Shown here: positions 1 through 27,823 of the stretch, in pieces | How the letters are laid out: each line of letters starts with the position of its first letter | How positions within the stretch are numbered: position 1 is the first letter of the stretch | UHGV virus genome: UHGV-0038965 | Length of the DNA: 27,823 nt | Source: a virus | Reading direction: 5' to 3' (one strand) | The notes under the pieces: model-generated | What the model was told of the DNA's origin: nothing | The model's database searches: none | The model's input: the letters and a program-made list of their open reading frames with translations, nothing else | Position numbers and translations under genes: made by a program

Positions 1-46
1 AGGTTGCTCCGGGCTATGAAATAGAAAAATGAATCCGTTGAAGCCT

Positions 47-61
47 GCTTTTTTATACTAA
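47..61. other. attL: attL core (O) of the lambda attachment site, GCTTTTTTATACTAA; bases 1-46 are host-side (B arm) flank
   Basis: Exact 15-bp lambda core sequence read at 47-61. The left flank (gaagcctgc) matches my memory of attB, and the right flank (gttggcattataaaaaagcattgcttatcaatttgttgcaacgaacagg) matches the lambda P' arm. Confidence 0.85.
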
Positions 62-99
62 GTTGGCATTATAAAAAAGCATTGCTTATCAATTTGTTG

Positions 100-145
100 C
101 AACGAACAGGTCACTATCAGTCAAAATAAAATCATTATTTGATTT
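100..145. promoter_or_regulatory. P' arm with Int arm-type binding sites (P'1-P'3) overlapping the int 3' end
   Basis: caggtcactatcagtcaaaataaaatcattatttg carries arm-type repeats of the C/AAGTCACTAT kind, directly after the core as in lambda attP/attL. Confidence 0.7.
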
Positions 146-1205
146 CAATTTTGTCCCACTCCCTGCCTCTGTCATCACGATACTGTGATGCCATGGTGTC
201 CGACTTATGCCCGAGAAGATGTTGAGCAAACTTATCGCTTATCTGCTTCTCATAGAGTCTTGCAGACAAACTGCGCAACTCGTGAAAGGTAGGCGGATCC
301 CCTTCGAAGGAAAGACCTGATGCTTTTCGTGCGCGCATAAAATACCTTGATACTGTGCCGGATGAAAGCGGTTCACGACGAGTAGATGCAATTATGGTTT
401 CTCCGCCAAGAATCTCTTTGCATTTATCAAGTGTTTCCTTCATTGATATCCCGAGAGCATCAACATGCAATGTTGTTGGGATGGCAATTTTTACGCCTGT
501 TTTGCTTTGCTCGACATAAAGATATCCATCTACGATATCAGACCACTTCATTTCGCATAAATCACCAACTCGTTGCCCGGTAACAACAGCCAGTTCCATT
601 GCAAGTCTGAGCCAACATGGTGATGATTCTGCTGCTTGATAAATTTTCAGGTATTCGTCAGCCGTAAGTCTTGATCTCCTTACCTCTGATTTTGCTGCGC
701 GAGTGGCAGCGACAGGGTTTGTTGTTATATGGCCTTCAGCTATTGCCTCTCGGAATGCATCGCTCAGTGTTGATCTGATTAACTTGGCTGACGCCGCCTT
801 GCCCTCGTCTATGTATCCATTGAGCATTGCCGCAATTTCTTTTGTGGTGATGTCTTCAAGTGGAGCATCAGGCAGACCCCTCCTTATTGCTTTAATTTTG
901 CTCATGTAATTTATGAGTGTCTTCTGCTTGATTCCTCTGCTGGCCAGGATTTTTTCGTAGCGATCAAGCCATGAATGTAACGTAACGGAATTATCACTGT
1001 TGATTCTCGCTGTCAGAGGCTTGTGTTTGTGTCCTGAAAATAACTCAATGTTGGCCTGTATAGCTTCAGTGATTGCGATTCGCCTGTCTCTGCCTAATCC
1101 AAACTCTTTACCCGTCCTTGGGTCCCTGTAGCAGTAATATCCATTGTTTCTTATATAAAGGTTAGGGGGTAAATCCCGGCGCTCATGACTTCGCCTTCTT
1201 CCCAT
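135..1205 (-). CDS. int: Tyrosine integrase Int (lambda-type, 356 aa)
   Basis: 356-aa ORF whose translation (MGRRRSHERRDLPPNLYIRNNGYYCYRDPRTGKEFGLGRDRRIAITEAIQ...) matches lambda Int as I recall it. It lies immediately beside the att core and overlaps xis. Confidence 0.97.
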   Translation of the reverse strand: MGRRRSHERRDLPPNLYIRNNGYYCYRDPRTGKEFGLGRDRRIAITEAIQANIELFSGHKHKPLTARINSDNSVTLHSWLDRYEKILASRGIKQKTLINYMSKIKAIRRGLPDAPLEDITTKEIAAMLNGYIDEGKAASAKLIRSTLSDAFREAIAEGHITTNPVAATRAAKSEVRRSRLTADEYLKIYQAAESSPCWLRLAMELAVVTGQRVGDLCEMKWSDIVDGYLYVEQSKTGVKIAIPTTLHVDALGISMKETLDKCKEILGGETIIASTRREPLSSGTVSRYFMRARKASGLSFEGDPPTFHELRSLSARLYEKQISDKFAQHLLGHKSDTMASQYRDDRGREWDKIEIK

Positions 1206-1401
1206 TTCTGATCCTCTTCAAAAGGCTACCTGTTACTGGTCGATTTAAGTCAACCTTTACCGCTGATTCGTGGAACAGATACTCTCTTCCATCCTTAACC
1301 GGAGGAGGGAATATCCTGCACTCGCGTACCCATCGACGAACTGTTTCAAGGCTTCTTGGGCGTCGCTGGCGTGCGTTCCACTCCTGAAGTGTCAAGTACA
1401 T
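1183..1401 (-). CDS. xis: Excisionase Xis (72 aa)
   Basis: 72-aa ORF MYLTLQEWNARQRRPRSLETVRRWVRECRIFPPPVKDGREYLFHESAVKVDLNRP..., the lambda Xis sequence and length; 3' end overlaps the int start as in lambda. Confidence 0.95.
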   Translation of the reverse strand: MYLTLQEWNARQRRPRSLETVRRWVRECRIFPPPVKDGREYLFHESAVKVDLNRPVTGSLLKRIRNGKKAKS

Positions 1402-1440
1402 CGCAAAGTCTCCGCAATTACACGCAAGAAAAAACCGCCA

Positions 1441-1608
1441 TCAGGCGGCTTGGTGTTCTTTCAGTTCTTCAATTCGAATATTGGTTATGTCTGCATGTGC
1501 TATCTGCGCCCATATCATCCAGTGGTCGTAGCAGTCGTTGATGTTCTCCGCTTCGATAACTCTGTTGAATGGCTCTCCATTCCATTCTCCTGTGACTCGG
1601 AAGTGCAT
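1441..1608 (-). CDS. Small hypothetical protein (55 aa), positional equivalent of lambda orf55
   Basis: My own translation of the minus strand gives MHFRVTGEWNGEPFNRVIEAENINDCYDHWMIWAQIAHADITNIRIEELKEHQAA. It is below the 60-aa cutoff of the ORF track. Its stop overlaps a hairpin plus T-run (ccgcc-tgat-ggcgg-tttttt on the minus strand). Confidence 0.4.
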   Translation of the reverse strand: MHFRVTGEWNGEPFNRVIEAENINDCYDHWMIWAQIAHADITNIRIEELKEHQAA

Positions 1609-1696
1609 TTATCATCTCCATAAAACAAAACCCGCCGTAGCGAGTTCAGATAAAATAAATCCCCGCGAGTGCGAGGATAGTTACTTGTTCATATTA

Positions 1697-1996
1697 TTAA
1701 TCGTCAATGTATTTTGAGCATTGTGGGCAATCATCGATCCCACAATACGATTCATATGCATCCTTTATTGCGTCGCGGGCTTCAGTAAGAGTATTGAATA
1801 AGTTGCAGCTATTATCTTTTTGATATAGGTAAGTTCCTAATTTATAAGCAGAAGAAGCATCATTTCCGCTGTCTAAAATTACATCGTTATGGATTCTGCA
1901 CCTTGCAAGAACTCCTGATCCCATAAGGGTCTGCATAGCCCATTGCTCTTGATCTTCACACAAATCATGAATGCTCATTTCAACACCTCTCTTCAC
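1697..1996 (-). CDS. Ea8.5-like Cys-rich small protein (the real start may be the internal Met at 1978)
   Basis: 99-aa ORF in the lambda ea8.5 position with motifs SGVL..C, SAYK and C..C.K.IDD that resemble lambda Ea8.5 as I recall it. AT-rich, with an AT-rich promoter-like region upstream (1997-2092). Confidence 0.55.
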   Translation of the reverse strand: MKRGVEMSIHDLCEDQEQWAMQTLMGSGVLARCRIHNDVILDSGNDASSAYKLGTYLYQKDNSCNLFNTLTEARDAIKDAYESYCGIDDCPQCSKYIDD

Positions 1997-2092
1997 GTTT
2001 CACACACGTTAAGATTAACAGTGTTTTTACATGCTTTGGGAGATTTATTTTATAAAAACTCTTTTAATACAAATAGATATAATAGTTCACTA

Positions 2093-2890
2093 TTATAGCT
2101 CCTTTAATCGAGGCGGTTCTGGTAGAGGCATCCAGTGGGTTACACCGCCAATTGGCTCATCGTCGTCGTACTCCAATGCGGCTATATAGAACCCGTCACG
2201 ACGAGAATAAGAAATCCCGGACATTACAATGCCATCCGAAACAACAATAATGTCACCCGTTTCTTTCGGCATTCGCTCACTACAGCTTATCCAACCATCC
2301 GGAGTCACCGGAAGCGAGAACGGCAGCACATCTCTGTGAACAAGTTTTTGCTGTGACAGGTTATCCAGAACTTTCTGTACTGCTGCATCACCGAATACAC
2401 CAAGCGCATCTGCCATAACTCCTACAACCTGATAAGCCTCAGCGCATACCGTGGATAAACCATCCGGAATTACCGGAGAGTTGCCGGGTTCTTTAATGTG
2501 CAAGCGAGGCTCACCATCTTTTGGTTCAGGCCACTGGCGCTCCATGTTGATCTTCAATTTATCTTCCATAGCAGCGGTAATTTCAGCATCGCTGATGCCA
2601 GCACGGCGCTGTGCATCCCACAACAGGAAATGCATATCAGCCCACTCGCTGAGATCGTCTGGTTCGGCTGCGGCTTCCAGAGCCTCTTTTGAGAGGTGTT
2701 TCAGTGGACCAATGGGGCCAACGCAGCCAAATGTGGAGTCAGACCATTTGGCATGCTCGTGGCGAATCAGTTCGCGTTCCAGTGATGCCAGTGCAATTCG
2801 TGCCAGTTCCATTTGTTCGCCACGAGTAAGCCCGTTTTCAAGCGGATTTTTAATGAACAATTCAATACGTTCTTTGGTAATAGTGGTCAT
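2093..2890 (-). CDS. Hypothetical modular early protein (265 aa) with a C-terminal DUF551-like segment
   Basis: Long ORF with good coding character. The C-terminal GVTHWMPLPEPP segment is typical of the prophage DUF551 family. Its N-terminus (MTTITK...RIALASLE) and an NSPVIPDG segment recur in the product of 12884-13690. Confidence 0.6.
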   Translation of the reverse strand: MTTITKERIELFIKNPLENGLTRGEQMELARIALASLERELIRHEHAKWSDSTFGCVGPIGPLKHLSKEALEAAAEPDDLSEWADMHFLLWDAQRRAGISDAEITAAMEDKLKINMERQWPEPKDGEPRLHIKEPGNSPVIPDGLSTVCAEAYQVVGVMADALGVFGDAAVQKVLDNLSQQKLVHRDVLPFSLPVTPDGWISCSERMPKETGDIIVVSDGIVMSGISYSRRDGFYIAALEYDDDEPIGGVTHWMPLPEPPRLKEL

Positions 2891-2900
2891 TTGTTAGTCC

Positions 2901-3656
2901 TTAAACTGCTAGTTGCAATTGCATTTCAAAGCGGTCGCGTTGTTCACAATACGCAAGAGAACCAGGGCTATTGTGTGCCTCAATCCGTTCTACCATTAAT
3001 GCTGCGCGTGTCTCTTTACTTGCAGGTGCATAAGCCCCAGACCAGGCTTTATCAATACCGATGTTTCGAGCGACGTTCGTACTATCTGCGCTGGCTAAGG
3101 GTAATTTTGTGAATATCAGCGGATTTAACATGCGCAATCCATGTAGTTTCGTAACCGGCTGACCATGCCCATCAACAATGTGACGAATCAGGTCTTTCAT
3201 TCTGGCTACCGCAAGAGTTGGGCGCTTTACGTCATAGTCGCCACAACTACCGATAGCCACTCGCGGAAACTCATTGCACAAATGAATAAATCGCGCGTCA
3301 CTTTCATTCATGTGCCACACTGGAACGCCAGCTAGTTTTCCGTGAGGCCACTCATTCAGAAGCGCATCATTTTCCTCCTCTCCGCCATCAATAATATCCG
3401 GGATAATGGCAAAATCGAATCCTGGGTGATTCTTCCAGCGAGCAACAAACTCGTAGTAATCGCTCCAGTCGATTTTGTTTTTGCCAGCTGCTTTCCAGGC
3501 GGTGAATGCACCGTTGTCCAGCGCGAACGACTGACAGTATTCAGCCGCGAGATTGATCTGGCCTGAATGCGCAAAACTGATAAACGCATGTCGCCCTTTC
3601 CATGCTCTCATTGCGCACGTATCAGGAGTAATAGGCCCACCGTGGTAGTGAATCAT
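2901..3656 (-). CDS. Hypothetical protein (about 251 aa), function unknown
   Basis: ORF 2901-3698 in the track. The preferred start is the ATG at 3656 (MIHYHGGPITPD...), which is preceded by AGGAG and sits next to the stop of the upstream gene. Contains an acidic stretch, DFAIIPDIIDGGEEEND. No family recognised with confidence. Confidence 0.55.
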   Translation of the reverse strand: MIHYHGGPITPDTCAMRAWKGRHAFISFAHSGQINLAAEYCQSFALDNGAFTAWKAAGKNKIDWSDYYEFVARWKNHPGFDFAIIPDIIDGGEEENDALLNEWPHGKLAGVPVWHMNESDARFIHLCNEFPRVAIGSCGDYDVKRPTLAVARMKDLIRHIVDGHGQPVTKLHGLRMLNPLIFTKLPLASADSTNVARNIGIDKAWSGAYAPASKETRAALMVERIEAHNSPGSLAYCEQRDRFEMQLQLAV

Positions 3657-3657
3657 C

Positions 3658-4065
3658 TCACTCTCCTTTGATGCGAATGCCAGTAGCGCGGATTGCATCG
3701 ATGACTTCAGAAACTTTGTATGCCATTACCGTTTGGTAATCATCGTGAAAATCTGTTCGATGAAGCATGCTGCTACGTTCCGGGAGCAGTATTTCCCGCG
3801 CTTCCAGTTCTGCAATGCGCTTTTTTGCTGCTTCCAGTTCATCCAGTAATTCCAGCACGGTAGCCGGATTAGCCTTGGCAACAAAATCCCGGACTGGCTT
3901 ACAATCAATCTCCGCAATGGGTTGATACGATGTGTAGCCATGCTGTCTTGTATAACTACCGTGACGAATAACGAAAAAATCACCATTTATTTTTTTAGCC
4001 TGCCACTTATCTTCACCGGCTTTCTCTGCCGCTTCACGCAGTGCCTGAGAGTTAATTTCGCTCAC
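3658..4065 (-). CDS. Ea22-like protein (135 aa)
   Basis: N-terminus MSEINSQALREAAE and C-terminus GIRIKGE resemble lambda Ea22. Shares the motif ANPATVLELLDELEA with the product of 12474-12887. Confidence 0.7.
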   Translation of the reverse strand: MSEINSQALREAAEKAGEDKWQAKKINGDFFVIRHGSYTRQHGYTSYQPIAEIDCKPVRDFVAKANPATVLELLDELEAAKKRIAELEAREILLPERSSMLHRTDFHDDYQTVMAYKVSEVIDAIRATGIRIKGE

Positions 4066-4283
4066 TTCGAACCTCTCTGTTTACTGATAAGCTCCAGATC
4101 CTCCTGGCAACTTGCACAAGTCCGACAACCCTGAACGACCAGGCGTCTTCGTTCATCTATCGGATCGCCACACTCACAACAATGAGTGGCAGATACAGTC
4201 TGGTAGTTCAGACGACGCATTTTTATTGCTGTGTTGCGCTGTAATTCTTCAATTTCTGATGCTGAATCAATGATGTCTGCCAT
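4062..4283 (-). CDS. TraR/DksA-family C4 zinc-finger protein (73 aa)
   Basis: Four cysteines in CCECGDPIDERRR...GCRTCASCQE, the C4 spacing and length typical of phage and plasmid TraR-like proteins. Overlaps its neighbours by 4 bp. Confidence 0.7.
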   Translation of the reverse strand: MADIIDSASEIEELQRNTAIKMRRLNYQTVSATHCCECGDPIDERRRLVVQGCRTCASCQEDLELISKQRGSK

Positions 4284-4381
4284 CTTCCATTAATCCCTGA
4301 ATTGTTGGTTAATACGCTTGAGGGTGAATGCGAATAATAAAAAAGGAGCCTGTAGCTCCCTGATGATTTTGCTTTTCATGT

Positions 4382-4663
4382 TCATCGTTCCTTAAAGACG
4401 CCGTTTAACATGCCGATTGCCAGGCTTAAATGAGTCGGTGTGAATCCCATCAGCGTTACCGTTTCGCGGTGCTTCTTCAGTACGCTACGGCAAATGTCAT
4501 CGACGTTTTTATCCGGAAACTGCTGTCTGGCTTTTTTGATTTCAGAATTAGCCTGACGGGCAATGCTGCGAAGGGCGTTTTCCTGCTGAGGTGTCATTGA
4601 ACAAGTCCCATGTCGGCAAGCATAAGCACACAGAATATGAAGCCCGCTGCCAGAAAAATGCAT
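4382..4663 (-). CDS. Hypothetical small early protein (possibly starting at the internal Met, about 71 aa)
   Basis: ORF within the tightly packed leftward operon; no family recognised. Confidence 0.4.
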   Translation of the reverse strand: MHFSGSGLHILCAYACRHGTCSMTPQQENALRSIARQANSEIKKARQQFPDKNVDDICRSVLKKHRETVTLMGFTPTHLSLAIGMLNGVFKER

Positions 4664-4673
4664 TCAGTGGTTG

Positions 4674-5027
4674 TCATACCTGGTCTCTCTCATCTGCTTC
4701 TGCTTTCGCCACCATCATTTCCAGCTTTTGTGAAAGGGATGCGGCTAACGTGTGAAATTCTTCGTCTGTTTCTACTGGTATTGGCACAAACCTGACTCCA
4801 ATTTGAGCGAGGCTATGTGCCATCTCGATACTCGTTCTTAACTCAACGGGAGATGCTTTGTGCATACAGCCCCCCCATTTATTATTTATCTCCTCAGCCA
4901 GCCGCTGTGCTTTCAGGGGATTTCGGATTACAGAAAGGCCGGGAAATACCCAGCCTCGCTTTGTAACGGAGTAGACGAAAGTGATTGCGCCTACCCGGAT
5001 ATTATCGTGAGGATGCGTCATCGCCAT
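4674..5027 (-). CDS. Hypothetical protein (117 aa) in the lambda orf60a/orf63 position immediately downstream of exo
   Basis: Position directly after exo, overlapping the exo start region by 10 bp. May be a fusion of two small lambda-like ORFs; not verified. Confidence 0.45.
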
Positions 5028-5698
5028 TGCTCCCCAAATACAAAACCAATTTCAGCCAGTGCCTCGTCCATTTTTTCGATGAACTCCGGCACCATCTCGT
5101 CAAAACTCGCCATGTACTTTTCATTCCGCTCAATCACGACATAATGCAGGCCTTCACGCTTCATGCGCGGGTCATAGTTGGCAAAGTACCAGGCATCTTT
5201 TCGCGTCACCCACATGCTGTACTGCACCTGGGCCATGTAAGCCGATTTTATTGCCTCGAAACCACCGAGCCGGAATTTCATGAAATCCCGGGAGGTAAAC
5301 GGGCATTTCAGTTCAAGGCCGTTGCCGTCACTGCATAAACCATCGGGAGAGCAGGCGGTGCGCATATTTTCGTCGCGATAGATGATCGGGGATTCAGTAA
5401 TATTCACGCCGGAAGTGAATTCAAACAGGGTTCTGGCGTCGTTCTCGTACTGTTTTCCCCAGGCCAGCGCCTTAGCATTAACTTCCGGAGCCACACCGGT
5501 GCAAACCTCAGCCAGCAGGGTGTGGAAGTAGGACATTTTCATGTCAGGCCACTTCTTTCCTGAGCGGGGCTTTGCTATCACGTTGTGAACTTCTGAAGCG
5601 GTGATGACGCCGAGCCGTAATTTGTGCCATGCATCATCCCCCTGTTCGACAGCTCTCACGTCGATCCCGGTACGCTGCAGGATAATGTCCGGTGTCAT
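5018..5698 (-). CDS. exo: Lambda exonuclease (Red alpha), 226 aa
   Basis: Translation [65 protein letters not shown]... matches lambda Exo in sequence and length. Confidence 0.97.
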
Positions 5699-6480
5699 GC
5701 TGCCACCTTCTGCTCAGTGGCTTTCTGTTTCAGGAATCCAAGAGCTTTCACTGCTTCGGCCTGTGTCAGTTCTGACGATGCGCGAATGTCGCGGCGAAAT
5801 ATCTGGGAACAGAGCGGCAATAAGTCGTCATCCCATGTTTTATCCAGGGCGATCAGCAGAGTGTTAATCTCCTGCATGGTTTCATCGTTAACCGGAGTGA
5901 TGTCGCGTTCTGGCTGACGTTCTGCAGTGTATGCAGTATTTTCGACAATGCGCTCGGCTTCATCCTTGTCATAGATACCAGCAAATCCGAAGGCCAGACG
6001 GGCACACTGAATCATGGCTTTATGCCGTAACATCCGTTTGGGATGCGACTGCCACGGCCCCGTGATTTCTCTGCCTTCGCGAGTTTTGAATGGTTCGCGG
6101 CGGCATTCATCCATCCATTCGGTAACGCAGATCGGATGATTACGGTCCTTGCGGTAAATCCGGCATGTACATGATTCATTGTCCTGCTCAAAGTCCATGC
6201 CATCAAACTGCTGGTTTTCATTGATGATGCGGGACCAGCCATCAACGCCCACCACCGGAACGATGCCGTTCTGCTTATCAGGGAAGGCGTAAATTTCTTT
6301 CGTCCACGGATTAAGGCCGTACTGGTTGGCGACGATCAACAATGCGATGAACTGCGCATCGCTGGCATCACCTTTAAATGCCGTCTGACGAAGAGTGGTG
6401 ATCAGTTCCTGTGGGTCGACAGAATCCATGCCGACACGTTCAGCCAGCTTCCCAGCCAGCGTTGCGAGTGCAGTACTCAT
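5695..6480 (-). CDS. bet: Red beta single-strand annealing protein (Bet), 261 aa
   Basis: Translation [66 protein letters not shown]... matches lambda Bet. Overlaps exo by 4 bp. Confidence 0.97.
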
Positions 6481-6485
6481 TCGTT

Positions 6486-6782
6486 TTATACCTCTGAATC
6501 AATATCAACCTGATGGTGAGCAATGGTTTCAACCATGTACCGGATGTGTTCCGCCATGCGCTCCTGAAACTCAACATCGTCATCAAATGCACGGGTAATG
6601 GCTTTTTTGCTGGCCCCGTGGCGTTGCAAATGATCGATGCATAGCGATTCAAACAGGTGCTGGGGCAGGCCTTTTTCCATGTCGTCTGCCAGTTCTGCCT
6701 CTTTCTCTTCATGGGCGATCTGCTGGTAGTGACGCGCCCAGCTCTGAGCCTCAAGACGATCCTGAATGTAATAAGCGTTCAT
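6486..6782 (-). CDS. gam: Gam (RecBCD inhibitor), 98-aa short form
   Basis: [60 protein letters not shown]... matches the C-terminal 98 residues of lambda Gam (GamS). The ORF track reports no longer in-frame ORF, so the long form appears absent. Confidence 0.93.
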
Positions 6783-6857
6783 GGCTGAACTCCTGAAAAT
6801 GGCTGTGAAAATATCGCCCGCGAAATGCCAGGCTGATTAGGTAAACAGGAAAGGGGA

Positions 6858-7148
6858 TTAGTGATTCAGACCGTTGCCGCGCCCGTCGAGAAAAACTTCC
6901 ACGAGCAAGTCACGGGTATAAGTGCGCTCGATGCCGCGATGCAGATAAAGCCGTCCGCGTAAATTAGCTGATGCAGTCCAGGTACCATCTTTGTGTTTGA
7001 CCAGCATTCCTGGCATGACCGCACCGCGATTAACGGTCTGCGTTCCGTAATGTTGATGAACCATAAAAACTCCTGCCCGTAAGCTGGGCTGCTGAACATA
7101 TAAAGACTTCTGCGCGTATTCAGGCGGTGGATGGCCGCCGGTTGTCAT
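6858..7148 (-). CDS. Hypothetical protein (96 aa), first ORF of the leftward early operon in the position where lambda has N
   Basis: ORF begins about 190 nt downstream of the putative pL, with GAGG 10-13 nt upstream of the ATG. It has no arginine-rich N-terminus and so is not N-like. It could be a non-coding artefact. Confidence 0.35.
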   Translation of the reverse strand: MTTGGHPPPEYAQKSLYVQQPSLRAGVFMVHQHYGTQTVNRGAVMPGMLVKHKDGTWTASANLRGRLYLHRGIERTYTRDLLVEVFLDGRGNGLNH

Positions 7149-7286
7149 AACTAAGCCGCCTCGTTGAAGCGACTAAGGTATGAAATGTTGAGTTGATTTC
7201 AGCTGGTCACACCGACGTTCACGCGTCCGTTTCATCCCTCGCACTACCCGAAGCCTGCTGAAATTCAAGCTGCGGATCTAAGCGGT

Positions 7287-7336
7287 CATCGCAACGGTGA
7301 AACAGGTGGTTACCGTATCGTTGTGTCGTTGCGATG
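7287..7336 (-). promoter_or_regulatory. Extended stem-loop at the 5' end of the putative pL transcript (candidate antitermination or regulatory RNA element)
   Basis: Perfect 10-bp inverted repeat, catcgcaacg ... cgttgcgatg, enclosing about 30 nt, immediately downstream of the putative pL start. Confidence 0.4.
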
Positions 7337-7339
7337 AAT

Positions 7340-7430
7340 TTATTTAAAACTATAGTTGTTTTATCGTCAACAACAAAAGTTGTTTTATCGGTTGTTTTAA
7401 ATATAACTGGTTGTATTTAGGATGGATTTA
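7340..7430 (-). promoter_or_regulatory. OL/pL region: leftward early promoter with operator repeats
   Basis: The minus strand reads TTGACG - 17 nt - TTAAAT. The spacer carries AACAACTATAGTTTTAA, nearly identical to AACAACCATAGTTTTAA in the cI-cro intergenic region. Several GTTGTT/AACAAC half-sites are present. Confidence 0.55.
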
Positions 7431-7506
7431 TTTTGTGACTTGCATCGCATAGCGATAACTGAAGTGAGGTCGTGGTGGTTTTTTGAACGGTGTGTGATGA
7501 GGGGAG

Positions 7507-7538
7507 GGCAAAATAAAACCCGGCACGGTGGCCGGGTT
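7507..7538 (-). terminator. Rho-independent terminator ending the cI operon (t-imm analogue)
   Basis: On the minus strand, stem ACCCGGC/GCCGGGT with loop, followed by UUUUAUUUU; lies just downstream of the 147-aa gene. Confidence 0.65.
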
Positions 7539-7613
7539 TAGATGATTGGTTAAGAGCGAGGGTAATGGGGAATGAAAAATCGCTTTACCTAATGCAAGGG
7601 TGCGAGCATTTTC

Positions 7614-8057
7614 TTAAGCACTAAAGAAAAAGTACATTGATAGCTTATAAAGTCCTGTTCCTGCAGCGATGATTGCTGGAACACCAAGCAATACCGCAAG
7701 CTTTGCGTCTGAAATCTTTCTATCGACAGCATCACTTGATGGCTTGTTTGTTAAGGATTCTTTTATAGAGTCCAGACGTGCAAGAATAGTTATCATATTT
7801 TTGTCGATAGCTTTAACGTCTGTTTTAAGTTCATCAACGTCTCGTTTGATATGAGCAACATCGGACTCCAGTTTTGCAACTTTTTCAGGCATGTTATCAC
7901 TCCCAGACCCACTGCTACCACTTGATTGTAGCATGTCCCATCTTTTTCCAGATATACCTGCTAGCTGGGAAGACGCACTGGAGTGCAAACAAAATGATTT
8001 TGCCGCCTTTGCAATTTTATCATTTAGGTTTGGAGCTTCGTAATAATCGTGTTTCAT
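7614..8057 (-). CDS. Coiled-coil protein with a C-terminal transmembrane helix (147 aa; an alternative 92-aa form starts at 7892), possibly XhlA-like
   Basis: C-terminal hydrophobic helix LAVLLGVPAIIAAGTGLYKL. The central region (KLESDVAHIKRDVDELKTDVKAIDKNM) is heptad-like. A strong SD, GGGAG, precedes the internal ATG at 7892. AT-rich. Lies downstream of cI on the same strand. Confidence 0.6.
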   Translation of the reverse strand: MKHDYYEAPNLNDKIAKAAKSFCLHSSASSQLAGISGKRWDMLQSSGSSGSGSDNMPEKVAKLESDVAHIKRDVDELKTDVKAIDKNMITILARLDSIKESLTNKPSSDAVDRKISDAKLAVLLGVPAIIAAGTGLYKLSMYFFFSA

Positions 8058-8069
8058 AATTAATTACGA

Positions 8070-8333
8070 TTAGTTTGTTTTAGCTTTGTCATGCTGGTCG
8101 CGAATGAAGTCAGCCAATTTAAGCATCAATTCTTCGGGCATTCTAATGGTTGCAATGTTGTACTTTATGTTCTCAACATCGTCACTTTCATCAACAGGCC
8201 ATTCAGTTACATTATGAAAAAAAGAAATTGAACCTAGGCGCTGAGAGCCGTCACCAAACGAAGAGTAGCCAAACGCGTCGGCGTATGCATCGACACAGTT
8301 ATTTGATTTTTTAACAAGTGTTTTATTACTCAT
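8070..8333 (-). CDS. Hypothetical 87-aa protein with a C-terminal ribbon-helix-helix-like segment
   Basis: The C-terminal TIRMPEELMLKLADFIRDQ resembles the strand-helix start of RHH (CopG/Arc-type) DNA-binding domains. AT-rich. Lies between cI and the membrane-protein gene on the same strand. Confidence 0.5.
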   Translation of the reverse strand: MSNKTLVKKSNNCVDAYADAFGYSSFGDGSQRLGSISFFHNVTEWPVDESDDVENIKYNIATIRMPEELMLKLADFIRDQHDKAKTN

Positions 8334-8415
8334 TTTTTGCCTTTCCCGTAATGTTATTTTTTATAAGGTATTTTCTTCAGCGTATTACCCAAAAGCCTCA
8401 TCAACACGCGGCTGA

Positions 8416-9105
8416 TTATCCGTGTTTTCTGTACGTCTGCGGCATGCTCCCAATAACCTTACCGAATATGAATACCCGGTTCATCTCGTCTTTCTCGATC
8501 GGGTCCCACGGTGAGTAGCTCTTGTTATCAGAGATAACCAGTAGCTTATCCTTCATCATTTGCAGGCGCTTTACATGGGCGGTGTCGTCATACAGAAACG
8601 CATAGATGCCATCACCGTCGAAAGATTTAACAGTGATATCAACGAACAGCAGGTCACCTGGTTCGATCGTCCCTGACATGCTGTCACCTCGCACGTTAAT
8701 GATGCGGATATTTTCCGCCTTCCTGCCATCGAACATGTGACGAGCATCGTCAAACGAGTACTCAACCGAGCGTAGAACTTCTACAAACTCACGGTTGATT
8801 ACACCTGGCCCGGCACTGACTTCTATATCAAGAACGTCAATTTTGAAGTATTTGGAATGGCTGACAGTTGATTGTATTGGTTGCACTGTACTGTCTGACA
8901 TATTTCCAACGCCAGAAGATAACCATTCTGCGCGTACACCCAAAGCGTTCGCGATCTCCACGATTTTAGTTGTTTGGTTAGCTTTCCCTGTTTCGATTTT
9001 CTGAATAGCAGCCTGGCTAACCCCGACCAAATCCCCAAGCGCCTTTTGTGTAAGGCCTCGCGCTAATCTGGCTTCTTTAAGTCTTTCTGAGAGTGTTGTT
9101 TTCAT
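8416..9105 (-). CDS. cI: CI-type prophage repressor (N-terminal HTH-XRE, C-terminal S24 LexA-like autopeptidase), 229 aa
   Basis: HTH segment LTQKALGDLVGVSQAAIQKIETGK; Ala-Gly cleavage site in EVSAGPG; catalytic Ser in GDSMSGTI and Lys in HVKRL. Divergent from cro across an operator-rich intergenic region. Not the lambda-immunity CI sequence. Confidence 0.9.
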   Translation of the reverse strand: MKTTLSERLKEARLARGLTQKALGDLVGVSQAAIQKIETGKANQTTKIVEIANALGVRAEWLSSGVGNMSDSTVQPIQSTVSHSKYFKIDVLDIEVSAGPGVINREFVEVLRSVEYSFDDARHMFDGRKAENIRIINVRGDSMSGTIEPGDLLFVDITVKSFDGDGIYAFLYDDTAHVKRLQMMKDKLLVISDNKSYSPWDPIEKDEMNRVFIFGKVIGSMPQTYRKHG

Positions 9106-9209
9106 AGATCAAATGTACAACCAAGGTTTTATTTCATCAAACGAAAATGGTTGTTGACTAAAAACAACCATAGTTTTAATCTTGATTCGGATTAACCACG
9201 GAGGTTGTT
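9106..9209. promoter_or_regulatory. OR region with divergent pRM and pR promoters and operators
   Basis: Inverted repeat atggttgtt-N7-aacaaccat. TTGACT - 17 nt - TAATCT reads rightward. SD GGAGG precedes cro. Confidence 0.6.
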
Positions 9210-9440
9210 ATGAACCCAGCAATCAAAACAGCGATCAATATCGTTGGTTCACAAAAGAAACTAGGCGATGCCTGCGAAGTTTCACAGCAGGCCGTCTATA
9301 AGTGGCTTCACAACAAAGCAAAGGTATCCCCTGAACATGTCGGCAGCATTGTTACGGCTACTGGTGGAGTTGTGAAGGCATACCAGATTCGCCCGGATCT
9401 TCCGAAGTTGTTTCCACACACCGAAAAGAACGCAGCTTAA
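9210..9440 (+). CDS. cro: Cro-like HTH regulator (YdaS/Cro family), 76 aa
   Basis: Small HTH protein (LGDACEVSQQAVYKWL) divergently transcribed from cI with a strong SD. Unrelated in sequence to lambda Cro; resembles Rac YdaS-type Cro as I recall it. Confidence 0.8.
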   Translation: MNPAIKTAINIVGSQKKLGDACEVSQQAVYKWLHNKAKVSPEHVGSIVTATGGVVKAYQIRPDLPKLFPHTEKNAA

Positions 9441-9509
9441 ATTTCCATTTCACGCTCTTTAACAATAAGCAATCAACTTAACAGTCAATTCAAACTAAAG
9501 GAGTCAATT

Positions 9510-10049
9510 ATGCAACCACTTACATACCAACAGACTAGCGGATTTATTCCGACTGCGGTGATAAATCGTTCTCAAACAAAACAAGCTCCAGGCCACGAAA
9601 AAATCCGTGATGCCGTCCGCGCCTGGTCGGCTGTAGATAATCAGGATGTCGTTGCCGCACTCATTGTGAATGAGTATCGGGAGCAGGGCGACGGCACCAT
9701 CGATTTCCCTGATGATGTCAGCCGTGCACGCCAGAAGCTGTTCCGCTTCCTCGATAACAAATTCGATTCTGAAAAATACCGAAATAACGTGCGTGAACTG
9801 ACCCCGGCAATTCTGGCGGTACTACCGCTGGAATATCGCGGTTACCTGGTTGAGCAGGATAGCTTCATGACTCGGTTGGCTGAAATGGAAAAGGAACTCA
9901 GTGAGGCAAAACAGGCTGTCATTCTCAACGCACCACGCCACCAGAAACTGAAGGAAATGAGTGAAGGTATTGTGTCGATGTTTCGTGTGGACCCGGATCT
10001 GGCTGGTCCATTAATGGCGATGGTGACCACCATGCTGGGGGCAATATGA
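9510..10049 (+). CDS. YdaT-like regulator (functional analogue of CII), 179 aa
   Basis: Lies between cro and the replication genes, with SD AAGGAG. Resembles Rac YdaT-family proteins from memory (LTPAILAVLP motif). Not lambda CII. Confidence 0.55.
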   Translation: MQPLTYQQTSGFIPTAVINRSQTKQAPGHEKIRDAVRAWSAVDNQDVVAALIVNEYREQGDGTIDFPDDVSRARQKLFRFLDNKFDSEKYRNNVRELTPAILAVLPLEYRGYLVEQDSFMTRLAEMEKELSEAKQAVILNAPRHQKLKEMSEGIVSMFRVDPDLAGPLMAMVTTMLGAI

Positions 10050-10135
10050 CAGGTCCAGAAATGGCGAAAGTCGGTCTGCGGGAACAGAACCGACTTTCAG
10101 GTGCAAATCGTAACACACTCATTGCGGGAGGAATT

Positions 10136-11065
10136 ATGGCAAACACTGCTGAGATATTCAATTTTCCAGTGCCGGATGCGGCACAAAAGGAGCCGCGCGT
10201 GGCAGATCTCGATGATGGTTATACGCGCATTGCAAATGAGTTGCTGGAAGCTGTGATGCTGGCCGGATTAACACAGCACCAGCTTCTGGTCTTCCTGGCT
10301 GTCATGCGCAAAACATATGGCTTTAATAAAAAACTGGATTGGGTGAGCAACGAGCAACTTTCCGAGTTGACCGGGATATTGCCGCACAAGTGTTCTGCTG
10401 CAAAAAGTGTTCTGGTAAAGCGTGGGATTTTTATTCAGAGCGGGCGGAATATCGGCATTAATAATGTGGTCAGTGAATGGTCAACATTACCCGAATCAGG
10501 TAAGAAAAATAAAGTTTACCTGAAAGAGGTAAATTTACCTGAATCAGGTAAGAAAAGTTTACCCAAATCAGGTAAAGGCACTTACCCGAATCAGGTAAAC
10601 ACAAAAGACAAACTAACAAAAGACAATATAAAACCTTATTCGTCCGAGAATTCTGGCGAATACTCTGACCAGCCAGAAAACGACCTTCCTGTGGTGAAAC
10701 CGGATGCTGCGATTCAGAGCGGCAGCAAGTGGGGGACAGCAGAAGACCTGACCGCCGCAGAGTGGATGTTTGACATGGTGAAGACCATCGCGCCATCAGC
10801 CAGAAAACCGAATTTTGCAGGGTGGGCTAACGATATCCGCCTGATGCGTGAGCGTGACGGGCGTAACCACCGCGATATGTGTGTACTGTTCCGCTGGGCA
10901 TGCCAGGACAACTTCTGGTCCGGTAACGTGCTGAGTCCGGCCAAACTCCGCGACAAGTGGACCCAGCTCGAAATCAACCGAAACAAGCAACAGGCTGGCG
11001 TGACAGCCGGCAAACCAAAACTCGACCTGACGAACACTGACTGGATTTACGGGGTGGATTTATGA
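10136..11065 (+). CDS. O: Replication initiator O (the ORF is open from 10046; the preferred start is 10136, MANTAEIFNF...)
   Basis: RVADLDDGYTRIANELLEA and LAVMRKTYGFNKK match the lambda O N-terminal DNA-binding domain. GGGAGG precedes the ATG at 10136. Contains the ori iterons. The C-terminal domain precedes P as in lambda. Confidence 0.9.
   Translation: MANTAEIFNFPVPDAAQKEPRVADLDDGYTRIANELLEAVMLAGLTQHQLLVFLAVMRKTYGFNKKLDWVSNEQLSELTGILPHKCSAAKSVLVKRGIFIQSGRNIGINNVVSEWSTLPESGKKNKVYLKEVNLPESGKKSLPKSGKGTYPNQVNTKDKLTKDNIKPYSSENSGEYSDQPENDLPVVKPDAAIQSGSKWGTAEDLTAAEWMFDMVKTIAPSARKPNFAGWANDIRLMRERDGRNHRDMCVLFRWACQDNFWSGNVLSPAKLRDKWTQLEINRNKQQAGVTAGKPKLDLTNTDWIYGVDL
10488..10600 (+). repeat. ori: Origin of replication: five iterons (consensus about TTACCYRAATCAGGTAAR) followed by an A/T-rich segment extending to about 10640
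   Basis: tacccgaatcaggtaag / ttacctgaaagaggtaaa / ttacctgaatcaggtaag / ttacccaaatcaggtaaag / cttacccgaatcaggtaaac, then acacaaaagacaaactaacaaaagacaatataaaacc. They lie inside the O reading frame and are translated as LPESGKK repeats. Confidence 0.85.
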
Positions 11066-11763
11066 AAAACATCGCCGCACAGATGGTTAACTTTGACCGT
11101 GAGCAGATGCGCCGGATCGCCAACAATATGCTGGAACAGTACGACGAAAAGCCGCAGGTACAGCAGGTAGCGCAGATCATCAACGGTGTGTTCAGCCAGT
11201 TACTGGCAACTTTCCCTGCGAGCCTGGCTAACCGGGATCAGAACGAACTGAACGAAATCCGCCGCCAGTGGGTTCTGGCTTTCCGGGAAAACGGGATCAC
11301 CACAATGGAACAGGTTAACGCAGGAATGCGCGTAGCCCGTCGGCAGAATCGACCATTCCTGCCATCACCCGGGCAGTTTGTTGCATGGTGCCGGGAAGAA
11401 GCATCCGTTATCGCCGGACTGCCAAACGTCAGCGAGCTGGTTGATATGGTTTACGAGTATTGCCGGAAGCGAGGCCTGTATCCGGATGCGGAGTCTTATC
11501 CGTGGAAATCAAACGCGCACTACTGGCTGGTTACCAACCTGTATCAGAACATGCGGGCCAATGCGTTGACTGACGCGGAATTACGGCGCAAGGCTGCCGA
11601 TGAACTGTCCTGTATGACCGCACGAATTAACCGTGGTGAGGCTATACCTGAACCAGTAAAACAACTTCCTGTCATGGGCGGTAGACCACTTAACCGGGCT
11701 CAGGCTCTGGCGAAGATCGCAGAAATCAAAGCTAAGTTCGGACTGAAAGGAGCCAGTGTATGA
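11062..11763 (+). CDS. P: Replication protein P (DnaB helicase loader), 233 aa
   Basis: MKNIAAQMVNFDREQMRRIANNM...KIAEIKAKFGLKGASV matches lambda P almost residue for residue. Overlaps O by 4 bp. Confidence 0.97.
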   Translation: MKNIAAQMVNFDREQMRRIANNMLEQYDEKPQVQQVAQIINGVFSQLLATFPASLANRDQNELNEIRRQWVLAFRENGITTMEQVNAGMRVARRQNRPFLPSPGQFVAWCREEASVIAGLPNVSELVDMVYEYCRKRGLYPDAESYPWKSNAHYWLVTNLYQNMRANALTDAELRRKAADELSCMTARINRGEAIPEPVKQLPVMGGRPLNRAQALAKIAEIKAKFGLKGASV

Positions 11764-12053
11764 CAGGCAAAGAGGCAATTCTTCACTACCTGAAAACGCA
11801 CCGGACTTTCTGCGCGCCGGATGTAGCTGCGGCAACAGGCGCAACAGTAACCAGCATAAATCAGGCTGCGGCTAAAATGGCGCGGGCAGGAATCTTGGTC
11901 ATTGATGGTAAGGTCTGGCGAACGGTGTATTACAGATTCGCTACCAGGGAAGAACGGGAAGGAAAGGTGAGCACTAACCTGATTTTTAAGGAGTGTCGCC
12001 AGAGTGCCGCGATGAAGCGGGTGTTGATGGTTTGGGGGAGGGTAGGGGTATGA
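11760..12053 (+). CDS. ren: Ren (Rex exclusion protein), 97 aa
   Basis: MTGKEAILHYLKTHRTFCAPDVAAATGATVTSINQAAAKMARAGILVIDGKVWRTVYYRFATREEREGK... matches lambda Ren. Confidence 0.93.
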   Translation: MTGKEAILHYLKTHRTFCAPDVAAATGATVTSINQAAAKMARAGILVIDGKVWRTVYYRFATREEREGKVSTNLIFKECRQSAAMKRVLMVWGRVGV

Positions 12054-12250
12054 GCATGATGGATTTCGCAGAAACTAAAAAGGCTATCGACGCCATCACA
12101 ACCGACTGGTCTATCCGAGGACCGTATCACGAAGACGACGGGAAATATTACGCCTTGCTTCGTGGAGAGTGGGTTGGTGGCGGGTATATCGGAAAACGGA
12201 AAGCCCTTGATGCCATTCTCGAAAAGTTAATCCAGGAGGCCGCCCAATGA
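12050..12250 (+). CDS. Hypothetical nin-region protein (about 66 aa)
   Basis: The ATG overlaps the ren stop (ATGA) and follows a G-rich SD. The track lists a longer ORF from 11993 that overlaps ren. Confidence 0.5.
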   Translation: MSMMDFAETKKAIDAITTDWSIRGPYHEDDGKYYALLRGEWVGGGYIGKRKALDAILEKLIQEAAQ

Positions 12251-12477
12251 GCAACATCGACAAACCAATGACAAACCGTGAACTGGTGGATGCCGCCATT
12301 GAATTGGCCGGAGAGTTTTATGCGATGCAGGGCTATTCGCATCGTCCTGGCTTCAAGTATTGGCAATCTCCGCACCCGCATGAGCGCCTGTGCTTTGAAA
12401 TGGCTTGCGTGGCATTCGAAACCATTCGCGGCTCAGATGTAATGGACGCCGTATCTGAGTTGGAGGATGAAGAATGA
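12247..12477 (+). CDS. Hypothetical nin-region protein (76 aa)
   Basis: ORF translationally coupled to its neighbours by 4-bp overlaps. Confidence 0.55.
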   Translation: MSNIDKPMTNRELVDAAIELAGEFYAMQGYSHRPGFKYWQSPHPHERLCFEMACVAFETIRGSDVMDAVSELEDEE

Positions 12478-12887
12478 GCAACATCGACAAACGCGCATTA
12501 CGTGAAATCGCTGAGGCAGCAGTTGGTGCGCATGAGCGCCTTAGTGTTATGCCGCCTGATGACATTTTCGATATCTCACTGGCAGAAGGAACTCAGCTTG
12601 ATGCAGATATCACTGCCTTGAACGCGCTGAACTCCGCAGCCAACCCAGCCACAGTGCTGGCGCTGCTGGATGAGCTGGAAGCCAAAGACCAGAGGATTGC
12701 TGTGCTGACCGAATCGCTCAAGCAGACGGTTTCAGGATACAAATCCTGCCTGCGTACCGGACATGAGCGCATTCTTGACCTTGGCGGTGACTGTGACGCG
12801 CCAGAAGTGATGATTGCAGGCAATCCTGACATTCAGCAGGCGCAGAAGCTGATCGCCGCCGCATCCGGTAAAGGAGAGGCATCATGA
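12474..12887 (+). CDS. Ea22-like protein (137 aa)
   Basis: The MSNIDKRALREIAEAA N-terminus and the ANPATVLALLDELEA motif are shared with the Ea22-like protein encoded at 3658-4065. Confidence 0.65.
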   Translation: MSNIDKRALREIAEAAVGAHERLSVMPPDDIFDISLAEGTQLDADITALNALNSAANPATVLALLDELEAKDQRIAVLTESLKQTVSGYKSCLRTGHERILDLGGDCDAPEVMIAGNPDIQQAQKLIAAASGKGEAS

Positions 12888-13690
12888 GCACTATTACCAA
12901 ACAATGGCTGCAGCAGAAAATTGCCGACATGGAAGCAGCCAGAGATGAAATCCCGTTCGGTCTGGACGAAGGCGACAGCAACACGCTGGCGGCACTGCGT
13001 ATCGCGCTGGCATCGCTCGAAGCGGAGCCTGCCATTCACCGGTGGCGTCGTGTGACCTCTGAGCCATACGGCCCCTATCCTTGGCATTATGGTGATTTTA
13101 TCGGCTTCTCAAAGCCCGTTGATGGGATTGAGGATGAGTATTTTTACTCCGCCCCGCCAGAGCCAGCCAATGCCGAAACCGTAGCCTGGCTGTGGTCACA
13201 CAGGAAACACCCGAGCGAAGTCACGCTTGTTCGCCCTGAAGATGATGAGAGAGCGGAGGGTGCTCACTGGTCTGGCTGGAGTTGTCAGGCGCTTTATGCA
13301 GCACCGCCAGTTCCGGTATCTGTGCCCACATTCGAGAAATGGTGTGAGTTGACTGAGCAGAAACCTGTCGGATGGGTGCGTGATGCTATGAAAGAAGCGT
13401 ATGACGGATGCCGCGACGCCATGCTTCAGGGTGCCGAAAAAGCCGAGTCGCCCACCACCATGCAGACCGCGCCAGCCCTAGATTCTTCGCCAAAAATTTC
13501 CGAGTCGCCCGTCAGCAACTCTCCGGTGATTCCGGATGGTTGGGTGCTGGTTCCTAAGGAGCCAACTCCAGAAATGCGTGAGGCGTACCATCAGGCGCAG
13601 GAAGAGTGTGAAGATGGCGGTAGATTATGGAGCCCAGACCACCAATGGAAGGCCATGATCGCAGCAGCACCGCAGCAGGAGGCGAAGTGA
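12884..13690 (+). CDS. Hypothetical modular protein (268 aa), paralogous at its N-terminus to the product of 2093-2890
   Basis: MSTITKQWL...LAALRIALASLEAE and NSPVIPDGW are shared with the early-left 265-aa protein; the C-terminal region is unrelated. Confidence 0.6.
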   Translation: MSTITKQWLQQKIADMEAARDEIPFGLDEGDSNTLAALRIALASLEAEPAIHRWRRVTSEPYGPYPWHYGDFIGFSKPVDGIEDEYFYSAPPEPANAETVAWLWSHRKHPSEVTLVRPEDDERAEGAHWSGWSCQALYAAPPVPVSVPTFEKWCELTEQKPVGWVRDAMKEAYDGCRDAMLQGAEKAESPTTMQTAPALDSSPKISESPVSNSPVIPDGWVLVPKEPTPEMREAYHQAQEECEDGGRLWSPDHQWKAMIAAAPQQEAK

Positions 13691-13740
13691 TTATGTCGTG
13701 ACAGCATAATTGCGATGTCAACGATAAGCAGAGGTTTGAA

Positions 13741-13936
13741 AATGAAATCACAATCACCAGTGCAGCATGAAGTTAACATCGACGGCAAAGAGTATGTTGT
13801 CACAGTAGTCCAAACCGGCAAGTCAACGTGGAGGGCATGGGGAGATTCCTGGGGGCGCCATATAGTCGAAACAGGTTCTAGCGAACATAGCGCGCTTTCT
13901 CATTGGAAAGCAAAAGCTTTAGTTATGAATGGGTAG
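13741..13936 (+). CDS. Hypothetical small protein (about 65 aa; the ORF is open from 13715)
   Basis: SD GAGGT precedes the ATG at 13741. Confidence 0.45.
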
Positions 13937-13959
13937 CGCGGAAACTTTGAAGGTATAAT

Positions 13960-13985
13960 CCCCTCAAATAATCGAGGGGGTTTTT
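13960..13985 (+). terminator. Hairpin plus T-run immediately upstream of the moron ATG
   Basis: cccctc-aaataatc-gaggggg-ttttt, directly followed by the ATG at 13986. The 3' arm may double as the SD. Confidence 0.5.
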
Positions 13986-14495
13986 ATGTCTGGTTGGGAT
14001 AACGGTATAGATGCAGTTTCTGCGATTGCAGCTATCGCATCTGCGGTAGCAACTTATTTAGCATGGCGATCCTCAGAAGCTAGCAGGGCCACATCCGAAA
14101 AAGCTTTGCAGTTGCAAGGAAAGCAGTATTTGTACGAGACATTAAAAGCTTGCGCTGAGAGAGCGAATTCATACTCAAAAGGAAAGAAAGGGGCTGACTG
14201 GAGCTTTCATGACGCAGCCAATATTGTTCGATGTTTGAACATGGCAATGGGGAGCATAATAAATTACTCAGATACCAACAATCAGGATGCAATGAAAGGT
14301 CTGAAGCAATTCTTTATTAGCCAATTAAACATGGAGCTTTTTGAAGAGCTCAACTATGAGGTTGGGCCTGATGCCTTCTTTCACGGAGAGGAGCTAACCA
14401 GCATGACGAGCGATATTTACTCGCAGTGGTTAAACATTATTTCATTCTTTAACCTCATGATTGTCACAGATGATGACCTCGCCGATGAAACATAG
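13986..14495 (+). CDS. Hypothetical membrane-anchored protein (169 aa), moron
   Basis: N-terminal hydrophobic helix (IDAVSAIAAIASAVATYLAW) followed by a soluble domain. Markedly AT-rich relative to flanking nin genes. Bracketed by hairpins, with TATAAT at 13953-13958. Confidence 0.65.
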   Translation: MSGWDNGIDAVSAIAAIASAVATYLAWRSSEASRATSEKALQLQGKQYLYETLKACAERANSYSKGKKGADWSFHDAANIVRCLNMAMGSIINYSDTNNQDAMKGLKQFFISQLNMELFEELNYEVGPDAFFHGEELTSMTSDIYSQWLNIISFFNLMIVTDDDLADET

Positions 14496-14682
14496 CTTGA
14501 TTGATTTTCCATAATCAACCCGCCATAATCATGTCATCGGAGCCTGAACAACTCCGGTGACTTCTGCGCTAAACGGGGACGTTTATGCGCACATACAATC
14601 CAAACTCACTTCTCCCGTCACAGATGCAGAAATGCACCTGCGATTTTTTGTATTCTGCGTTTTACCTCTACGGAGGTGAAGC

Positions 14683-15138
14683 GTGAACCTCCCACAAGAC
14701 GGCATCAAACTACATCGCGGCAACTTCACCGCTATCGGCCAGCAGATCCAGCCTTATCTGGAGGACGGAAAATGCTTTCGCATGGTGCTTAAACCGTGGC
14801 GTGAGAAACGCAGTCTTTCCCAGAATGCACTCAGCCACATGTGGTACAGCGAAATCAGTGAATACCTCATCAGCAGGGGTAAAACGTTCGCCACTCCAGC
14901 TTGGGTAAAAGATGCTCTCAAACACACATATCTCGGTTATGAAACCAAAGACCTGGTTGATGTCGTAACCGGTGATATCACCACTATCCAGTCGTTACGC
15001 CATACCTCCGACCTTGATACCGGAGAGATGTATGTCTTCCTGTGTAAGGTTGAAGCCTGGGCGATGAATATTGGCTGCCACCTGACTATTCCGCAGAGCT
15101 GCGAGTTCCAGCTGCTGCGTGATAAGCAGGAGGCGTAA
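14683..15138 (+). CDS. ninB: NinB/YbcN-family protein (DNA-binding recombination protein), 151 aa, GTG start
   Basis: Resembles DLP12 YbcN/NinB as I recall it; GGAGG SD upstream; position at the head of the nin cluster. Confidence 0.75.
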
Positions 15139-15308
15139 TGGCTACACCGCTTATTCGTGTCATGAACGGACACATCTACAAAGTACCAAATCGTCGTAAG
15201 CGTAAGCCTGAGCTGAAACCATCCGAAATACCAACACTGCTCGGATATACCGCCAGCCTGGTTGATAAAAAATGGTTGCGACTGGCAGCTAGGAGGAATC
15301 ATGGCTGA
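15138..15308 (+). CDS. ninE: NinE-like small protein (56 aa)
   Basis: My own translation gives [56 protein letters not shown]. It is below the track cutoff and resembles DLP12 NinE from memory. Confidence 0.6.
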   Translation: MATPLIRVMNGHIYKVPNRRKRKPELKPSEIPTLLGYTASLVDKKWLRLAARRNHG

Positions 15309-15591
15309 TTTGAGAAAAGCAGCGCGTGGTCGGGAATGCCAGGTAAGAATCCCTGGCGTATGTAATGGCAATCCTGAAACGTCTGTACTGGCACATATCC
15401 GGCTGGCTGGATTGTGCGGTACCGGTATCAAACCGCCAGACCTGATTGCCACCATTGCATGTTCTGCCTGTCACGACGAGATCGACCGTCGCACGCATTT
15501 TGTTGACGCTGGATATGCAAAAGAATGCGCGCTGGAAGGTATGGCGAGAACGCAGGTTATCTGGCTGAAAGAGGGGGTAATTAAGGCGTGA
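15302..15591 (+). CDS. ybcO: YbcO-like protein (DUF1364, putative nuclease with Cys/His cluster), about 96 aa
   Basis: [34 protein letters not shown]...CSACHDEID matches DLP12 YbcO from memory. The ORF is open from 15262, but SD AGGAGG precedes the ATG at 15302. Confidence 0.7.
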
Positions 15592-15950
15592 ATACCTACA
15601 ATATCACATTACCCTGGCCGCCGAGCAATAATCGCTATTACCGCCATAATCGCGGGCGCACGCACATCAGCGCAGAGGGGCAGGCATACCGCGAAAACGT
15701 CGCCCGAATCATTAAAAACGCAATGCTGGATATCGGCCTGGCTATGCCTGTGAAAATCCGCATTGAGTGTCACATGCCGGATCGCCGTCGCCGTGACCTG
15801 GATAATCTACAAAAGGCCGCTTTTGACGCACTCACCAAAGCAGGTTTCTGGCTGGATGATGCTCAGGTCGTTGATTACCGCGTTGTGAAGATGCCGGTTG
15901 TCAAAGGTGGAAAGCTGGAACTGACCATCACTGAACAGGGAGATGAATGA
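15588..15950 (+). CDS. rusA: RusA Holliday-junction resolvase, 120 aa
   Basis: [42 protein letters not shown]... matches DLP12 RusA. Confidence 0.92.
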
Positions 15951-16087
15951 TGTTTGAGTTTTATATGGCAGAACTTCTTCGCCACCGCTGGATGCGCCTG
16001 CGCTTATATCGTTTCCCCGGTTCTGTTTTGACCGATTACCGAATACTGAAGAATTACGCCAAAACACTGACAGGAGCAGGAGTATGA
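15947..16087 (+). CDS. ylcG: YlcG-like small protein (46 aa)
   Basis: My own translation gives [46 protein letters not shown], which resembles DLP12 YlcG. Overlaps rusA by 4 bp. Confidence 0.6.
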
Positions 16088-16172
16088 AGTCAGAGATAAC
16101 AATCAACTAATACTGTTTTGTTGATTTTTGCTTGTAATTGGCGTTCTGGTCTGAGTTTTGTGGAGTAAGTTG

Positions 16173-16620
16173 ATGCGTGATATTCAGATGGTTCTTGAGC
16201 GTTGGGGAGCGTGGGCGGCTAATAATCATGAAGATGTGACCTGGTCGTCCATTGCCGCCGGTTTTAAGGGATTAATTCCTTCAAAAGTAAAATCTCGCCC
16301 ACAATGTTGTGACGATGACGCGATGATCATTTGCGGGTGCATGGNNNNNNNNNNAATCTCGCCCACAATGTTGTGACGATGACGCGATGATCATTTGCGG
16401 GTGCATGGCCCGTCTGAAAAAGAACAACAGCGATTTGCACGATTTATTAGTAGATTATTATGTAGTCGGTATGACATTCATGTCACTGGCAGGTAAGCAT
16501 TGCTGCTCTGATGGTTATATCGGGAAAAGGTTACAAAAGGCTGAGGGCATAATTGAAGGGATGTTAATGGCATTAGATATCCGGTTAGAGATGGATATCG
16601 TTGTTAATAACTCTAATTAA
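16173..16620 (+). CDS. Q: Late antiterminator Q (phage 82 / DLP12 QuuD type); the reading frame is interrupted by an assembly gap
   Basis: [31 protein letters not shown]...[20 protein letters not shown]...[14 protein letters not shown]. The two track ORFs (16158-16376 and 16387-16620) are halves of one gene split by a 10-N gap with duplicated flanks. Confidence 0.85.
16345..16354. other. Scaffold gap (10 N) flanked by an identical 54-bp direct duplication (16291-16344 and 16355-16408)
   Basis: The N run is visible in the sequence, and the same 54 bp occurs on both sides of it. Removing one copy plus the Ns restores an intact Q frame. Confidence 0.9.
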
Positions 16621-16648
16621 TACGCCAATTATTTACTAAAAGTTATTA

Positions 16649-16800
16649 AAAATGGGGCGTTGAAACGCCCCCAAAAATAAAGGGTAATATATAACAGAAG
16701 GTTTGTATAGTTAGAAGCAAGGTTGTGCTTCTAAAGGAAGTGGCTTGAGGGAGCCACTTATATGTTGGGGAGGCAAAGCCTCCCACAACATATCTTTTAG
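16649..16800. terminator. Cluster of four hairpins between convergent Q and the porin gene (bidirectional terminators)
   Basis: ggggcg-ttgaaa-cgcccc flanked by A and T runs; ttagaagca-aggttg-tgcttctaa; aagtggct-tgaggg-agccactt; atatgttgggagg-caaag-cctcccacaacatat followed by cttttag. Confidence 0.6.
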
Positions 16801-16808
16801 TAATCAAA

Positions 16809-17891
16809 TTAGAACTGGTAAACCATACCTACAGCAACGATATCATCGGTAGCAACGCCAGATGCTTTCGTGAAATCGCTCTTATCAATCAGGTTGATTT
16901 TGTAGTCAACAAAAGTGGACATATTTTTGTTGAAGTAATAGGTTGCACCTACATCAACATATTCAACCAGGTCCTGATCACCCCAAACACCCAAGTCTTT
17001 TCCTTTAGAATGCAGGTAAGCAACGGATGGACGCAGGCCGAAGTCGAACTGATATTGTGCAACAGCTTCGAAGTTTTGTGCTTTGTTGGCAATATGGTTA
17101 TTACCAAAAACAGTCATGTTCTGGGTTTCAGAATAGGTGGTGGCCAGATAGATGTTGTTCGCATCATATTTCAGACCAGCTGCCCATACTTCAGCATTTT
17201 GACCAGAAGCATTCAGACCGTTGTTACCGTAGATAACCTGATTATTAGTGCGATCAGATTTAGCATAGGTTGCACCCACGCCGAATCCTTCATACTCATA
17301 AGTAGTTGAGAAACCGAAACCATCGCCATTAGCTTCAGTTACTTCATTTCGGTCATTTTTGCCCTGATACTGAGCTGCAAAGTTCAGGCCATCAACCAGA
17401 CCAAAGAAGTCGTTGTTACGATAAGTTGCAACACCTGTGGTGCGACCAGTCATGAATACATCTGTTTGGGTCCAGGTATCGCCACCGAATTCTGGCAGAA
17501 CGTCAGTCCACGCACCGATGTCGTATGCTACACCGTAGTTACGGCCGTAATCGATTGAGCCGTAGTCACCGAATTTCAGGCCTGCAAATGCAAGACGGGT
17601 TTTGTCTTTGGAGGAACCTTGAGATTCAGCGCGGTTGCCTTTGAATTCATATTCCCACTGACCGAAACCAGTCAGTTGATCGTTGATTTGGGTTTCACCT
17701 TTGAAGCCAAGACGGGCATAAGTAGTATCACCATCATCTGCATCATTAGAGGAGAAGTAGTGCTTAGCATTAACTTTCCCGTACAGATCCAGCTTGTTAC
17801 TGTCTTTATTATAAATTTCAGCTGCCTGAGCAGACATCGCCATCAGTACTGATGCAGCTACAGCAGAAATTGCCACTGTTAATTTTTTCAT
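16809..17891 (-). CDS. nmpC: Outer-membrane general porin of the OmpC/NmpC/Lc family (360 aa), lysogenic-conversion moron
   Basis: Signal peptide [23 protein letters not shown], a C-terminal ...VGMVYQF beta-barrel terminal motif, and overall similarity to enterobacterial porins. Lies opposite in orientation between Q and the lysis genes, as in DLP12 and PA-2. Confidence 0.92.
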
Positions 17892-18254
17892 CGTGAGCCC
17901 TTTTTTTTGAACTATTATTAAAAAATGATGTCACTGCGCGATAAATATTCATCTAATCAATATGATTATTTCAAGATGTAAGTTTTGGTTTCTCGTTTGA
18001 TTTGTGAAGTAGATCTCTATTTTTATCTGAACTTTTTCTATCGAATCCTATTCATGGCTCTTGGCTGAATAAAAATAAATCTATTAGCCAATTTATATTA
18101 ACGGTTGTTATTTATAAGTGCTCTATGATTTGAAGGTTCAATTTAAATCGGCTAAAAATAACACTGGGAATTATTTGTTGGTTATTTGTTGAGATTTGCT
18201 TATGTATTTGTGGTGGTGTTTTCAATACTCGGTAGCATTCTCGCAAATATCATT

Positions 18255-18300
18255 TAGTGGTTTACGTACGTAAAAAATTGGTTATGCTGTTAAGAGTGGT
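18255..18300 (+). promoter_or_regulatory. Putative late promoter pR' and qut region
   Basis: Position between the porin gene and the holin, with a TATGCT -10-like hexamer about 30 nt upstream of the hairpin terminator. Weakly supported. Confidence 0.3.
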
Positions 18301-18318
18301 TACTTCGTCACACAGCTT

Positions 18319-18351
18319 AAACCCGCCGTCGAGTGGGTTTTTCCATTTTTT
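18319..18351 (+). terminator. tR'-like rho-independent terminator upstream of the lysis cassette
   Basis: aaacccgccgtcgagtgggttttt followed by ccatttttt. Confidence 0.6.
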
Positions 18352-18463
18352 GAGTCTCGATATTAGCTGATAACCCAATACCTGAGTTATTCACTGACTC
18401 CGAGTCTGTTACGTTTCGTAGTATTCCCTCAATTTACACCCGCTTTGTCTGCGAGGTGGGGTT

Positions 18464-18679
18464 ATGAAATCCATGGATAAGTTAACAACGGGTGTCGCCT
18501 ATGGCACCTCAGCAGGTAGTGCCGGTTACTGGTTTTTACAGCTGCTCGATAAAGTCACGCCCTCACAGTGGGCAGCAATAGGTGTGCTGGGTAGCCTGGT
18601 ATTTGGCCTGCTGACGTACCTGACAAACCTTTATTTCAAGATTAAAGAAGATAAGCGCAAGGCTGCGAGAGGTGAATAA
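18464..18679 (+). CDS. S: Class II holin (phage-21 S / EssD type, pinholin), 71 aa
   Basis: [71 protein letters not shown]: two TM helices and a charged C-terminus; resembles S21 from memory. Confidence 0.92.
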
Positions 18680-19176
18680 TGCCTCCATCATTACGAAAAG
18701 CCGTTGCTGCTGCTATTGGTGGCGGAGCAATTGCTATAGCATCAGTGTTAATCACTGGCCCAAGTGGTAACGATGGTCTGGAAGGTGTCAGCTACATACC
18801 ATACAAAGATATTGTTGGTGTATGGACTGTATGTCACGGGCATACAGGAAAAGACATCATGCTCGGTAAAACGTATACCAAAGCAGAATGCAAAGCCCTC
18901 CTGAATAAAGACCTTGCCACGGTCGCCAGACAAATTAACCCGTACATAAAAGTTGATATACCGGAAACAACGCGCGGCGCTCTTTACTTGTTCGTTTACA
19001 ACGTGGGCGCTGGCAATTTCAGAACATCGACGCTTCTTCGCAAAATAAACCAGGGCGATATCAAAGGCGCATGTGATCAGCTACGTCGCTGGACATATGC
19101 TGGCGGTAAGCAATGGAAAGGTCTCATGACTCGTCGTGAGATTGAGCGTGAAATCTGTTTGTGGGGTCAGCAATGA
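18679..19176 (+). CDS. R: SAR endolysin (lysozyme, phage-21 R type), 165 aa
   Basis: N-terminal signal-anchor-release segment ([20 protein letters not shown]) followed by a T4-lysozyme-like catalytic region; immediately after the holin. Confidence 0.92.
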
Positions 19177-19637
19177 ACAGAGTAACCGCGATTATCTCCG
19201 CTCTGGTTATCTGCATCATCGTTTGCCTGTCATGGGCTGTTAATCATTACCGTGATAACGCCATCGCCTACAAAGAACAGCGCGACAAAAATGCCAGAGA
19301 ACTGAAGCTGGCGAACGCGGCAATTACTGACATGCAGATGCGTCAGCGTGATGTTGCTGCGCTCGATGCAAAATACACGAAGGAGTTAGCTGATGCGAAA
19401 GCTGAAAATGATGTTCTGCGTGATGATGTTGCCGCTGGTCGTCGTCGGTTGCACATCAAAGCAGTCTGTCAGTCAGTGCGTGAAGCCACCACCGCCTCCG
19501 GCGTGGATAATGCAGCCTCCCCCCGACTGGCAGACACCGCTGAACGGGATTATTTCACCCTCCGGGAACGACTGGTAATGATGCAGGCCCAACTTGAAGG
19601 TGCTCAGCAATACATAACCGAGCAGTGTTTAAAGTAA
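19173..19637 (+). CDS. Rz: Rz i-spanin (about 154 aa)
   Basis: N-terminal TM helix and coiled-coil periplasmic region; the C-terminal sequence resembles lambda Rz. The track ORF starts at 19161; MNRVTAI at 19173 is preferred. Confidence 0.88.
19393..19578 (+). CDS. Rz1: Rz1 o-spanin lipoprotein embedded in Rz in the +1 frame (61 aa)
   Basis: Lipobox LVVVGC followed by a proline-rich mature region ([21 protein letters not shown]), as in lambda Rz1. Confidence 0.88.
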
Positions 19638-19756
19638 AATCTTAACTACAATATGATTCATTTTGATGATTGTTTCATAAGGAACAGTGAAGTAAGATCT
19701 AAGAGGAGTTAAATTTTATACAGTATAATCATAATATTGCAGCAAGGTGGTTATAA

Positions 19757-21232
19757 TTGAAAGAATATTTAGATATGAATACATCTCATGTAAGAGTTGT
19801 TACTCATATGTGTGGGTTCCTGGTTTGGCTCTATAGTCTTTCAATGTTGCCACCAATGGTTGTAGCATTGTTTTATAAAGAAAAAAGCCTGTTCGTTTTC
19901 TTTATAACTTTCGTTATATTTTTTTGCATTGGTGGCGGAGCGTGGTATACAACTAAGAAATCTGGCATTCAATTACGTACCCGTGATGGGTTTATTATAA
20001 TTGTAATGTTTTGGATTTTGTTTTCTGTTATTAGTGCATTCCCTTTATGGATTGACTCAGAACTTAATTTAACGTTCATTGATGCTCTGTTTGAAGGGGT
20101 TTCTGGAATAACAACAACAGGAGCAACTGTAATTGATGATGTTAGTTCATTACCTCGGGCATATTTGTACTATCGGTCACAGTTAAATTTTATAGGTGGT
20201 TTAGGAGTTATTGTTCTGGCGGTTGCTGTATTGCCATTATTGGGTATTGGTGGTGCAAAGCTTTATCAGTCAGAAATGCCGGGGCCATTTAAGGATGACA
20301 AACTCACTCCCCGCCTGGCCGATACGTCACGGACACTGTGGATAACTTATTCTTTATTAGGTATTGCTTGTATTGTCTGTTATAGACTTGCAGGAATGCC
20401 TTTGTTTGATGCTATTTGTCACGGGATTTCCACAGTTTCGCTTGGTGGTTTCTCAACTCATAGCGAGAGTATCGGATATTTTAATAACTATTTGGTTGAG
20501 CTGGTGGCTGGTTCTTTTTCCCTGCTATCGGCTTTCAACTTCACTCTTTGGTATATTGTTATTAGCAGGAAAACGATAAAACCTTTAATCAGAGATATTG
20601 AACTTCGTTTCTTTCTGTTAATAGCCTTAGGGGTGATCATTGTTACCTCTTTCCAGGTCTGGCATATAGGTATGTATGACTTGCATGGAAGTTTTATTCA
20701 TTCGTTTTTTCTTGCCAGCTCCATGCTCACTGATAATGGTTTAGCTACGCAGGATTATGCAAGTTGGCCCACGCACACGATAGTGTTTTTGCTGTTGTCA
20801 AGTTTCTTTGGGGGATGTATAGGTTCAACTTGTGGTGGAATTAAGTCACTTCGATTTCTTATACTTTTCAAACAAAGCAAACACGAGATAAATCAGCTTT
20901 CTCATCCCAGAGCGTTGTTGAGTGTAAATGTAGGAGGGAAGATAGTTACAGATCGTGTAATGAGGTCTGTATGGAGTTTCTTTTTTCTTTATACTCTCTT
21001 CACGGTGTTTTTTATACTGGTGTTAAATGGTATGGGATATGATTTTCTTACATCATTTGCAACAGTGGCTGCATGTATTAATAATATGGGATTAGGTTTT
21101 GGGGCTACTGCATCGTCATTCGGAGTGCTTAATGACATTGCAAAATGTTTAATGTGCATAGCTATGATTCTTGGTCGCCTTGAAATTTATCCTGTTATTA
21201 TATTGTTTTCAGGTTTTTTTTGGCGCTCCTAA
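19757..21232 (+). CDS. trkG: TrkH/TrkG-family potassium uptake membrane protein (491 aa), moron
   Basis: Polytopic membrane protein with repeated GxG selectivity-filter-like segments (GITTTGATV, GIGGAK, GGFSTH, GSTCGGIK). Strongly AT-rich. Lies after Rz, where the Rac prophage has trkG. Confidence 0.85.
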   Translation: MKEYLDMNTSHVRVVTHMCGFLVWLYSLSMLPPMVVALFYKEKSLFVFFITFVIFFCIGGGAWYTTKKSGIQLRTRDGFIIIVMFWILFSVISAFPLWIDSELNLTFIDALFEGVSGITTTGATVIDDVSSLPRAYLYYRSQLNFIGGLGVIVLAVAVLPLLGIGGAKLYQSEMPGPFKDDKLTPRLADTSRTLWITYSLLGIACIVCYRLAGMPLFDAICHGISTVSLGGFSTHSESIGYFNNYLVELVAGSFSLLSAFNFTLWYIVISRKTIKPLIRDIELRFFLLIALGVIIVTSFQVWHIGMYDLHGSFIHSFFLASSMLTDNGLATQDYASWPTHTIVFLLLSSFFGGCIGSTCGGIKSLRFLILFKQSKHEINQLSHPRALLSVNVGGKIVTDRVMRSVWSFFFLYTLFTVFFILVLNGMGYDFLTSFATVAACINNMGLGFGATASSFGVLNDIAKCLMCIAMILGRLEIYPVIILFSGFFWRS

Positions 21233-21369
21233 TATATGGCTGATTTATAATTGTGAGTTTAATATTATGTTGACTCACTCATTGATCCAATACCTAACTT
21301 TACCAGCAACCCCTCCGTCCCCAGTAGCACTGGCTGCTGGGGTGCGTTTTATTCATAAAGCAAGGCTGT

Positions 21370-22161
21370 ATGAGCGAGAAATTAAAGATAGTCTATCGCC
21401 CATTACAAGAATTGTCACCGTATGCGCACAACGCCAGGACGCACAGCCCTGAGCAGGTGGCACAACTGGTAGAAAGTATTAAGCAATTCGGCTGGACTAA
21501 TCCGGTGCTGATTGACGAAAAGGGCGAAATTATTGCGGGTCACGGTCGTGTTATGGCGGCTGAAATGCTCAAAATGGATTCTGTTCCGGTCATTGTTCTG
21601 TCTGGCCTGACGGATGAGCAGAAAAAGGCGTACCGCCTGGCAGATAATCGCCTGCCGATGAATGCTGGCTGGGATGAAGATCTGTTGCGGATGGAGCTGT
21701 CGGACCTAATCAATGCTGATTTTGATGTCTCCCTGACAGGCTTCATCCCGACAGAAATTGATGAACTGTTGACGGATGTTTTGCCCGGTACAGGAAATGA
21801 GGAGGAGCCGTATACGACGAAAATTGATACGCCTGTTTATGAGCCGTCGGGCGGTAAACCGGATATCAGTGAACTGTACGACGATACGAAAACTCAGGAG
21901 CTGATCAGCCGGATACGTTCGGCGTCCCTTGAGCCTGATATTGAGAAATTCCTCCTGTGTGCGGCAGAACGTCACACGGTGTTTAATTTCAGCAGAATTG
22001 CGGACTATTACGCTCACGCCCCCTCTGAAATTCAGTGTTTTTTCGAGGAGTCGGCGCTGGTGATCATTGATTATCAGCAGGCTATTGAAAATGGATTTGT
22101 CCGGATGACGCAGCGCATGGTGGAGATCATGCATGGTGGTGAGGAGGAGGAATATGCGTGA
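21370..22161 (+). CDS. ParB/Srx N-terminal-domain protein (ParB-like nuclease/NTPase fold), 263 aa
   Basis: IIAGHGRVMAA matches the ParB GxxRxxA motif; an acidic C-terminal region follows. The stop overlaps the next gene by 8 bp. Confidence 0.75.
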   Translation: MSEKLKIVYRPLQELSPYAHNARTHSPEQVAQLVESIKQFGWTNPVLIDEKGEIIAGHGRVMAAEMLKMDSVPVIVLSGLTDEQKKAYRLADNRLPMNAGWDEDLLRMELSDLINADFDVSLTGFIPTEIDELLTDVLPGTGNEEEPYTTKIDTPVYEPSGGKPDISELYDDTKTQELISRIRSASLEPDIEKFLLCAAERHTVFNFSRIADYYAHAPSEIQCFFEESALVIIDYQQAIENGFVRMTQRMVEIMHGGEEEEYA

Positions 22162-23086
22162 TGATTTTTGCGCCTTTATTCTGACTCACGGGCGACCGGA
22201 CAAAGTTCTGACTTACCGGACGTTGCGTCGTGCTGGCTATACCGGGAAAATTTTTATCGTTGTTGATGATGAAGATAAGACACGGAATCAGTACATGGCT
22301 GAATTTGGTGAACAGGTGCTGGTGTTTTCCAAAGCCGATATCGCCAGTCGTTTTGACGAAGCCGATAATTTCTGTGACCGCCGCTCAATTTTTTACGCCC
22401 GTAATGCCTGTTTCGACCTGGCAAAACTGGTCGGGTGTAAATACTTCATTCAGCTCGATGATGATTATCACGAGTTCCAGTTTCGGGTGGATCGCAACTA
22501 TGACCAGGCCTATTTTCCGATAAGGAAACTGGATGCGATCCTTTCTGAAATGCTGGCGTACTACGAATCAATACCTGCTCTTTCCATCGCTATGTCGCAG
22601 GGCGGGGATTTTCTTGGTGACAATGGCGGCCATGCTTCGTGGGTGAAACGCAAGGCAATGAACAGCTTTATCTGTTCGGTTGATCGACCGTTCTCATTCA
22701 TGGGGCGCATTAACGAGGATGTGAATACGTACACGAATCTCGGTCGCTGTGGTGAATTGTTTATGACGATCGGTGCTGTCCAGTTAGGGCAGAAACAGAC
22801 GCAGAAAAACAGCGGCGGAATGACCGAGCTGTATCTGGATTCCGGAACCTACGTTAAAAGTTTTTACTCCGTCATGTATGCGCCGTCGTGCGTAAAAATC
22901 TCACTGATGGGTGCCAGCCATAAACGCATTCACCATCAGGTCACCTGGAACAACGCTGCAGTAAAAATCCTTCACGAAAAATACAGGAAGAAGACACCCT
23001 GCATATCAATGGGGATGACAAATGATTCCGTATTCGAAAGTCGAGTCTCTGGCAGCGTGCCGGATGACTGCACAACAAATCGCTGA
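22154..23086 (+). CDS. Hypothetical protein with GT-A-like features (putative nucleotide-sugar transferase), about 310 aa
   Basis: The N-terminal strand-helix-strand pattern ends in FIVVDDED, and a DXD-like motif sits in YFIQLDDDY. SD GAGGAGGAGG precedes the ATG at 22154 (the track ORF starts at 22133). Fold assignment is an inference from motifs only. Confidence 0.55.
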   Translation: MRDDFCAFILTHGRPDKVLTYRTLRRAGYTGKIFIVVDDEDKTRNQYMAEFGEQVLVFSKADIASRFDEADNFCDRRSIFYARNACFDLAKLVGCKYFIQLDDDYHEFQFRVDRNYDQAYFPIRKLDAILSEMLAYYESIPALSIAMSQGGDFLGDNGGHASWVKRKAMNSFICSVDRPFSFMGRINEDVNTYTNLGRCGELFMTIGAVQLGQKQTQKNSGGMTELYLDSGTYVKSFYSVMYAPSCVKISLMGASHKRIHHQVTWNNAAVKILHEKYRKKTPCISMGMTNDSVFESRVSGSVPDDCTTNR

Positions 23087-23273
23087 CGTTCTGGATGTTG
23101 ATCTGAACCGACTGAAAGAAAATCGGGAAGCAATGACAGATTTTTATGCGGCCATCCGTAAGGGCAGAGCGAAAGGTGAAGCCGAGTTACGAGCGGCATT
23201 GTTTAAGCTTGCCAGAAAAGGGGATGCCTTTGCTCTGCGCGAACTACTCAGGGTGGATAAAAATCAGGACTAA
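23022..23273 (+). CDS. Small hypothetical protein (83 aa or shorter), possibly DNA-binding and terminase-associated
   Basis: ORF directly upstream of terS; its 5' end overlaps the preceding gene, so the true start is probably internal (for example MTAQQIADVL at 23064). Confidence 0.4.
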   Translation: MIPYSKVESLAACRMTAQQIADVLDVDLNRLKENREAMTDFYAAIRKGRAKGEAELRAALFKLARKGDAFALRELLRVDKNQD

Positions 23274-23276
23274 CTG

Positions 23277-24371
23277 ATGAGCAGACCGGACTGGGGGGCG
23301 TTGCAGCAGGAGTATATTGCTGAATACACCCGCTCCGGTATATCTCCGGTGGCATGGTGTGAAGCAAGGGGACTGAATTACGCAACAGCCCGTCGTTACA
23401 TCAAAAAAACTCCGAAAAATGCGCAGACAGAAATGTGCAAAACTGCGCAAAAAAGTGCGCAGAAAAAATCTGCGCAGACTGCACAAAAGCGGAACGAAAA
23501 ATCTCAGGAAAAAAAGCCAGTATTCGATGCGGGCCTGAATGAGGGCGACGCGGAGGAATTTTCGTTCTGTCCCGATGAATTCGGCATTTCTGACCAGCAG
23601 GCTAAGTTTGCGATGCTTGTTGCTCAGGGTAAAAAGCCGACAGAGGCGTACCGACTAGCCGGTTATGAGGGGCAAGGTGCGACAGCTAACAGCAACGCCA
23701 GTCGTATGCTTAGAAATGCCAGGGTTTTTCGCGCTATCAGCTACTTCCGCAATCAGTACCAGAAACGCTATACCGCAGACCTGGATTTACTAGTGAGTCA
23801 GTTGATGGCTATTGTCCTGGCCGACCCCAATCAGCTTGCACAATTTCGCCGTGTTAACTGCCGTTATTGCTGGGGCGAGAATCATCTCTACCAGTGGCGC
23901 GATATAGCAGAATTCGACAAGGCAGCGGCGCAGGCTTCCAGAGATGGCAAACCCGAACCGGAATATGGAGGCCTCGGCTTTGTTGATAACGCCATACCCA
24001 ATCCGGACTGCCCGAAGTGCTGCGGTGAGGGAACGGGACAGCTTTATATGGCTGATACCACTCTGCTTGATGGGGATGCGCGGCAATTATATGCAGGGGC
24101 AAAATTCGGAAAATTCGGCGTTGAGATCCTGCTGGAGGATAAGGCTGCCGCCCGGCGTGAATTGTTGCGTTTGTTTTCTGCTGGCGGGGCTTTATGTGCA
24201 GATAAACGGCTACAGGAACTGGAAATTGAACGGCGCAGAATGGAAAACCAGAAGCTGCGCAAAGAGATCGAAACGGTGGAAGATAATGAACATCCCCAGC
24301 CTGTGGCGATCAATATTAATGTGGTTGATGCCAGAGTAAGGAGTGATGAAGATGATCTCTCCGACGCTTAA
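23277..24371 (+). CDS. terS: Terminase small subunit (N-terminal HTH, KQ-rich linker, Cys-rich zinc-ribbon-like region), 364 aa
   Basis: N-terminal HTH (ISPVAWCEARGLNYATARRYI); a Cys cluster (CRYCWGENH...CPKCCGEG); position immediately upstream of terL. Confidence 0.7.
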   Translation: MSRPDWGALQQEYIAEYTRSGISPVAWCEARGLNYATARRYIKKTPKNAQTEMCKTAQKSAQKKSAQTAQKRNEKSQEKKPVFDAGLNEGDAEEFSFCPDEFGISDQQAKFAMLVAQGKKPTEAYRLAGYEGQGATANSNASRMLRNARVFRAISYFRNQYQKRYTADLDLLVSQLMAIVLADPNQLAQFRRVNCRYCWGENHLYQWRDIAEFDKAAAQASRDGKPEPEYGGLGFVDNAIPNPDCPKCCGEGTGQLYMADTTLLDGDARQLYAGAKFGKFGVEILLEDKAAARRELLRLFSAGGALCADKRLQELEIERRRMENQKLRKEIETVEDNEHPQPVAININVVDARVRSDEDDLSDA

Positions 24372-25653
24372 TGTGCCTCAGGCGCGATTTCTTTCAATGC
24401 CCCATAAATTTAAAGCCTATATTGCTGGTTTTGGCTCGGGCAAAACATGGGTTGGGTGTGGCGGCATATGCAAGGGGATTTGGGAGCATCCAGGTATAAA
24501 TCAGGGATATTTTGCGCCAACGTATCCCCAAATTCGCGATATTTTTTACCCTACAGTGGAAGAAGTTGCTGCTGACTGGGGATTGAACGTAAAAATTAAT
24601 GAGGGAAATAAAGAGGTTCACTTTTATTACGGACGCCAGTATCGGGGAACCACTATCTGCAGATCGATGGAGAAGCCACAAACGATCGTCGGTTTCAAAA
24701 TTGGTAATGCGTTGGTGGATGAACTGGACATTTTGCCGAAGGAAAAAGCCAGAACGGCGTGGCGCAAGATAATTGCACGTATGCGTTATAAGATTGATGG
24801 ACTTCGCAACGGTATTGACGTTACAACCACGCCGGAAGGATTCAAATTTGTCTACGAGCAGTTTGTTAAAGCCGTGCGTGAAAAAACAGAGCTGGCCTCA
24901 CTGTATGGTCTGGTGCAGGCATCTACTTTCGATAATGAAAAGAACCTGCCAGCAGATTACATTCCTTCGCTTCTTGAATCATACCCTCCAGAGCTGATTA
25001 AAGCCTATCTTCGAGGACAGTTTACTAACCTGACAAGTGGTACTGTTTACCATCAGTTTGACCGGAAACTGAATAATTGCGAAGAAGTGGAGCAGCCAGG
25101 GGAGCCGATTTATATTGGGATGGATTTTAACGTTGGAAAGATGGCGGGAATCGTCCATGTGCTGCGTTTGGGGCTTCCATGTGCGGTAACTGAAATCATC
25201 AATGCCTACGATACGCCGGATATGATCCGCATCATTAAAGAACGCTTCTGGCTGTATGATGGGAATGATTACCGGAAAGTGAGGGAAATTTATATTTATC
25301 CAGATGCTTCCGGGGATTCCAGAAAATCAAGTAACGCAAGTACGACGGATATAGCCCAGCTTAAGCAGGCTGGTTTTAACGTTGTGGTGAACAGCTCGAA
25401 CCCGCCAGTAAAAGATCGCGTTAACTCAATGAATGCAATGTTCTGCAATGCCAATGGTGAGCGTCGCTATAAAGTTAATGTGAAGCGTTGCCCGTTATAT
25501 GCCGAATCTCTGGAGCAACAGGTCTGGGATGAGAAGGGGGAGCCTGATAAAAAATCTGGCAATGATCACCCGAATGATGCCGGAGGTTATTTCATCGTTA
25601 AGCAATTCCCTATTGTCAAACCGACCGGAAGAGTCACATCACTTCGGATTTAA
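24343..25653 (+). CDS. terL: Terminase large subunit (436 aa)
   Basis: Walker A-like GFGSGKT near the N-terminus; acidic nuclease-like motifs in the C-terminal part; sits between terS and the portal gene. Confidence 0.85.
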   Translation: MMKMISPTLNVPQARFLSMPHKFKAYIAGFGSGKTWVGCGGICKGIWEHPGINQGYFAPTYPQIRDIFYPTVEEVAADWGLNVKINEGNKEVHFYYGRQYRGTTICRSMEKPQTIVGFKIGNALVDELDILPKEKARTAWRKIIARMRYKIDGLRNGIDVTTTPEGFKFVYEQFVKAVREKTELASLYGLVQASTFDNEKNLPADYIPSLLESYPPELIKAYLRGQFTNLTSGTVYHQFDRKLNNCEEVEQPGEPIYIGMDFNVGKMAGIVHVLRLGLPCAVTEIINAYDTPDMIRIIKERFWLYDGNDYRKVREIYIYPDASGDSRKSSNASTTDIAQLKQAGFNVVVNSSNPPVKDRVNSMNAMFCNANGERRYKVNVKRCPLYAESLEQQVWDEKGEPDKKSGNDHPNDAGGYFIVKQFPIVKPTGRVTSLRI

Positions 25654-25655
25654 TT

Positions 25656-27062
25656 ATGGCTGATATATCAACACCCAACCTCGACTATAACGATATGCTG
25701 GAGGCGTGGGATATTAACGACGCACTGATGGGCGGTACGCTTGAAATGCGCAGGCAGGGGGAAAATTATCTCCCAAAATGGCCTAACGAAGATGAAGACG
25801 CTTATAAAAAACGCCTGTCTGTGGCTACGCTACTTCCTGTGTATGAAGAAAGCATCAAGCAAAATATTGGGCGCATATTTGCAGAGCCGACAGTATTGAG
25901 TGAGGAAACGCCGGCAAAAATCAGGGAATATGCAGAAAATATCGACATGGAGGGGAGCCGACTGGATGTGTGGGCGCAGCAATTTTTCAGCCTCGCATTT
26001 CAGTATGGTGTGGCACATGCGCTGGTGGACTATCCACGAACGGATATGAAAGAGATTCGTACAAAAGCCGATGAAAACGCGACCGGTGGTCGTCCGTACG
26101 TTACGATGCTGAATCCACGCCAGGTTATTGGATGGAAATCGAAAGTTGAAAAAGGGAAAGTTGTTCTCACTGATTTGCGTATAAAAGAGGTCATCATTAT
26201 TGATGGTGATGATTTCGGGCAGAAGAAGGTGGAGCAGATCCGCCATATTATGCCCCGTCGAGTTGAAATTTATCGACGTAGCGAAGGCACTAATGGCGAA
26301 TCTGTCTGGACGCTTCATGAGTCATGGAATACCAGCCGTGATGATATTCCTCTGGTAACACTGTACACGAAGAAAACAGGATTTATGCGTGGTACACCGC
26401 CATTGCTTAATCTTGGCTTGCTGAATATCAAGCACTGGCAAAGCCAGAGCGAGCAGGACAATATTCTTCATGTTACCCGCGTTCCATTGCTGGTGGCCTA
26501 CGGGCTGGACAGGAATGAAGAACTGACGGTTGGTGCATCCACCGCTACGATTTTTGAGGACAGAACAAAAAATGGCCTCGAATATGTTGAACATAGTGGC
26601 GCAGCGATAGAATCTGGCGAAACATCACTTGAGAAGCTGGAAAATCAGATGCGTCATGCCGGCGCTAAACTTCTGCGTGCTGAAAATACATCCACCAAAT
26701 CTGTTGATCAGACTAATGAAGAGCGAATGCAGGAAAACTCGCCGCTTTATACAATGGCGAACTCCCTCGAAGATGCCCTCGATAATATTCTCCAGATAAT
26801 GGCGGAATGGATCGGAGAGAGTTGCGGTGGCAATGTGGATGTGCGCACTGAACTGGATGTATCTGCCCAGGTGTTTGACTCATCCTCCGCGCTGGCTGTT
26901 CAGTCATTGCGTCAGGGCGGTGATATACGTCAGATTGATGCGGTTCGGGTGTTGCAGGCGTTGAAATTTATCGATCAGGATTCCCGTCCAGAGGAAGTGA
27001 TCGATGAATTAAAAAATCAGAGTGTAATGCTGATGGAAATCAATGATGCAAACCGTGAATGA
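25656..27062 (+). CDS. Portal protein (468 aa)
   Basis: Size and position immediately after terL; followed by a head-morphogenesis gene. Sequence-level identification is not certain. Confidence 0.7.
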   Translation: MADISTPNLDYNDMLEAWDINDALMGGTLEMRRQGENYLPKWPNEDEDAYKKRLSVATLLPVYEESIKQNIGRIFAEPTVLSEETPAKIREYAENIDMEGSRLDVWAQQFFSLAFQYGVAHALVDYPRTDMKEIRTKADENATGGRPYVTMLNPRQVIGWKSKVEKGKVVLTDLRIKEVIIIDGDDFGQKKVEQIRHIMPRRVEIYRRSEGTNGESVWTLHESWNTSRDDIPLVTLYTKKTGFMRGTPPLLNLGLLNIKHWQSQSEQDNILHVTRVPLLVAYGLDRNEELTVGASTATIFEDRTKNGLEYVEHSGAAIESGETSLEKLENQMRHAGAKLLRAENTSTKSVDQTNEERMQENSPLYTMANSLEDALDNILQIMAEWIGESCGGNVDVRTELDVSAQVFDSSSALAVQSLRQGGDIRQIDAVRVLQALKFIDQDSRPEEVIDELKNQSVMLMEINDANRE

Positions 27063-27792
27063 ACGGCTGCGTGATGAATCAATTGCTCATGCAGTCTGGA
27101 TATCCCGCTATAGCACTGGCGTGGCTGCCAGAATGGTGAAAATACTGAATGACAGCGATGCGGAACTTACTGCTCGCCTGCTGATAGCACTGGACAGCCT
27201 CGATCCAGGTAATTTTACCGTTAAGCGCCTGGAGTCACTTCTGGCGAGCGTCAGAAAGGTTAACCGCACTGCTATTAACAGCATGTTTACCAGTCTCTCC
27301 GGAGAGCTGAACGAGCTGGCAATTTATGAGGCTGGTTATCAGTTAAGTCTGTTTGATTCTATGCTACCTGATTTTGTTGCTGATGTTCACCCTCTGGTTG
27401 GTATCTCTCCTGATGCACTTTATGCCGCTGCAATGGCGCGACCATTCCAGGGACGACTGCTCAGTGAGTGGGCCTCAGATCTTGAGGCGGATCGGCTCAG
27501 ACGCATAACAAATACAGTGCGTCAGGGTTTTTTGCTGGGGGATACCAATGAGCAGATCGCAAGAAAAATTCGGGGACATGTCAGTAAGGGATTTCAGGAT
27601 GGTGCATTGCAGATGAGCCGGGCTAATGCGGCCAGCATTGCAAAAACAGCGGTTGGACATCTTGCTGCTACTGCCCGTGAGAGTTTTGCCAGCGCGAATA
27701 ATGATTTGATTAAGGGTAAGCAATGGTTATCAACGCTTGATAATCGTACTACGCCACAATGTCGAATCAGGGATCGCCTCAAATATAGGTAG
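27043..27792 (+). CDS. Head morphogenesis protein (SPP1 gp7 / Mu F-like minor head protein), 249 aa
   Basis: Position after the portal gene; the C-terminal TTPQCR motif resembles gp7/F-family proteins. Shorter than typical family members; stop at 27790-27792. Confidence 0.6.
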   Translation: MMQTVNERLRDESIAHAVWISRYSTGVAARMVKILNDSDAELTARLLIALDSLDPGNFTVKRLESLLASVRKVNRTAINSMFTSLSGELNELAIYEAGYQLSLFDSMLPDFVADVHPLVGISPDALYAAAMARPFQGRLLSEWASDLEADRLRRITNTVRQGFLLGDTNEQIARKIRGHVSKGFQDGALQMSRANAASIAKTAVGHLAATARESFASANNDLIKGKQWLSTLDNRTTPQCRIRDRLKYR

Positions 27793-27823
27793 TGACTCCA
27801 ACTTACTGATAGTGCTTTATGTT

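Follow-up and report, generated by a model that had tools for sequence, protein, structure and literature searches.

A predicted singleton DpdA and a mosaic DUF550-DUF551 protein in the early-left operon of a lambda-like Escherichia coli prophage

Gene content and operon setting

The window analyzed was the whole 27,823-nucleotide stretch of UHGV virus genome UHGV-0038965. Two accessory genes lie next to each other on its minus strand: a dpdA-like gene of 251 amino acids (aa) at 2901-3656 (-), which begins with an ATG at 3656 and is predicted to encode a DNA guanine/7-deazaguanine transglycosylase; and a gene for a 265-aa mosaic accessory protein of the EaA type at 2093-2890 (-), which contains PF04447 and PF04448. 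The pair is flanked upstream by an Ead/Ea22-like gene of 135 aa (3658-4065, -; PF13935, E 2.6e-17; phrog_1667) and downstream by a lambda ea8.5-like gene (1697-1996, -; PF20735, E 1.1e-15; phrog_6325). This is the arrangement given by the first-pass annotation, which described two open reading frames (ORFs) between the ea8.5-like and Ea22-like genes of the early-left operon.

Upstream of dpdA are Ea22-like, DksA/TraR-like, exo, bet, and gam genes, and downstream of the accessory block are ea8.5-like, orf55-like (phrog_676), xis, and int genes. In E. coli MIN9 and RM14721, matching prophage DNA occupies the lambda attachment site, with ybhC on one side and bioA on the other. Both accessory genes belong to the early-left (pL) operon of this lambda-like prophage, which is integrated at attB-lambda. 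A promoter scan of the minus strand from 1200 to 4800 found no sigma-70-like promoter, and no promoter-like coding-strand site splits the two genes off from the pL operon.

Terminator-like sites were more numerous in the 1200-4800 interval than expected (11 observed vs 3.4 expected). On the coding strand, terminator-like hairpins bracket the accessory block at 4343-4361 (-), upstream of the DksA-like gene, and at 1628-1678 (-), where two hairpins follow the ea8.5-like gene. Because of these bracketing hairpins, transcription of dpdA is likely dependent on N antitermination.

The in-frame ORF of the 251-aa gene extends further, to 3698. Within the start context (3657-3667, -), an AGGAG read from the sequence (3667-3663) stands six bases before the ATG, and the TGA of the Ea22-like gene (3660-3658) lies one base ahead of it, an arrangement that fits translational coupling within the pL transcript. 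Nearly all full-length homologues among those listed were 247-256 aa long; all 34 homologues of alignment A1 shared a (M/V)IH(Y/F)HGG N-terminus; and independent gene callers had also called both the 251-aa and the 265-aa products in public assemblies. The start chosen earlier from the AGGAG and the abutting stop agrees with these lengths, N-termini, and calls. Both genes are real, conserved genes and not chance ORFs.

Family assignment of the 251-aa protein

The first-pass annotation could assign no family to the 251-aa protein. That statement no longer holds, given a PHROGs match to phrog_887 (“queuine tRNA-ribosyltransferase”; E 2.6e-101), DpdAs of 92% identity in Salmonella phages BTP1 and SPN3UB, and an alignment to the DpdA of phage CAjan. 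Beyond BTP1 and SPN3UB, tblastn against phage genomes revealed relatives with 98% identity in an Stx1a-converting phage, 67% identity in SfI, and 35-38% identity in four phages: HK106, SEN1, Pantoea phage MED16 (DpdA, E 3e-27), and Salmonella phage 7-11 (DpdA, E 5e-16). Seven of these phages (BTP1, SPN3UB, SfI, HK106, SEN1, MED16, and 7-11) are recorded as encoding DpdA in Supplementary Data 1 of Hutinet et al. (2019), where they are listed without preQ0 or G+ synthesis genes. In that survey, the gamma-proteobacterial singletons formed their own similarity cluster, and a possible divergence of function was noted for them.

When 1.84 billion representative proteins were searched with a profile, 1506 clusters were returned at E <= 1e-3. 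The family alignment (A2), comprising 59 sequences and reaching down to 31% identity, aligned with CAjan DpdA over 172 columns (hhalign probability 98.9%, E 2.8e-17); in phage CAjan, deletion of dpdA abolishes dPreQ0. The 251-aa protein had no Pfam match even at E <= 10, and NCBIfam and PADLOC scans were also empty. Against PDB sequences, phmmer and two profile searches gave only noise. The family profile likewise gave no signal against a single E. coli Tgt sequence (hhalign probability 1.9%), so the link to the tRNA-guanine transglycosylase (TGT) superfamily rests on the CAjan DpdA alignment and the fold comparison. By sequence homology, the 251-aa protein is a singleton phage DpdA, a member of the DNA 7-deazaguanine transglycosylase family within the TGT superfamily.

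The earlier annotation had set homology to a housekeeping-type enzyme against an anti-defence role. Such homology was found insofar as the protein belongs to the tRNA-guanine transglycosylase superfamily, but it is superficial only: the branch in question has phage DNA as its substrate and is linked to anti-restriction.

Predicted active site and fold

Five residues are predicted to be catalytic: D47 in the LDNGAF motif (codon 3518-3516, -), D87 (codon 3398-3396, -), H115 (codon 3314-3312, -), H172 (codon 3143-3141, -), and D191 in the SADS motif (codon 3086-3084, -). D47 and D191 were invariant in 59-65 diverse sequences, as were H172 and S192 in the family, while D87, H115, E118, and G136 were nearly invariant in the DpdA family alignment. 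The hhalign alignment paired LDNGAF with LDSGAF and SADS with SCDS of CAjan DpdA, and H115, G136, and H172 aligned as well. In bacterial DpdA, D95 is the general acid/base and D256 the nucleophile, and alanine substitutions of these residues abolish guanine exchange (PMC10164549).

D87 was conserved in at least 90% of sequences and sits at the end of a beta-strand, which makes it a candidate for the base-recognition role held by D130 of bacterial DpdA and D156 of TGT; the hhalign register, however, places the Asp of CAjan DpdA opposite D90, not D87. The acidic stretch DFAIIPDIIDGGEEEND pointed out by the first-pass annotation is present at residues 81-97 and is read here as a strand plus loop carrying the conserved D87; it is a predicted active-site loop.

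The Zn-binding CxCxxC...H motif and the conserved Cys/His cluster were absent from the 251-aa protein, which ends 60 residues past the nucleophile. CAjan DpdA likewise has neither the Zn-binding cluster nor a Pfam TGT match; therefore these two absences separate phage DpdAs from TGTs and do not exclude membership of the superfamily. An AlphaFold2 model built from a 65-sequence alignment reached a pLDDT of 92 (74 with a shallow alignment) and, in fold comparison, was closest to Cap10, bacterial DpdA, and TGTs. The predicted fold is a minimal TGT-like TIM barrel of the singleton type.

The 265-aa protein

The 265-aa protein consists of an N-terminal module (residues 1-41), a DUF550 domain (residues 42-137; 2480-2767, -), a linker, and a DUF551 domain (residues 199-260; 2111-2296, -), each matched by separate PHROGs. 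The modular architecture and DUF551 C-terminus described earlier were borne out (PF04448, E 7.3e-14; 52.8 bits vs a cutoff of 22). The DUF550 domain, which the earlier annotation missed, matched PF04447 at E 1.1e-41 (141.4 bits vs a cutoff of 23; 96 of 97 profile positions), an all-alpha, MazG-like dATP/dGTP pyrophosphohydrolase family. It carries the ExxE...ExxD metal-binding motif (E69xxE72...E82xxD85) and is ~75% identical to the DUF550 domain of BTP1 EaA. In PMC12884076, dATP/dGTP pyrophosphohydrolase activity is cited for the homologue from Acinetobacter phage SH-Ab 15497, an enzyme that does the job of MazZ in 2-aminoadenine phages. From its sequence, the DUF550 domain of the 265-aa protein is predicted to convert dGTP/dATP to dNMP and PPi.

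The full-length combination occurred in 57 E. coli genomes and pieces of it in 2794 of 5426; the exact 265-aa protein was indexed in 2631 blocks of an assembly collection. PGAP annotated the uninterrupted 265-aa ORF in two pieces (L002 6093-6890): a CDS of 206 aa, and a pseudogene fragment of 40 aa flagged “incomplete”. This split probably arose artefactually from homology-guided calling, the gene being mosaic with an N-terminal module from a different EaA lineage.

Distribution and genomic context of dpdA

The 251-aa gene was present in 204 of 5426 complete E. coli genomes (3.8%), in 188 of them at >=99% identity. RefSeq labels it “hypothetical protein” in these genomes, and RefSeq phage records call near-identical orthologues queuine tRNA-ribosyltransferase. 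No literature report testing a lambdoid DpdA was found.

Among temperate phages, dpdA recurs in early, often int-proximal accessory regions (BTP1, SfI, Eeyore, HK106), and in the P2-like phage SEN1 it lies immediately upstream of the replication gene. The neighbours of dpdA relatives were quite different in SfI, Eeyore, HK106, SEN1, and Vibrio phage D453, as they were in almost all of 62 genome loci inspected. Some relatives adjoin Dam or ParB-methyltransferase genes and terminase. In Paraburkholderia sp. HD33-4 (L061 8001-13477), a 51%-identical DpdA is clustered with QueC, FolE, QueD, and a radical-SAM QueE-like gene.

The gene order in the Paraburkholderia cluster was DpdA, a hypothetical gene, ParB_N, a second DpdA1-like ORF of 306 aa with the DpdA-like motif LVDSGAFTAW, and then the preQ0-pathway genes. 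Its ParB_N protein was 44% identical over 168 aa to the ParB_N protein of the window, and the combination of two DpdA paralogues with a ParB-like protein is reminiscent of bacterial DpdA/DpdB. Fusions were also seen among the relatives. P0254 is a QueD(PTPS)-DpdA fusion that looks intact, and in P0074 an Ea22-like N-terminus reads through into DpdA. Both domains were truncated in the Dam(D12)-DpdA fusion P0240, which is likely a deletion chimera and supports gene adjacency only; P0155 (an N-terminal DpdA fragment with DUF551) and P0267 were disregarded as chimeric products.

ParB_N gene and other prophage cargo

At 21370-23086 (+) in the window, the gene for a 263-aa ParB_N protein (PF02195) overlaps the start of the gene for a 317-aa protein that matches PF20691 (“TET-associated glycosyltransferase”; E 8e-35). 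Both genes are immediately upstream of the terminase small subunit, and no TET/JBP gene was seen; they may constitute a second module for DNA modification in the prophage. In phages, such ParB_N domains were found mostly as DNA methylase fusions (387 phage records).

The ParB_N gene is 18 kb from dpdA and is absent from BTP1, which carries the orthologous DpdA. Of 62 loci, 6 had ParB_N homologues no more than 8 kb from dpdA; the two examined, in L043 and L063, are ParB-methyltransferase fusions, and that of L061 is a stand-alone ORF. It is unlikely that the prophage ParB_N protein is a DpdB-like partner of DpdA.

Other cargo in the window included a gene for a YdaT_toxin-domain protein beside the cI/cro region (9510-10049, +), a gene for a YbcN-like “DNA base-flipping protein” (14683-15138, +), an OmpC/NmpC-type porin gene on the opposite strand (16809-17891, -), and a gene for a TrkG potassium transporter, located between the lysis and ParB_N genes (19757-21232, +).

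Proposed mechanism, base supply, and role

E. coli makes preQ0 for queuosine. None of folE, queD, queE, and queC was annotated in the matching prophages, in the prophage part of the window, or in the complete BTP1 genome. With preQ0 genes missing from the prophage part of the window, the 7-deazaguanine base would have to come from the host. The probable explanation of the locus as a whole is a phage DpdA working with a host-supplied base beside a neighbour that is an independent accessory gene. The DpdA chemistry of the 251-aa protein is inferred by analogy with relatives at 35-38% identity.

Upon prophage induction, dpdA would be transcribed from pL together with the recombination genes. The 251-aa enzyme would be a stripped-down TIM barrel acting on double-stranded DNA, in which D191 may attack C1' of the target deoxyguanosine, displacing guanine and leaving a covalent enzyme-DNA intermediate, as modelled on bacterial DpdA and TGT. 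D47 would serve as general acid and base, and a 7-deazaguanine base, supplied by queuosine synthesis in E. coli in the form of preQ0 or of ADG, the amide of preQ0, would then resolve the intermediate. Phage 7-11 carries dADG at 0.02% of G, and phage MED16 carries dADG at 0.13% of G with dPreQ0 almost absent. By analogy with these two phages, ~0.02-0.13% of guanines might be replaced, probably at a specific motif, with dADG as the end product. Exchange would be post-replicative, at low density, on phage DNA in lytic growth. The neighbouring 265-aa gene would be an independent mosaic accessory gene whose DUF550 domain is predicted to turn dGTP/dATP into monophosphates.

The likeliest benefit, which we only infer, would be that phage DNA is shielded from some restriction-type defence. 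Protection from restriction is made less likely by MED16, whose DNA was cut by all Dam-insensitive restriction enzymes tested. An anti-defence role for the 251-aa gene is a plausible guess.

Alternative interpretations

The alternative that comes closest to the phage DpdA reading keeps the family and changes the function: a diverged singleton DpdA might, while still able to bind DNA and flip guanine, insert another base (ADG directly, CDG, or another purine analogue), or act mainly as a glycosylase or regulator, instead of inserting preQ0. This divergence was raised by the authors of the family survey themselves (Hutinet et al., 2019), and several points agree with it, namely that phages with only a singleton-type DpdA carry dADG, not dPreQ0, and do so without DpdC; that DpdA2 enzymes are promiscuous for preQ0, preQ1, and CDG; and that the loop of the 7-substituent pocket reads G136-S-C-G vs GGMVG in CAjan. 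Functional divergence of this kind nonetheless seems unlikely: all catalytic residues required for base exchange are invariant, and genes of the preQ0 pathway are found fused to relatives or in clusters with them. A minimal TGT that acts on tRNA and reprograms Q34 of host or phage tRNAs during infection is quite improbable. Its basis is the TGT superfamily membership, the database label “queuine tRNA-ribosyltransferase” on relatives, and the tRNA-Asn encoded by BTP1, a carrier of the orthologue, as Asn tRNAs are Q-modified. There was, however, no Pfam TGT match at E <= 10; the Zn subdomain and the TGT C-terminal parts are absent from the 251-aa protein; the nearest validated relatives act on DNA; the genomic neighbours are DNA methylase and terminase genes; and tRNA genes are absent from the window. 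(BTP1 encodes tRNA-Thr as well as tRNA-Asn, at L081 36889-37041.) We give hardly any weight to a Cap10-like enzyme conjugating 7-deazaguanine to protein instead of nucleic acid: Cap10 exceeded bacterial DpdA by a structural margin of 0.8 Z units, the neighbourhood contains neither a QueC-like Cap9 gene nor a CD-NTase gene, PADLOC gave no match, and the relatives at the sequence level are phage DpdAs.

It is very improbable that the two genes form one module in which the DUF550 pyrophosphohydrolase adjusts the purine nucleotide pool for DpdA modification. The order Ea22-like, DpdA, DUF550 protein is shared with BTP1, DUF550 genes were found 1-3 kb from dpdA in loci L018, L036, and L039, and DUF550 enzymes of 2-aminoadenine phages serve a base-replacement pathway. 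Against this, DUF550 was not beside dpdA in SfI, Eeyore, HK106, SEN1, D453, or ~59 of 62 genome loci; pieces of the 265-aa protein occur in about half of E. coli genomes vs 3.8% for dpdA; and base exchange by DpdA follows replication and does not need dNTP hydrolysis. Genomic context rules out the DUF550 protein as an obligate DpdA partner. With DUF550 within 3 kb of dpdA in 3 of 62 loci and no need for dNTP hydrolysis, the adjacency of dpdA and the 265-aa gene is treated as a mosaic neighbourhood and not as a module.

ADG is an enzyme-bound intermediate of host QueC. A more specific conjecture, to which we attach little probability, is that lambdoid and P22-like singleton DpdAs are not weak inserters of preQ0 but motif-specific enzymes that insert ADG directly at a few dozen sites per genome, which copy the “self” mark of the bacterial Dpd restriction-modification system or block another sequence-specific defence, maybe with the ParB_N protein of the prophage standing in for DpdB. 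If true, ~4% of E. coli strains would carry, in their singleton DpdAs, a 7-deazaguanine equivalent of the orphan Dam methylases of phages.

Standing and significance

The family assignment is already known: in 2019, near-identical orthologues had been listed as DpdA, and the families of both genes are catalogued ones. The main value of the favoured reading, a phage DpdA with a host-supplied base, is corrective. A “hypothetical protein” of 204 complete E. coli genomes and of an Stx1a-converting phage can be confidently annotated as a DpdA-family DNA transglycosylase, and prophages carrying the 251-aa gene are flagged as candidates for 7-deazaguanine DNA modification. This bears on restriction, on defences that target modified DNA (GrwAB, Dag glycosylases), on nanopore base-calling, and on phage engineering. 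A lambda-like E. coli prophage is also far more tractable than MED16 or 7-11 for work on the role of singleton DpdAs and the origin of dADG.

Comparison with known systems

The closest known group is that of the gamma-proteobacterial singleton DpdAs, the “third group” of Hutinet et al. (2019) and the “DpdA/TGT_1” cluster of the MED16 paper. Its members include Salmonella phages BTP1, SPN3UB, 7-11, and SEN1, phages SfI and HK106, and Pantoea phage MED16. The window protein shares with them the motifs LDNGAF, IPD(V/I)I, (V/T)WH, (I/F)G(S/C), HGLR(M/A)L, and (S/T)ADS. Most are of similar size (~235-275 aa), the phages have no preQ0 genes, and the BTP1 gene, at 92% identity, has the same Ea22-like and DUF550 neighbours. 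Nothing material differs between the window protein and this group; the window copy is carried by a lambda-like prophage of E. coli at attB-lambda. The members with chemistry are 7-11 and MED16 only, which are 35-38% identical and non-lambdoid, and MED16 is described as lytic.

DpdA1 of the Queuovirinae (CAjan, 9g, Bas24) has a homologous core in which the two Asp, the His, and the Gly-loop positions align, and its substrate is DNA after replication. CAjan DpdA has 306 aa with a C-terminal extension, is encoded with FolE, QueD, QueE, and QueC, and converts ~30% of G to dPreQ0, whereas the window DpdA is shorter, stands alone, and would be expected to modify far <1% of G. At 413 aa, bacterial DpdA (S. 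Montevideo, PDB 7UI4) is larger and contains four insertions as well as a Zn site; it depends on DpdB, a ParB-like ATPase, and occurs together with DpdC and the dpdD-K restriction genes. The structural Zn2+ site and the large Ins8 insertion are absent from the window protein, and no dpdB or dpdC-K partner lies beside its gene, where the neighbours are Ea22-like, DksA-like, and DUF550.

The TGTs (bacterial TGT and archaeal ArcTGT; PF01702) gave no Pfam or profile-sequence match and act on another substrate, and their Zn subdomain and tRNA-binding parts are absent from the window protein. Cap10 of type IV CBASS resembles it at the level of fold only, as the Cap9 (QueC-like) and CD-NTase neighbours and a PADLOC match were absent. 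DUF550/MazZ-type systems have PF04447 in common with the 265-aa protein, but no PurZ or other part of a 2-aminoadenine pathway is present here. In the 265-aa protein, unlike MazZ-type and EaA proteins, DUF550 shares the chain with DUF551 and a swapped-in N-terminal module.

Follow-up and report, generated by a model that had tools for sequence, protein, structure and literature searches.

Two textbook routes lead past the early terminators of lambdoid phages: N/nut, as in lambda, and the put RNA, as in HK022. The put RNA promotes terminator read-through in cis, and its action is blocked by mutations in the zinc-binding domain of the RNA polymerase beta' subunit (PMC9378689). HK639, which also lacks N, is laid out as pL, a putL-like RNA, two ORFs, two terminators and, further downstream, kil and gam; phi80 carries nutL, N and the canonical terminator tL1A, with kil again downstream. 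Control of kil itself is described for prophage Rac, where Rho-dependent termination at the terminator trac prevents lethal expression of kilR (PMC4150792) and where, in K-12, the sRNA KilS is annotated upstream of kilR (PMC8175672).

The window analyzed here (the whole stretch of 27,823 nt of viral DNA) holds an early leftward operon that can be set against each of these systems. Judged by its sequence, the host element is a lambda/HK639-type hybrid prophage with neither an N gene nor a put RNA. The region in question is most likely a repressor-controlled early leftward promoter, pL, followed by an untranslated mosaic leader of about 270 nt that precedes kil-gam-bet-exo (Table 1). The promoter and operator logic is that of lambda, with which gam, bet, exo and the distal left arm share 97.7–99.2% identity (blastn). 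Lambda-identical DNA begins at gam, with window positions 4024–6864 being 97.7% identical to lambda (blastn), but the window differs from lambda in lacking nutL and N and in the family of its Kil protein (phrog_294 vs. the 47-aa Kil of lambda). Of 5426 complete E. coli genomes, 2222 (~41%) contain the leader, and members of the family on record are viable, plaque-forming phages. A lineage this common has neither of the two textbook routes, yet retains the distal left arm of lambda together with its terminators.

Table 1. Coordinates of the features described in and around the leader of the early leftward operon.
Feature	Coordinates	Strand	Description
gam	6486–6782	minus	Pfam Gam, E = 2.9e-64; next gene after kil
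kil	6858–7064	minus	68 aa, stop codon included in span; cell-division inhibitor; ATG at 7064
Hairpin C	7089–7075	minus	GCCC-AGCUUAC-GGGC; then kil Shine-Dalgarno AGGAG, 7074–7070
Hairpin B	7123–7139	minus	GGCGG-CCAUCCA-CCGCC, nearly invariant
Hairpin A	7146–7182	minus	15 pairs; CAUA/UAUG in the lower stem; upper stem (7174–7154) covaries
Arg-rich mini-ORF	7268–7173	minus	within the middle segment; residues GMKRTRERRCDQLK
Middle leader segment	7186–7301	minus	lineage-specific, noncoding; ~115 nt, or ~150 nt from the transcript start
5' stem-loop of the pL transcript	7286–7337	minus	perfect 11-nt arms plus inner stem
oL/pL	7341–7420	minus	-35 TTGACG 7370–7365, -10 TTAAAT 7347–7342, 17-nt spacer
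Intrinsic terminator of the cI-moron (immunity) transcript	7516–7539	minus	upstream of pL

The original prediction had read pL from a TTGACG-17-TTAAAT arrangement among operator repeats, and this assignment is strengthened by the close match of the pL block, GTTGTTGACgAtAAAACAACtATAGTTTTAAat, to pR/oR at 9147–9183 (GTTGTTGACtAAAAACAACcATAGTTTTAAtc at 9150–9183). Operator palindromes with half-sites GTTGTT/AACAAC (inverted repeats I1, I2, I4 and I7) overlap the promoter, and the same promoter geometry is annotated at the pL of HK639. A simple promoter scan does not list pL, because the second position of its -10 element is T and not A, so the transcript start, at about 7335, is one that we infer with the annotated pL of HK639 as support. 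Upstream of the promoter, the terminator scan gives the end of the immunity transcript as a 9-bp stem with six GC pairs and a U-run, a structure that is kept in phage 4A7.

The first open frame of the operon had been described as a 96-aa ORF (6858–7148) with gam directly after it, and both the frame and its position relative to gam are as described. The same account had reported kil as not apparent; this was mistaken, as the 96-aa ORF is itself Kil (phrog_294, E = 1.2e-38). The match covers residues 20–96 against positions 4–80 of the 83-position phrog_294 profile, which is of the Rac KilR type, and Pfam-A holds no match for the protein. Of the identities suggested for it, a host-modulating factor distinct from N was the apt one, the protein being Kil and no unknown factor. 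An AGGAG Shine-Dalgarno sequence precedes the start of the true gene, which encodes a Kil of 68 aa, and the upstream extension shows no coding signal: the 7148–7065 stretch has six variable sites without third-position bias among the 64 variants used for the polymorphism tests on the leader, the kil extension and the mini-ORF described below. Phage 4A7 and the identical prophage of E. coli QDFD216 have an annotated gene of 207 nt, named Kil or "phage encoded cell division inhibitor", and the identical 68-aa protein occurs in 80 IMG/VR loci. The annotation should accordingly be corrected to show the 68-aa Kil, and no long ORF, as the first gene. With no ORF between pL and kil, that interval leaves no space for cIII, ral or sieB.

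That the operon is without a recognizable N is upheld by the absence of any N-family match in Pfam or PHROGs among the early ORFs tested in the window, and by the lack of any N annotation, from PGAP or RefSeq, in identical or related prophages, including that of QDFD216 (PGAP) and phage 4A7. A divergent N with a cognate boxB, the finding that would have told against the original prediction, was looked for and not found in the tested ORFs or the leader. Specifically, no boxA within one mismatch occurs in 7149–7336 and the leader contains no boxB. A perfect rrn-type boxA does follow cro, at 9454–9465, with no boxB-like hairpin seen by eye in the 44 nt after it, and a lambda-type boxA lies at 7558–7551, upstream of pL.

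The search for put was made with a covariance model (R1) of 12 putL/putR sequences, in which 87.7% of cells are paired and nine pairs are changed on both sides, and with an nhmmer profile of nine of these sequences; at the sequence level, put was defined by GAACGGC...GUCGG...GGCGGG.UCAGGA.GA.CGGCAAU with covarying stems. The model detects putL in eight phages and putR in four. Applied to the window with filters off, it finds nothing in 7149–7336, its best match anywhere (10.7 bits, E = 0.32, at 10166–10233) lying inside the O gene; the nhmmer profile likewise has no match in 7149–7336, and the model is negative for the window lineage across eight related loci. The HK022-like put leader that had been proposed is thus not borne out, the in silico comparison of the leader with HK022 putL having yielded no match in sequence or structure. 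The leader does resemble the HK022 arrangement in that both phages lack N and that it takes up the putL position directly after pL, and GGGAUGAAACGG in the leader shows a short local likeness to AGGAUGAACGG in putL. The idea that it is a diverged member of the put family is nevertheless barely credible: besides the negative model and profile, the invariant blocks GAACGGC, GUCGG, GGCG-GG and CAAU are either missing or in the wrong order, and the 28 records that blastn retrieved with putL include no relative of the window. In further contrast to HK022, with its putL and putR, nothing comparable was found after pR, where a second copy of the leader is represented by only a borderline 15-mer.

The leader is instead a mosaic of three parts, namely a 25-nt start, the middle segment, and a hairpin module of about 120 nt that precedes kil. 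The module was scored as a two-hairpin structure (A and B) in an alignment of nine phages (A6), where 97.8% of cells are paired as compared with 31–51% in slid controls, seven pairs of hairpin A are changed on both sides, and none of 500 shuffles reached the score. In order, it consists of CAUACC, the long covarying hairpin, UUAUGA and the GGCGG-CCAUCCA-CCGCC hairpin, and it stands upstream of the kil block. The GCCC/GGGC stem of hairpin C aligns with GCGC/GCGC in HK639, ENT1 and CobraSix, a correspondence that was left uncounted with the alignment one column off. By nhmmer, the module matches HK225, ENT1, KO-TP1, HK639, S9-5, CobraSix and phi80 with E values of 1e-10 to 1e-20. We know of no published name for it, and Rfam, searched with the entire window (E <= 1), gave only a chance mir-277 match and none for the module. 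The hairpins before kil constitute a conserved phage RNA element that also spans phages of Klebsiella, Enterobacter and Salmonella.

What precedes this element differs between the window and its relatives. A canonical terminator lies immediately 5' of CATACC in phi80, HK225, HK639, CobraSix, S9-5, KO-TP1 and ENT1 (7/7), and such a terminator is absent from all window-type sequences compared; a terminator scan of 7336–7065 lists no intrinsic terminator. Window positions 7185–7123 are 84–85% identical over about 60 nt to the DNA right after phi80 tL1A and are also homologous to the DNA after the annotated terminators of HK639, and the join in the window, TTT|CATACC, lies inside an apparent remnant of the old U-run. 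A comparable difference is found at hairpin B, which in HK639 is followed by AGCAUAUUUUU and annotated as a terminator (L004, 4688–4716), but which in the window is followed by UGAAUACGCGCAG, with no U-run. HK639 and the window share an immunity type (cI 44% identical, a YdaS-like Cro and a YdaT-like CII), the lack of N, the beginning of the pL transcript and the A/B/C module upstream of the kil block. They differ in that the put RNA, the two ORFs, and the canonical terminator of HK639 are replaced in the window by an unrelated segment of about 115–150 nt.

These observations point to loss of the first terminator as the means by which kil-gam-bet-exo could be expressed without N, a reading to which we would give roughly even chances. 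In the relatives, transcription from pL would meet a tL1A-type terminator (GCCGC..GCGGC-UUUUUU) before the hairpin module, and would pass it by means of N (phi80) or put (HK639, CobraSix and S9-5). The window lineage appears to lack the antiterminator, the ORFs in between and the stem of the terminator alike, so that RNA polymerase would run on to kil, gam, bet and exo unaided by any antitermination device. It agrees with this that HK639 has put on the left only and nothing in its 30-nt cro-cII gap, the group with this type of immunity region consequently managing its right operon without a recognizable device. Read-through, like the start site and the parts that hairpins A to C would play, is predicted here from sequence comparison. 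Should the reading hold, the lineage would exemplify N-independence that arose in nature through terminator loss; should it fail, the leader would conceal an early antitermination signal of a third kind.

Several features of the prophage weigh against terminator loss as a full account. Strong intrinsic terminators are retained in the lambda-like DNA at 4361–4343 (the tL3 position), 1678–1659, 1647–1628 and 1451–1432. Passage of these downstream terminators of the left operon depends on N in lambda, and loss of the first terminator therefore leaves the expression of xis and int from pL unaccounted for. A further strong terminator lies between P and Q, at 13957–13982.

The retained terminators in a phage without N or put would also be explained if the pL-proximal leader (the 5' hairpin plus the middle segment, 7336–7186) were an undescribed cis-acting processive antiterminator RNA, put-like in action but unrelated to put, that allowed passage of the tL3 position and of the terminators before xis and int. 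The segment occupies the slot of put in HK639, after a shared transcript start of 25–55 nt, and ENT1 and KO-TP1 have other, unrelated inserts at the same site, which gives the site the look of a cassette slot. Were the proposal true, those inserts would represent further, different solutions to antitermination at the same slot. The segment has been seen solely in E. coli prophages, in which it accompanies three different immunity regions; 14% of its sites are variable as compared with about 25% of kil third codon positions, and it thus varies less than synonymous sites do, in a family whose members form plaques. This low variation, its retention across immunity types and its position in the slot used by put in HK639 suggest that the middle segment has a function of its own, which likewise counts against terminator loss as a full account. 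We nonetheless hold the antiterminator proposal to be decidedly unlikely. The segment has no put similarity of either kind, and none to the sequences of HK639, ENT1, KO-TP1, phi80, HK225, Rac or HK022; phage blastn, nine Kil loci of other species and nhmmer gave no wider homologues outside E. coli prophages; no compensatory changes were seen, G-U-compatible changes (13, vs. about 8 that break pairs) occurring at about the chance rate; and the right operon is without a counterpart. Nor does the segment by itself show unusual structure (z = +0.54), although the HK022-type putL, a known antiterminator, scores z = -0.68, and thermodynamic z-scores consequently do not discriminate here. With the first terminator gone, moreover, the early genes would need no antiterminator device.

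Two further candidates within the leader were rejected. The likeness of GGGTAGTGCG to the RfaH ops site, GGCGGTAGCGTG, is confined to the window, most variants reading GGGGAG (57 of the 64 have G at 7246), and for the leader helices I6 and I8 the A-U/G-C association at 7230/7185 is inseparable from haplotype linkage.

The middle segment also contains the Arg-rich mini-ORF, whose KRTRERR motif resembles the TRRRERR of lambda N. From 7277 its frame runs uninterrupted into kil in roughly two thirds of the variants. Were it translated, the leader might encode a degenerate or miniature N; we find this very improbable, as the leader is noncoding and the mini-ORF shows no sign of coding selection. 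Its variable sites fall 12:8:8 by codon position and only 8 of 28 (29%) are synonymous, and the frame is disrupted in about a third of variants, by a TAG stop in 17 of 64 and elsewhere by 1-nt indels that shift the frame. The start codon stands in a poor context, with GAGG abutting the ATG, and is GTG in most variants, and there is neither boxA nor boxB in the leader for such a protein. PHROGs at E <= 10 yields no N, just a weak match to an unknown family, and among 5.8 billion proteins 36 called ones match the frame, of which three cover the Arg motif and none is named N.

A different role for the leader would be that of a brake on kil, in which an attenuator or a Rho-dependent terminator, possibly with a leader-derived sRNA, keeps Kil low. 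The length of the untranslated leader agrees with this, as do a G-free stretch of 26 nt at 7199–7174 and C/G ratios of 1.6–1.7 in windows over 7206–7116, before and over the module, and in phi80 the Rho-dependent tL1B is annotated shortly after the homologous module. The proposal also parallels the Rho-dependent silencing of Rac kilR and the presence of KilS in the kilR 5' UTR, and Rac shares with the window a long noncoding region before a phrog_294-type kil, the lack of N and YdaS/YdaT-type immunity. Rac differs, however, in having sieB and other genes between its repressor gene and kilR, and the leader has no sequence homology to the kilR leader or to KilS. The middle segment is G-rich (C/G 0.56–0.87) and hence a poor rut site, and since neither hairpin A nor hairpin B is followed by a U-run, the sequence predicts no clean intrinsic 3' end. 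Silencing would, in addition, be relevant only after induction, pL being repressed in lysogens. We therefore consider the brake unlikely, though it is compatible with terminator loss and not exclusive of it. Under loss of the first terminator, the hairpin module would most likely still tune kil expression, by processing, by attenuation or by occlusion of an upstream AUG; the AUG at 7148 with which the 96-aa ORF would begin sits in the lower stem of hairpin A.

Finally, the large perfect-stem hairpin that had been noted at the start of the transcript is real and significant, although its coordinates, given as 7287–7336, were one base off: the arms are 7286–7296 and 7327–7337, with 30 nt between them. 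Its minimum free energy is -19.2 kcal/mol as compared with -8.7 +/- 2.6 in shuffles (z = -4.08), none of 200 shuffles being as stable, and with a start at about 7335 the RNA would include about 9 of the 11 bp formed by the arms. The pairing is kept in nearly all leader variants, and positions 7336, 7335 and 7333 change in ways that G-U pairing tolerates, in agreement with an RNA on the minus strand. The hairpin accompanies the immunity type of the window and is not universal, being strong in that type, weaker with 4A7-type immunity (about -9 kcal/mol) and missing with the Ec350 type; in two immunity types it starts at +1. Protection of the mRNA 5' end would be its most likely role. The first 25 nt of the transcript, in which it begins, are homologous to the leader start of both HK639 and ENT1.

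The first open reading frame behind pL, described in the original prediction as a 96-aa non-N protein and possibly an unrelated antiterminator or host-modulating factor, is present and is not N, but it is Kil rather than an unknown factor: its residues 20-96 match phrog_294 ("Kil protein for bacterial septation inhibition", E = 1.2e-38). A 207-nt kil corresponding to window 7064-6858, with AGGAG ahead of it, is annotated by RefSeq in phage 4A7 and by PGAP in E. coli QDFD216, which has a leader 100% identical to that of the window. The TAG at 7175-7173 reads CAG in most relatives, and with CAG a longer frame is open from 7277 via an Arg-rich stretch (RGVKRTRERRCDQLK) into Kil. This Arg-rich frame was considered as a remnant of N and dropped. 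Among 64 distinct upstream variants from 80 IMG/VR loci with identical Kil, the 28 variable sites in 7268-7065 fall 12:8:8 on codon positions 1:2:3 and eight of them are synonymous; 17 of the 64 variants carry a stop in the frame and others 1-nt indels, and the encoded peptides have no match in PHROGs. A search of 5.8 billion proteins returned 36 sporadically called ORFs, all from this same locus and none named N. There is no sign of coding selection in the Arg-rich frame or in the 28-codon extension (the latter with six variable sites only), and Kil is therefore 68 aa long and the untranslated leader about 270 nt. In the same sample the leader varies at ~14% of sites as against ~25% of kil third codon positions; it is constrained despite being noncoding.

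Features of the window, with the relatives in which the hairpin module was located
Feature	Position	Strand	Remarks
int	135-1205	-	
exo	5018-5698	-	
bet	5695-6480	-	
gam	6486-6782	-	Pfam Gam, E = 3e-64
96-aa ORF	6858-7148	-	
Hairpin C	7089-7075	-	directly ahead of kil Shine-Dalgarno
Hairpin B	7139-7123	-	GGCGG-CCAUCCA-CCGCC, almost invariant
Hairpin A	7182-7146	-	long; conserved lower stem CAUA/UAUG, covarying upper stem
Module A + B	7123-7182	-	also L095 2504-2570; L004 (HK639) 4647-4705; L097 (KO-TP1); L098 (ENT1); further locus records L093, L005, L007
Gene-free stretch	7149-7613		
Accessory ORF	7614-8057	-	147 aa, coiled-coil, C-terminal hydrophobic segment, phrog_3556
Accessory ORF	8070-8333	-	acidic, 87 aa, phrog_4231
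S24/HTH repressor (cI)	8416-9105	-	
YdaS-like Cro	9210-9440	+	
YdaT-like CII	9510-10049	+	
O, P, nin-type genes, PF06530 Q	after CII	+	

The absence of N was borne out, as no early ORF matches any N family and none is listed in curated annotations of identical or close prophages. Lambdoid phages without N have been described before: put, a cis-acting antiterminator RNA, serves HK022 and HK639, and its use has been suggested for phage LLS (PMC12315714). The HK022 putL and putR sites were located in the HK022 genome by the numbering of PMC9378689, and relatives were found in HK639, CobraSix, phiEt88, S9-5, PDP110P2, UPF_BP1 and PdC23; in the resulting alignment of 12 sequences the helices hold up, with 87.7% of cells paired and both sides altered in 9 pairs. 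The covariance model built from it, run on the window with filters off, gave a best score of 10.7 bits (E = 0.32) within the O gene and no match in the leader, where an nhmmer put search and Rfam were also negative; nor did the model find anything in 4A7, QDFD216, strain 350, HK225, KO-TP1 or ENT1. The proposed HK022-like reading of the leader thus fails, and the leader is rejected as a member of the put family.

The promoter pL was predicted correctly: on the minus strand, the -35 TTGACG (7370-7365) and -10 TTAAAT (7347-7342), 17 nt apart, lie among inverted repeats, and the block GTTGTTGACgAtAAAACAACtATAGTTTTAAat closely matches pR/oR at 9150-9183. The immunity transcript stops upstream of pL, at a strong terminator (7539-7516). 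Transcription would start at about 7335, judging from the spacing from the -10 and from the homology between AATTCATCGCAACGACACAACGATA and the first bases of the leader that follows the annotated pL of HK639; with no A at position 2 of the -10, where one is usual, this position is uncertain by a few bases. The hairpin expected at the transcript start is also there, its perfect 11-nt arms (7337-7327 and 7296-7286) enclosing 30 nt and its fold reaching -19.2 kcal/mol against -8.7 +/- 2.6 for shuffles (z = -4.08). If +1 is 7335, the stem starts at the first transcribed base; the 4A7 immunity type, with a -10 of TATTAT and then ...ATCGCAAC, is no different in this. In a set of 47 distinct leader variants, positions 7336, 7335 and 7333 show C-to-U or A-to-G substitutions facing G or U, which preserve pairing only in RNA of the minus strand. 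The hairpin is weaker with the 4A7 immunity type (about -9 kcal/mol) and absent with a third type (E. coli strain 350), in which homology begins only at ~7301; it is therefore real but not obligatory to the conserved leader. Emory, Bouvet and Belasco reportedly found in 1992 that a stem-loop at the extreme 5' end stabilises E. coli mRNAs, and by analogy the most likely role of this hairpin is mRNA stabilisation or 5' protection. Within it, at about +14 to +19, lies AACGAT (7317-7322, minus strand), identical to the -10-like element behind sigma70-dependent pausing at lambda pR'.

The leader is a mosaic of three parts. Its first 25 nt are common to HK639 and ENT1 and, by alignment, KO-TP1, all of which share with the window YdaS/YdaT-type immunity regions where annotated (44% identity between the cI proteins of the window and HK639). 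The middle segment (7301-7186) turned up in E. coli prophages and their phages alone: of 5426 complete E. coli genomes, 2222 carry it (80-100% identity, nearly all >90%), as do 16 phage records. Kil loci of Citrobacter, Kluyvera, Enterobacter, Silvania and Pseudocitrobacter lack it, and so does every other phage examined. The proximal module (7185 to ~7070) is homologous to DNA directly after N/tL1A in phi80, to the part of HK639 that holds its two annotated terminators, and to HK225, CobraSix, S9-5, KO-TP1 and ENT1. Could the middle segment be a new cis-acting antiterminator RNA? It occupies the slot of put in HK639, where ENT1 and KO-TP1 have other, unrelated inserts, it is less variable than synonymous sites, and it travels with three immunity types. 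However, its fold is unremarkable (z-score +0.54) and it has neither compensatory pairs nor distant homologues that we could find, which leaves this possible reading an improbable one. As a separate observation, the first ~55 nt of the pL transcript are common to HK639 (L004 3440-3640), the Enterobacter phage ENT1 (L098 2000-2290) and the Klebsiella phage KO-TP1 (L097 2345-2785). Among these three, only HK639 carries put; the sequence at the put slot in the other two is of similar or greater length, and a canonical terminator is kept downstream. The slot after pL looks like a variable leader cassette, possibly one that holds other antitermination devices.

Each of the seven relatives that do not belong to the E. 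coli type has a canonical intrinsic terminator (e.g. AGCCGCCTAACCAGCGGCTTTTTT) directly 5' of CATACC. Upstream of it phi80 has N, and HK639, CobraSix and S9-5 have put; KO-TP1, ENT1 and HK225 are those without put by the covariance model. Window-type sequences lack the terminator stem, and their middle segment ends ...ACATTT immediately before CATACC, a junction that looks as if it lay inside a remnant of the terminator U-run. Hairpin B together with the AGCAUAUUUUU behind it is annotated as a second terminator in HK639, whereas in the window UGAAUACGCGCAG comes after hairpin B; a terminator scan of 7336-7065 listed none. The simplest account is that the lineage lost its antiterminator together with the terminator that it served, in which case kil, gam, bet and exo would directly follow pL. 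In the best-supported mechanism, N would be dispensable because the first terminator is gone, a hairpin would protect the 5' end and a conserved hairpin module ahead of kil would be regulatory; we put its chances at roughly even. Lambda N carries polymerase past strong terminators of the kind that the window retains, leftward in lambda-like DNA (4361-4343, 1678-1659, 1647-1628 and 1451-1432) and between P and Q (13957-13982); the first of these is lambda-derived and sits where lambda has tL3. Loss of the first terminator does not explain how xis/int and Q are reached past them. The lambda-like DNA is 99.2% identical to lambda over 47-1683 (attP-int-xis) and 97.7% over 4024-6864 (ea22-end to gam). 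At the boundary of the lambda-identical DNA, the kil stop and gam start are separated by a weak terminator-like hairpin (6816-6833, minus strand; 5-bp stem, tail GAUAUUUUCA).

The module of hairpins A and B is common to phi80, HK639, HK225 and phages of Klebsiella, Enterobacter and Salmonella, ahead of the kil block. In nine phages 97.8% of cells of the joint A and B structure are paired (slid controls, 31-51%), none of 500 shuffles equals the score, and seven pairs of hairpin A are changed on both sides. The AUG of the 96-aa ORF, itself conserved, sits in the lower stem of hairpin A and opens a short upstream frame, MTTGGHPPP..., which is shifted in CobraSix; what is conserved is therefore the RNA. 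The module has no Rfam match and is apparently undescribed so far. Kil proteins are toxic. In Rac, lethal kilR expression is prevented by Rho-dependent termination (PMC4150792), and the kilR 5' UTR holds the sRNA KilS (PMC8175672). KilS of K-12 Rac (annotated, L094 2906-3003, minus strand) corresponds to the window leader in position, but the two show no sequence similarity. A G-free stretch of 26 nt (7199-7174) and a C/G ratio of 1.6-1.7 over 7206-7116 appear mildly rut-like; the middle segment is G-rich. In phi80 an annotated Rho-dependent tL1B comes soon after the homologous module. It is plausible that the module attenuates or processes the kil message, which is compatible with terminator loss as the main explanation. 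The interest of the window lineage lies in its abundance, its unexplained downstream terminators and this hairpin module.

A single antitermination-type signal could be recognised: a perfect rrn-type boxA (GCTCTTTAACAA; CGCTCTTTAACAAT in context) at 9454-9465 on the plus strand, 13 nt after the cro stop and at the position of lambda nutR. By chance ~0.003 such matches would be expected. Of 92 related loci, 27 have this boxA and every one of these is of the window's immunity type; no boxB-like hairpin was seen after it when the sequence was read by eye. It may be a signal by which Nus factors alone counteract Rho in the right operon. A 15-mer, CGCAGCTT(G/A)AATTTC, is common to the leader (7259-7273, minus strand) and the cro end (9430-9444, plus strand; 10 nt before this boxA), with a borderline alignment score (25 against a shuffle maximum of 26). 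A lambda-type boxA (CGCTCTTA; context CGCTCTTAACCAAT) at 7551-7558 on the minus strand lies upstream of both the immunity-operon terminator and pL, and is therefore outside the pL transcript; it belongs to DNA specific to the window's accessory-gene cassette and is absent from phage 4A7.

The Q gene contains a run of ten N at 16346-16355, flanked by a duplicated stretch of ~54 nt (16292-16408), which looks like a scaffold-join artefact; Q consequently appears as two ORFs (16158-16376 and 16387-16620), and the window probably derives from a draft assembly. In E. coli QDFD216 the prophage adjoins ybhC, the lambda attachment site. Both accessory genes occupy the interval from cI to pL, where lambda has rexAB, and the cargo at this site in relatives is an ASCH-domain protein (4A7) or a SIR2-family protein (strain 350).

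Follow-up and report, generated by a model that had tools for sequence, protein, structure and literature searches.

In phage lambda, the genes rexA and rexB lie between cI and the terminator tIMM, beyond which OL/pL is found. RexA is a protein of ~279 aa, and RexB is a membrane protein with four helices. Other phage membrane proteins are made as nested pairs from an in-frame internal start, as in P22 SieB/Esc and the lambda holin/antiholin pair S105/S107, where one product antagonises the other. A further protein that comes into the comparison is XhlA of Bacillus PBSX (PF10779; PHROG 'hemolysin' 1193 and 937), a lysis-cassette protein of ~90 aa in which a coiled coil is followed by a C-terminal membrane helix. 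P22 itself carries orf59a-sieA directly behind mnt, although sieA occupies that position in only 22/66 P22-like phages (PMC10883804). SieA is an inner-membrane exclusion protein that blocks DNA injection, in which three or four membrane helices are predicted, and it carries the motif FxRYPxEAxxFNK (PMC10883804).

The locus studied here lies in a stretch of 27,823 nucleotides from the virus genome UHGV-0038965 (the window). Its source is a lambda-like E. coli prophage, and the queried stretch is 100% identical to prophages integrated beside ybhC in several complete genomes. As in lambda, cI is followed by two genes (A and B), a terminator and OL/pL, and the products are predicted to be one soluble and one inner-membrane protein, presumably transcribed with the repressor in the lysogen. 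However, neither protein has sequence similarity to the Rex proteins (A matched 0 families in PADLOC, and Pfam and NCBIfam searches were empty), the soluble partner has 87 aa, and the membrane partner, instead of being polytopic, combines a long coiled coil with a single helix at its C-terminus. Relatives of A-B fill the orf59a-sieA site, between gene 16 and mnt/gene 9, in the P22-like loci L001, L009 and L012, whereas the window itself is lambda-like. Unlike SieA, B has a single helix and is mostly cytoplasmic, and FxRYPxEAxxFNK is missing from the translations of both A and B. The size and architecture of XhlA are shared by the short form of B, but the cassette lies behind lysogeny repressors and the profile match is sub-threshold. 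The full and truncated products predicted for B would resemble SieB/Esc and S105/S107, although the sequences are unrelated and the forms of B would differ by the entire 55-aa N-terminal region. Finally, a different gene pair, PDC-M11 (A+B), can fill this very slot after a cI of 99% identity, but its proteins (357 and 125 aa) are unrelated to ours and PDC-M11 is itself a candidate.

In PADLOC-DB v2.0.0 no component matched A, B or the partner variants, and we found no link to a characterised defence protein by sequence or structure. We found no description of the pair in the literature, where its RefSeq accessions and ECO26_0580 gave no match, and the DefensePredictor supplements yielded nothing either. 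This bears out an earlier sequence-only reading of this DNA, which did not recognise the pair as a described defence system: it is absent from PADLOC v2, Pfam and NCBIfam, and only PHROG families of unknown function match. We tentatively read A-B as a lysogen-expressed moron operon that would serve as an exclusion or abortive-infection module, acting at the inner membrane from its cytoplasmic side. We put this reading at a little under an even chance.

Layout of the locus behind cI

The gene order on the minus strand is OR, cI, an 82-nt spacer, A, a 12-nt gap, B, a 74-nt 3' UTR, a terminator, OL/pL, kil, gam, bet and exo. The cI-type repressor gene (8416-9105, minus strand) encodes 229 aa with HTH_3 and Peptidase_S24 domains (Pfam, 5e-13 and 1e-18; RefSeq: S24 family peptidase) and is divergent from cro (9210-9440, plus strand). 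In the cI-A spacer (8334-8415, minus strand) a Shine-Dalgarno-like GGAAAGG precedes the A start codon, and a scan of these 82 nt on the minus strand found no terminator-like site and no sigma-70-like promoter site. Gene A (8070-8333) and gene B (7614-8057) follow on the minus strand. The unit ends in an intrinsic terminator (7507-7539, minus strand), the counterpart of lambda tIMM, with a hairpin at 7516-7539 in which a 9-bp GC-rich stem is followed by a T run (fold z = -2.75). The adjacent OL/pL region (7340-7400, minus strand) contains inverted repeats GTTGTT...AACAAC and a candidate promoter, TTGACG-17-TTAAAT, which was called by eye from the sequence and is not among the sites listed by the promoter scan. 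As GTTGTT-N7/8-AACAAC occurs at only two sites in the 27.8-kb window, 7355 and 9150, these repeats mark OL and OR. Together, the repeats, the terminator and the clean cI-A spacer mean that the layout matches lambda cI-rexA-rexB-tIMM. Co-transcription of A and B with cI is thus plausible on the basis of the layout, and in the presumed transcript from pRM, cI would lie upstream of the other two genes.

These results agree with the sequence-only reading, which had placed two ORFs of 87 and 147 aa directly downstream of cI and on its strand, in the slot of rexAB, ahead of a strong terminator and OL/pL. It had also called both genes AT-rich, and their GC contents of 0.390 (A) and 0.399 (B) are indeed lower than those of cI (0.467), gam (0.498) and the window as a whole (0.470). 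A separate Rfam scan of 6700-9600 returned one sub-threshold isrJ match and nothing else.

Selection and exchange of the cassette

To describe selection on A and B, dN/dS and dS were taken from a comparison of the window with the sister E. coli prophage L011. For cI, dS was 0.16 and dN/dS 0.04. For A, dS was 1.55 and dN/dS 0.09, and for the B coiled coil dS was 2.05 and dN/dS 0.05; dN/dS of A and the B coiled coil ranged from 0.05 to 0.11, and B codons 1-55 had a dN/dS of 0.53. The low values indicate that A and B are real genes under purifying selection rather than chance ORFs. Neither gene is annotated in Pfam, NCBIfam or PADLOC, as would be expected if they were non-functional or mis-called ORFs in the spacer between cI and the terminator. 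Against this stand the strong purifying selection on both genes, the hundreds of homologue clusters in Enterobacterales and Pseudomonas that keep the same architecture, and the AlphaFold model of A (pLDDT 78). By the selection and the homologue clusters, the mis-called-ORF explanation appears effectively refuted already, and we consider it almost certainly wrong.

Nucleotide identity between the window and L011 is 93-100% in the flanks, falls to 63-85% in the cassette (~8290-7697) and returns to 98% at the end of B that encodes the membrane helix. Such divergence between near-identical flanks indicates that the cassette alleles long predate the immunity region around them and that recombination exchanged them. 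A separate acquisition of the two genes, which the sequence-only reading had proposed from their base composition, is thereby supported from another side: dS is 1.5-2.0 in the cassette and 0.16 in the adjacent cI, and the drop in identity is confined to the cassette.

Protein A

A is a protein of 87 aa that lacks a membrane helix. No Pfam family matched it at E<=1 and none in NCBIfam or PADLOC v2, and the sole kind of profile match was to PHROG (phrog_4231, unknown function). Its family is tiny: when 1.84 billion representatives were searched exhaustively with the A profile, 8 were found at 50% identity, and no remote relationship emerged. Invariant residues of the family are concentrated in an N-terminal motif, KKxNNCVDxYADxFGYSSFG, and in the C-terminal segment 'ATIRMxE...LA.FI'. 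AlphaFold predicts four beta-strands and one C-terminal helix, with the 'TIRMPEEL' segment forming the final strand and the sole helix. This C-terminal segment had been taken for ribbon-helix-helix-like, an assignment that we reject: no such profile (Arc/MetJ/CopG) was found at E<=1, and the model has four strands and a single helix, not a beta-alpha-alpha fold. The predicted fold weakly resembles the beta-sheet-plus-helix folds of COMM, Pur-alpha and PC4, which are dimerising or nucleic-acid-binding.

Protein B

B matched phrog_3556 (unknown function; profile positions 128-267 of 276) and reached no family in Pfam, NCBIfam or PADLOC, where it gave only sub-threshold matches to generic coiled-coil families (PADLOC E >= 0.0037). 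Residues 1-55 are variable and are modelled as a short helix (11-24) and a disordered Ser/Gly linker. Residues 56-104 form an unbroken coiled coil of seven heptads with L/I/V/M at 14/14 a/d positions, and a 7-residue indel among homologues preserves the heptad register. The coiled coil is followed by a KKPS hinge, an amphipathic stretch and the C-terminal transmembrane helix (residues ~118-141; 7635-7706, minus strand), which is placed by hydropathy, by invariant columns and by an AlphaFold helix at 111-146. Segment 118-136 is the single hydrophobic segment of the protein (Kyte-Doolittle 1.80), and L124, P127, G133, T134 and K138 are invariant in the helix. The AlphaFold model of B as a whole has low confidence (pLDDT 55). 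The linker, the heptads and the one C-terminal helix noted in the sequence-only reading are thus all present.

B has no signal peptide and ~8-10 residues beyond the helix. This indicates that B is a tail-anchored protein with one C-terminal membrane helix, whose bulk faces the cytoplasm. The topology bears on a first alternative to a module acting from the cytoplasm, namely superinfection exclusion by a block of DNA entry, as for SieA or HK97 gp15. B would then disturb the conduit formed by ejection proteins or the tape measure, and A would be an accessory. The cassette does take the place of orf59a-sieA behind mnt in P22-like prophages (PMC10883804), B is a predicted inner-membrane protein, and the tail-region sites described below resemble those of known exclusion genes. 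However, merely ~8-10 residues of B would reach the periplasm, and A and the N-terminus of B, in which specificity presumably resides, are cytoplasmic, with neither signal peptides nor membrane helices. B is also unlike SieA in having one helix rather than three and in lacking its motif. We therefore regard an entry block as unlikely. As the variable parts are predicted to be cytoplasmic and B to be tail-anchored, intracellular sensing with an end-point at the membrane is favoured over a periplasmic block. Pore formation, however, does not follow from the presence of one moderately hydrophobic membrane helix.

The resemblance of B to XhlA, also part of the sequence-only reading, stood as far as architecture is concerned, in that a coiled coil precedes a C-terminal transmembrane helix and the short form has 92 aa. 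Membership of the XhlA family was not supported. B scored 14.1 bits with PF10779 (E = 0.053), well short of the Pfam gathering threshold of 34.7 bits; the model matched 4/22 homologues with a best E of 0.004, and several unrelated coiled-coil families matched more of them and scored better. The match of B to phrog_1193 (PHROG 'hemolysin') was weak (1.3e-4).

A conserved internal start in gene B

An internal ATG at 7890-7892, preceded at a distance of 7 nt by a GGGAG Shine-Dalgarno sequence (7900-7904) that is encoded by linker codons, would yield a nested product of 92 aa (7614-7892, minus strand). This product corresponds to the conserved core of the family, and the internal start sits exactly at the boundary between linker and core. 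The first core residue is Met in all homologues, with the one exception of a GTG-encoded Val. In all 15 loci examined, Pseudomonas included, GGAGG or GGGAG lies 3-10 nt ahead of the internal start, coded by GGA-GGN glycine codons or by TCT-GGG-AGT. At the long-form start codons, a Shine-Dalgarno sequence is mostly weak or absent, and in the window the long form starts 12 nt past the A stop without one. Gene callers often choose the internal start, which has led to database entries of 90-93 aa. When nested starts were tested locus by locus, the upstream frame was open in every locus and the internal ATG or GTG had a strong Shine-Dalgarno sequence in 15/15. The internal start with a strong Shine-Dalgarno sequence noted in the sequence-only reading is hence not only present but conserved. 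We infer that both the 147-aa and the 92-aa products of B are made, for the long form from the frames that are open in all loci and from the N-terminal dN/dS of ~0.5.

Stand-alone genes of about the short-form length occur without a partner in ordinary chromosomal neighbourhoods of Pantoea. Their existence speaks for an autonomous core and suggests that the core does not have to be toxic or to act on phages. They also weigh on the possibility that the cassette is an addiction module of the toxin-antitoxin type or a lysis-timing module, in which short B would be a membrane toxin or holin-like protein and long B, A or both would be the antidote, as in holin/antiholin pairs or SieB/Esc. The conserved nested in-frame start, a core with the size and architecture of XhlA, the 12-nt gap between A and B and the long-form start without a Shine-Dalgarno sequence could all be read in this way. 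Yet the partnerless short forms argue against intrinsic lethality, and a place behind lysogeny repressors implies expression at a time when lysis must be avoided. Moreover, in the loci examined the cassette was found behind repressors, as a tail-region moron or in chromosomal settings, and never in a lysis cassette with an endolysin. On these grounds, such a module seems distinctly improbable.

Modular composition of the family

The conserved unit of the family is formed by the C-terminal 92 residues of B. A profile of this core found 632 clusters, the best 120 of which are all from Enterobacterales and without a Pfam domain. In the cassette loci examined, B-core relatives are always the second gene of two, and a variable N-terminus of 35-80 residues and a Gly-rich linker stand upstream of each core in the same frame; Pantoea also has the stand-alone short forms. 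The first gene is more diverse. A-like proteins of 87-113 aa are found in E. coli, Salmonella phage UPF_BP1, Serratia marcescens, Raoultella and Pseudomonas lundensis, and class II proteins of 139-153 aa (phrog_5893) in Pantoea, Klebsiella, Serratia fonticola, Phaseolibacter and a MAG. Other types are found in Rahnella, in locus L020 and in Serratia grimesii. Alignment of the A profile with hhalign gave a marginal match to the 88-aa first-gene protein of L020 (E = 0.0027, probability 11%) and no match to the 93-aa protein of Rahnella.

Class II first genes are always paired with short B N-termini and core type 1. In UPF_BP1, A is 95% identical at the amino acid level to that of the window and the N-terminus of B is the same, but the coiled-coil/membrane core is different, so that identity over the whole of B is 35%. 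This second core type recurs in the Pseudomonas cassette. The swap in UPF_BP1 and the pairing of class II indicate that the first gene and the B N-terminus constitute one exchange module and the core another, with the junction at the linker. A candidate fusion of A with a B core (P0070) was rejected as such, as it is an in-frame deletion between DVENIK codons found in both A and the UPF_BP1-type B.

Genomic context and prevalence

The cassette lies directly behind a cI-type repressor in 11 loci with at least nine repressor types. These include the window and L011 in E. coli, three repressor alleles in Klebsiella aerogenes (L017-L019), a short CI (L020), Serratia fonticola (L021/22), a MAG (L025), Phaseolibacter (L029), Symbiopectobacterium (L032) and Pseudomonas (L034). 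In P22-like prophages it lies directly behind mnt, whose stop codon overlaps the start of A (UPF_BP1, L001; E. coli, L009/10; Serratia marcescens, L012/13). The copies in Pantoea, Raoultella and Serratia grimesii are tail-region morons, opposite-strand or terminal, beside DUF6246 and tape-measure genes. The constant linkage to three unrelated repressor types (cI/S24, short CI and Mnt), with apparent translational coupling, would be expected if A or B modulated the lysis-lysogeny switch by acting on cI, Cro, Mnt or induction and not on other phages, and the weak likeness of A to COMM, Pur-alpha and PC4 could be taken in the same sense. However, most phages with the same repressor lack the cassette, the tail-region copies are far from any repressor, and Pfam detected no DNA-binding family, so that we hold a role in the switch to be very unlikely. 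The positions behind three unrelated kinds of repressor, the apparent translational coupling to mnt and the tail morons argue that the cassette is expressed in the lysogen and is accessory, its most plausible function being against other phages.

The slot behind cI also holds other cargo. In phage IdasGreatGrand, a cI 99% identical to that of the window is followed in the same slot by the PADLOC candidate PDC-M11A/B (E = 1e-133 and 7e-52), and PhiR68_2 has yet another gene pair there. As the cassette, PDC-M11 and the PhiR68_2 pair share one slot, the cI-downstream position is a cargo hot spot for known or candidate anti-phage genes. The occurrence of the cassette after many repressors and mnt, and of PDC-M11 behind a near-identical cI, greatly strengthens the argument for exclusion that the sequence-only reading had drawn from the slot. 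This guilt by association would also fit lysogenic-conversion genes that have no part in defence.

Full-length cassettes were found in 198/5426 complete E. coli genomes (~4%), many of them O26 and O103 STEC, and UPF_BP1 is the only carrier among 50,697 sequenced phages. The frequency in O26 and O103 STEC is one of the observations that would suit lysogenic conversion without phage defence, in which A-B would serve the host in its membrane or under stress, as a virulence factor of the haemolysin kind or as some other fitness factor. Others are that UniRef names one B-core homologue 'Hemolysin XhlA', that the Pantoea short-form homologues are in ordinary chromosomal settings and that morons of these slots are not always defensive. 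Several points speak for a different role. The XhlA match is sub-threshold and no better than those to generic coiled-coil families, the cytoplasmic bulk of B is ill-suited to a secreted or surface haemolysin, and the swapping of the first gene and N-terminus, together with very old alleles beside near-identical repressors, is a pattern typical of conflict systems. Conversion of this kind is in our estimate improbable.

A proposed role and its significance

The exclusion or abortive-infection module that we favour could work as follows. Transcription of the operon would start at pRM, together with that of cI, or, in P22-like phages, at Pmnt. Long B would be made by weak or coupled initiation after A, and the 92-aa short B from the strong internal site, and the two forms may co-assemble through the coiled coil. 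A and the N-terminus of B would constitute a specificity or sensor unit that detects some component of the infecting phage in the cytoplasm. As the effector, the conserved core might oligomerise in the membrane and compromise it, either by a Rex-like depolarisation or by a premature holin-like lesion; alternatively, it could block a step of infection that is associated with the membrane. As for the nested short form, it may act as an antagonist or make up the bulk of the effector.

In a broader form of this proposal, A-B would stand for a modular family of prophage defence systems new to science, present in Enterobacterales and in one or more Pseudomonas, in which a tail-anchored effector with nested forms and swappable cytoplasmic sensors is plugged behind any lysogeny repressor. 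That broader form is possible, though we consider it doubtful. Prophage cargo behind a repressor is familiar, and it is the protein families and the architecture, with its dual start and swappable modules, that have not been described.

The lambdoid slot downstream of cI and the P22-like slot downstream of mnt trade the same cargo. If the role of A-B in defence is true, the single-pass, tail-anchored coiled coil with nested products would be a new type of prophage-immunity effector, and the family would show, in a clear natural case, how sensor modules are swapped at a defined linker. As the cassette is carried by ~4% of complete E. coli genomes, O26 and O103 STEC included, it could influence phage typing, the host range of phages used in therapy and the competition between prophages.

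Other Genes in the Immunity and Late Regions

The slot downstream of cI is also occupied by different two-gene cassettes in the phages IdasGreatGrand and PhiR68_2. In IdasGreatGrand, whose cI is 99% identical to that of the window, it holds the PADLOC candidate defence system PDC-M11A/B (locus L023, 3642-5070), and in PhiR68_2 it holds two genes for unassigned proteins of 341 and 149 aa (locus L024, 3612-5067). On the plus strand of the window (9210-10049), a YdaS-like protein of 76 aa and a YdaT-like protein of 179 aa are encoded at the positions of cro and cII, an arrangement that resembles Rac-type immunity regions and is adjoined by lambda-type O and P genes. Transferring the RefSeq annotation of locus L002 to the window puts an ompC-like porin gene at about 16745-17827 (minus strand), a short distance downstream of the gene for the antiterminator Q (quuD). 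This gene is likely further cargo of the prophage, serving lysogenic conversion or receptor modification.

Transcript Ends and Early Antitermination

The 3' UTR and terminator of the cassette (7515-7596, minus strand) gave a sub-threshold Rfam match to isrJ, an Hfq-binding sRNA (21 bits against a threshold of 37, E = 0.89). Conservation between prophages is 90-92% in this stretch, above that of the coding cassette. The stretch is possibly an sRNA derived from the 3' UTR, or the match possibly arose by chance. On the plus strand, a hairpin at 8406-8425 resembles a terminator, with a T run, and it overlaps the stop codon of cI. An sRNA named svsR is reported to lie at the cI 3' end in the lambdoid prophage NC-SV (2026; PMC12803456).

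No N-like ORF was found between pL and kil (kil at 6858-7064/7148) in the minus-strand interval 7150-7335, and the Klebsiella relative L019 carries an N_peptide gene at the corresponding position. The folded pL leader of the window (7150-7335, minus strand) contains several hairpins, with a z of only -1.8. Early antitermination in this prophage may be independent of N, or it may be RNA-based.

Relatives of the Cassette

An E. coli P22-like prophage encodes P0070 (134 aa; locus L009, 5001-5405), in which the first 56 residues of A are joined to a B core of the type found in the Salmonella phage UPF_BP1. DVENIK codons are identical in A and in UPF_BP1-type B. We rejected a natural fusion in favour of a decayed cassette, as P0070 looks like the product of an in-frame deletion between the DVENIK codons of both genes.

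In Pantoea chromosomes (L027 and L030, both 3474-3776), homologues of the B core occur alone and in the short form, flanked by genes for an AraC-family regulator and a formate/nitrite transporter, with no phage genes nearby. These copies may reflect a host origin of the core or may be domesticated. In Pseudomonas lundensis (L034, 2263-3782), the genes behind a c2-like repressor encode an A-like protein of 113 aa (phmmer against A, 1e-5) and then a B-like protein of 169 aa, which has a UPF_BP1-type core and the GGAGG-ATG internal start seen in other loci. The range of the module therefore reaches beyond Enterobacterales.

Follow-up and report, generated by a model that had tools for sequence, protein, structure and literature searches.

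Resemblance between Ea22-like and EaA-like genes on the two arms of a lambdoid prophage is probably explained by mosaic exchange of cassettes between short shared joints

The window analysed in this work is the whole 27,823-nt stretch of the virus genome UHGV-0038965. It is a lambdoid prophage that occupies the attachment site of lambda and is 100% identical to the prophage located between ybhC and bioA in Escherichia coli QDFD216. Each arm of the prophage contains one Ea22-like gene with an EaA-like gene downstream, and an ORF check with translations located all four ORFs at the coordinates given in Table 1. Promoter pL serves the left pair, which lies between exo and xis with a TGT/DpdA-like gene separating its two members; pR serves the right pair, which lies after the replication gene P and before the nin genes. 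A preliminary description based on the DNA letters had presented these proteins as modular paralogues on opposite strands and opposite arms (the pL side and the pR side), which proved to be correct. The TGT/DpdA-like gene is not a paralogue of any of them and is a component of a conserved left-arm cassette, the order ead / TGT-like / eaA being found also in Salmonella phage BTP1 and in E. coli E-93. On the right side, an EaA-like gene is present between O/P and ybcN in at least 14 of 22 loci of other Enterobacteriaceae. The 76-aa ORF that precedes the right pair is linked to it by a direct repeat of 31 nt (12235-12265 / 12462-12492, 84% identity), and its product matched only the C-terminal half of the phrog_4132 family. 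All four are of the usual non-essential early type for a lambdoid prophage and come from two known, highly mosaic families; Pfam and PHROG matches, together with tblastn hits to EaA, ead and phi80 gp64, support this assignment. Enterobacterial prophages very commonly encode EaA-like, DUF551 and nin-side Ea22-like proteins.

Table 1. Genes, joints and signals of the two arms of the prophage (window coordinates)
Feature	Position	Strand	Basis or remark
Left-arm EaA-like gene, 265 aa	2093..2890	-	PF04447 E 1.1e-41 (42-137); PF04448 E 7.3e-14 (199-260)
TGT/DpdA-like gene	2901..3656	-	phrog_887 'queuine tRNA-ribosyltransferase', E 5.8e-102
Left-arm Ead/Ea22-like gene, 135 aa, GTG start	3658..4065	-	PF13935 E 2.6e-17; phrog_1667 E 1.7e-56
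exo + bet (Red recombination)	5018..6480	-	PGAP: 'lambda exonuclease family protein', 'phage recombination protein Bet'
76-aa ORF	12247..12477	+	Same MSNIDK start joint, with the SD before it, as in the Ea22-like gene
Right-arm Ead/Ea22-like gene, 137 aa	12474..12887	+	PF13935 E 5.5e-24; PGAP 'ead/Ea22-like family protein'
Ea22 joint	12636..12686	+	ANPATVLALLDELEAKD; start of long helix; left counterpart 3829-3873(-)
Gene-end signal	12870..12878	+	AAAGGAGAG; codons K-G-E ending the Ea22-like gene, SD for the gene starting at 12884
Right-arm EaA-like / phi80 gp64-like mosaic gene, 268 aa	12884..13690	+	phrog_60 E 3.2e-26
Start joint (MSTITK)	12884..12904	+	ATGAGCACTATTACCAAA; left counterpart 2870-2890(-)
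ALASLEAE joint	13001..13027	+	Left counterpart 2771-2797(-)
NSPVIPDGW joint	13515..13541	+	Left counterparts 2458-2484(-) and 2291-2312(-)

A BLASTP comparison of the right and left Ea22-like products gave 34 identical residues out of 88 (39% over 88 aa, E 2e-10), in a match spanning MS-I---ALRE-AE and ANPATVL-LLDELEA; the MSxIxxxALREaAE and ANPATVL-LLDELEA strings reported earlier for this pair are therefore borne out. Both proteins exceed the gathering cut-off of PF13935 (Ead_Ea22; 27 bits), with scores of 85.7 bits for the right and 64.1 bits for the left copy. The left gene occupies the position of lambda ea22 (exo-xis region, pL operon) and its product is similar to lambda Ea22 (E 1e-8), the N-terminus MSEINSQALREAAE and the end GIRIKGE being identical. 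The right gene is located after P in the pR operon, outside the exo-xis region, and no BLAST similarity was detected between its product and lambda Ea22. The exo-xis location is a feature of lambda ea22 and not of the Pfam family PF13935. The 99%-identity cluster of the right protein is represented on 601 contigs. Its AF2 model (pLDDT 80) is all-helical, with helices at residues 6-24, 41-55 and 58-102, the last of 45 residues, and a Foldseek search of this model against BFVD returned only matches of E > 1. In the family alignment the variable part begins after the LLDELEAKD joint, and both copies carry the C-terminal K/R-G-E motif of Ea22 (PMC7093339), the right one as GKGEAS and the left one as IKGE. 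Published work has described mosaicism, a tetramer and a coiled coil for the Ea22 family, the N-terminal segment plus coiled coil being a recognised common scaffold (PMC10834534), and has shown Ea22 to be pro-lysogenic in lambda and Stx phages (PMC7093339); a tetrameric, lysogeny-favouring Ea22 is known only from lambda and Stx phages (PMC7093339, PMC10834534). The two proteins of this prophage would likewise form oligomers, helical and coiled-coil in nature, whose exposed C-terminal ends vary. The earlier proposal of a shared N-terminal module with variable ends thus holds for the Ea22-like pair, in agreement with both publications and with the AF2 helix 58-102.

The left EaA-like gene encodes, in this order, the start joint, a cassette, an ALASLERE joint, a DUF550 (dATP/dGTP pyrophosphohydrolase) domain, an NSPVIPDG joint, a spacer, a PVTPDGW joint and DUF551. 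Both domains score above their cut-offs (PF04447, DUF550, 141.4 bits vs a cut-off of 23; PF04448, DUF551, 52.8 bits vs a cut-off of 22), and over the DUF550 part the protein is 48% identical to EaA of BTP1 (E 2e-51). From the family name, it is a predicted MazG-type dATP/dGTP pyrophosphohydrolase fused to DUF551; a PDB sequence search yielded no solved relative. The exact 265-aa protein is encoded by at least 1000 contigs, where it is named 'DUF550 domain-containing protein'. In the window, 2093-2890 is a single continuous ORF that PGAP has split, and the mosaicism of EaA-like genes explains why automatic annotation divides such ORFs into a 'pseudogene' and a short CDS.

The right EaA-like gene begins with the start joint, a cassette, an ALASLEAEP joint, further cassettes and an AMLQG joint, and continues with a linker, the NSPVIPDGW joint, a C-module of the PTPEM type and the end AAAPQQE. 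In agreement with the earlier remark that the C-terminal regions of the two EaA-like proteins differ, neither PF04447 nor PF04448 nor any other Pfam domain was matched by the right copy, and searches of NCBIfam and PADLOC matched none of the proteins. The right copy is 31% identical to phi80 gp64 over its full length (100%, E 8e-20) and has more than 4,413 homologues. Its AF2 model is poor (pLDDT 53), with confident regions only at residues 1-47 and 219-262; a Foldseek search of the PDB with this 268-aa model gave only E > 1, and PDB sequence searches with the proteins gave nothing below E 0.1. The protein is predicted to lack an enzymatic domain and is probably a binder or adaptor. A literature search on EaA mosaicism returned gene lists only.

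The two EaA-like products share the MxTITK start and the ARIALASLE string within an N-terminal match of 25 identical residues out of 68 (E 4e-5), and an NSPVIPDG segment (E 2e-3); both N-termini match phrog_60, phrog_3323 and phrog_660. With these scores and the E 2e-10 of the Ea22-like pair, the resemblance described earlier is confirmed, and the strings listed in the preliminary description (MxTITK, RIALASLE, NSPVIPDG) are shared with the exception of the W of NSPVIPDGW, which is L in the left copy. A second, PVTPDGW, segment is encoded in the left gene at 2291-2312.

At the DNA level, the EaA-like pair is connected by in-frame inverted repeats: 2458-2484/13515-13541 (26 of 27 nt identical, 96%), 2291-2312/13522-13543 (22 nt, 95%) and 2870-2890/12884-12904 (21 nt, 90%). 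By our own arithmetic, two 800-nt genes would be expected to share a 26/27 match by chance approximately 3e-9 times. Such repeats speak for the idea that the genes are recent intra-prophage duplicates or are kept similar by gene conversion, with the repeats driving inversion of the early region or swaps of C-termini, and recombination across the 27-nt joint would indeed leave two intact chimeric ORFs. However, DNA alignment of both pairs outside the 21-27-nt islands gave background identity, no better than chance, and as judged from this confinement to islands the pairs are old paralogues and not recent copies. Neither of the two reciprocal chimeras was present among 5,426 complete E. coli genomes, when any place covering ≥80% of either query was counted (0 found), and three genomes keep the same 14.5-kb arrangement at ~100% identity. 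A homology of 21-27 nt is, moreover, no longer than the minimum commonly given for efficient RecA recombination. We accordingly set aside as very improbable a recent duplication, gene conversion and an inversion between the arms, the last of which is contradicted at the population level, and the suggestion made earlier, of substrates for inversion-type recombination, was not supported.

The islands recur far beyond the prophage under study. The same 18 nt of the MSTITK start joint recur in other genomes, where they head 16 genes whose flanking sequences are unrelated, and near-identical DNA for the ALASLEAE joint was recovered from 24 loci by means of a degenerate peptide pattern, with an identity of 0.82-0.93 in the joint vs 0.25-0.48 in the flanks. 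For the NSPVIPDGW joint, an exact 24-mer is present in at least 120 IMG/VR contigs, where the flanks fall into 27 types on the left and 40 on the right, in 79 combinations. The domain shuffling that had been proposed is therefore massive at the population level. Homology to E. coli genomes breaks at 12997 and at 13029-13031, beside the ALASLEAE joint, and also at the NSPVIPDGW joint; for the Ea22 joint, E. coli matches of 49-69 nt are limited to 12634-12702 (query 435-503), and as megablast requires a 28-nt exact word, the 100% identity of such joint-only matches is no evidence of special conservation. In E. coli E-93, a left-type N-terminus with DUF550 is connected at the joint to a right-type PTPEM module. 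The joint and cassette structure is visible in the protein alignments of both the EaA-like and the Ea22-like families.

Between the joints the sequences vary freely. What had been taken for a shared N-terminal module of the EaA-like pair consists of two joints, the start joint of 6 aa and ARIALASLEAE of 9-11 aa, surrounding a hypervariable cassette, which differs between the left and right copies and occurs in 76 distinct versions among 100 homologues, a count that, like the other cassette counts, is biased by the ordering of the homologue samples by similarity to the query; for this pair the idea of a common N-terminal domain was not supported. Across slots, cassette types are associated no more than in shuffles, and 37 different combinations were counted in 45 proteins. 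This free assortment suggests preferential recombination at the joints.

We considered whether the shared strings are instead functional protein elements, such as an N-terminal domain for oligomerisation or partner binding and structural linkers, with the DNA identity being incidental. The scaffold formed by the Ea22 N-terminal segment and coiled coil (PMC10834534) is in keeping with such a role, as are the confident helical hairpin that AF2 predicts at residues 6-46 of the right EaA-like protein, the long helix of the Ea22-like protein, which in the AF2 model begins at the NPATVL joint, and PDGW, which forms the first part of the DUF551 match. Set against these points, the EaA-like 'module' shares only 6 + 11 residues, the 20-40 residues between them being unrelated in sequence; the MSNIDK start joint heads three unrelated kinds of protein; and at the joints the synonymous codons agree much more often than would follow from codon usage (0.82 vs 0.33), so that selection at the protein level offers no explanation. 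We regard this alternative as unlikely, while conservation of the joints could in part have protein reasons, for instance helix ends or interdomain linkers. DNA identity in the joints is 0.82-1.0 vs 0.25-0.45 in the flanks. A control with homologous cassettes gave a codon identity of 0.75 vs 0.79 at joints, which indicates that the joints are universal rather than specially conserved, and the notion of a special DNA-level conservation was dropped.

The extreme diversity of cassettes between fixed short sequences might also call to mind a programmed system, i.e., a shufflon with a site-specific invertase, a diversity-generating retroelement or a homing element, and the PDGW joint does hold a small palindrome, TCCGG-N5-CCGGA. 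Yet the prophage annotation lists neither an invertase nor a reverse transcriptase, the integrase and excisionase being the only enzymes of this kind; the joints are different sequences, arranged in direct order along each gene; and the cassettes are unrelated to each other rather than mutated copies of a template. With no dedicated recombinase annotated and no inversion chimeras in the 5,426 genomes, a shufflon was rejected along with a retroelement, their components being absent from the annotation, and we find a programmed mechanism scarcely credible.

The joints at gene ends can be read in a further way. In the window sequence itself, the ATGA start of 12474-12887 overlaps the ORF upstream, and the last codons of this gene, AAAGGAGAG, form the Shine-Dalgarno sequence of the next one; on the left arm the counterpart lies at 3661-3669(-), with the ATG at 3654-3656. 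The same arrangement was present at 9/9 distinct Ea22-like gene ends at other loci, where the downstream genes are unrelated and the ATG follows GGAG by 6-7 nt, and the EaA-like end CAGCAGGAGG-N-TGA also contains GGAGG. Read from these sequences, the '+GE' end of Ea22 proteins, a published open point, has a simple candidate answer: it encodes the ribosome-binding site of the following gene. It is conceivable, although we would put it only tentatively, that conservation of the joints is due mainly to a role in expression (ribosome-binding sites, starts and translational coupling) and not to one as recombination sites. The terminal joints are such signals, but the internal joints ALASLEAE, AMLQG and NSPVIPDGW have no in-frame starts after them and hence no evident role in expression, and homology breaks at the internal joints too. 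For the terminal joints, the expression-signal reading complements the explanation that we prefer and does not replace it.

We therefore favour, with a probability of roughly 0.8, the explanation that the resemblance of the two arms is lambdoid mosaicism, involving two known families of interchangeable cassettes between universal joints; the homology breaks in E. coli, which fall at the joints, and the absence of inversion chimeras from the 5,426 genomes fit the conserved-boundary model. The Ea22-like family and the EaA-like family, the latter being P22 EaA-like and taking in DUF550/DUF551 and phi80 gp64-type proteins, are made up of cassettes with short joints of 18-35 nt between them, and these universal joints return in all combinations. 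Crossovers within the joints would come about when phages and prophages undergo homologous recombination, through host RecA or phage Exo/Bet, and such crossovers could reshuffle cassettes, whole genes and even the arm that is occupied. The pattern of breaks points to recombination at the joints, and exo and bet of this prophage are candidate catalysts of such short-homology exchange. At gene ends the joints double as expression signals, the last codons upstream serving as the next ribosome-binding site and stop and start overlapping in ATGA.

A more far-reaching proposal is that the Ea22-like and EaA-like genes constitute a cassette-exchange diversification system, in which universal joints of ~25-35 nt, several of them serving also as ribosome-binding or start signals, are retained to enable reshuffling and Red/Erf-type recombinases would redistribute very small modules from one co-resident prophage to another and from arm to arm within a phage. 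The combinatorial pattern is present in the data; selection for that pattern may be added to it, and we hold this addition to be doubtful. If true, it would imply combinatorial variety in the early proteins by which the phage meets host targets or defence systems, and would be the viral counterpart of the segmental gene conversion known from antigenic variation. Under lambdoid mosaicism, the likeness of the arms is a by-product that is ordinary in this phage group and no rearrangement device; as neither such a device nor recent duplication accounts for it, the finding gives no cause to pursue an inversion switch. The value of the locus lies in providing a clean, quantified case of conserved boundary sequences working inside genes.

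Among known proteins, lambda Ea22 and P22 Ead resemble the Ea22-like copies in the MSxIxxxALREAAE start, the long helix in the middle and a C-terminal part that varies but ends in K-G-E, and the left copy shares with lambda Ea22 the exo-xis position, the first 14 and the last 7 residues. Unlike the 135-137-aa proteins described here, lambda Ea22 has 182 aa, with a solved C-terminal domain that is absent from both, and the right copy is nin-side and without BLAST similarity to it. The left EaA-like protein has in common with BTP1 EaA (P22 EaA-type) the MTTITK start, the DUF550 core and the gene order ead-like, TGT-like, eaA; however, the cassette sets differ, BTP1 EaA being a protein of 321 aa with other inserts and a PTPEM-type end, whereas the 265-aa protein ends in DUF551. 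The right EaA-like gene shares all joints with phi80 gp64 ('similar to N15 gp45'), as well as the position directly after a P-like replication gene, but its middle cassettes AIHRWRR... and WLWSHRKH... are missing from gp64. Finally, the locus conforms to the model of conserved boundary sequences in lambdoid mosaics (Susskind and Botstein, 1978; Clark et al., 2001; both cited in PMC3029335) in that short stretches of conserved DNA at module junctions have unrelated flanks and coincide with breakpoints. It differs from the model in that many of the joints are inside coding sequence, one every 30-100 codons, and that single proteins, and not only sets of genes, are reassorted.

All four open reading frames (ORFs) named in the preliminary description are present. 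The two Ea22-like products are related (39% identity over 88 residues, E 2e-10), and both passed the threshold of the Pfam Ead_Ea22 model. Between the right and left EaA-like products, the first 60–70 residues align (E 4e-5), as does the NSPVIPDG segment (E 2e-3), and the N-termini match identical PHROG families. The remaining parts are unlike: DUF550 (dATP/dGTP pyrophosphohydrolase) and DUF551 domains were identified in the left protein, and the right protein gave no match among Pfam, NCBIfam or PADLOC models. Similarity between the arms at the DNA level is restricted to three in-frame inverted repeats, outside which the aligned pairs showed background identity throughout. The copies, first described as duplicated paralogues on opposite arms, are thus old paralogues; the protein alignments uphold the paralogy, and the DNA argues against recent copying.

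Features of the two arms and their surroundings
Feature	Position	Strand	Detail
EaA-like ORF, left	2093-2890	-	265 aa
TGT/DpdA-like gene	2901-3656	-	
Ea22-like ORF, left	3658-4065	-	
Ea22-like ORF, right	12474-12887	+	137 aa
EaA-like ORF, right	12884-13690	+	268 aa
AAAGGAGAG encoding Ea22 K/R-G-E	12870-12878	+	right copy
AAAGGAGAG encoding Ea22 K/R-G-E	3661-3669	-	left copy
AAAGGAGAG encoding Ea22 K/R-G-E	L028 ~1045-1065	-	lambda
Inverted repeat at NSPVIPDG			27 nt, 26/27 identical
Inverted repeat at PVTPDGW			22 nt
Inverted repeat at start codons			21 nt
Direct repeat at MSNIDK	12235-12265 / 12462-12492		31 nt, 84% identical
Palindrome TCCGG-N5-CCGGA	2463-2477	-	NSPVIPDGW joint
Palindrome TCCGG-N5-CCGGA	13522-13536	+	NSPVIPDGW joint
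exo/bet	5018-6480		recombination genes of the prophage, candidates for the exchange at joints
Iterons	10487-10603	+	four to five, 22-23 nt (TTACCYGAATCAGGTAA...)
Terminator-like hairpin, strong	13957-13982	+	9 pairs + T run
OmpC-like porin gene	16809-17891	-	
trkG potassium transporter gene	19757-21232	+	

The idea that the EaA-like proteins share an N-terminal module did not hold. With the 268-aa protein as query, more than 4,413 relatives were significant; they range from 148 to 407 aa, and some have DUF551, DUF550 or Ead_Ea22 domains. In an alignment of 42 relatives matching the whole query, near-invariant strings, or joints (MSTITK at the start, ARIALASLEAEP, YSAPPAP..EPVAW, ALYAAPPAP, RAAMLQGA, GNSPVIPDGW and AAAPQQEVK at the end), are separated by cassettes of unrelated sequence. 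The supposed module consists of two joints; the interval of 20–40 residues from MSTITK to ARIALASLEAE occurred in 76 different versions among 100 homologues and differs between the left and right copies. The Ea22-like layout runs from MSNIDKxALREAAEKA through a cassette to AANPATVLALLDELEAKDxRIAEL, followed by at least one further cassette and a final AAGKGE, in line with the mosaic structure published for Ea22 (PMC10834534). Its MSNIDK start joint also opens some EaA-like proteins and is common to the right Ea22-like gene and an unrelated 76-aa ORF at 12247, where a direct repeat takes in the ribosome-binding site together with the first six codons; the match of this ORF to phrog_4132 is confined to the C-terminal half of that family. 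The small palindrome at the NSPVIPDGW joint was flagged as a hairpin by a terminator scan.

When joint loci were collected irrespective of codon choice, the joints appeared as islands of 18–30 nt with an identity of 0.82–1.0, versus 0.25–0.45 in the flanks, and codon identity at identical residues was 0.82, versus 0.33 expected from codon usage. As a control, homologous cassettes shared by two loci gave a codon identity of 0.75, versus 0.79 in joints; hence the joints are no more conserved than other shared DNA, and their special property is that they are present in every combination. The exact 24-nt NSPVIPDGW joint was found in at least 120 IMG/VR contigs and, among the matches listed, had at least 27 kinds of left flank and at least 40 kinds of right flank in at least 79 combinations, with upstream identity falling to 0.30 within ~10 nt. 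E. coli matches to 12200-13760 begin or end at gene starts (12473-12475, 12867-12869), at both edges of the LLDELEAKD joint (12634, 12683-12707), at the edges of the ALASLEAEP joint (12997, 13029-13031), and at the AMLQG (13438) and PDGW (13514) joints. The joints are the sole universal homology of the two families and mark their homology breaks, and cassette types across slots were associated no more than in shuffles. The suggested modularity and, at population level, domain shuffling are supported: both families were shown to be combinatorial mosaics.

Inversion-type recombination between the arms, which had also been proposed, predicts reciprocal chimeras. Two were constructed for a crossover at the 27-nt joint, both intact ORFs; neither was present in 5,426 complete E. 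coli genomes, where no place covered at least 80% of either query. One set of partial matches starts at the joint and runs into the left-type 3' part, with differing 5' partners; the other has the DUF550 part and the joint followed by the right-type VxVPxExTPEM module, which is exactly the architecture seen in E. coli E-93. These matches argue that modules recombine at the 27-nt joint in the population and not via inversion within this prophage. The exchange would proceed by homologous recombination at the joints, with RecA of the host or exo/bet of the prophage as catalyst.

The right Ea22-like gene ends in GGT AAA GGA GAG GCA TCA TGA, its stop codon overlapped by the ATG of the next gene, and the left copy in ATC AAA GGA GAG TGA G ATG, the ATG being the start of the TGT-like gene. 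At nine of nine distinct Ea22-like gene ends from other loci, the K-G-E codons read AAAGGAGA(G/A) with an ATG 6–7 nt past GGAG; the genes downstream are unrelated. Given these codons and this spacing, there and in both window copies, the Ea22 '+GE' motif, described in PMC7093339 as one whose 'significance is unknown', would most simply act as the Shine-Dalgarno sequence for a downstream gene under translational coupling, which is one small new idea. Lambda ea22 has the identical GGCATTCGCATCAAAGGAGAGTGAGAT without an ATG after it; the ATG appears to have been lost there and the sequence kept.

AF2 modelled the Ea22-like protein as all-helical (pLDDT 80), with one helix of 45 residues beginning at the NPATVL joint; the model fits the coiled-coil scaffold that earlier work describes for Ea22. 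For the 268-aa protein the model was poor (pLDDT 53), confident only in an N-terminal helical hairpin (6–46) and a C-terminal two-helix unit (229–260). Since neither fold nor sequence gave a significant match among solved and viral structures, functions are assigned from what is known of the families. In lambda and Stx phages, Ea22 forms a tetramer that favours lysogeny (PMC7093339, PMC10834534), and the DUF551 protein YfdS has been linked to oxidative-stress resistance (PMC10834534). DUF550 is a putative dATP/dGTP pyrophosphohydrolase by family name; no role is given for EaA where it is listed in the literature found. The TGT/DpdA-like gene matched phrog_887 ('queuine tRNA-ribosyltransferase', E 5.8e-102) and no Pfam or NCBIfam model; it is flanked by the Ea22-like and DUF550 genes, and the pyrophosphohydrolase could possibly be linked to 7-deazaguanine-type DNA modification.

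Over its first 14.5 kb, the window is 100% identical to a prophage of E. coli QDFD216, located between ybhC and ybhB/bioA, the lambda attachment site, and ~100% identical to sequence in two further strains. Gene order is lambdoid (minus strand: int, xis, accessory genes, exo, bet, gam, kil-like, repressor; plus strand: cro-like, cII-like, O, P, accessory genes, ybcN, ninE, rusA, Q), with two of the accessory genes concerned on each arm and operon-like chains in which stops overlap starts. The iterons within the O-like replication gene are presumably the replication origin. The strong hairpin adjoins the ATG of a 169-aa ORF at 13986 (phrog_1779), so that the block from P to 13936, right-arm pair included, lies upstream of a tR2-like terminator; for the 73-aa ORF at 13715-13936 no family match was found. 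The QDFD216 record annotates the porin and trkG genes inside the prophage near Q and the lysis genes; they are cargo genes of the kind found in DLP12 and Rac; in its late region, IS1 interrupts the terminase gene.

RefSeq/PGAP splits the continuous left EaA-like ORF into a 40-codon 'pseudogene fragment' (2771-2890) and a shorter CDS (2093-2713) in the same frame, cutting into the DUF550 domain. The end of the fragment coincides exactly with the ALASLERE joint, which makes the split an artefact of mosaicism; the lesson for annotation is that PGAP breaks this continuous mosaic ORF where the joint ends. Databases hold start calls of 232, 234 and 265 aa side by side for this ORF. The exact 265-aa protein occurs in at least 1000 contigs, the exact 268-aa protein in 448, and the 137-aa protein, clustered at 99% identity, in 601.

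In tblastn searches of phage genomes, the MxTITK proteins matched genes annotated EaA in P22-like phages, and the right protein matched phi80 gp64 along its full length. Among 22 loci from other Enterobacteriaceae, retrieved with a degenerate peptide pattern, the EaA-like gene has a right-arm position between O/P and ybcN in at least 14, often with an MSNIDK Ea22-like gene before it, and lies on the int side in one. In phi80, gp64 directly follows the P-like replication gene, as its counterpart here follows the P region, and the left-arm order is exactly that of the left operon of Salmonella phage BTP1 (ead/Ea22-like, queuine tRNA-ribosyltransferase-like, eaA with DUF550) and likewise that of E. 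coli E-93 (ead/Ea22-like, TGT-like, eaA). Both arms are therefore usual homes of both families, and a prophage with a pair on each is unremarkable. The resemblance is genuine but ordinary: each of two known mosaic families is present on both arms, and they are alike at their universal joints, a well-documented new instance of known mosaicism. The exchange proposed at the joints corresponds to what has been put forward for lambdoid phages as the 'short conserved boundary sequence' model (Clark 2001; Susskind and Botstein 1978, as cited in PMC3029335).

Follow-up and report, generated by a model that had tools for sequence, protein, structure and literature searches.

Lambdoid nin regions and the locus of ORF169

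In phage lambda, the order at the head of the nin region is ren–tR2 (PMC3640518), and ninB follows tR2 directly. In phage 82 and in the DLP12 prophage of E. coli K-12, the downstream genes form the block ylcH(orf33)–ybcN(orf151)–ninE–ybcO–rusA–ylcG–Q, and DLP12 holds a multi-gene cargo, emrE–ylcJ–ybcK–ybcL–ybcM, between renD and the ylcH leader. Lambdoid phages also carry morons, among them the gene of HK97 gp15, a membrane superinfection-exclusion protein, and prophages of the P2/P4 type contain defence hotspots.

The locus described here is part of a 27,823-nt virus genome (UHGV-0038965), hereafter the window. As in the ren–ninB spacer of lambda, a GC-rich hairpin with a T-run is located before the first nin gene, with the same strand and operon logic. 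Unlike in lambda, a variable cargo cassette comes first, in this case a single 169-aa gene (ORF169) that is unrelated to any DLP12 cargo. Downstream of it, positions 14501–16600 correspond to the DLP12/phage 82 block at 92–98% DNA identity. The features of ORF169 and its upstream side are as follows.

13742–13936 (+): unannotated 64-codon ORF, GC content 0.472, in a frame open from 13715, with GAGG 8 nt before its ATG
13954–13959 (+): TATAAT hexamer in the 5′ flank of the junction element, partly within the 5′ arm of the hairpin and resembling a −10 box
13957–13965/13974–13982 (+): junction hairpin, with a 9-bp stem and an 8-nt loop (13966–13973); its T5 run (13981–13985) abuts the ATG of ORF169
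13986–14495 (+): ORF169, 169 aa, RefSeq WP_000017329.1 (“hypothetical protein”), a member of phrog_1779 and the cargo gene of the slot in this genome
14007–14069 (+): predicted membrane anchor, codons 8–28 of ORF169, rich in Ala, Ser and Gly

Related prophages differ at this junction, in line with the preliminary description, which had viewed ORF169 as an insertion. The 81 loci found with both borders, a biased sample and not a census since they were fetched by ORF169 homology or by the exact junction pattern, contain 31 cargo clusters of 432–2734 nt. Cargo averages a GC content of 0.437, whereas the upstream side has 0.511 and the downstream side 0.552. Every slot in this sample is occupied, and ORF169 takes the place of other cargo instead of being a mere addition. 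The junction is also variable across 5426 E. coli genomes: the right-hand flank, a conserved leader, occurs in 3026 of them, whereas the ORF169 allele is present in 26 and the phrog_1779 family in approximately 200.

The commonest occupant in the sampled loci is a homologue of the DNA polymerase III theta subunit (Hot-like). Other occupants include a distant phrog_1779 member (L154_2; E = 6.8e-16), proteins with an R-x4-H motif, one of which has a weak Csm6/HEPN match (E = 0.003), and the single-gene PADLOC defence candidate PDC-S67 (E = 1e-41). The last occupies the same sub-slot as ORF169, immediately upstream of the ybcN leader, and is of similar size (194 aa), with a hydrophobic start by reading of its sequence. 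The two proteins differ in showing no detectable homology, and a relationship between them was rejected (hhalign probability 0.3%). No direct or inverted repeats flank ORF169, so a transposon-like insertion was likewise rejected. Cassettes would instead be exchanged by recombination at the shared borders.

We consider it probable that the lambdoid nin region opens with a hypervariable slot in which many AT-rich cargo cassettes, ORF169 among them, can take each other's place, and, as parts of the same explanation, that ORF169 encodes a bitopic membrane protein, is read through from pR between borders shared with other cargo, and has a role in conflict.

The borders of the slot

At the left border, the preliminary description had reported a TATAAT and a hairpin with a T-run ending at the ATG, and all of these are present. 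The folding energy of the hairpin is −14.8 kcal/mol (z = −3.8 relative to shuffled sequences), and GAGGGGG (13974–13980) in its 3′ arm is the sole Shine–Dalgarno-like sequence for ORF169. The exact element, TATAAT with CCCCTC-N8-GAGGGG, was found in 87 IMG/VR contigs directly before at least five unrelated genes. It also precedes phrog_1779 alleles down to ~50% identity whose upstream flanks are unrelated. Since the element is common to unrelated genes, it is not a signal of ORF169 itself. Across alleles the hairpin structure is kept while its loops vary; the U-run is missing in one allele (L096) and interrupted in two. Loop lengths vary such that MAFFT alignments of this hairpin and of stem-loop 1 of the leader (below) are out of register, and per-sequence folds were used rather than formal pair counts. 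A relaxed pattern, ATCCCCTC-N8-GAGGGG, proved too generic, as the matches listed include unrelated terminators, and is uninformative on the constraint acting on the leading TAT.

The GC-rich stem-loop and the U-run give the junction element the look of an intrinsic terminator, and its location, past the ren-side genes and ahead of the first nin gene, is that of tR2 in lambda. It differs from the lambda element in that the hairpin sequences are unrelated, and in that the invariant TATA[A/C]T and the use of the 3′ arm as a ribosome-binding site belong to the present element. In DLP12 the junction hairpin has diverged and reads TACAAT with ATTCTCTCC/GGAAAGAAT.

The 64-codon ORF upstream of the junction element has no RefSeq call and gave zero matches in PHROGs, Pfam, NCBIfam and phage tblastn. 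It forms an additional insert that separates a DUF551-like gene of 268 aa from the junction element, and lies outside the ORF169 cassette; in three other loci (L011, L030 and L031) the stop of the DUF551-type gene directly adjoins the junction element. A two-gene system composed of ORF169 and this ORF was rejected, as the upstream neighbours of other alleles are unrelated or missing and the small ORF has no homologues.

The right border is formed by the leader of ylcH and ybcN, which has the following features.

14501–14529 (+): promoter-like TTGATT-17-CATAAT, start of the leader and right border of the cargo slot
14533–14561 (+): leader stem-loop 1, with a 10-bp stem and a conserved 9-nt loop, CCUGAACAA (−15.7 kcal/mol, z = −3.9)
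14566–14590 (+): leader stem-loop 2 (−13.8 kcal/mol, z = −5.6), with the ylcH Shine–Dalgarno sequence GGGGA in its loop and the ylcH ATG in its 3′ arm
14585–14686 (+): ylcH-like 33-codon ORF, corresponding to orf33 of phage 82 and ylcH of K-12; its stop overlaps the start of ybcN (GTGA)
14625–14642 (+): weak hairpin TGCAG-N8-CTGCG with a T-run, inside the ylcH coding sequence
14683–15138 (+): ybcN, the counterpart of phage 82 orf151 and the first large gene in the conserved ybcN–ninE–ybcO–rusA–ylcG–quuD block

Phage 82 and DLP12-type prophages share DNA identity with this locus from 14500/14501, 5–6 nt after the ORF169 stop, and the leader is 93% identical to the phage 82 record X92588 from the putative −35 onward. 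The stretch of ~185 bp after ORF169 (14496–14682) had been taken for a non-coding part of the insert. It is neither, being the conserved ybcN leader with a 33-codon ORF, a promoter-like site and two stem-loops; RefSeq annotates the 33-aa CDS in genomes that are identical over the compared segment. The promoter-like site is the same in three loci, is conserved upstream of K-12 ylcH, and is annotated in X92588 as a putative −35/−10. Leader stem-loop 1, a “possible regulator-binding site” in the phage 82 annotation, occurs with at least seven different stem sequences that preserve the pairing and the loop. In leader stem-loop 2, RNAalifold finds compensatory changes at six of the nine pairs. The signature of the right border is TTGATT..CATAAT plus the loop CCTGAACAA. 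No known RNA family was found by Rfam in positions 13600–14800 (E ≤ 1).

The second hairpin of the preliminary description (14625–14642) does exist, but it lies within the ylcH frame, is weak and is lost in two alleles (L007 and L011); the minimum-energy fold of this stretch (−9.1 kcal/mol, z = −2.45) pairs its bases differently. It is not a terminator of ORF169. The gene previously labelled ninB is ybcN, which RefSeq names “DNA base-flipping protein YbcN”. The label is partly apt, as the product matches the PHROG NinB/Orf family, but its Pfam NinB score of 21.8 falls below the cut-off of 23.8.

Transcription of ORF169

In the preliminary description, ORF169 was a self-contained moron: TATAAT at 13954 would belong to a sigma-70 promoter and the downstream hairpin to a terminator, both particular to this gene, and the repressed prophage would express it for defence or fitness. 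Like other lambdoid morons, ORF169 is small, dispensable, deviant in composition and located between conserved phage genes, and its product is predicted to reside in the inner membrane; the cargo is AT-rich, and the gene moves between unrelated elements. TATA[A/C]T is moreover invariant in 16 distinct alleles despite unrelated upstream flanks and freely varying hairpin loops. A transcript starting ~7 nt downstream of the hexamer would begin in the loop, so that it avoids the hairpin and its ribosome-binding site stays accessible. Self-containment itself is not supported. A promoter scan at the hexamer found no −35 or TGn partner, and TATAAT, which occurs six times per strand in the window, is unremarkable alone. 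The AAT of the hexamer is base-paired with ATT in the stem, with the compensatory variants TATACT/AGT and TAATG/CATTA, and the junction element is, as described above, not specific to ORF169. No terminator lies between ORF169 and ybcN, the supposed spacer being the leader with ylcH, which begins 5–6 nt after the stop. For K-12, the analogous renD/emrE junction falls inside a listed operon, without a listed sigma-70 SELEX peak (PMC3946193). Unlike the known lambdoid morons, ORF169 lacks a demonstrable promoter and terminator of its own, and its soluble domain is predicted to be cytoplasmic. We regard the self-contained moron as rather unlikely. A real promoter at TATA[A/C]T is nevertheless possible, because the invariance of the hexamer exceeds what base-pairing explains.

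Alternatively, ORF169 could be one of the usual delayed-early lytic genes, with expression confined to induction or infection and dependent on N-antiterminated transcription from pR. Its product would then act at the membrane for the phage's own development (in host takeover, replication or the timing of lysis) rather than defend the lysogen. The strand and operon position of ORF169 are those of the nin genes, directly after the putative terminator at the tR2 position, and no terminator lies between it and ybcN. The theta/Hot homologue that most often occupies the slot is replication-related, and one phrog_1779 member is located in a pL early operon after N. Counter to this reading, ORF169 is dispensable, and most lambdoid prophages with the same borders are without it. 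One member of the family is found in a non-lambdoid integrase island of Serratia, and the AT-rich composition is that of cargo. On balance, a purely lytic role is unlikely.

In the cargo-slot explanation that we favour, ORF169 would be transcribed mainly by read-through from pR, when N antitermination overrides the junction terminator. Any gene placed after the junction would obtain its ribosome-binding site from the 3′ arm of the hairpin. In the lysogen, weak transcription may in addition arise from the −10-like hexamer, with a start in the hairpin loop such that the ribosome-binding site stays unpaired.

ORF169 as a predicted inner-membrane protein

The 169-aa ORF that the preliminary description placed between nin-region genes is confirmed at 13986–14495 on the plus strand. 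It is taken as a real gene because it is under purifying selection (dN/dS 0.10–0.22 against nine alleles of 59–97% amino acid identity) and matches the phrog_1779 profile over its full length (E = 2.5e-77; residues 3–167 against profile positions 2–169 of 169). That it is a chance ORF or a decaying remnant could be suspected from the defective state of the host prophage, in which an IS1 element truncates the terminase gene, and from the bare RefSeq name of the product, but this is effectively refuted by the dN/dS values, which extend over alleles down to 59% identity, by conservation over the full length among homologues down to 22% identity, with S33 and P128 invariant and, on visual inspection, a recurring (E/D)RAN motif, and by the presence of the gene family in the inducible phages PhiR26_1 and PhiR5_1.

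The sharp departure in base composition claimed for ORF169 stands in relation to its neighbours only: its GC content is 0.431, against 0.50–0.57 in the six upstream genes and 0.509 in ybcN. In relation to the window, with a mean of 0.47, it ranks at the 19th percentile among 510-nt segments of that same sequence, and the dip is local and not extreme. The low-GC stretch begins already near 13700 and includes the 64-codon ORF. A promoter-like site on the minus strand inside ORF169 (14247–14220), which recurs in L005, falls in the most conserved coding stretch and was set aside as a by-product of protein conservation. In short, ORF169 is a true accessory gene, AT-rich and exchangeable.

Existing catalogues list its product as a hypothetical protein and place it in a PHROG without assigned function. 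The members seen of this orphan family, phrog_1779, all come from prophages or prophage-like islands of Enterobacterales, and their locations include, besides the Serratia island and the pL operon, a site next to pyocin-S cargo. Searches for known relatives returned no match in Pfam or NCBIfam, no PADLOC-DB 2.0 family at E ≤ 10, none in a PDB sequence-profile search and none by Foldseek against BFVD; precomputed Pfam domains are likewise missing from every ORF169 homologue. Two distant phrog_1779 members gave a weak match to SLATT_1 (E = 0.13–0.16), which was dismissed since the alignment covers hydrophobic segments only. UniRef names the ORF169 cluster “DUF4760 domain-containing”. The label finds no echo in current Pfam-A, where ORF169 has no DUF4760 match at E ≤ 1 and DUF4760 is absent among the 25 families most matched by 25 family members (E ≤ 10). 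A literature search returned nothing on the ORF169 accession, its PHROG number, PDC-S67 or ylcH together with ybcN, and a single uninformative mention of DUF4760.

The single N-terminal transmembrane helix and soluble domain of no known family proposed earlier agree with hydropathy, by which the helix is predicted, and with these searches. The hydrophobic segment of ORF169 (residues 8–26) is only moderately hydrophobic, with a Kyte–Doolittle 19-residue mean of 1.74; the 19-residue maximum is 1.5–2.4 in 18 of 19 family members, with one outlier at 0.98. The flanks of the anchor are acidic on the N side and basic on the C side. In the AlphaFold2 model (pLDDT 87.5), a single continuous helix spans residues 5–64, including the anchor, and is followed by a helical bundle. 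The product is thus predicted to be a small bitopic inner-membrane protein with its N-terminus out and its C-terminal domain in the cytoplasm. It would be composed of a short acidic N-tail, a small-residue-rich anchor, a long stalk helix and a compact all-helical cytoplasmic domain. A conserved acidic tail (..TD[ED]DL.D) is found at the C-terminus. As no His, Cys or metal-type residues are conserved in the family, the protein would act via protein–protein contacts and not by catalysis.

When ORF169 is set beside the superinfection-exclusion proteins HK97 gp15, P22 SieA and T4 Imm, its side of the comparison is one predicted N-terminal hydrophobic helix, with a charge bias and a supporting model; no sequence or fold similarity to known exclusion proteins was found. 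Within the cargo-slot explanation, the protein would most likely take part in phage–phage or phage–host conflict at the inner membrane, through superinfection exclusion or abortive infection. Our best guess, from its location and modelled architecture, is accordingly worded as a prophage conflict factor at the inner membrane. The location is weak evidence for function, because the commonest occupant of the slot is a theta/Hot homologue and no defence gene.

A bolder possibility, which we put forward tentatively, is that phrog_1779 represents a new single-gene, membrane-anchored anti-phage determinant, acting by exclusion or abortive infection, and that the slot is the lambdoid counterpart of the P2/P4 defence hotspots. 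Like those hotspots, the slot has a fixed position, conserved bounds, many unrelated AT-rich alternative genes and at least one PADLOC defence candidate, PDC-S67. Unlike them, it lies inside an early lytic operon and not at the end of the prophage, and the occupants seen here include no experimentally validated defence system.

ORF169 alone is one more uncharacterised prophage accessory protein, and the useful result is its context. Promoter- or terminator-like signals beside a cargo gene may be those of the slot and not of the gene, which calls for caution in reading them. Two short, conserved and structured borders delimit a hypervariable AT-rich slot in lambdoid prophages of the DLP12/phage 82 type. 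Over half of the complete E. coli genomes have such prophages, and emrE of K-12 is located in this slot. If any occupant of the slot acts in phage conflict, the borders would be a simple handle for mining more; if the slot is a defence hotspot, thousands of E. coli prophages could be searched with the two borders for new genes of defence and counter-defence.

ORF169 and its prophage setting

Lodged between ybhC and the bio operon, at the lambda attachment site, the stretch is a lambdoid prophage; it is defective, and its terminase gene is cut short by an IS1 element. Over 13700-14900 and 12474-14500, the segments compared, its sequence and the E. coli MIN9 and QDFD216 chromosomes are 100% identical. 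ORF169 comes after O/P-type replication genes, a number of small ORFs, an Ea22-like gene and a 268-aa gene. It is followed by a 33-aa ORF, ybcN (previously named as ninB), ninE, ybcO, rusA, ylcG and quuD, with a porin gene on the opposite strand beyond quuD. From 14501 onward the order matches the DLP12/phage 82 arrangement.

Features of the window
13742-13936: 64-codon ORF, not annotated, GC 0.472; its ribosome-binding site is good
13954-13985: junction element, comprising TATAAT (13954-13959), a hairpin (13957-13965/13974-13982) and a T-run
13986-14495 (+): ORF169, 169 aa
14496-14686: ylcH-ybcN leader
14533-14561: leader stem-loop 1
14566-14590: leader stem-loop 2
14585-14686: 33-codon ORF (ylcH), overlapping the ybcN GTG
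16291-16409: ~54-nt direct duplication either side of a run of 10 N (16346-16355), inside quuD
16809-17891 (-): ompC/nmpC-like porin gene
About 19700-21200: trkG potassium transporter gene

The porin gene, opposite the Q gene in a region of about 0.37-0.44 GC, and trkG, downstream of the lysis genes, are further cargo of the same prophage. The N run and duplication in quuD (a Q-type antiterminator gene) look like a scaffold-gap artefact of overlapping contig ends rather than biology; quuD is intact (384 nt) in the matching MIN9 genome.

ORF169 was found as the preliminary description had it and is, on sequence grounds, a real gene, with dN/dS of 0.10-0.22 against nine alleles (59-97% amino-acid identity). 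Its reported AT-richness holds against its neighbours (GC 0.431 vs 0.50-0.57 for six upstream genes and 0.509 for ybcN), but within the window's own distribution (mean GC 0.47) it ranks no lower than the 19th percentile. The low-GC stretch begins before ORF169, near 13700, with the 64-codon ORF, an insert separating the 268-aa gene from the junction element. This small ORF had no homologues in PHROGs, Pfam, NCBIfam or phage genomes, and in the E. coli genome search it was seen only together with the window's ORF169 allele.

Along its whole length the ORF169 protein matches phrog_1779 (E = 2.5e-77), a family of unknown function, and it is without a match in Pfam, NCBIfam, PADLOC or PDB sequences, in agreement with the earlier view of a soluble domain of no known family. 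A word-indexed search of 5.8 billion proteins returned 29 clusters of homologues, whose named members are all Enterobacterales (Escherichia, Enterobacter, Klebsiella, Serratia, Hafnia and Scandinavium), and an exhaustive profile search of 1.84 billion representatives gave only 36 clusters at 50% identity. None of the homologue clusters contains a Pfam domain, and no conserved partner gene was seen beside family members. The family is an orphan. The UniRef label "DUF4760 domain-containing" is not reproduced by current Pfam.

Borders of the cargo slot

The TATAAT, hairpin and T-run ending at the ATG are all present as first described, and the hairpin is stable (-14.8 kcal/mol, z = -3.8). Among about 95 loci encoding family members, the same layout (TATA[A/C]T, GC-rich hairpin, usually a T-run, start codon) occurs in 16 distinct alleles reaching down to about 50% protein identity, with unrelated DNA further upstream. 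Because the AAT of the hexamer pairs within the hairpin stem, and variants are compensated (TATACT by AGT, and an inserted G, TAATG, by CATTA in the 3' arm), part of the "TATAAT" is, on comparative grounds, RNA or DNA stem. The exact pattern TATAATCCCCTC-N8-GAGGGG was found in 87 IMG/VR contigs, where the CCCCTC/GAGGGG form lies directly 5' of at least five unrelated first genes: those for a 60-aa protein, an 80-85-aa DNA polymerase III theta homologue (Hot-like; Pfam E = 2.6e-34), a DUF1643 protein, an 82-aa protein, and ORF169. Since the exact element precedes unrelated genes, sequence comparison decisively assigns the upstream signals to the slot and not to ORF169, and the promoter of its own that had been attributed to it is not supported.

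The junction element marks a conserved boundary between modules in lambdoid prophages (loci L101-L180). In lambda, a hairpin and T-run lie at the equivalent place, between ren and ninB, but the hairpin is unrelated; the lambda order is pR-cro-O-P-ren-tR2 (PMC3640518). Given these likenesses and its sharing by unrelated genes, the element is best read as the predicted tR2-position terminator of this phage lineage, with the GAGGGG of its 3' arm a putative Shine-Dalgarno sequence for whichever gene comes next. K-12 DLP12 (L279, E. coli K-12 MG1655, 4248-4316) carries a diverged form, TACAAT plus a ATTCTCTCC/GGAAAGAAT hairpin, directly before the ATG of the multidrug transporter gene emrE. The invariant TATA[A/C]T may also be a -10 box, making the element terminator and -10 box at once; its first three bases are invariant though unpaired in most alleles. 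However, the promoter scan shows no -35 at TATAAT, and the K-12 equivalent falls within the listed renD-emrE operon and has no listed sigma-70 SELEX peak.

A deletion variant was seen in E. coli 2020CK-00188 (L004, 3278-3512), where gam is followed by ~210 nt and then ORF169. This variant lacks the junction hairpin as well as the immunity and replication region; similarity to the window's ORF169 starts at 13999, and the RefSeq annotation retains a product of 169 aa whose N-terminus differs.

Downstream, the stretch of ~185 bp taken to be non-coding contains the 33-codon ORF (annotated in RefSeq, in phage 82 as orf33 and in K-12 as ylcH), a promoter-like TTGATT-17-CATAAT detected by promoter scan, and two stable stem-loops. 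The sequence begins to resemble phage 82 and thousands of E. coli prophages at 14500/14501, and TTGATT...AATCAA..CATAAT follows all E. coli family alleles within a few bases, whatever the allele sequence. Both stem-loops show clear covariation. In stem-loop 1, which the depositors of phage 82 marked as possibly binding a regulator, the 9-nt loop CCUGAACAA is unchanged on at least seven different stem sequences. Stem-loop 2 has compensatory changes at 6 of 9 pairs; its loop contains the ribosome-binding site of ylcH, and its 3' arm contains the ylcH start codon, ATG. Neither matched Rfam; candidate roles are 5' stabiliser, translational control of ylcH/ybcN, or protein-binding site. The downstream hairpin noted previously lies inside ylcH and is weak and not conserved, and no terminator was found between ORF169 and the leader. 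The supposed spacer is, from its conserved sequence, the leader of the next operon segment, present in over half of complete E. coli genomes.

Slot contents and distribution

Related prophages compared at the insert junction, as had been proposed, differ in content: 81 fetched loci with both borders gave 31 clusters of between-border DNA (432-2734 nt), with mean GC of 0.437 for cargo vs 0.511 upstream and 0.552 downstream, numbers that are illustrative only, the sample being biased. By these comparisons, the interval is a cargo slot, rich in AT and hypervariable in content. Among its occupants are the theta/Hot homologue, the DUF1643 protein, a distant phrog_1779 member, the PADLOC defence candidate PDC-S67 (E = 1e-41), which by our reading also begins with a hydrophobic segment, and several proteins of 160-211 aa in which an R-x4-H motif was picked out by eye; of these, just one has a Csm6/HEPN match, a weak one (E = 0.003). 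PDC-S67 and R-x4-H proteins were seen in the slot, upstream of the ybcN leader, in loci L104, L105, L148, L155 and L165. K-12 DLP12 has emrE, ylcJ, ybcK, ybcL and ybcM instead of ORF169, followed by a ylcH leader (L279, 8252-8369) conserved as in the window.

Of 5426 complete E. coli genomes, 3026 have the right-hand flank and about 200 a family member; the window's ORF169 allele occurs in 26 and the PhiR26_1-type allele in 181. Outside the slot, members occur in an integrase/AlpA island of Serratia, downstream of N in a pL operon, and adjoining pyocin-S cargo. No repeats flanking ORF169 were found; cassette exchange by recombination at the conserved borders would be the simplest reading.

Predicted topology and proposed role of the ORF169 protein

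The N-terminal hydrophobic segment described earlier is kept in the family, with a Kyte-Doolittle 19-residue maximum of 1.5-2.4 in 18 of 19 members examined (0.98 in the outlier). It is rich in Ala, Ser and Gly, with a short acidic N-tail before it and Arg/Lys after it. Membrane segments are oriented by the positive-inside rule, so these flanking charges predict an outside N-terminus and a cytoplasmic helical domain; a Sec signal peptide is also made less likely by the acidic N-flank. An (E/D)RAN motif, G..W.F...ANI, a P-D motif, W...FF and an acidic C-terminal ..TD(E/D)DL.D are conserved. Because no His, Cys or metal-type residues are conserved in the family, we infer that the protein works by binding or oligomerisation and not as an enzyme.

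ORF169 is thus shown to be a selected, exchangeable gene of an orphan family in a cargo slot, with a small, predicted membrane-anchored product. Its expression would come mainly from N-antiterminated pR read-through, with the junction hexamer a possible extra weak source, and the protein would act at the inner membrane by contacting proteins, its most plausible part being in conflict between phages or between phage and host. Taken whole, this account is somewhat favoured. The conflict role alone, which draws on architecture and slot neighbours, is tentative and rather doubtful; the commonest slot neighbour is not a defence gene, which counts against inferring such a role from location.

"Self-contained moron" was a fair flag for an accessory gene but misread its anatomy, in that the upstream signals are the slot's, the downstream region is the ybcN leader, and no terminator was found between that leader and ORF169. 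ORF169 is an uncharacterised member of a familiar kind, prophage cargo. A by-product of some value is that the slot is delimited by two borders, both conserved and structured.

Follow-up and report, generated by a model that had tools for sequence, protein, structure and literature searches.

Known Glycosyltransferases and ParB Partners in Phage DNA Modification

Glycosylation of phage DNA is currently understood as a decoration of 5-hydroxymethyl pyrimidines. To our knowledge every characterised DNA glycosyltransferase requires a hydroxyl acceptor, which canonical DNA does not provide. The TAGT (TET-associated glycosyltransferase) family was reportedly defined by Iyer et al. in 2013. The TAGT/JGT-like grouping also includes the related kinetoplastid base-J glucosyltransferase and the T-even-type phage enzyme labelled 'beta-glucosyl-HMC-alpha-glucosyltransferase'. 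It contains phage enzymes which glycosylate 5hmC (Pyle et al. 2023/2024; Burke et al. 2021; 10.1101/2023.12.21.572611; PMC8256090), and the characterised TAGT relatives act on 5hmC or 5hmU in DNA (10.1101/2023.12.21.572611; PMC8256090). The active site of the JGT-like phage DNA glycosyltransferases follows the pattern R...DDD...EDY/F, and contigs with a glycosyltransferase gene lacking 5mYOX or ThyS were considered 'less likely' DNA modifiers (Pyle et al., 10.1101/2023.12.21.572611). An animal member of the family, GREB1, is an O-GlcNAc transferase acting on protein (PMC7968844).

ParB partners of phage DNA-modifying enzymes have been demonstrated by experiment (O'Toole et al., PNAS 2026, PMC13229309). 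ParB176, which has no HTH domain, activates a phage thymine dioxygenase on double-stranded DNA, and the ParB-dependent dioxygenases of that study are linked to kinases, amidotransferases, and amino-acid transferases, not to glycosyltransferases (PMC13229309). Both the TAGT family and the ParB partners of phage DNA-modifying enzymes are therefore already known. What is new at the locus described here is the context, a TAGT with a partner bearing a distinct C-terminal domain (CTD), encoded beside the terminase genes and accompanied by no detected hydroxymethyl source.

The Gene Pair and Its Coupling Junction

The window is the whole stretch of viral DNA that was analysed (UHGV virus genome UHGV-0038965, 27,823 nucleotides). 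In accordance with the initial annotation the two genes of interest, ORF A and ORF B, are located between the lysis cassette and the terminase, in the order Rz/Rz1, trkG-like gene, the pair, a small ORF, terS, and terL. The features are the following.

19161-19637: Rz/Rz1
19757-21232: trkG-like transporter (moron)
21319-21342, + strand: terminator-like hairpin at the end of the trkG moron, 28 nt 5' of the ParB start codon, a candidate from a consensus scan only
21370-22161, + strand: ORF A, ynaK-type full-length gene for the ParB-like partner of 263 aa (ORF; Pfam ParB_N; phrog_620; AF2 model)
21370-21774, + strand: ParB/Srx nucleotide-binding domain and helix-helix, residues 1-135 (Foldseek; HMM alignment to Noc)
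21775-21864, + strand: linker, residues 136-165 (pLDDT; alignment A4 of 44 homologues)
21865-22119, + strand: predicted helical CTD, residues ~166-250 (AF2 model; CTD-anchored loci; identity correlation)
22141-22161, + strand: coupling junction by direct read, with Shine-Dalgarno GAGGAGGAGG at 22141-22150, TAGT ATG at 22154-22156, and ParB TGA at 22159-22161
22154-23086, + strand: ORF B, TAGT-family GT-A glycosyltransferase of 310 aa (Pfam PF20691; phrog_842; alignment A2; AF2; Foldseek)
22193-22195, 22457-22465, 22715-22720, and 22931-22936, + strand: ORF B motif codons R14, D102-D104, E188-D189, and H260-H261, respectively
23064-25653, + strand: packaging genes directly 3' of the pair, namely a small ORF (23064-23273), terS (23277-24371, Terminase_2), and terL (24343-25653, Terminase_6N/6C)

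Two starts are possible for ORF B, one at 22133 yielding 317 aa and one at 22154 yielding 310 aa. The latter is favoured, as the homologues in alignment A1 begin at MRDDF, and PGAP also selects it. Direct reading of positions 22141 to 22161 gives GAGGAGGAGGAATATGCGTGA, in which a strong, GGAGG-rich Shine-Dalgarno sequence lies 4-13 nt 5' of the ATG at 22154, and the start of ORF B overlaps the ParB stop codon by the eight nucleotides ATGCGTGA. Coordinates and junction thus bear out both reading frames as originally placed, their overlap, and their translational coupling. The arrangement is general, since in nearly all loci the partner ORF ends at the TAGT start or a few bases away from it.

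The Glycosyltransferase

ORF B matches the Pfam family PF20691 (TAGT) with an E value of 7.8e-35 and a score of 121.1 bits (cut-off 27.5); the match spans residues 8-222 of the protein and positions 4-205 of the 205 positions of the profile. It also matches phrog_842 (E 2e-103). The matches of both proteins of the pair to the databases are far beyond chance. The two motifs which had first pointed to a GT-A-like nucleotide-sugar transferase are present, FIVVDDED at residues 34-41 and the DXD-like QLDDDY at residues 100-105. In 12 close homologues (A1) D38, D39, D41, and D102-D104 are invariant, and in 13 divergent homologues with identities down to 21% (A2) R14, D102, D103, and D189 are invariant and D104 is nearly so. 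E188 adjoins D189 in most homologues, not throughout. The motifs are thus near, not identical, to the R...DDD...EDY/F pattern, the residue after ED being a valine.

Remote-homology searches and structure prediction, which the initial annotation had proposed as a check for both proteins, yielded a GT-A fold for ORF B and a ParB CTPase-type fold for ORF A. The AF2 model of ORF B has a pLDDT of ~90 in its N-terminal half and low confidence in its C-terminal half. Of the 50 best Foldseek matches in the PDB nearly all are GT-A glycosyltransferases and a few are related nucleotidyltransferases; 8d3z, 1qg8, ColGalT1, and glycogenin are among them (E ~1e-3). In BFVD the top viral matches belong to TAGT-domain proteins (E 1e-17). 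The TAGT profile matched no PDB sequence, and PADLOC gave no defence-system match for TAGT. From profile, motifs, and model, ORF B is assigned as a TAGT-family GT-A glycosyltransferase, and it is no methyltransferase, as noticed at the outset. The sugar-transferase identity that had been proposed for it therefore holds. Its family, however, is a described one, and UniRef already names such proteins 'TET-Associated Glycosyltransferase domain-containing' or 'GREB1-related'. The PHROG name 'beta-glucosyl-HMC-alpha-glucosyltransferase' was rejected for ORF B; no hmC pathway was detected, and the name has merely been passed on by annotation.

The ParB-Like Partner

The N-terminal ParB/Srx domain originally recognised in ORF A by its sequence IIAGHGRVMAA (residues 54-64) was recovered. 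It matches Pfam ParB_N (PF02195) with an E value of 1.2e-6 and 28.9 bits (cut-off 26.3) and phrog_620, 'ParB-like partition protein', with an E value of 8.5e-91. In the AF2 model (mean pLDDT 81.6) residues ~1-140 only find structural counterparts, which are the CDP/CTP-bound ParB, Noc, PadC, and KorB, with 6sdk matched at a Foldseek E value of 4e-7 (140 aligned columns, rmsd 2.8 A). The domain carries the motifs ARNAR (N21, R23), S36, G41, GHGR (57-60), and DN (92-93). An HMM alignment to Noc places GHGR in the position of GERR and ADNK/R in the position of ENLQR. ORF A does not have the make-up of a canonical ParB of a ParABS partition system, since the window contains no ParA gene, the AF2 model contains no HTH domain, GERR is replaced, and the TIGR00180 score of 38.5 bits is below the cut-off of 58.45.

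The common partnership of ParB-like domains with methyltransferases in prophages, pointed out beforehand, is reflected in matches of the N-terminal domain to ParB-methyltransferase fusions (phrog_498, E 1.2e-50; PADLOC MTase_II PDLC03229, E 2.2e-38). Such fusions occupy this very slot 5' of terS. Only the ~140 N-terminal residues align with these profiles, and Pfam finds no methyltransferase in the C-terminal part, which is the CTD, so that ORF A is not itself such a fusion.

The linker contains the conserved residues Y148, K151, P155, Y157, E158, and P159, which make up the motif YTxKIxTPxYEP, and three of them (Y148, P155, and Y157) do not vary among 44 homologues (A4). It is partly disordered in the model, residues 137-153 having a pLDDT below 50. 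The motif is also retained by standalone CTD proteins. The CTD itself is conserved and is modelled as five helices (AF2, pLDDT ~90). No Pfam or NCBIfam model covers it, the matches to both being confined to the N-terminal domain, and its relatives amount to 1189 cluster representatives (50% identity clusters) at E<=1e-3. Across the pairs TAGT identity follows that of the CTD (r 0.77) and to a lower degree that of the ParB N-terminal domain (r 0.43, and 0.09 for distant pairs). Among the best 150 CTD matches no CTD-TAGT fusion protein was found which could serve as Rosetta-stone evidence; in the longer proteins among them the ParB domain is doubled, the N-terminus is extended, or the N-terminal segment is apparently chimaeric. 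From these sequence comparisons it is proposed that the CTD is a TAGT-specific adaptor and that it, not the ParB domain, is the real partner of TAGT.

Occurrence and Genomic Position

In ~190 loci surveyed TAGT is paired with a CTD-bearing partner. As a rule this CTD is joined in one protein to a ParB nucleotide-binding domain that lacks an HTH. When the loci were collected by their TAGT, a ParB/CTD ORF was directly 5' of it in all but 3 of ~110, and when they were collected by their CTD, TAGT was downstream in 80/80 and adjacent in 78 of these 80. The linkage is strict in both directions and extends across bacterial phyla and archaea. Carriers include lambdoid prophages of E. coli, the Lactobacillus phages c5 and phi jlb1, Porphyromonas phages, and the haloarchaeal virus HHTV-2, and at least 574 stretches with the cassette were confirmed by tblastn in IMG/VR. 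DNA of the pair is matched by 29% of the complete E. coli genomes, and 16% have the full-length pair. E. coli K-12 has lost the TAGT gene. Its ynaK (87 aa, in Rac) is the 5' stump of the ORF A gene, homology between K-12 and the window ending inside ynaK at window position 21623 (blastn). The K-12 gene ydaY was considered as a TAGT remnant and rejected, being unrelated by blastn. Intact copies of the cassette are annotated as pseudogenes by PGAP. The cassette has probably gone unnoticed because of these labels and because only an 87-codon stump is left in K-12 Rac.

The pair usually lies just 5' of the terminase genes, and this holds for at least five TerL groups as judged by which seed terminases retrieved each TerL. 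A TerL homologue was found at most 3.5 kb downstream in 59 of the 64 CTD-anchored loci with enough sequence and in 37/52 representative contexts of the TAGT-anchored set. In phage c5 the pair constitutes the first genes after cos. Variants occur in which the partner consists of the CTD only. One of these adjoins TAGT in Vibrio phage pv27 amid primase, exonuclease, and helicase genes, and further ones are found on contigs beside PolA or SSB. Phage pv27 also has a thymidylate synthase beside DHFR, which looks like an ordinary ThyA. Some cassettes contain an NDP-sugar epimerase inserted between the two genes and some a SAM methyltransferase fused to TAGT, additions which are consistent with elaboration of the sugar. 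One cassette-bearing contig (L022) has four GT2 genes in its head module.

Search for a Hydroxymethyl-Pyrimidine Source

In the window, where ~24 larger ORFs were scanned and the smaller ones assessed by their PGAP names, no gene for TET/JBP, for a hydroxymethylase of the thymidylate-synthase type, or for any other base-modifying enzyme was detected; three ORFs had no Pfam match. The complete genome of Lactobacillus phage c5 (31.8 kb, 50 ORFs) likewise yielded neither TET/JBP nor hydroxymethylase, its largest unassigned ORFs (139-208 aa) having no Pfam match, and three metagenomic contexts with precomputed Pfam matches yielded none either. The same applies to the recurrent neighbour families of 50 distinct contexts, in which only packaging, lysis, replication, and regulatory genes recur near the cassette; this search addressed recurrent families and covered single-copy neighbour families in part. 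In the literature found, no modified base is reported for any phage carrying the cassette, and that on HHTV-2 and archaeal tailed viruses ties no modification to the cassette genes.

Possible Functions of the Pair

We consider it about an even chance that the pair is a self-contained two-gene module for late, ParB-assisted glycosylation of phage DNA before packaging. The module would be expressed late and the phage DNA glycosylated shortly before it is packaged. ORF B would act in a metal- and DxD-dependent manner with a nucleotide-sugar donor, and ORF A would be its obligate partner, the CTD docking or activating ORF B in a presumed complex and the HTH-less ParB/Srx domain providing NTP-dependent engagement of double-stranded DNA. 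This role is modelled on that of ParB176 with the phage thymine dioxygenase, and the same role would be implied for the ParB-methyltransferase fusions of the same slot. The sugar adduct may protect the DNA from host nucleases. In favour of DNA as substrate are the family of ORF B, the ParB CTPase-type fold and layout of its partner, the strict linkage of the two, the CTD-only variants among replication genes, the cassettes with an epimerase or a fused methyltransferase, and the place of the pair by the terminase genes. Against it are the missing hydroxymethyl source, the hydroxyl acceptor on which characterised DNA glycosyltransferases depend, the protein substrate of GREB1, and the view of Pyle et al. 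on contigs lacking 5mYOX or ThyS. As no source of 5hmC or 5hmU was detected, any acceptor in DNA would need to be a group offered by a canonical or host-modified base, which somewhat strengthens the earlier idea of a different chemistry. That the pair puts a sugar directly on a canonical or host-methylated base in double-stranded DNA, with no hydroxymethyl handle, is a tentative proposal that we regard as rather doubtful; such an attachment might, for example, take the form of an N- or O-glycoside at a heteroatom of a purine or pyrimidine.

The main rival is O-glycosylation of a protein, with ParB/CTD serving as substrate or adaptor. The target could be the partner at its own YTxKIxTPxYEP linker, a protein of the virion or of the packaging machinery, or one of the host. 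We judge this unlikely, yet to be taken seriously. Glycogenin, which glucosylates its own tyrosine in a self-priming reaction, is among the structural matches of ORF B, but these matches reflect generic GT-A similarity at E ~1e-3. The invariant tyrosines and proline in a linker modelled as partly disordered would suit an acceptor site, but a docking peptide would account for the conservation of the linker just as well. The TAGT-family member GREB1 is an O-GlcNAc transferase on protein (PMC7968844), and the failure to find a hydroxymethyl-base source with the cassette, as well as the four GT2 genes in the head module of contig L022, point in the same direction. Against it, the partner domain has a DNA-clamp fold which is common to DNA methyltransferase fusions, the related HTH-less ParB176 activates a DNA dioxygenase (PMC13229309), and the CTD-only variants adjoin replication genes.

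Improbable in our view is an ordinary 5hmC/5hmU DNA glycosyltransferase whose hydroxymethylated acceptor comes from an unrecognised phage or host enzyme. All characterised DNA-acting relatives use hydroxymethyl pyrimidines, thousands of 5mYOX-like contigs are missed by the Pfam TET/JBP model (O'Toole et al., PMC13229309), and three window ORFs lack a Pfam match. Phage c5, however, offers only 50 ORFs, of which the largest unassigned have no Pfam match, and no further gene family recurs by the cassette in 50 contexts. The hosts, moreover, are diverse, with E. coli, Lactobacillus, and Haloarcula among them, and we know of none that makes 5hmC or 5hmU. That ORF A is a classical ParB in partition or packaging and ORF B an unrelated moron such as a surface-glycan or serotype-conversion enzyme is hardly credible, for while phage records label ORF A 'chromosome (plasmid) partitioning protein', the neighbouring trkG is a moron, and the terminase-side position could hint that pac or cos is recognised, ORF A lacks ParA, an HTH domain, and an above-threshold TIGR00180 score, the genes are translationally coupled and strictly co-inherited, CTD identity tracks TAGT, and the family of ORF B comprises cytoplasmic DNA/protein glycosyltransferases rather than membrane Gtr-type enzymes.

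Significance

The cassette represents a large, coherent, and strictly paired subset of the glycosyltransferase contigs which surveys have set aside. Should the pair modify DNA, it would introduce an acceptor chemistry not seen before and give ParB-type activators a second client. Direct glycosylation of bases, if true, would add a class of DNA modification hitherto unknown, and temperate phages of Proteobacteria, Firmicutes, Bacteroidota, and haloarchaea would carry it widely. Should the pair instead modify protein, GREB1 would gain a new counterpart in prokaryotic viruses. Either reading is directly testable with E. coli lysogens and with the cultured Lactobacillus phages c5 and phi jlb1 and HHTV-2.

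Comparison with Known Systems

With the TAGT/JGT-like enzymes ORF B shares the family sequence, the GT-A fold, the invariant R, DD, and D, and its encoding by a phage, and as with them, sugar epimerases or a further glycosyltransferase are found alongside in some cases. It differs from them in that no TET/JBP dioxygenase, C5-methyltransferase, or hydroxymethylase was detected with it, in the obligate CTD-bearing partner, and in its anchoring 5' of the terminase genes, the genomes being small and of temperate or siphovirus type. GREB1 has a homologous glycosyltransferase domain, but in contrast to ORF B it is eukaryotic, comprises several domains in its 1949 aa, acts on a protein, and lacks a ParB partner.

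ORF A resembles ParB176, as judged from the published description of its layout, in the succession of NBD, helix-helix, ~50-aa linker, and CTD and in the missing HTH. Both keep the N/R, S, and R positions for nucleotide contact, and both are encoded next to a phage enzyme which acts, or is predicted to act, on DNA; the partner of ORF A, however, is a glycosyltransferase and not a dioxygenase. The ParB-methyltransferase fusions (phrog_498; PDLC03229) have a very similar ParB N-terminal domain and occupy the same pre-terminase slot in lambdoid and Stx prophages. In these fusions the catalytic SAM methyltransferase is covalently attached, whereas the pair described here has a separate glycosyltransferase, which is presumably recruited by the CTD.

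The Gene Pair and Its Prophage Setting

The annotated genes show the window to be a lambdoid prophage of E. coli, in which integrase, exo/bet/gam, a cI-like repressor, O/P replication genes, the nin region, Q, a porin gene, lysis genes, trkG, and head genes follow each other. The initial annotation had proposed a coupled pair of a ParB-like and a GT-A-like gene between lysis cassette and terminase. Both reading frames proved to be real, with matches to ParB_N and PF20691, respectively:

21370-22161, plus strand: ORF A, ParB-like partner, 263 amino acids; matches Pfam ParB_N and phrog_620
22154-23086, plus strand: ORF B, glycosyltransferase, 310 amino acids; matches Pfam PF20691 "TET-Associated Glycosyltransferase" (TAGT, E 7.8e-35) and phrog_842 (E 2e-103)

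The frames overlap by eight nucleotides (ATGCGTGA), and a GGAGG-rich Shine-Dalgarno sequence (22141-22150) lies within the final codons of ORF A. Pfam matches identify Rz/Rz1 and a TrkH-family transporter on the 5' side of the pair, and a small reading frame followed by terS (Terminase_2) and terL (Terminase_6) on the 3' side.

Several neighbouring features were recorded as well. The trkG gene for the K+ transporter (19757-21232, plus strand) is a moron between lysis cassette and ParB gene with a low G+C content (about 0.39 versus about 0.48 in the flanks), followed by a terminator-like hairpin (21319-21342) 28 nucleotides ahead of the ParB start. On the opposite strand (16809-17891, minus) an OmpC/NmpC-like porin gene separates the Q antiterminator region from the lysis genes; it is a further moron. 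The small reading frame (23022/23064-23273, plus strand, 69-83 amino acids) overlaps the 3' end of the TAGT gene, directly precedes the 364 amino acids Terminase_2 terS, and matches only the middle of phrog_309 "terminase small subunit" (positions 145-218 of 319); it is possibly a split terS or an accessory element of it. One of two adjoining reading frames (2901-3698 and 2093-2890, both minus) encodes 265 amino acids with no Pfam match but with a match to phrog_887 "queuine tRNA-ribosyltransferase" (E 6e-102), which spans profile positions 7-267 of 509 only; possibly this is the half of a fusion family without TGT. Its neighbour is a dATP/dGTP pyrophosphohydrolase (PF04447) plus DUF551 protein, and a second nucleotide- or DNA-related prophage function could lie here. 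At 4674-5027 (minus) a single reading frame of 117 amino acids joins DUF1317 (residues 3-56) and DUF1382 (residues 55-114); its counterpart in strain QDFD216 is annotated as a frameshifted DUF1317 pseudogene and a separate DUF1382 gene.

Properties of the Two Proteins

ORF B belongs to the GT-A glycosyltransferases, within the TAGT family, which has already been described. The initial interpretation, a nucleotide-sugar transferase with a possibly undescribed chemistry, stands in part. Homologues at the level of 50-83% identity come from Enterobacterales, Bacteroides, Lachnospiraceae, Prosthecochloris, and Hyphomonadaceae as well as from many viral contigs, and are named "GREB1-related" or "TET-Associated Glycosyltransferase domain-containing" in UniRef. 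Down to 21% identity R14, D102-D103, D189, K235, and H260-H261 are invariant, and E188 precedes D189 in most homologues, not in all. No related solved structure was detectable by sequence search of the PDB. The AlphaFold model is confident for the N-terminal half and not for the C-terminal half; nearly all of its best 50 Foldseek matches in the PDB are GT-A glycosyltransferases, and the best viral matches are TAGT-domain proteins.

ORF A is a ParB protein that lacks an HTH and carries a dedicated C-terminal domain (CTD). Its model (mean pLDDT 81.6) has four parts:

Residues 1-100: ParB nucleotide-binding domain
Residues 103-134: two to three helices
Residues 137-153: disordered stretch
Residues about 160-240: CTD, five helices, confident

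Over residues about 1-140 the model superposes on the CDP/CTP-bound structures of ParB, Noc, PadC, and KorB (6sdk, E 4e-7, rmsd 2.8 Å). Upon alignment to Noc, ORF A has GHGR in place of GERR, ADNK/R for ENLQR, and ARNAR for FQPR, so that the Ser, Gly, Arg, and Asn contact positions are kept; a histidine occupies the position of the catalytic glutamate. By sequence the ParB domain comes closest to the N-terminal parts of fusions between ParB and DNA methyltransferases (phrog_498, E 1.2e-50; PADLOC MTase_II, E 2.2e-38). Neither linker nor CTD is covered by a Pfam or NCBIfam model, and the linker contains an invariant motif of the type YTxKIxTPxYEP.

A Strict and Mobile Module

The pair of TAGT and ParB/CTD protein is a strict, mobile module. 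In the window and 111 further loci collected by their TAGT (52 distinct contexts at less than 85% identity), the TAGT is directly preceded by a ParB/CTD reading frame of the same strand, with three exceptions. One exception is the Aeromonas T4-like phage 65, with a distant TAGT without partner. In the other two (L020 and L100) the TAGT carries a class-I SAM methyltransferase domain (Methyltransf_11/12/23/25) at its C-terminus, and a ParB/CTD gene is found 1.6-3.2 kb upstream of the best-scoring TAGT:

L020, 3581-5275: fusion, beginning where the ParB/CTD gene ends
L020, 5190-6161: second, unfused TAGT behind the fused one
L100, 10001-11719: fusion

In the reverse test 80 viral loci were fetched by the CTD alone, and all of them had a TAGT downstream, adjacent in 78. 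In the remaining two the genes are separated by that of an NAD-dependent sugar epimerase/dehydratase (PF01370, E 1e-38; L130, 4921-5940; L140, 434-1456), which points to a special NDP-sugar donor provided by some phages. A ParB domain shares the reading frame of the CTD in 69 of these loci; standalone CTD proteins of 123-148 amino acids occur in several internal cases and in Vibrio phage pv27, beside genes for SSB, PolA, or primase and helicase. The CTD alone fetches 1189 cluster representatives out of 1.84 billion, and no CTD-TAGT fusion protein was seen in the best 150 of these matches.

In 46 pairs TAGT identity followed the identity of linker plus CTD (r 0.77 overall, 0.66 for distant pairs), and its correlation with that of the ParB domain was weak (r 0.43 overall, 0.09 for distant pairs). 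Judged from these sequence comparisons, the CTD is therefore the TAGT-specific element and the ParB domain an exchangeable module.

Position beside Packaging Genes

Of the 64 CTD-anchored loci that extend far enough, 59 have a TerL homologue at most 3.5 kb downstream (median 1.3 kb). The same holds for 37 of the 52 representative TAGT-anchored contexts, and for 38 if any downstream distance is allowed. The TerL proteins fall into at least five groups, defined by the seed terminase which retrieved each. In Lactobacillus phage c5 the pair comes first after cos, as ORF1 and ORF2. Other cultured carriers are Lactobacillus phage phi jlb1 and Porphyromonas phage 005b, and the haloarchaeal virus HHTV-2 carries the pair farther upstream of terL. 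One cassette-bearing metagenomic phage (L022, 17837-20316) has a tandem array just behind its capsid gene, of three Glycos_transf_2 genes plus a fainter GT2-like fourth, which could serve multi-sugar glycan synthesis or virion glycosylation.

Occurrence in E. coli and the ynaK Annotation

The 1.7-kb pair was matched in 1580 of 5426 complete E. coli genomes, with at least 80% of it present in 889, and in ten induced-prophage "phage" records. PGAP names ORF B "hypothetical protein" and ORF A "ynaK ... incomplete, missing C-terminus", even with the 263-codon frame intact. The segments labelled ynaK are:

QDFD216, 20001-20258: equals window 21370-21627
K-12, NC_000913.3, 1425377-1425640

By blastn the K-12 Rac prophage matches the window from trkG to 21623 only, lacking the remainder of ORF A, the entire ORF B, and the head genes; K-12 ynaK (87 amino acids) is therefore a deletion stump. 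Apparently because this stump is the reference, intact ORF A is called incomplete, which looks like an annotation artefact. K-12 ydaY was ruled out by blastn as a relative of the glycosyltransferase gene.

The Missing Hydroxymethyl Source

The search for a TET/JBP dioxygenase, C5-methyltransferase, or hydroxymethylase gave none in the larger reading frames of the window (PGAP names were used for the remaining ones), in the complete 50-ORF genome of phage c5, in three metagenomic contexts with precomputed Pfam annotation, or among the 20 most recurrent neighbour families. Fourteen of these families match Pfam (terminases, portal, MuF, Q, DnaC-like, scaffold, capsid, lysis proteins, PcfJ, YqaJ, DUF1367) and six do not. 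As part of the flanking reading frames was covered, this absence is a strong trend, not an exhaustive exclusion. Some 65% of the glycosyltransferase contigs of Pyle et al. (10.1101/2023.12.21.572611) contain neither the dioxygenase 5mYOX nor the hydroxymethylase-type ThyS and were judged less likely to modify DNA. A literature search, with the founding TAGT paper outside its scope, found no paper on a TET-less ParB-TAGT cassette.

Possible Target and Comparison with Known Systems

The usual hydroxymethyl group cannot be the acceptor unless a cryptic source exists; either a new acceptor chemistry is used or the target is a protein. The latter appears less likely to us; GREB1 (PMC7968844) and the conserved Tyr/Pro motif in the ORF A linker are in its favour. 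Glycosylation of DNA is the function we consider most likely, at about even odds, because of the enzyme family, the DNA-clamp fold of the partner, which is interchangeable with the fold that drives DNA methyltransferases, the precedent set experimentally by ParB176, and the vicinity of packaging or replication genes. In this reading ORF A and ORF B would form a complex through the CTD, the TAGT would accept DNA as its substrate, and the modification might be protective. The cassette is very common, sharply defined, and directly testable.

The active-site pattern of ORF B closely resembles the R...DDD...EDY/F pattern of the JGT-like phage GT-A enzymes which glycosylate 5hmC (Pyle et al., 10.1101/2023.12.21.572611), but ORF B has a valine after ED rather than tyrosine or phenylalanine. 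In the work of O'Toole et al. (PMC13229309) ParB-dependent dioxygenases are linked to kinases, amidotransferases, and amino-acid transferases, and glycosyltransferases go with the ParB-independent dioxygenase clade. ORF A is alike in architecture to the HTH-less ParB176 of that study, which activates a phage thymine dioxygenase on double-stranded DNA.
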